Notes: a model not told the origin generated them from the sequence alone. A stretch of DNA of 13,914 nucleotides from Calditrichia bacterium (GCA_037381445.1 JARRQT010000065.1:1-13914), one strand, 5' to 3'; counted from the stretch's first letter, positions 1-13,914 are shown. A program made the numbers and translations.

Positions 1-86
1 GTCGCCGCGAACCGATTCGTGTATCCGGCGTTATGATTAAATATTGCTATATTTCGAATTGTCTTTTGAGAAGGAAAAGCGGAAAG

Positions 87-1709
87 ATGAGGAAGCGGGA
101 GTACAAAGCTGATGTGGTCATTATTGGCGGCGGCCTGGCCGGTATCGCCACGGCATTTGAACTGCTGGATCATCACAAAAAAGTGATTATCCTGGACCGT
201 GATAAGGAGGAAAATTTTGGCGGCCTGGCCAAAGAATCATTCGGCGGGGTGATGATGGTAGACACGCCCCTGCAGCGAAAATCACGGATCAAGGACAGCC
301 CCGAACTGGCGCTTGCCGACTGGCTCAGCTATGCCGAATTTGAAGGAACGGACCGCTGGCCCGCCAAATGGGCGGAAGTCTATGTGAACACCTCCCTGGA
401 AATGATATACCGCTGGCTTACCGAAAGGTCGGTTACATTTCTGCCGGTGGTGAACTGGCCGGAACGGGGACTTTTTCATCCCGGCAACTCCGTGCCCCGC
501 TGGCATATCGCCTGGGGGACCGGCTATGGTATTATTGAATCCCTGCTGGGACATCTGAAAAAGCATCCCAATTTCAAAGATTTGCGGCTCTGCTTTGGTC
601 ACAGGGTGAATCAGTTGACTTCTCATAATGGTGAAATTCAGGGCTGCGCGGGAATCCTGGAAGAAACGGGCGAAGAGTTCAGCGCAGAGGGCGGGGCAGT
701 GGTAGTGGCGTCCGGCGGCATCTGCGGCGGCGATCTGAGCAAGGTGCGCGAAAACTGGTACAGGCCCTGGGGCGACCCCCCGAAAACAATTCTGAACGGT
801 TCACATCCCTACGCGGACGGCATGGTGCAGGATGTGGTCGGGGAACTGGGCGGCAACATTACCCACCTGGACAAACACTGGCATTATGCGGCGGGAATAT
901 TTTTCCCCAATTCCGACCGGCCCATGCACGGGCTGAGCCTGGTGCCGCCCCGTTCCGCCCTGTGGATGAATGCACTGGGCGAGCGCATCGGTCCCGTGCC
1001 GCTGATGGGATACACCGACACCCGCTATCTAGTGGAACAGATCTGCAGACAGCCCGGCCAGTATTCCTGGCAAATCCTGAACCGGAAGATCGCCGTGCGG
1101 GAGCTGGCTGTTTCCGGCAGCCATTATATGACCGCCTTCCGCGAGAAAAGAAAACTGCGCATGGTCTGGGAGCTTCTCTTCGGAAACAAGAATCTCACCC
1201 GGCGGCTGATCCGCGAATCCGGGGATTTTGTCACCGCGAATTCCCTGCCTGAACTTGCCGAACGTATGAATGAAAAGAATGGCGAATACAGGATTGATCC
1301 AAATCTGCTGGAACGGGAAATCAGAATGTACGATGACCAGATTGACCGCGGCATCAAATTTTTTAATGATGATCAGTTGCGGCGGCTCATTAATTTCCGC
1401 GGTTACCGGGGCGACCGGCTGCGCATGTGCAGGTTCCAGAAAATAAACGATCCCAAAGCCTATCCGCTGATCGCCATCCGCGAATTTATTCTCAGCCGCA
1501 AGAGTCTGGGCGGCATCCAGACCGACCTGCAGTGCAGGGTGCTGAAAAAGGACGGCAGTCCCATCCCCGGTCTCTACGCTGCGGGCGAGGCGGCCGGTTT
1601 CGGCGGGGGCGGGATTCACGGCCTCCGTTCCCTGGAAGGCACCTTCCTGGGCGGCTGCGTGCTCACCGGCCGGCGGGCGGGAAAGGCAATCTCAGGAGAA
1701 AACTTATGA
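87..1709 (+). CDS. FAD-binding dehydrogenase (FAD_binding_2 / 3-ketosteroid dehydrogenase-like family of unknown substrate), ~540 aa
   Basis: N-terminal dinucleotide-binding motif DVVIIGGGLAG...ILDRD and C-terminal SLGGIQTD...IPGLYAAGEAAGFGGGGIHGLRSLEGTFLGGC, typical of this flavoprotein family. ATG at 87 (purine-rich AAGGAAAAGCGGAAAG upstream) is preferred over 33. Confidence 0.85.
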   Translation: MRKREYKADVVIIGGGLAGIATAFELLDHHKKVIILDRDKEENFGGLAKESFGGVMMVDTPLQRKSRIKDSPELALADWLSYAEFEGTDRWPAKWAEVYVNTSLEMIYRWLTERSVTFLPVVNWPERGLFHPGNSVPRWHIAWGTGYGIIESLLGHLKKHPNFKDLRLCFGHRVNQLTSHNGEIQGCAGILEETGEEFSAEGGAVVVASGGICGGDLSKVRENWYRPWGDPPKTILNGSHPYADGMVQDVVGELGGNITHLDKHWHYAAGIFFPNSDRPMHGLSLVPPRSALWMNALGERIGPVPLMGYTDTRYLVEQICRQPGQYSWQILNRKIAVRELAVSGSHYMTAFREKRKLRMVWELLFGNKNLTRRLIRESGDFVTANSLPELAERMNEKNGEYRIDPNLLEREIRMYDDQIDRGIKFFNDDQLRRLINFRGYRGDRLRMCRFQKINDPKAYPLIAIREFILSRKSLGGIQTDLQCRVLKKDGSPIPGLYAAGEAAGFGGGGIHGLRSLEGTFLGGCVLTGRRAGKAISGENL

Positions 1710-3457
1710 AAAATGAAAAGAAGACGCAGAGGAGCGGGGCGTGGCTGTGTGTTCATGCGCTGGAGCAACTGCCTGTTCAATACACCTTTGGCATTCCGGG
1801 TGTGCAGAATACAGAACTCTATGACGAATTGAACAAATCGGAGAAAATCCAGCCCGTGTTGGTGACCCACGAAGGCGGGGCCGCCTTTATGGCGGACGCC
1901 ATCAGCCGGACATCCGGCCAGATCGGCACGCTGGTCATTGTGCCTTCCGCCGGCGTCACCCACGCCATGAGCGGGATCGCGGAAGCCTACCTGGACGGCA
2001 TTCCCATGCTGATCATCTCGGGCGGCATCCGGCGGGATATTGACAAGTCTTTTCAACTGCACGAGTGGGACCAGCACCGCGCTCTGGCGTCGGTCACCAA
2101 AAAGACCACTTTAATCCGGAAACATGAGGAAATTGTGCCGGCAATTTTTGAATCCTACCGCGTTGCCGTGTCCGGCGAGCCGGGACCGGTTTTTATCGAA
2201 ATTCCGGTGGACATCCAGTTGTTTCGCGGGGAGGTGGCTGAATTGCCGGCATTCGAAATGCACCGCGAGACCGCAGAGATCGACCCCGCCAAAATTAAGC
2301 AGGCGGCGGACCTGATCAAAAAATCAAAATCGCCGGGAATGTTTTTAGGATGGGGCTGCCGGGACTGCACGGCGCAGGCGGTGGAATTGGCGGAACTGCT
2401 GGGGGCGCCGGTCTCCACCACCCTGCAGGGACTCAGCGTGTTTCCGGGGAATCATCCGCTGCATGCCGGCATGGGATTCGGTCCCAGCTCGGTGCCGGCG
2501 GCAGAGAATGCCTTTAAAAACTGTGACTGCCTGCTGGCTGTCGGCACCCGTTTCGGAGAGATTCCCACCGGCAGTTTCGGCGTTACGGTACCGGAAAACC
2601 TGATTCATATCGATATAAATCCCAATGTTTTCAATAAAAATTATCCGGCAAAGGTGGCCATCGAGGGAGACAGCGGTGAGGTCCTCACTGAATTAATCGC
2701 GGCCCTGAAAAAGGAGAATTACAAACCGCGGGCGTCAGGTCAGAAAATAAGAGAACAGATCCGGACGGACAAGGAAAAATATGTGAAGGAATGGAAATCT
2801 TCGCTGAACGAGCGGGTGAATCCGGCCCTGTTTTTCGAAGAATTGCGCAGGCAGTTGGCCGATGATGCCATTATGGCAGTGGACGACGGCAATCACACTT
2901 TCCTGGCGGAAGAGCTTTTCCCGGTATTGCAGTCCAGGTGCTTTATTTCTCCCACCGATTTCAACTGCATGGGGTACTGTGTGCCGGCAGCCATTGGGGC
3001 CAAACTGGCCAATCCCGGCGGACAGGTGGCGGGAATTGTGGGTGACGGAGCATTTCTGATGACCTGCATGGAAATACTGACCGCTACCACCCAAAATGCC
3101 GGAGTGGTTTATTTTGTATTTCATGACGGGGAGCTTTCCCAGATTTCGCAGGGACAGGAGATTCCCTACAACCGCAAGACCTGCACTATTTTGGGTGAAA
3201 TCAAACTGGAAGGTGTTGCCAGGGCAACCGGCGCTGCTTTTCTGGAAATGGCGCACAACAGTGACATCGAAACCCTGATCGGTTCTGCCCTGCAGACTGC
3301 CGCCAAAGGCCAGCCGGTGATCGTGGATGTGAATATCGATTACTCCCGCCGCACCCGCTTTACCAAAGGTGTGGTCGGCACCGTGCTGAAGAGATTTCCC
3401 CTGGGGGACAAGGTCAGGTTTGTGGGAAGGGCGTTTTGGCGGAAGGTAAGGGGGTAG
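1706..3457 (+). CDS. Thiamine diphosphate-dependent enzyme, acetolactate synthase large-subunit-like, ~583 aa
   Basis: TFGIPGVQN, catalytic Glu in THEGGAAFMADA, PGPVFIEIPVD, central IHIDIN, MGYCVPAAIGAKLA and ThDP motif GDGAFLMT. Start 1706 overlaps the upstream stop (ATGA), with AGGAG just upstream. Confidence 0.9.
   Translation: MKNEKKTQRSGAWLCVHALEQLPVQYTFGIPGVQNTELYDELNKSEKIQPVLVTHEGGAAFMADAISRTSGQIGTLVIVPSAGVTHAMSGIAEAYLDGIPMLIISGGIRRDIDKSFQLHEWDQHRALASVTKKTTLIRKHEEIVPAIFESYRVAVSGEPGPVFIEIPVDIQLFRGEVAELPAFEMHRETAEIDPAKIKQAADLIKKSKSPGMFLGWGCRDCTAQAVELAELLGAPVSTTLQGLSVFPGNHPLHAGMGFGPSSVPAAENAFKNCDCLLAVGTRFGEIPTGSFGVTVPENLIHIDINPNVFNKNYPAKVAIEGDSGEVLTELIAALKKENYKPRASGQKIREQIRTDKEKYVKEWKSSLNERVNPALFFEELRRQLADDAIMAVDDGNHTFLAEELFPVLQSRCFISPTDFNCMGYCVPAAIGAKLANPGGQVAGIVGDGAFLMTCMEILTATTQNAGVVYFVFHDGELSQISQGQEIPYNRKTCTILGEIKLEGVARATGAAFLEMAHNSDIETLIGSALQTAAKGQPVIVDVNIDYSRRTRFTKGVVGTVLKRFPLGDKVRFVGRAFWRKVRG
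3372..3457 (+). repeat. Direct repeat 1, copy in the intact gene (3' end of the ALS-like gene including TAG)
   Basis: 86 bp matching 4296-4381 at 80/86 positions by hand alignment. The first 19 bp (TGGTCGGCACCGTGCTGAA) are identical. Confidence 0.97.
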
Positions 3458-3638
3458 CAGTCGATTAGGGGAGCGAGTTCTGCCAGATTGTAATAATGAT
3501 ACTGCAAGAGAGCAAAGTCATAAGACTATAAAATCGATGTTTCTGTACAATGCAGTTTGAGAATTGCAACAGTCCGGCAGCATTGCAGATCTGCTAAGTG
3601 CAGGAATTTCAAATACCTCGATTTCATATGGCATTGGA

Positions 3639-3920
3639 TCAAGGCCGTTTTTCAGGATCCTGCCTATTGTCAAATACTGCATGTACTATGATTTCTGCTT
3701 TTTCTATGGAATAAAAAATAGAGAATGGAAACCTTCTGATAATAAACCTTCGAAGATTCGAGTGACTGATCTCGCACATTTCGGGAAAGTCGTTTATTGC
3801 TAATATCGCCACTTCAATACAATCAAGGAATTCGAACCCGAGGCCTCGCCTTTGCCTTTCATACCAGGTGAATGCGAATTCCAAATCATTTCTGGCGCGT
3901 TCTGTATAACGAAGTCTCAC
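3639..3920 (-). CDS. Type II toxin, RelE/ParE family, 93 aa
   Basis: MRLRYTERARNDL...WYERQRRGLGFEFLD...RRFPFSIFY...IIVHAVFDNRQDP is the characteristic RelE/ParE pattern. It overlaps the upstream antitoxin by 4 nt (3917-3920). Confidence 0.9.
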   Translation of the reverse strand: MRLRYTERARNDLEFAFTWYERQRRGLGFEFLDCIEVAILAINDFPEMCEISHSNLRRFIIRRFPFSIFYSIEKAEIIVHAVFDNRQDPEKRP

Positions 3921-4144
3921 TTATTCTTTTTCCTTATTTCGTTGTGAACATGCTTCCAGTCATGTAGTATCATTTTGCCGCTCTTATATTCTTCATATCG
4001 CTTATCCAATTCTGCTTTTTGCCATTCAGGTAAGGGCAGCTCTGAATTGCTGCGGGCTATTGAATCCCAAATATCCTCAACAAGAATGAGCTTTTCAGGC
4101 AAATCCAATTTGTCAATCTCTTTCATGATTTCATCTGGTTTCAT
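3917..4144 (-). CDS. Putative addiction-module antitoxin (TIGR02574 / Unstab_antitox-like), 75 aa
   Basis: EKLILVEDIWDSI...LPEWQKAELDKRYEEY...W pattern. AGGAG RBS at 4152-4156; directly upstream of the RelE/ParE gene. Confidence 0.88.
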   Translation of the reverse strand: MKPDEIMKEIDKLDLPEKLILVEDIWDSIARSNSELPLPEWQKAELDKRYEEYKSGKMILHDWKHVHNEIRKKNK

Positions 4145-4180
4145 ATGCTTTCTCCTGCTAGGTTATTTGAATTTAACGAA

Positions 4181-4209
4181 AATATAATAAAATCAGCTAT
4201 TAATAACAA
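4181..4209 (-). promoter_or_regulatory. Putative sigma70-type promoter of the TA operon
   Basis: On the minus strand, TTGTTA (4209-4204), a 17-nt spacer and TATATT (4186-4181), 36 nt upstream of the antitoxin ATG. The AT-rich context makes a chance match possible. Confidence 0.5.
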
Positions 4210-4295
4210 ATTGAATGGCCGAAATGATAGAATTGCAGCGTGTCGGAGTCTTTATGGATATCGGTTGCTCCTATTAGATGCGATTTACGAAAGAC

Positions 4296-4381
4296 TGGTC
4301 GGCACCGTGCTGAAAAGATTTCCGCTGGGCGACAAGGTCAGGTTTGTAGGAAGGGCGTTTTGGAGGAAGGTGAGGGGGTAG
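4296..4381 (+). repeat. Direct repeat 1, orphan copy of the ALS-like gene 3' end; decayed homology extends upstream to ~4254
   Basis: Encodes the same peptide VGTVLKRFPLGDKVRFVGRAFWRKVRG* as the intact gene, with 6 synonymous differences. 4254-4295 aligns to 3329-3371 with many substitutions, an in-frame TAG and a 1-nt deletion. Confidence 0.95.
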
Positions 4382-4387
4382 AGAATA

Positions 4388-4424
4388 TTCCGGCCCGGCA
4401 GCGGCAATATGCCGGCCGCCGGAA
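4388..4424. terminator. GC-rich hairpin between the orphan ALS 3' end and the convergent katG stop; possible terminator
   Basis: TTCCGGC-CCGGCA (4388-4400) pairs with TGCCGG-CC-GCCGGAA (4410-4424): 13-bp stem, 2-nt bulge, 9-nt loop. No clear U-tract. Confidence 0.45.
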
Positions 4425-4484
4425 CCGGAGGTTGGTTAATTTTCGCCATCTTGTCAGCAGCTCTCAGAGAGGTTTGTTCGATGA

Positions 4485-6695
<2,211 letters not shown>

Positions 6696-6755
6696 CTATT
6701 TTGAATGTATGCGTTTCTCTCCAATGCCAAAAAAATATAGATCACAATAAAAGAC

Positions 6756-6969
6756 AGCAAATGGAAACCAGGGGGCATTGCCTGCCATCTTTATTGAGTG
6801 ATCCTAAACGCAGCTCTTCAGTCACCTTAATCACTACCATCGTCGAGTCATCTGTCAGCGCCGCTTTGCCGTTCTGGAAAAGCCTACGGATAATTTGCCG
6901 GGCCGGTTTATTCGCATGTCTTTCCAATGATTTTATGATATTTTCGGTGCCGCAGGTTTCCGGATTTTC
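6756..6969 (-). repeat. Direct repeat 2, orphan diverged copy of the phosphatase gene 3' end plus ~40 bp of its downstream sequence
   Basis: Aligns to ~7529-7758, with identical blocks of 28 bp (6804-6831 = 7578-7605) and 22 bp (6898-6919 = 7687-7708). About 85% identity over 54 aligned codons by hand count, a 15-nt in-frame gap and a lost stop codon. Confidence 0.93.
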
Positions 6970-7004
6970 CTAATCTTTTCTATGATTGGATCATTTGTCT
7001 CCAT
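6933..7004 (-). pseudogene. Truncated small partner (putative antitoxin) gene of the PIN toxin
   Basis: ATG at 7004 follows the reconstructed PIN stop (7008-7006), with AGGAG at 7015-7011. METNDPIIEKIRKIR resembles the 'DPIIEEIRKIR' small proteins I recall downstream of this PIN subfamily. It runs into the orphan repeat after ~15 codons and stops. Confidence 0.6.
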
Positions 7005-7005
7005 T

Positions 7006-7478
7006 TTATTCTCCTACTGATTCGATGGGTATTACCAACAAAGGCACAAGAAGGTCAGAATGTTATTCACACGCCCGATGTGAGGGTACTATTGGCGTGT
7101 GCTAAATACCTGCAATTCCGGTAAGCAAAAAATCGTATCTATGATATGCAGCCAAAGCAAGACGGAGGGGTTTTTCACTGGATCGGACGGCATTACTTTC
7201 TGCTGAATGCAGAACCGGACAATCTCGAGGATTTCCGGATCAATTCCCATCAGCGGCAGATCATTCATTAGGTTCAATACCTTCCTGCATTTGTCAGCAG
7301 CATAATCCCTGGAGTTTAGCCCATCCAGCACAGCGGGGCCGGTAGCTGCAGAAAATTTTTTTCTTTGATAGTCCCGCCACACCTTAGTCCATTCCCGACG
7401 AGCTGCCGCGTCCGGTTCGGATTGTTCATTGCAATAAAAGCCGGGAATGGTGGTCTCAATGTATACCTTGGGTCTCAT
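7006..7478 (-). pseudogene. PIN-domain (VapC-like) toxin pseudogene with about four frameshifts
   Basis: N-terminus MRPKVYIETTIPGFY is PIN-type. C-terminal motifs are recovered in successive frames: LRLALAAYHRYDFLLT, (W)NCRYLAHAN, HIGRVNNIL and LLVPLLVIPIESVGE*. Confidence 0.82.
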
Positions 7479-7528
7479 CGTAGATTCAAGTTTTTATCTA
7501 TTGGAAATTAAACTCTACTTCGAAGGAT

Positions 7529-7758
7529 AGCAAATGGAAAGTAGGGGGGCGTCGCCAACTATCTCACTATTCTGATTCTAAACGCAGCTCTTCAGTCACC
7601 TTAATGACCACCATTGTCAAATCATCAGCTAGCGGCGTATTCCCGGCCCAGCTTTTGCCGTCCTCGTAAAGTCCCCGGATAATTTCCCGGGCCGGTTTAT
7701 TCGCATGTTGTTCCAGTGATTTCATGACATTTTCGGTGCCGTAGGTTTCCCGCTTTTC
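7529..7758 (-). repeat. Direct repeat 2, copy in the intact phosphatase gene and its downstream flank
   Basis: Partner of 6756-6969 (offset 774 bp on one side of the 15-nt gap and 789 bp on the other). Confidence 0.93.
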
Positions 7759-10032
7759 ATCGAACAGTTCGTGCAAGCCGTCGCTGGTCATCACCACCAC
7801 ATCTCCCGGACTGAGCGTAATAGAATCGCTGGCATAGGGAAAATCGCTTACTGCGCCCAAAGGCATGGCCTTGAGGATAACCTGTTCGCATTGCCCGGTC
7901 TGTGCCCGGTAAATCAACAGCGGCGGCATGCCGGCGGAACTGTACCGGAGGGTTTTCCCGTTGATGCGGGCAATGGCCAGGCACATGGTTAACCTGTGAA
8001 GTTTCATTTGCTTGATGGCCCGGTTTGCGGAGACCAGGATATCCTTTACTTCCCGCGTTTCGGATAAAATATTAAGCAGCCCCTTGGTCGCGGTCACCAT
8101 ATTGCCCGCTTTGAGGCCGTGTCCGGTAGCGTCACCAATGGCCACCATCAGATTGCCGTCATCGGACCGGAAGAAATCGTAGTAATCACCCCCCACCTCC
8201 GTGGCGGTTTCCATGAATACGGCTATATCCAGGCCCTCGATATCGGGGACCTCCCGCGGAAGCAGGGAAAGCTGCAGTTCCCGGGCGGCTTCCAGCTCTT
8301 TGTTTTTGCGATCATTCTCCAGAGCGATGGCCTGACGTTCCAGCTCAAGCTTGTGCGCATGGCGTTCCTGCGCTATCGTTTTCCGGGACAATTGTCTGAC
8401 ATTAACCAATTGTACTTCCAGATCTTTATTTACGTAAGCAAAGTTATAGGAAAGGAAAACGGACATCGATACGGCCAGGCTCATCATTCCATAGACATAG
8501 ACCTGTCTCGCTCCGAACACGCTGCCAATTACCGAATAATCGACAAGAATTTGCAGGATGATAAAAACTGCCATGGTCAGGAAGCCGGCCAGCAGCAGAC
8601 CGCCGCCCCTCAGCTGCCTGGTGTTCTGACGGAGACTGCTAAAAATGACTTCCAGCAGCGTTAAACCAAAAAACACATAATTCAGAGCCAATACAAAATT
8701 GATACTGAATCCCGAAGCGATCGCCAGGCTGAGGACGATAAACAAGACCAGGAATCCCCACGTTCTTTTCGGCAGTTTCGTATAATTCATTTCATAGACG
8801 GTCAGCAATCCAAAGAATACGGCCACTGTAATTGAAAAGTAATTCAGTTTTGTAAAGAGAATGACTGTTGTGACACTGCCGATAAAATCCGGTTCGTAAT
8901 GGAAGTATGTTATTCCGGCAAATCCCAGCATGCAGATGGCATAGAACAGGTTTTGTCGTTGTTTTCTGAAAAAGCCGTAAAGGGTAAAATGGAGGAAGGC
9001 CAAAACCAGGGGAATCAAAGTGAAAACCATTTGATGCGCCGTTGTTGATCTCACCATGCCGGCTGTCCGGAACGCATGGGCCAGGCTGGCCAAAGTGATG
9101 AGAAATCCCGGATCGTATCCCAGCTCGGACTGTTTCTTCCAATGGTAGTTGGCATAGCGCACTGCAATCAGTTGATCATATCTCGGATCGATCCTGATTT
9201 GCCGCCACCCTGACCCGGCATCCGGCTCGTTGGTCGCGGCCGATGAATCAATTTTGCCAAAGGAATAAAGCAGCCTCCCATTGTAGTAAATCCGGGAGGC
9301 GCCTAATTGGCTGATGCGGAAGGCCAGTGTTCTGTTCCAGAGCGAGGAATCGACGTACATGTGAAATCTGAACCACCCGGTCCCGTCCCATCTCGGCTGG
9401 GAGGGCTCAGTCCAGCGGATGAAGGGATCGGTCACCACCCAGCTGCTGTCATCAAAGGCGGGCATGGCCCAGGCTGCATTATCGCCCGGGTGATAGCGCC
9501 AGAGACCGTTAAGCCTTAAAGGCTGGCGCTGCGGAAGAAAGCGTTCTGCCGTCAGGACCAGCCGCCCGTTGAGCATTTTATTGAGCCAGCCATAAACGGT
9601 AATGTGAACCACGGTGTCGCTTTCCACTTTCAGTCGGAAATTGTCATATGTTCTACCGTCTTTGTTAAGGGCTTCGCTCCACCATGACCCGGCGGTCACT
9701 TTGAAATCAATTTTTTCCCCTTTTGGGAAGGAATGGCGGGCTGTCCAGAGGGAATCGGATTTGGGGGTCATCGGAACGGCAGCGGCATTCCAGTCCCCCA
9801 ATTGGGTGGTGTTTCCGCTCAGGTAAACCTTTTGCCCGATTGCCGGAGCTTTAAGCAGGACAACGAACTCTACCGAGCGGTCCGGCCGGGATGTGTTGGA
9901 ACAGGACAGAAGAAGGATGGCAGAGAGCGCCAGACAGATAAAGCTTAAGACGAAGAGATTGCTGCCCTGCAAATCCGGTCGCGGGAAAGTGCTGAGTAAT
10001 TTCTGATCTTCAGGAGTTTTTATGCTATCCAT
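7567..10032 (-). CDS. Membrane sensor Ser/Thr phosphatase: CBM20-like domain, galactose-binding-like beta-sandwich, ~7 TM helices, coiled coil, SpoIIE/RsbU (PP2C) domain
   Basis: PP2C motifs ARELQLSLLP, EVGGDYYD, IGDATGHG, SAGMPP, SDG and DDLT. CBM20-like VYLSGNTTQLGDWN...W...FKVTAGSW; WRYHPGDN..WA...FDDSSW and GTGWFR sandwich motifs; multiple hydrophobic segments. Start uncertain (10056, 10032 or later). Confidence 0.88.
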   Translation of the reverse strand: MDSIKTPEDQKLLSTFPRPDLQGSNLFVLSFICLALSAILLLSCSNTSRPDRSVEFVVLLKAPAIGQKVYLSGNTTQLGDWNAAAVPMTPKSDSLWTARHSFPKGEKIDFKVTAGSWWSEALNKDGRTYDNFRLKVESDTVVHITVYGWLNKMLNGRLVLTAERFLPQRQPLRLNGLWRYHPGDNAAWAMPAFDDSSWVVTDPFIRWTEPSQPRWDGTGWFRFHMYVDSSLWNRTLAFRISQLGASRIYYNGRLLYSFGKIDSSAATNEPDAGSGWRQIRIDPRYDQLIAVRYANYHWKKQSELGYDPGFLITLASLAHAFRTAGMVRSTTAHQMVFTLIPLVLAFLHFTLYGFFRKQRQNLFYAICMLGFAGITYFHYEPDFIGSVTTVILFTKLNYFSITVAVFFGLLTVYEMNYTKLPKRTWGFLVLFIVLSLAIASGFSINFVLALNYVFFGLTLLEVIFSSLRQNTRQLRGGGLLLAGFLTMAVFIILQILVDYSVIGSVFGARQVYVYGMMSLAVSMSVFLSYNFAYVNKDLEVQLVNVRQLSRKTIAQERHAHKLELERQAIALENDRKNKELEAARELQLSLLPREVPDIEGLDIAVFMETATEVGGDYYDFFRSDDGNLMVAIGDATGHGLKAGNMVTATKGLLNILSETREVKDILVSANRAIKQMKLHRLTMCLAIARINGKTLRYSSAGMPPLLIYRAQTGQCEQVILKAMPLGAVSDFPYASDSITLSPGDVVVMTSDGLHELFDEKRETYGTENVMKSLEQHANKPAREIIRGLYEDGKSWAGNTPLADDLTMVVIKVTEELRLESE

Positions 10033-10200
10033 CTTGATTACGTAAAAACATAACATGGTAAATTTATTAAAAAATGATGGAATATGTATGTTCTTTATTA
10101 CTTTTTTGAAGACAGAAGAAATGCCGGGGATGAGGCTGAGCGTAAGACAGTAAGGCCAGTGGGTCCTGAGAGAGAAAAAATGTAACAGAAAAAGAAATGG

Positions 10201-10794
10201 CTAAACCGGATTTGGAGGCCCGGGAGAAATTTGTCGGTTTCTGTTATTTTTCTCCAAAAGAAAAAGCACAAAAAAACCGGAAAGCGACATCAATCCCACC
10301 AGAATAAAAGTATGCACGAAGCCCACAAACTGCGCCACTACTGCACCAATGACTGCGGTGCCGGCTGATCCCAGGCCGGTCAGGGTGGAGTAAAGACTCC
10401 ATTCATAGCTTTCACGAAAGCGGTCCATATGCAGGCTCCACAGCCCGACCCAGGTAGGGTAGGCCAGGCCGTGTCCCACACCCAGAATAACCTGCGCCAC
10501 AAAAAGCAGATAAATATGGCGGGCGAAAATATAAATGACAGGCACAATCGTAATTAAAAACGTCCCTGCCAGCAGCCACCTGACCTTGTCGTCATGTTTG
10601 TCAACATATTTTGAGAAGGGAAGCTGCACCACACTTTTAACCGCCATAAATATGGTGCCGGCGATACCAGCATTCAGGATGGAACCGCCGACCAGATCTT
10701 CTTTAATAAAAATAGCCAGAATAGGCTGTATCAGTCCGAATCCGGTGGAAATGAAAATATCGGATATCATCAGCAGTTTAATGGTGCGATTCAT
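10201..10794 (-). CDS. Half-size (about 6 TM) MFS-family transporter protein, 197 aa
   Basis: About six hydrophobic segments, motif-A-like FSKYVDKHDDK after TM2, and QVILGVGHGLAYP in TM4. GGAGG RBS upstream. Confidence 0.75.
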   Translation of the reverse strand: MNRTIKLLMISDIFISTGFGLIQPILAIFIKEDLVGGSILNAGIAGTIFMAVKSVVQLPFSKYVDKHDDKVRWLLAGTFLITIVPVIYIFARHIYLLFVAQVILGVGHGLAYPTWVGLWSLHMDRFRESYEWSLYSTLTGLGSAGTAVIGAVVAQFVGFVHTFILVGLMSLSGFFVLFLLEKNNRNRQISPGPPNPV

Positions 10795-11274
10795 CTCGCC
10801 TCCGTTTTTGTTAGTTCCGGCATAAATATAATCTGAATATCAGCTCATCAATTGACGTGGATTGAATAATTCGTCCTGATTATTTTCAGATGTTTATTTC
10901 GGAAAGGGGGAAATGCAGCTTTTTATCAGATCTGAACTCCGCACAGTTGTTGGCATCAGCCAGGTTGATACAGAAAGCCGGATTGACTGCAGGCGGTTTG
11001 CATTTTCCTATTCGCTCCGCACATCAACATTTGTTTCCCCAAATTTCTTCTCTGGTATGTCCCGGCTACCACCAGGCCGCGTTTTGATCATGCAATCTGA
11101 TTTGAACCCTGCCATGAAATAGGGGAGCCGCTTGTCCGGCGCAGAAAGACCGGTGCTCGCTCCCGCTGCCGCCCAAATCTGCTTTTTATCATCAATACAT
11201 TCTCAATATTCATGGAATGCAATATGCCGTATCCTGAAATTGTTTCTTCCTTTTTTGGAAGTATGCATTTTTCA

Positions 11275-11320
11275 AAAATGGGGGCATATTCGCCAGCCTC
11301 GAATTATGCGCCCCAAAAAA
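11275..11320 (-). terminator. Putative intrinsic terminator of the lipoprotein gene
   Basis: Imperfect inverted repeat GGGGGCATATTCG...CGAATTATGCGCCCC (11280-11314), ~25 nt past the stop at 11339, followed by ATTTTT on the minus strand. Confidence 0.5.
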
Positions 11321-11338
11321 CCTGGTTAAAGAAAAGCT

Positions 11339-11776
11339 TTAGTCGTCATCTCCCCAATAGAAACCGGGACCCCAGTACCAGTTCCAATAGCCGTAAGGCC
11401 AGCCGAAGGCAGGGCCGCCGTACCAGAAGCCGTCCCATCCCGGCCACCAGTAACTCCAGTCCTCCAGTCGCTGGTTGTGCCGCACGGACCGCAGGTAGGT
11501 TTTTTGCATGTAATTAATCACTTCACCGGATACCCCTTCCTCCTTCAATTGGGCCAACTGGTCTGCTTTCAGGCGGTACACGGTGTGTGATTCTTTCATC
11601 TTCTTGATAATTTTTTCCGGCGGGACGCTGTCTTGGCTCATCTTAACAATTTCCGGCACGGTCACCGGCCCGGGTATGTAATTATACCGTGTGTATGAAC
11701 AGCTTTCAAAAAGCAAAAATCCCGCAACAACCAGCAGAAAAACAAAACCGCGAATCACATTTTGCAGTTTCTTCAC
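11339..11776 (-). CDS. Hypothetical lipoprotein with a small helical domain and Trp/Tyr/Gly/Pro-rich tail, 145 aa
   Basis: GTG start at 11776 behind GGGAGGAAG. A basic N-terminus and hydrophobic stretch end in FESC (atypical lipobox). Confidence 0.7.
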   Translation of the reverse strand: MKKLQNVIRGFVFLLVVAGFLLFESCSYTRYNYIPGPVTVPEIVKMSQDSVPPEKIIKKMKESHTVYRLKADQLAQLKEEGVSGEVINYMQKTYLRSVRHNQRLEDWSYWWPGWDGFWYGGPAFGWPYGYWNWYWGPGFYWGDDD

Positions 11777-12305
11777 GATGACTTCCTCCCCGATAAAATG
11801 ATGGTTTTTAAACCTCTTCCTGACAATCCGGCACTTACCAGTCCCTGCTGCAGCCAATGGCTTTCTGCAAAAAATAGATCGATTTAGTTGATCACCAATG
11901 AATCGTCTGAAAAATTTCTTTTGCTGCGGAAGGATATCTTTTTCCGAGGCAGCCGCATCACAAGAAATAGCTCTCCTCTTCATATTTTGAATCTTACTCA
12001 GCGGCATATAATGGAAAAGTCTTGTCTCCCCAAAATTGTCAATTTGCCTGTCCCACCGCACGTCAGTTTATTATTCCAAGGTGAAGAAATGATGAAGTTT
12101 TCCGAAACAGGCTAATCCGGAAAACCAACTAAAGATTGTTCCAAAATATTATCGTTGAGAGAGAAGAGAGATAAAATCTGTCTGAGCGGATTTTTGGAAA
12201 TTTTCATTTAAATGGATGTTGAAATTTAAAGGGAAGGCGGCTGTCAGGAGTGGAACCGGCGGCGCGCGTCCGTCGTACACTAAACAATTTCAGGAAAGGA
12301 AAATC

Positions 12306-13058
12306 ATGAATACCACAGGAAACACTATTTTGATTACCGGGGGCGCGACCGGTATCGGTCTGGCGTTGGCCGAAGCGTTTCTGGACGCTGGAAATGAAGT
12401 GATTATCTGCGGGAGGCGGGAAAACCGGCTCCTGGAAGCGAAAAGTCAGTTTCCCATGCTTCACACCCTGAATTGCGACGTTGTCGGTGCCGAAAACCGG
12501 CGGAACCTCATGGAAGAGGTCCTTTCCAAATTCCCCAAACTGAACATGCTGGTCAATAATGCGGGGATACAGCGGGAGATCGATTTCCGCAAAGGGGCAG
12601 AGGCGCTGGAGGGGGAGAATGAGATTGAAGTGAATCTGCAGGCGCCGGTCCATCTTTCCGCACTTTTTATTCCACACCTGATGCAGCAGCGTGAGGCGGC
12701 GATTCTGAATGTTTCTTCGGGACTGGCATTTATTCCCATCGCTATTATGCCGCTGTATTGCGCCACCAAGGCCGCGCTGCATTCCTTCAGCCTGGCCCTG
12801 CGCCGCCAGCTAAGGAATACCTCCATAAAGGTGTTCGAAATTATTCCGCCCACAGTGGATACGGAGCTGGACAAGGGCCGCAGGGATGCCAGGGGACAGA
12901 CCGACCGCGGCATCGATCCCCGTGAAGTAGCCAGGGAAACCATGCCGGCTTTGCAGGCCGACGAATATGAAATTGCTATTGGGCAGGCCCAGTTTATCAG
13001 GAAAGGCTCCCGTGAAGATCCTGAGGGGACTTTTCAGAGAATGAATTCCCGCTGGTGA
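12306..13058 (+). CDS. Short-chain dehydrogenase/reductase (DltE-like), 250 aa
   Basis: TGGATGIG, ICGRR, NNAGI, NVSSGLAF, catalytic YCATK and EIIPPTVDT. ATG at 12306 behind AGGAAAGGA. Confidence 0.92.
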   Translation: MNTTGNTILITGGATGIGLALAEAFLDAGNEVIICGRRENRLLEAKSQFPMLHTLNCDVVGAENRRNLMEEVLSKFPKLNMLVNNAGIQREIDFRKGAEALEGENEIEVNLQAPVHLSALFIPHLMQQREAAILNVSSGLAFIPIAIMPLYCATKAALHSFSLALRRQLRNTSIKVFEIIPPTVDTELDKGRRDARGQTDRGIDPREVARETMPALQADEYEIAIGQAQFIRKGSREDPEGTFQRMNSRW

Positions 13059-13095
13059 TTCTGGCACTGCGCAATACTATACCGGATGGACAGTC

Positions 13096-13905
13096 ATGCG
13101 AAAAATCCGGCTGCTTGTTCTTCTGCTTGTGATGAGCAGCGTTTCCCTGAGTTCGGCGCAGGATACAACCGCTCACCGGAATATTCTGCACATCCTGCAG
13201 CAGGATATCTACGCCACTGCCTATGACGCTGCCACACTTTTCACTTCACCGCTCCGTTTTCACACAAAGGACTGGCTGATCACCGGGGCGGTCCTGGGAG
13301 GTACTGCCGCGTTCTTTCCGGAGGATGAATCCATCCGGGATTTCGCGCTTCGCAGCCGCACCCGGACGCTAACCCGGATGATGAAAATTGGGACCTATTA
13401 CGGCGGAGGTTCCCTGTGGCGCATTGCCGGGGCAACGGGCTACCTGGGCGGACTGGTTCTGGGCAATGAAGATATCCGCACCACCGGCCGCCTGGTGTTC
13501 GAGTCCGGTATATTTGCCATTGTGGTCTATTCCAATTTAAAGCGCTTATTCGGACGCAGCCGCCCCTATGAGCATGAGGGCGCTTTTTACTATCGTCCCC
13601 TGCAGGGGCTTTACGGTTCCTCGCTGCCTTCGGGACATGCCGTCATCAGTTTTACCCTGTCCACGGTGCTGGCAGGCCGGATTCACTGTCTCCCCGCCCA
13701 GGCTGCCCTCTACGGACTGGCGGGATTTACTTCCCTCTCCAGGATTTATGTTGATGCCCACTGGACGTCGGATGTGGTGCTGGGCTCCGCCATCGGTTAT
13801 TTCCTTGGCAGGGCGGTGGTGGAGATGAATGAAACACCCGCCGGGAAAAGACGCTGGGAGCTGGCTGCGGCGCCCGGCGGTGCAACTCTTGTGCTTCATT
13901 TCTGA
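13096..13905 (+). CDS. PAP2-family membrane phosphatase with N-terminal signal peptide, 269 aa
   Basis: All three PAP2 motifs are present: KRLFGRSRP, PSGH and SRIYVDAHWTSDV. Signal-like MRKIRLLVLLLVMSSVSLSSA. Confidence 0.9.
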   Translation: MRKIRLLVLLLVMSSVSLSSAQDTTAHRNILHILQQDIYATAYDAATLFTSPLRFHTKDWLITGAVLGGTAAFFPEDESIRDFALRSRTRTLTRMMKIGTYYGGGSLWRIAGATGYLGGLVLGNEDIRTTGRLVFESGIFAIVVYSNLKRLFGRSRPYEHEGAFYYRPLQGLYGSSLPSGHAVISFTLSTVLAGRIHCLPAQAALYGLAGFTSLSRIYVDAHWTSDVVLGSAIGYFLGRAVVEMNETPAGKRRWELAAAPGGATLVLHF

Positions 13906-13914
13906 TTTTCCGCT

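Follow-up and report, generated by a model that had tools for sequence, protein, structure and literature searches.

The window analysed here is a 13,914-nucleotide stretch of DNA from a Calditrichia bacterium (GCA_037381445.1, JARRQT010000065.1:1-13914). It carries a scar in which the end of an ALS-like gene is followed by a toxin-antitoxin (TA) pair and then by an orphan copy of the same gene end, and a second scar lies beyond katG. The features are as follows:

33..1709, plus strand: FAD-binding dehydrogenase of the PRK12834 family, in one operon with the ALS-like gene (NCBIfam NF009472, 488 bits against a cut-off of 476)
1706..3457, plus strand: ThDP-dependent ALS-family enzyme, 583 aa (Pfam TPP N/M/C), host gene of the scar
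3372..3457, plus strand: copy 1, the translated tail of the ALS-like gene, 27 codons and stop (from repeat comparison and codon table)
3458..3638, no strand: non-coding spacer, GC 0.41, without a stable hairpin or an attC consensus
3639..3920, minus strand: ParE/RelE-superfamily toxin, 93 aa (PF05016)
3917..4144, minus strand: addiction-module antitoxin, 75 aa (PF09720; TIGR02574 above cut-off)
4145..4235, minus strand: AT-rich region (GC 0.28) upstream of the TA pair, with a weak sigma-70 match at 4209-4181
4236..4295, plus strand: decayed proximal orphan, homologous to 3311-3371, with missense changes, one stop and a 1-nt gap
4296..4381, plus strand: copy 2, the fresh orphan tail with six silent differences (1-nt insertion at 4326 in a second strain)
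4388..4430, no strand: GC-rich hairpin separating the stop codons of the orphan and of katG (z of -3.49 for the minus and -1.95 for the plus strand)
4485..6656, minus strand: katG catalase-peroxidase, single copy in the genome
6750..6969, minus strand: second scar, a decayed orphan of a SpoIIE-domain gene (last ~63 codons) with ~45 bp of katG-upstream DNA
6960..7004, minus strand: PIN partner gene, first 15 codons, truncated at the start of the SpoIIE orphan
7006..7478, minus strand: PIN/VapC-family toxin gene with a frameshift, the second scar's cargo
7567..10056, minus strand: CBM20/7TM/SpoIIE phosphatase gene, with the second scar's intact copy at its end (7523-7758)

The host gene had been called ALS-like in a preliminary description of this DNA, and the name is sound at the level of the ThDP-dependent ALS family, although the enzyme scores under every curated ALS equivalog cut-off shown. 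It is an accessory gene, with orthologues above 60% in 2 of 40 relatives, and its nearest named relatives are from Calditrichaceae (73-75%). The last 27 codons and the TAG stop (3374-3457) are found again at 4298-4381, at an offset of 924; over 86 bp the two copies agree at 80 of 86 bases, and all six differences are silent (AAG/AAA, CCC/CCG, GGG/GGC, GTG/GTA, CGG/AGG, GTA/GTG), so that the codon table bears out the recurrence and the changes as first described. Under random substitution, six silent differences out of six have a probability of 2.7e-4 to 1.0e-3 for transition/transversion weights of 1-8. The partner copy is the sole further match in the genome, a direct repeat of more than 30 bp. 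With 16 bp upstream included, the tract measures 102 bp and holds 8-9 silent changes, one missense change and one gap. The codon pattern supports the earlier view that the copies are two alleles that diverged while translated: their distal 86-102 bp would have diverged as working alleles, without the decay of a local duplicate.

The repeat is longer than the 86 bp (3372-3457) originally noted, and decayed homology extends back to 3311. Beyond a 1-nt gap, the match of the orphan to the ALS-like gene resumes upstream on offset 925, with identities of 10/12 (3356-3367), 13/24 and, to 3311, 11/21, after which it falls to background (11/51); from proximal to distal, the gradient reads 11/51, 11/21, 13/24, 10/12 and 80/86. 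At about 50% identity this proximal match is weak, and the window for it was picked after inspection: 24 of 48 nt agree on offset 925 (3308-3355), a level reached by 14 of 27,727 positions. In translation, the stretch scores higher on a 150-homologue profile than do 99.5% of 2.7 million windows. The statement that only a TA pair lies between the copies accordingly holds for the ParE/TIGR02574 genes, alongside which stand ~60 bp of decayed ALS sequence. The best reading is that the duplicate is old and that a working allele was the source of its renewed distal part. Because a fresh distal allele stands in register with a decayed proximal copy, we infer at least two events. This layering, and a TA pair without conserved element ends, speak against the proposed one event by a defined 924-bp islet. 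An ORF of 78 aa at 4145-4381 has no Pfam match and is taken as incidental.

The flanking DNA suggests which copy was resident. Directly after the working ALS-like gene there is no hairpin (z 0.40), whereas the orphan has one behind it (katG strand, z -3.49); this hairpin has no T-run and the strict terminator scan gave it no score. Since the hairpin follows the orphan and none follows the working gene, the arrangement fits an orphan in its old context, likely the ancestral one, joined to hairpin and katG. To this extent the proposal that an incoming fragment displaced the old end is upheld, while its single event is unsupported.

The antitoxin gene lies upstream of the ParE-family toxin gene and the two overlap by 4 nt (3917-3920), a gene layout by which the pair is predicted to be a type II ParDE/RelBE-type addiction module. 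GC content is 0.41 in the toxin gene and 0.38 in the antitoxin gene, compared with 0.55 in the host gene, 0.60 in katG and 0.48 in the genome. The insert between the copies is 0.84 kb, and no integrase or transposase Pfam match was found among the 12 proteins of the window. Matches in a promoter and terminator scan, including the sigma-70 match at 4209-4181, were no commoner than in shuffles, and Rfam gave nothing credible within 3300-7700.

The second scar, absent from the preliminary description, pairs 6750-6969 with 7523-7758 at 76% over 238 columns, with a 15-bp deletion. It has 7 silent and 18 non-silent codon differences; measured against the SpoIIE orthologue in genome G009, the branch of the orphan has 10 of the non-silent changes and that of the gene 3. 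This is neutral decay, a pattern different from that of the ALS tail (Fisher p 0.002). Homology of the truncated PIN partner to the partners at loci L245, L246 and L289 stops at 6960, and the junction cuts this gene mid-frame, within ~10 nt of imperfect microhomology, as expected of an illegitimate joint. Some 45 bp behind the intact SpoIIE gene share a motif with the DNA upstream of katG in G009, and therefore katG would already have adjoined the SpoIIE gene. A third scar lies on contig C5, where the tail of an NAD(FAD) oxidoreductase gene recurs 1291 bp downstream and a ZIP transporter separates the copies (74% over 125 bp; 14 non-silent and 4 silent codons). Genome scans for duplicated gene ends covered 3769 and 3696 ORF ends. 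Of 14 rows flagged, 2 were kept, SpoIIE and C5, and the ALS case escaped the filter, the orphan frame being open for 78 codons. The 12 rows dropped were tandem paralogues, dispersed repeats, ORFs in the wrong frame or noise.

The assembly is a fragmented metagenome of 401 contigs, the genome being 92% complete and the ALS contig 13.9 kb long, and the preliminary description had raised the question of a strain chimera. The longest identical run between the two ALS-tail copies is 19 nt. In sequencing run X1, which is possibly the source sample and so not independent, one contig (1000-4459) spans both copies with 1 difference. X2 and X3, from one sample of another study, contain a ~95%-identical strain, in which an unbroken X3 contig (3449-4524) holds the TA pair, orphan, hairpin and katG end with 46 differences and 2 gaps, a second X3 contig covers the ALS-like gene up to 3390, and an X2 contig (6582-9659) repeats the window layout; no single contig of this study spans both entire copies. 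The layout, including the order of TA pair, orphan and katG, recurs in a ~95%-identical strain from another study, and a strain-chimeric assembly is all but excluded.

The second strain differs in the orphan, which has a 1-nt insertion at 4326, and in the toxin gene, which is frameshifted at codon 19 by a 1-nt deletion at 3864 (X2 and X3); addiction is therefore not needed to keep the layout there. The X3 contigs end at 3390 and resume at 3449, beside the first and last diagnostic sites (3391 and 3448), which hints at two haplotypes of the gene tail in that population. The strain comparison takes in four of five runs and, as listed, covers 40 of 1062 substitutions, 12 of 16 indels and 15 of 41 joints, and run X5 has almost no coverage of the locus. 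Contigs across the orphan are unbroken in X1 and X3, and both strains have the filled site. The empty site or circle joint (a 924-bp skip) for which a search had been suggested was not among the 15 of 41 joints listed, and contigs lose rare variants.

Comparable scars occur in other genomes at unrelated genes. At locus L322, the same ParE/antitoxin family (toxin 65% identical) lies between 101-bp copies of the end of a GspE/PilB-type ATPase gene, which are 93% identical with 5 silent and 2 missense differences, a clean one-layer case. At L246, the same PIN family lies between 35-bp copies (97%) of a serine hydrolase end, so that target gene and repeat length differ between the two. The clean pattern was found at 2 of 107 TA loci (183 gene ends). 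Against unmatched controls, with the pattern classified by eye, overlapping ParE and antitoxin locus sets and up to 30 loci per search, gene ends at TA loci gave 2/183 and control ends 0/1313 (209 control loci; p 0.015). Two further loci were set aside, L300, where an HNH tail flanks a neighbouring small ORF rather than the query TA pair, and L289, a duplicated TA partner; 2 control hits were discarded as low-complexity or short repeats.

Genome and metagenome collections offered ALS relatives of 55-75% identity at best, with no genome of the same genus among them; no empty site was found there, and katG is present at 1 of these loci, not behind ALS. Among 129 ALS-family loci that have 1 kb or more downstream, 0 showed a duplicated ALS end (best score 18, against 74 here); these, too, are 55-75% relatives rather than close kin. 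The suggestion that the ALS 3′ end is a target of integrative elements is not borne out, given no recurrence in 129 loci and the same pattern at unrelated genes with other cargo. Neither the ALS-like gene nor its partner was found in G009 (96% complete). At a contig end, this genome carries a decayed remnant of the ALS tail, which matches the orphan at 3 of 4 diagnostic sites and agrees better with the orphan (33/39) than with the gene (31/39). The genome also has a close katG (84-86% at the DNA level), and a shuffle test showed no link between remnant and katG (227/1000).

Three tyrosine recombinases, one of them an integron integrase, are encoded in the genome, all on other contigs. A genome search found no PF07508 serine recombinase, and such family searches can miss, as the PF05016 search of the same genome gave 0 despite the gene being present. 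Similarity of the TA pair to 24 homologues stops at or near the gene edges, with no flank common to them and the window. With a consensus as the search model, no attC core-site pair was found in either insert, and no stable stem was seen. The comparison with an integrase-type element fails, and an insertion that duplicates a long stretch of its target fits better.

We consider the locus probably the product of an integrase-free insertion with long target duplication, carrying TA cargo instead of restriction genes and having a two-step history. In an old first step, a fragment from a related strain with an ALS tail (at least ~146 bp), the spacer and the TA pair would have been taken into the chromosome, with homologous recombination acting at the tail and an illegitimate joint closing the other end, most simply as a fragment end-joined into a circle and integrated by a single crossover. 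The resident tail, hairpin and katG would thereby have moved 0.92 kb downstream, the orphan then decaying. In a younger second step, the distal 86-102 bp of the orphan would have been renewed from the working ALS allele of a sister lineage, whether by allelic exchange with the orphan as homology arm, by re-integration of an excised circle, or by conversion from the genome's own gene and a subsequent allelic replacement of that gene's tail. These three routes yield the same product, as do circular and linear one-sided entry in the first step. The TA pair would be ordinary cargo, and addiction may have selected against its loss by deletion between the repeats. What we infer are the two steps, the circle, the identity of the resident copy and any addiction role. 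The genome encodes ComEC, which is also present in 10 of 14 control genomes and therefore says little.

A single event, in which one fragment brought the new tail and the TA pair and displaced an end of 86-102 bp, is the simplest account of the silent-only part; it agrees with the composition of the 102-bp tract (8-9 silent changes, one missense change, one gap) and with the clean one-layer case at L322. It would have to treat the upstream similarity as chance, or as extended microhomology that guided the joint, yet in-register homology runs 45 bp further with codon structure (24/48, 14/27,727; top 0.5% on the profile), and we think this account unlikely. Because the contig stops in X3 (3390/3449) beside diagnostic sites 3391/3448 hint at exchange between the copies, one might instead propose that the duplication was tandem and purely local, with conversion inside the genome and no allele from outside. 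A non-coding copy should, however, collect mostly non-silent changes, where 0 of 6 are seen, and the TA pair is foreign in composition, which makes a local origin extremely improbable.

Two of the three scars in the genome flank katG, and G009, which is without ALS and partner, has a close katG and an ALS remnant nearer the orphan, as could be expected if a single insertion had placed one katG module (4236-6969), with donor ALS and SpoIIE tails at its two ends, between the TA and PIN pairs. The orphans are, however, unlike in age and pattern, the ~45 bp of katG-upstream DNA behind the intact SpoIIE gene indicate that katG was already adjacent, and the G009 remnant lies at a contig end with 227/1000 in the shuffle test, so we regard such a module as quite improbable. 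The remnant of a site-specific integrative element (CIME-like or e14/icd-like), with its integrase lost or acting in trans, could leave the same product with silent differences, as icd/icdC does in the accessible part of PMC13626634, and three tyrosine recombinases including an integron integrase are at hand in the genome. Against it stand a contig with no recombinase, the lack of a PF07508 match in the genome search, 0 of 129 ALS loci duplicated, no flanks common to the window and the 24 TA homologues, no attC pair in the consensus search, and a sister-scar junction that cuts a gene; we judge it very improbable. As for an assembly chimera of two strains, the 401-contig metagenome, the possible identity of X1 with the source sample and a second study without a contig over both whole copies are outweighed by the 19-nt longest identical run, the X1 contig over both copies with 1 difference, and the X3 (3449-4524) and X2 (6582-9659) contigs that repeat the layout in another strain and study, and we give it next to no weight.

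Insertion of an RM system with a long target duplication was reportedly described by Nobusato in 2000. RM addiction modules are associated with long, variable target duplications without a mobility gene (Furuta, Abe and Kobayashi 2010, PMC2853133). As far as the accessible text of that paper goes, the class and the insertion described here share a small addiction-type module, no mobility gene and a unique, variable, imperfect repeat of more than 30 bp, and RM repeats sometimes overlap a gene 3′ end. On the measures used there, the present repeat of 86-102 bp (about 146 bp with the decayed part) exceeds 30 bp and the insert is shorter than 20 kb. The cargo is unlike that of the class, being a type II TA pair without a DNA-cutting enzyme and so not RM cargo, and the repeat here is layered, coding throughout, and differs in its distal part by silent changes only. 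The word "toxin" has 0 occurrences in the main text of PMC2853133, and the accessible part of a TA review (PMC2654758) cites RM work as a parallel only. The locus works like the RM long-duplication class, as a variant with TA cargo.

In E. coli, the accessible part of PMC3240628 reports that 56 of 60 one-sided-homology recombinants carried lacZ-end duplications of 109-950 bp, attributed to fragments that re-circularised and integrated by single crossover, which is a precedent for the first step; homology-facilitated illegitimate recombination (HFIR) proper usually gives deletion, not duplication. That system resembles ours in its one-sided gene-end homology, foreign DNA between the duplication copies and lack of a dedicated recombinase, but it is a laboratory conjugation assay, and its accessible text has nothing on later renewal of an orphan. 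In rhs C-terminal displacement (PMC2935791) and T6SS effector displacement in Vibrio cholerae (PMC5361080), each as far as the accessible text extends, an incoming tail likewise moves the resident tail downstream; there the new tip alters the protein and arrays build, whereas here a metabolic protein is unchanged and there is one orphan per site. The rhs circle model, in which the circle that arises between gene and orphan integrates again in a different strain, predicts a layered orphan as in the second step (PMC2935791, same part). The e14 prophage at icd, in the portion of PMC13626634 available, also has a replacement 3′ end, silent differences and a displaced C-terminal pseudogene, icdC, but e14 is a 15-kb prophage with site-specific excision and a fixed site, none of which applies here. 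In the literature covered, mostly outside subscription papers, we found no report of TA pairs with gene-end duplications; the supplements of PMC2853133 may hold cases.

The finding reveals no new family of enzymes or elements. It is poorly explained how lone chromosomal TA pairs arrive at intergenic sites with no mobility gene, and this locus offers two dated examples together, one with a cut junction and one with a renewed orphan. It extends a pattern of restriction systems to modules unable to cut DNA, which argues that the duplication comes from host recombination and not from the cargo. Any set of genomes can be searched for the silent-only signature and the decay gradient. A broader and much more speculative possibility, which we hold doubtful, is that TA pairs spread recombinase-free by borrowing the 3′ end of a neighbouring gene, the orphan serving as a renewable homology arm by which the cassette would leave and re-invade sister strains through host recombination, each round refreshing the distal orphan and leaving graded decay. 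If orphan arms do renew themselves in this way, TA pairs would be enriched in such scars across phyla.

Duplicated gene 3' ends flanking cargo also occur on the SpoIIE side of katG in the window, elsewhere in the same genome and, around toxin-antitoxin (TA) pairs or a small ORF among TA-like genes, in other genomes:

Window, 6750-7758: second scar; decayed SpoIIE 3' end and PIN toxin gene, frameshifted.
Own genome, G000:C5:10833-13409 (L257): third scar; oxidoreductase tail with a second copy 1291 bp downstream and a ZIP transporter between.
G381:C387, L322:1026-1988: GspE/PilB-type ATPase end in 101-bp copies enclosing the window's ParE/antitoxin family.
G028:C42, L246:1082-1993: serine hydrolase end with 35-bp copies enclosing a PIN pair.
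G182:C220, L300:548-1381: HNH-nuclease tail, 170 bp duplicated, frameshifted, enclosing a small ORF.

The junction of the second scar truncates the partner gene of the PIN toxin, and a ~25-bp motif 5' of katG (copies at 6750-6775 and 7523-7548) was duplicated along with the SpoIIE end. This motif, conserved in another genome, G009 (L241:755-785), is possibly a regulator site for katG. A mutually compensated +1/-1 frameshift pair was seen in the SpoIIE-domain gene (8251-8260) of the second, ~95%-identical strain. The third scar sits at the end of an apparent CO-dehydrogenase operon, as judged by eye.

In the other genomes, the orphan ATPase end of L322 abuts the start codon of the YidD-like gene that follows it, and different C-termini follow the two 35-bp copies in L246. 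The duplicated HNH tail lies in a cluster of TA-like genes.

A search of G009 found neither the ALS gene nor its FAD-binding dehydrogenase partner, and a decayed ALS-tail remnant is present at a contig end (C75; L248:5120-5188). Nested non-coding repeats of 45-490 bp lie immediately 3' of the ALS stop in three Calditrichaceae-like loci (L041, L119 and L173).

The genome itself encodes an integron integrase (G000:C251, L256:833-1825; TIGR02249 match above cut-off). By eye, attC-like stems follow the toxin gene in three homologues of the window's ParE/antitoxin pair (L324, L325 and L328), and this TA family may therefore also move as integron cassettes.
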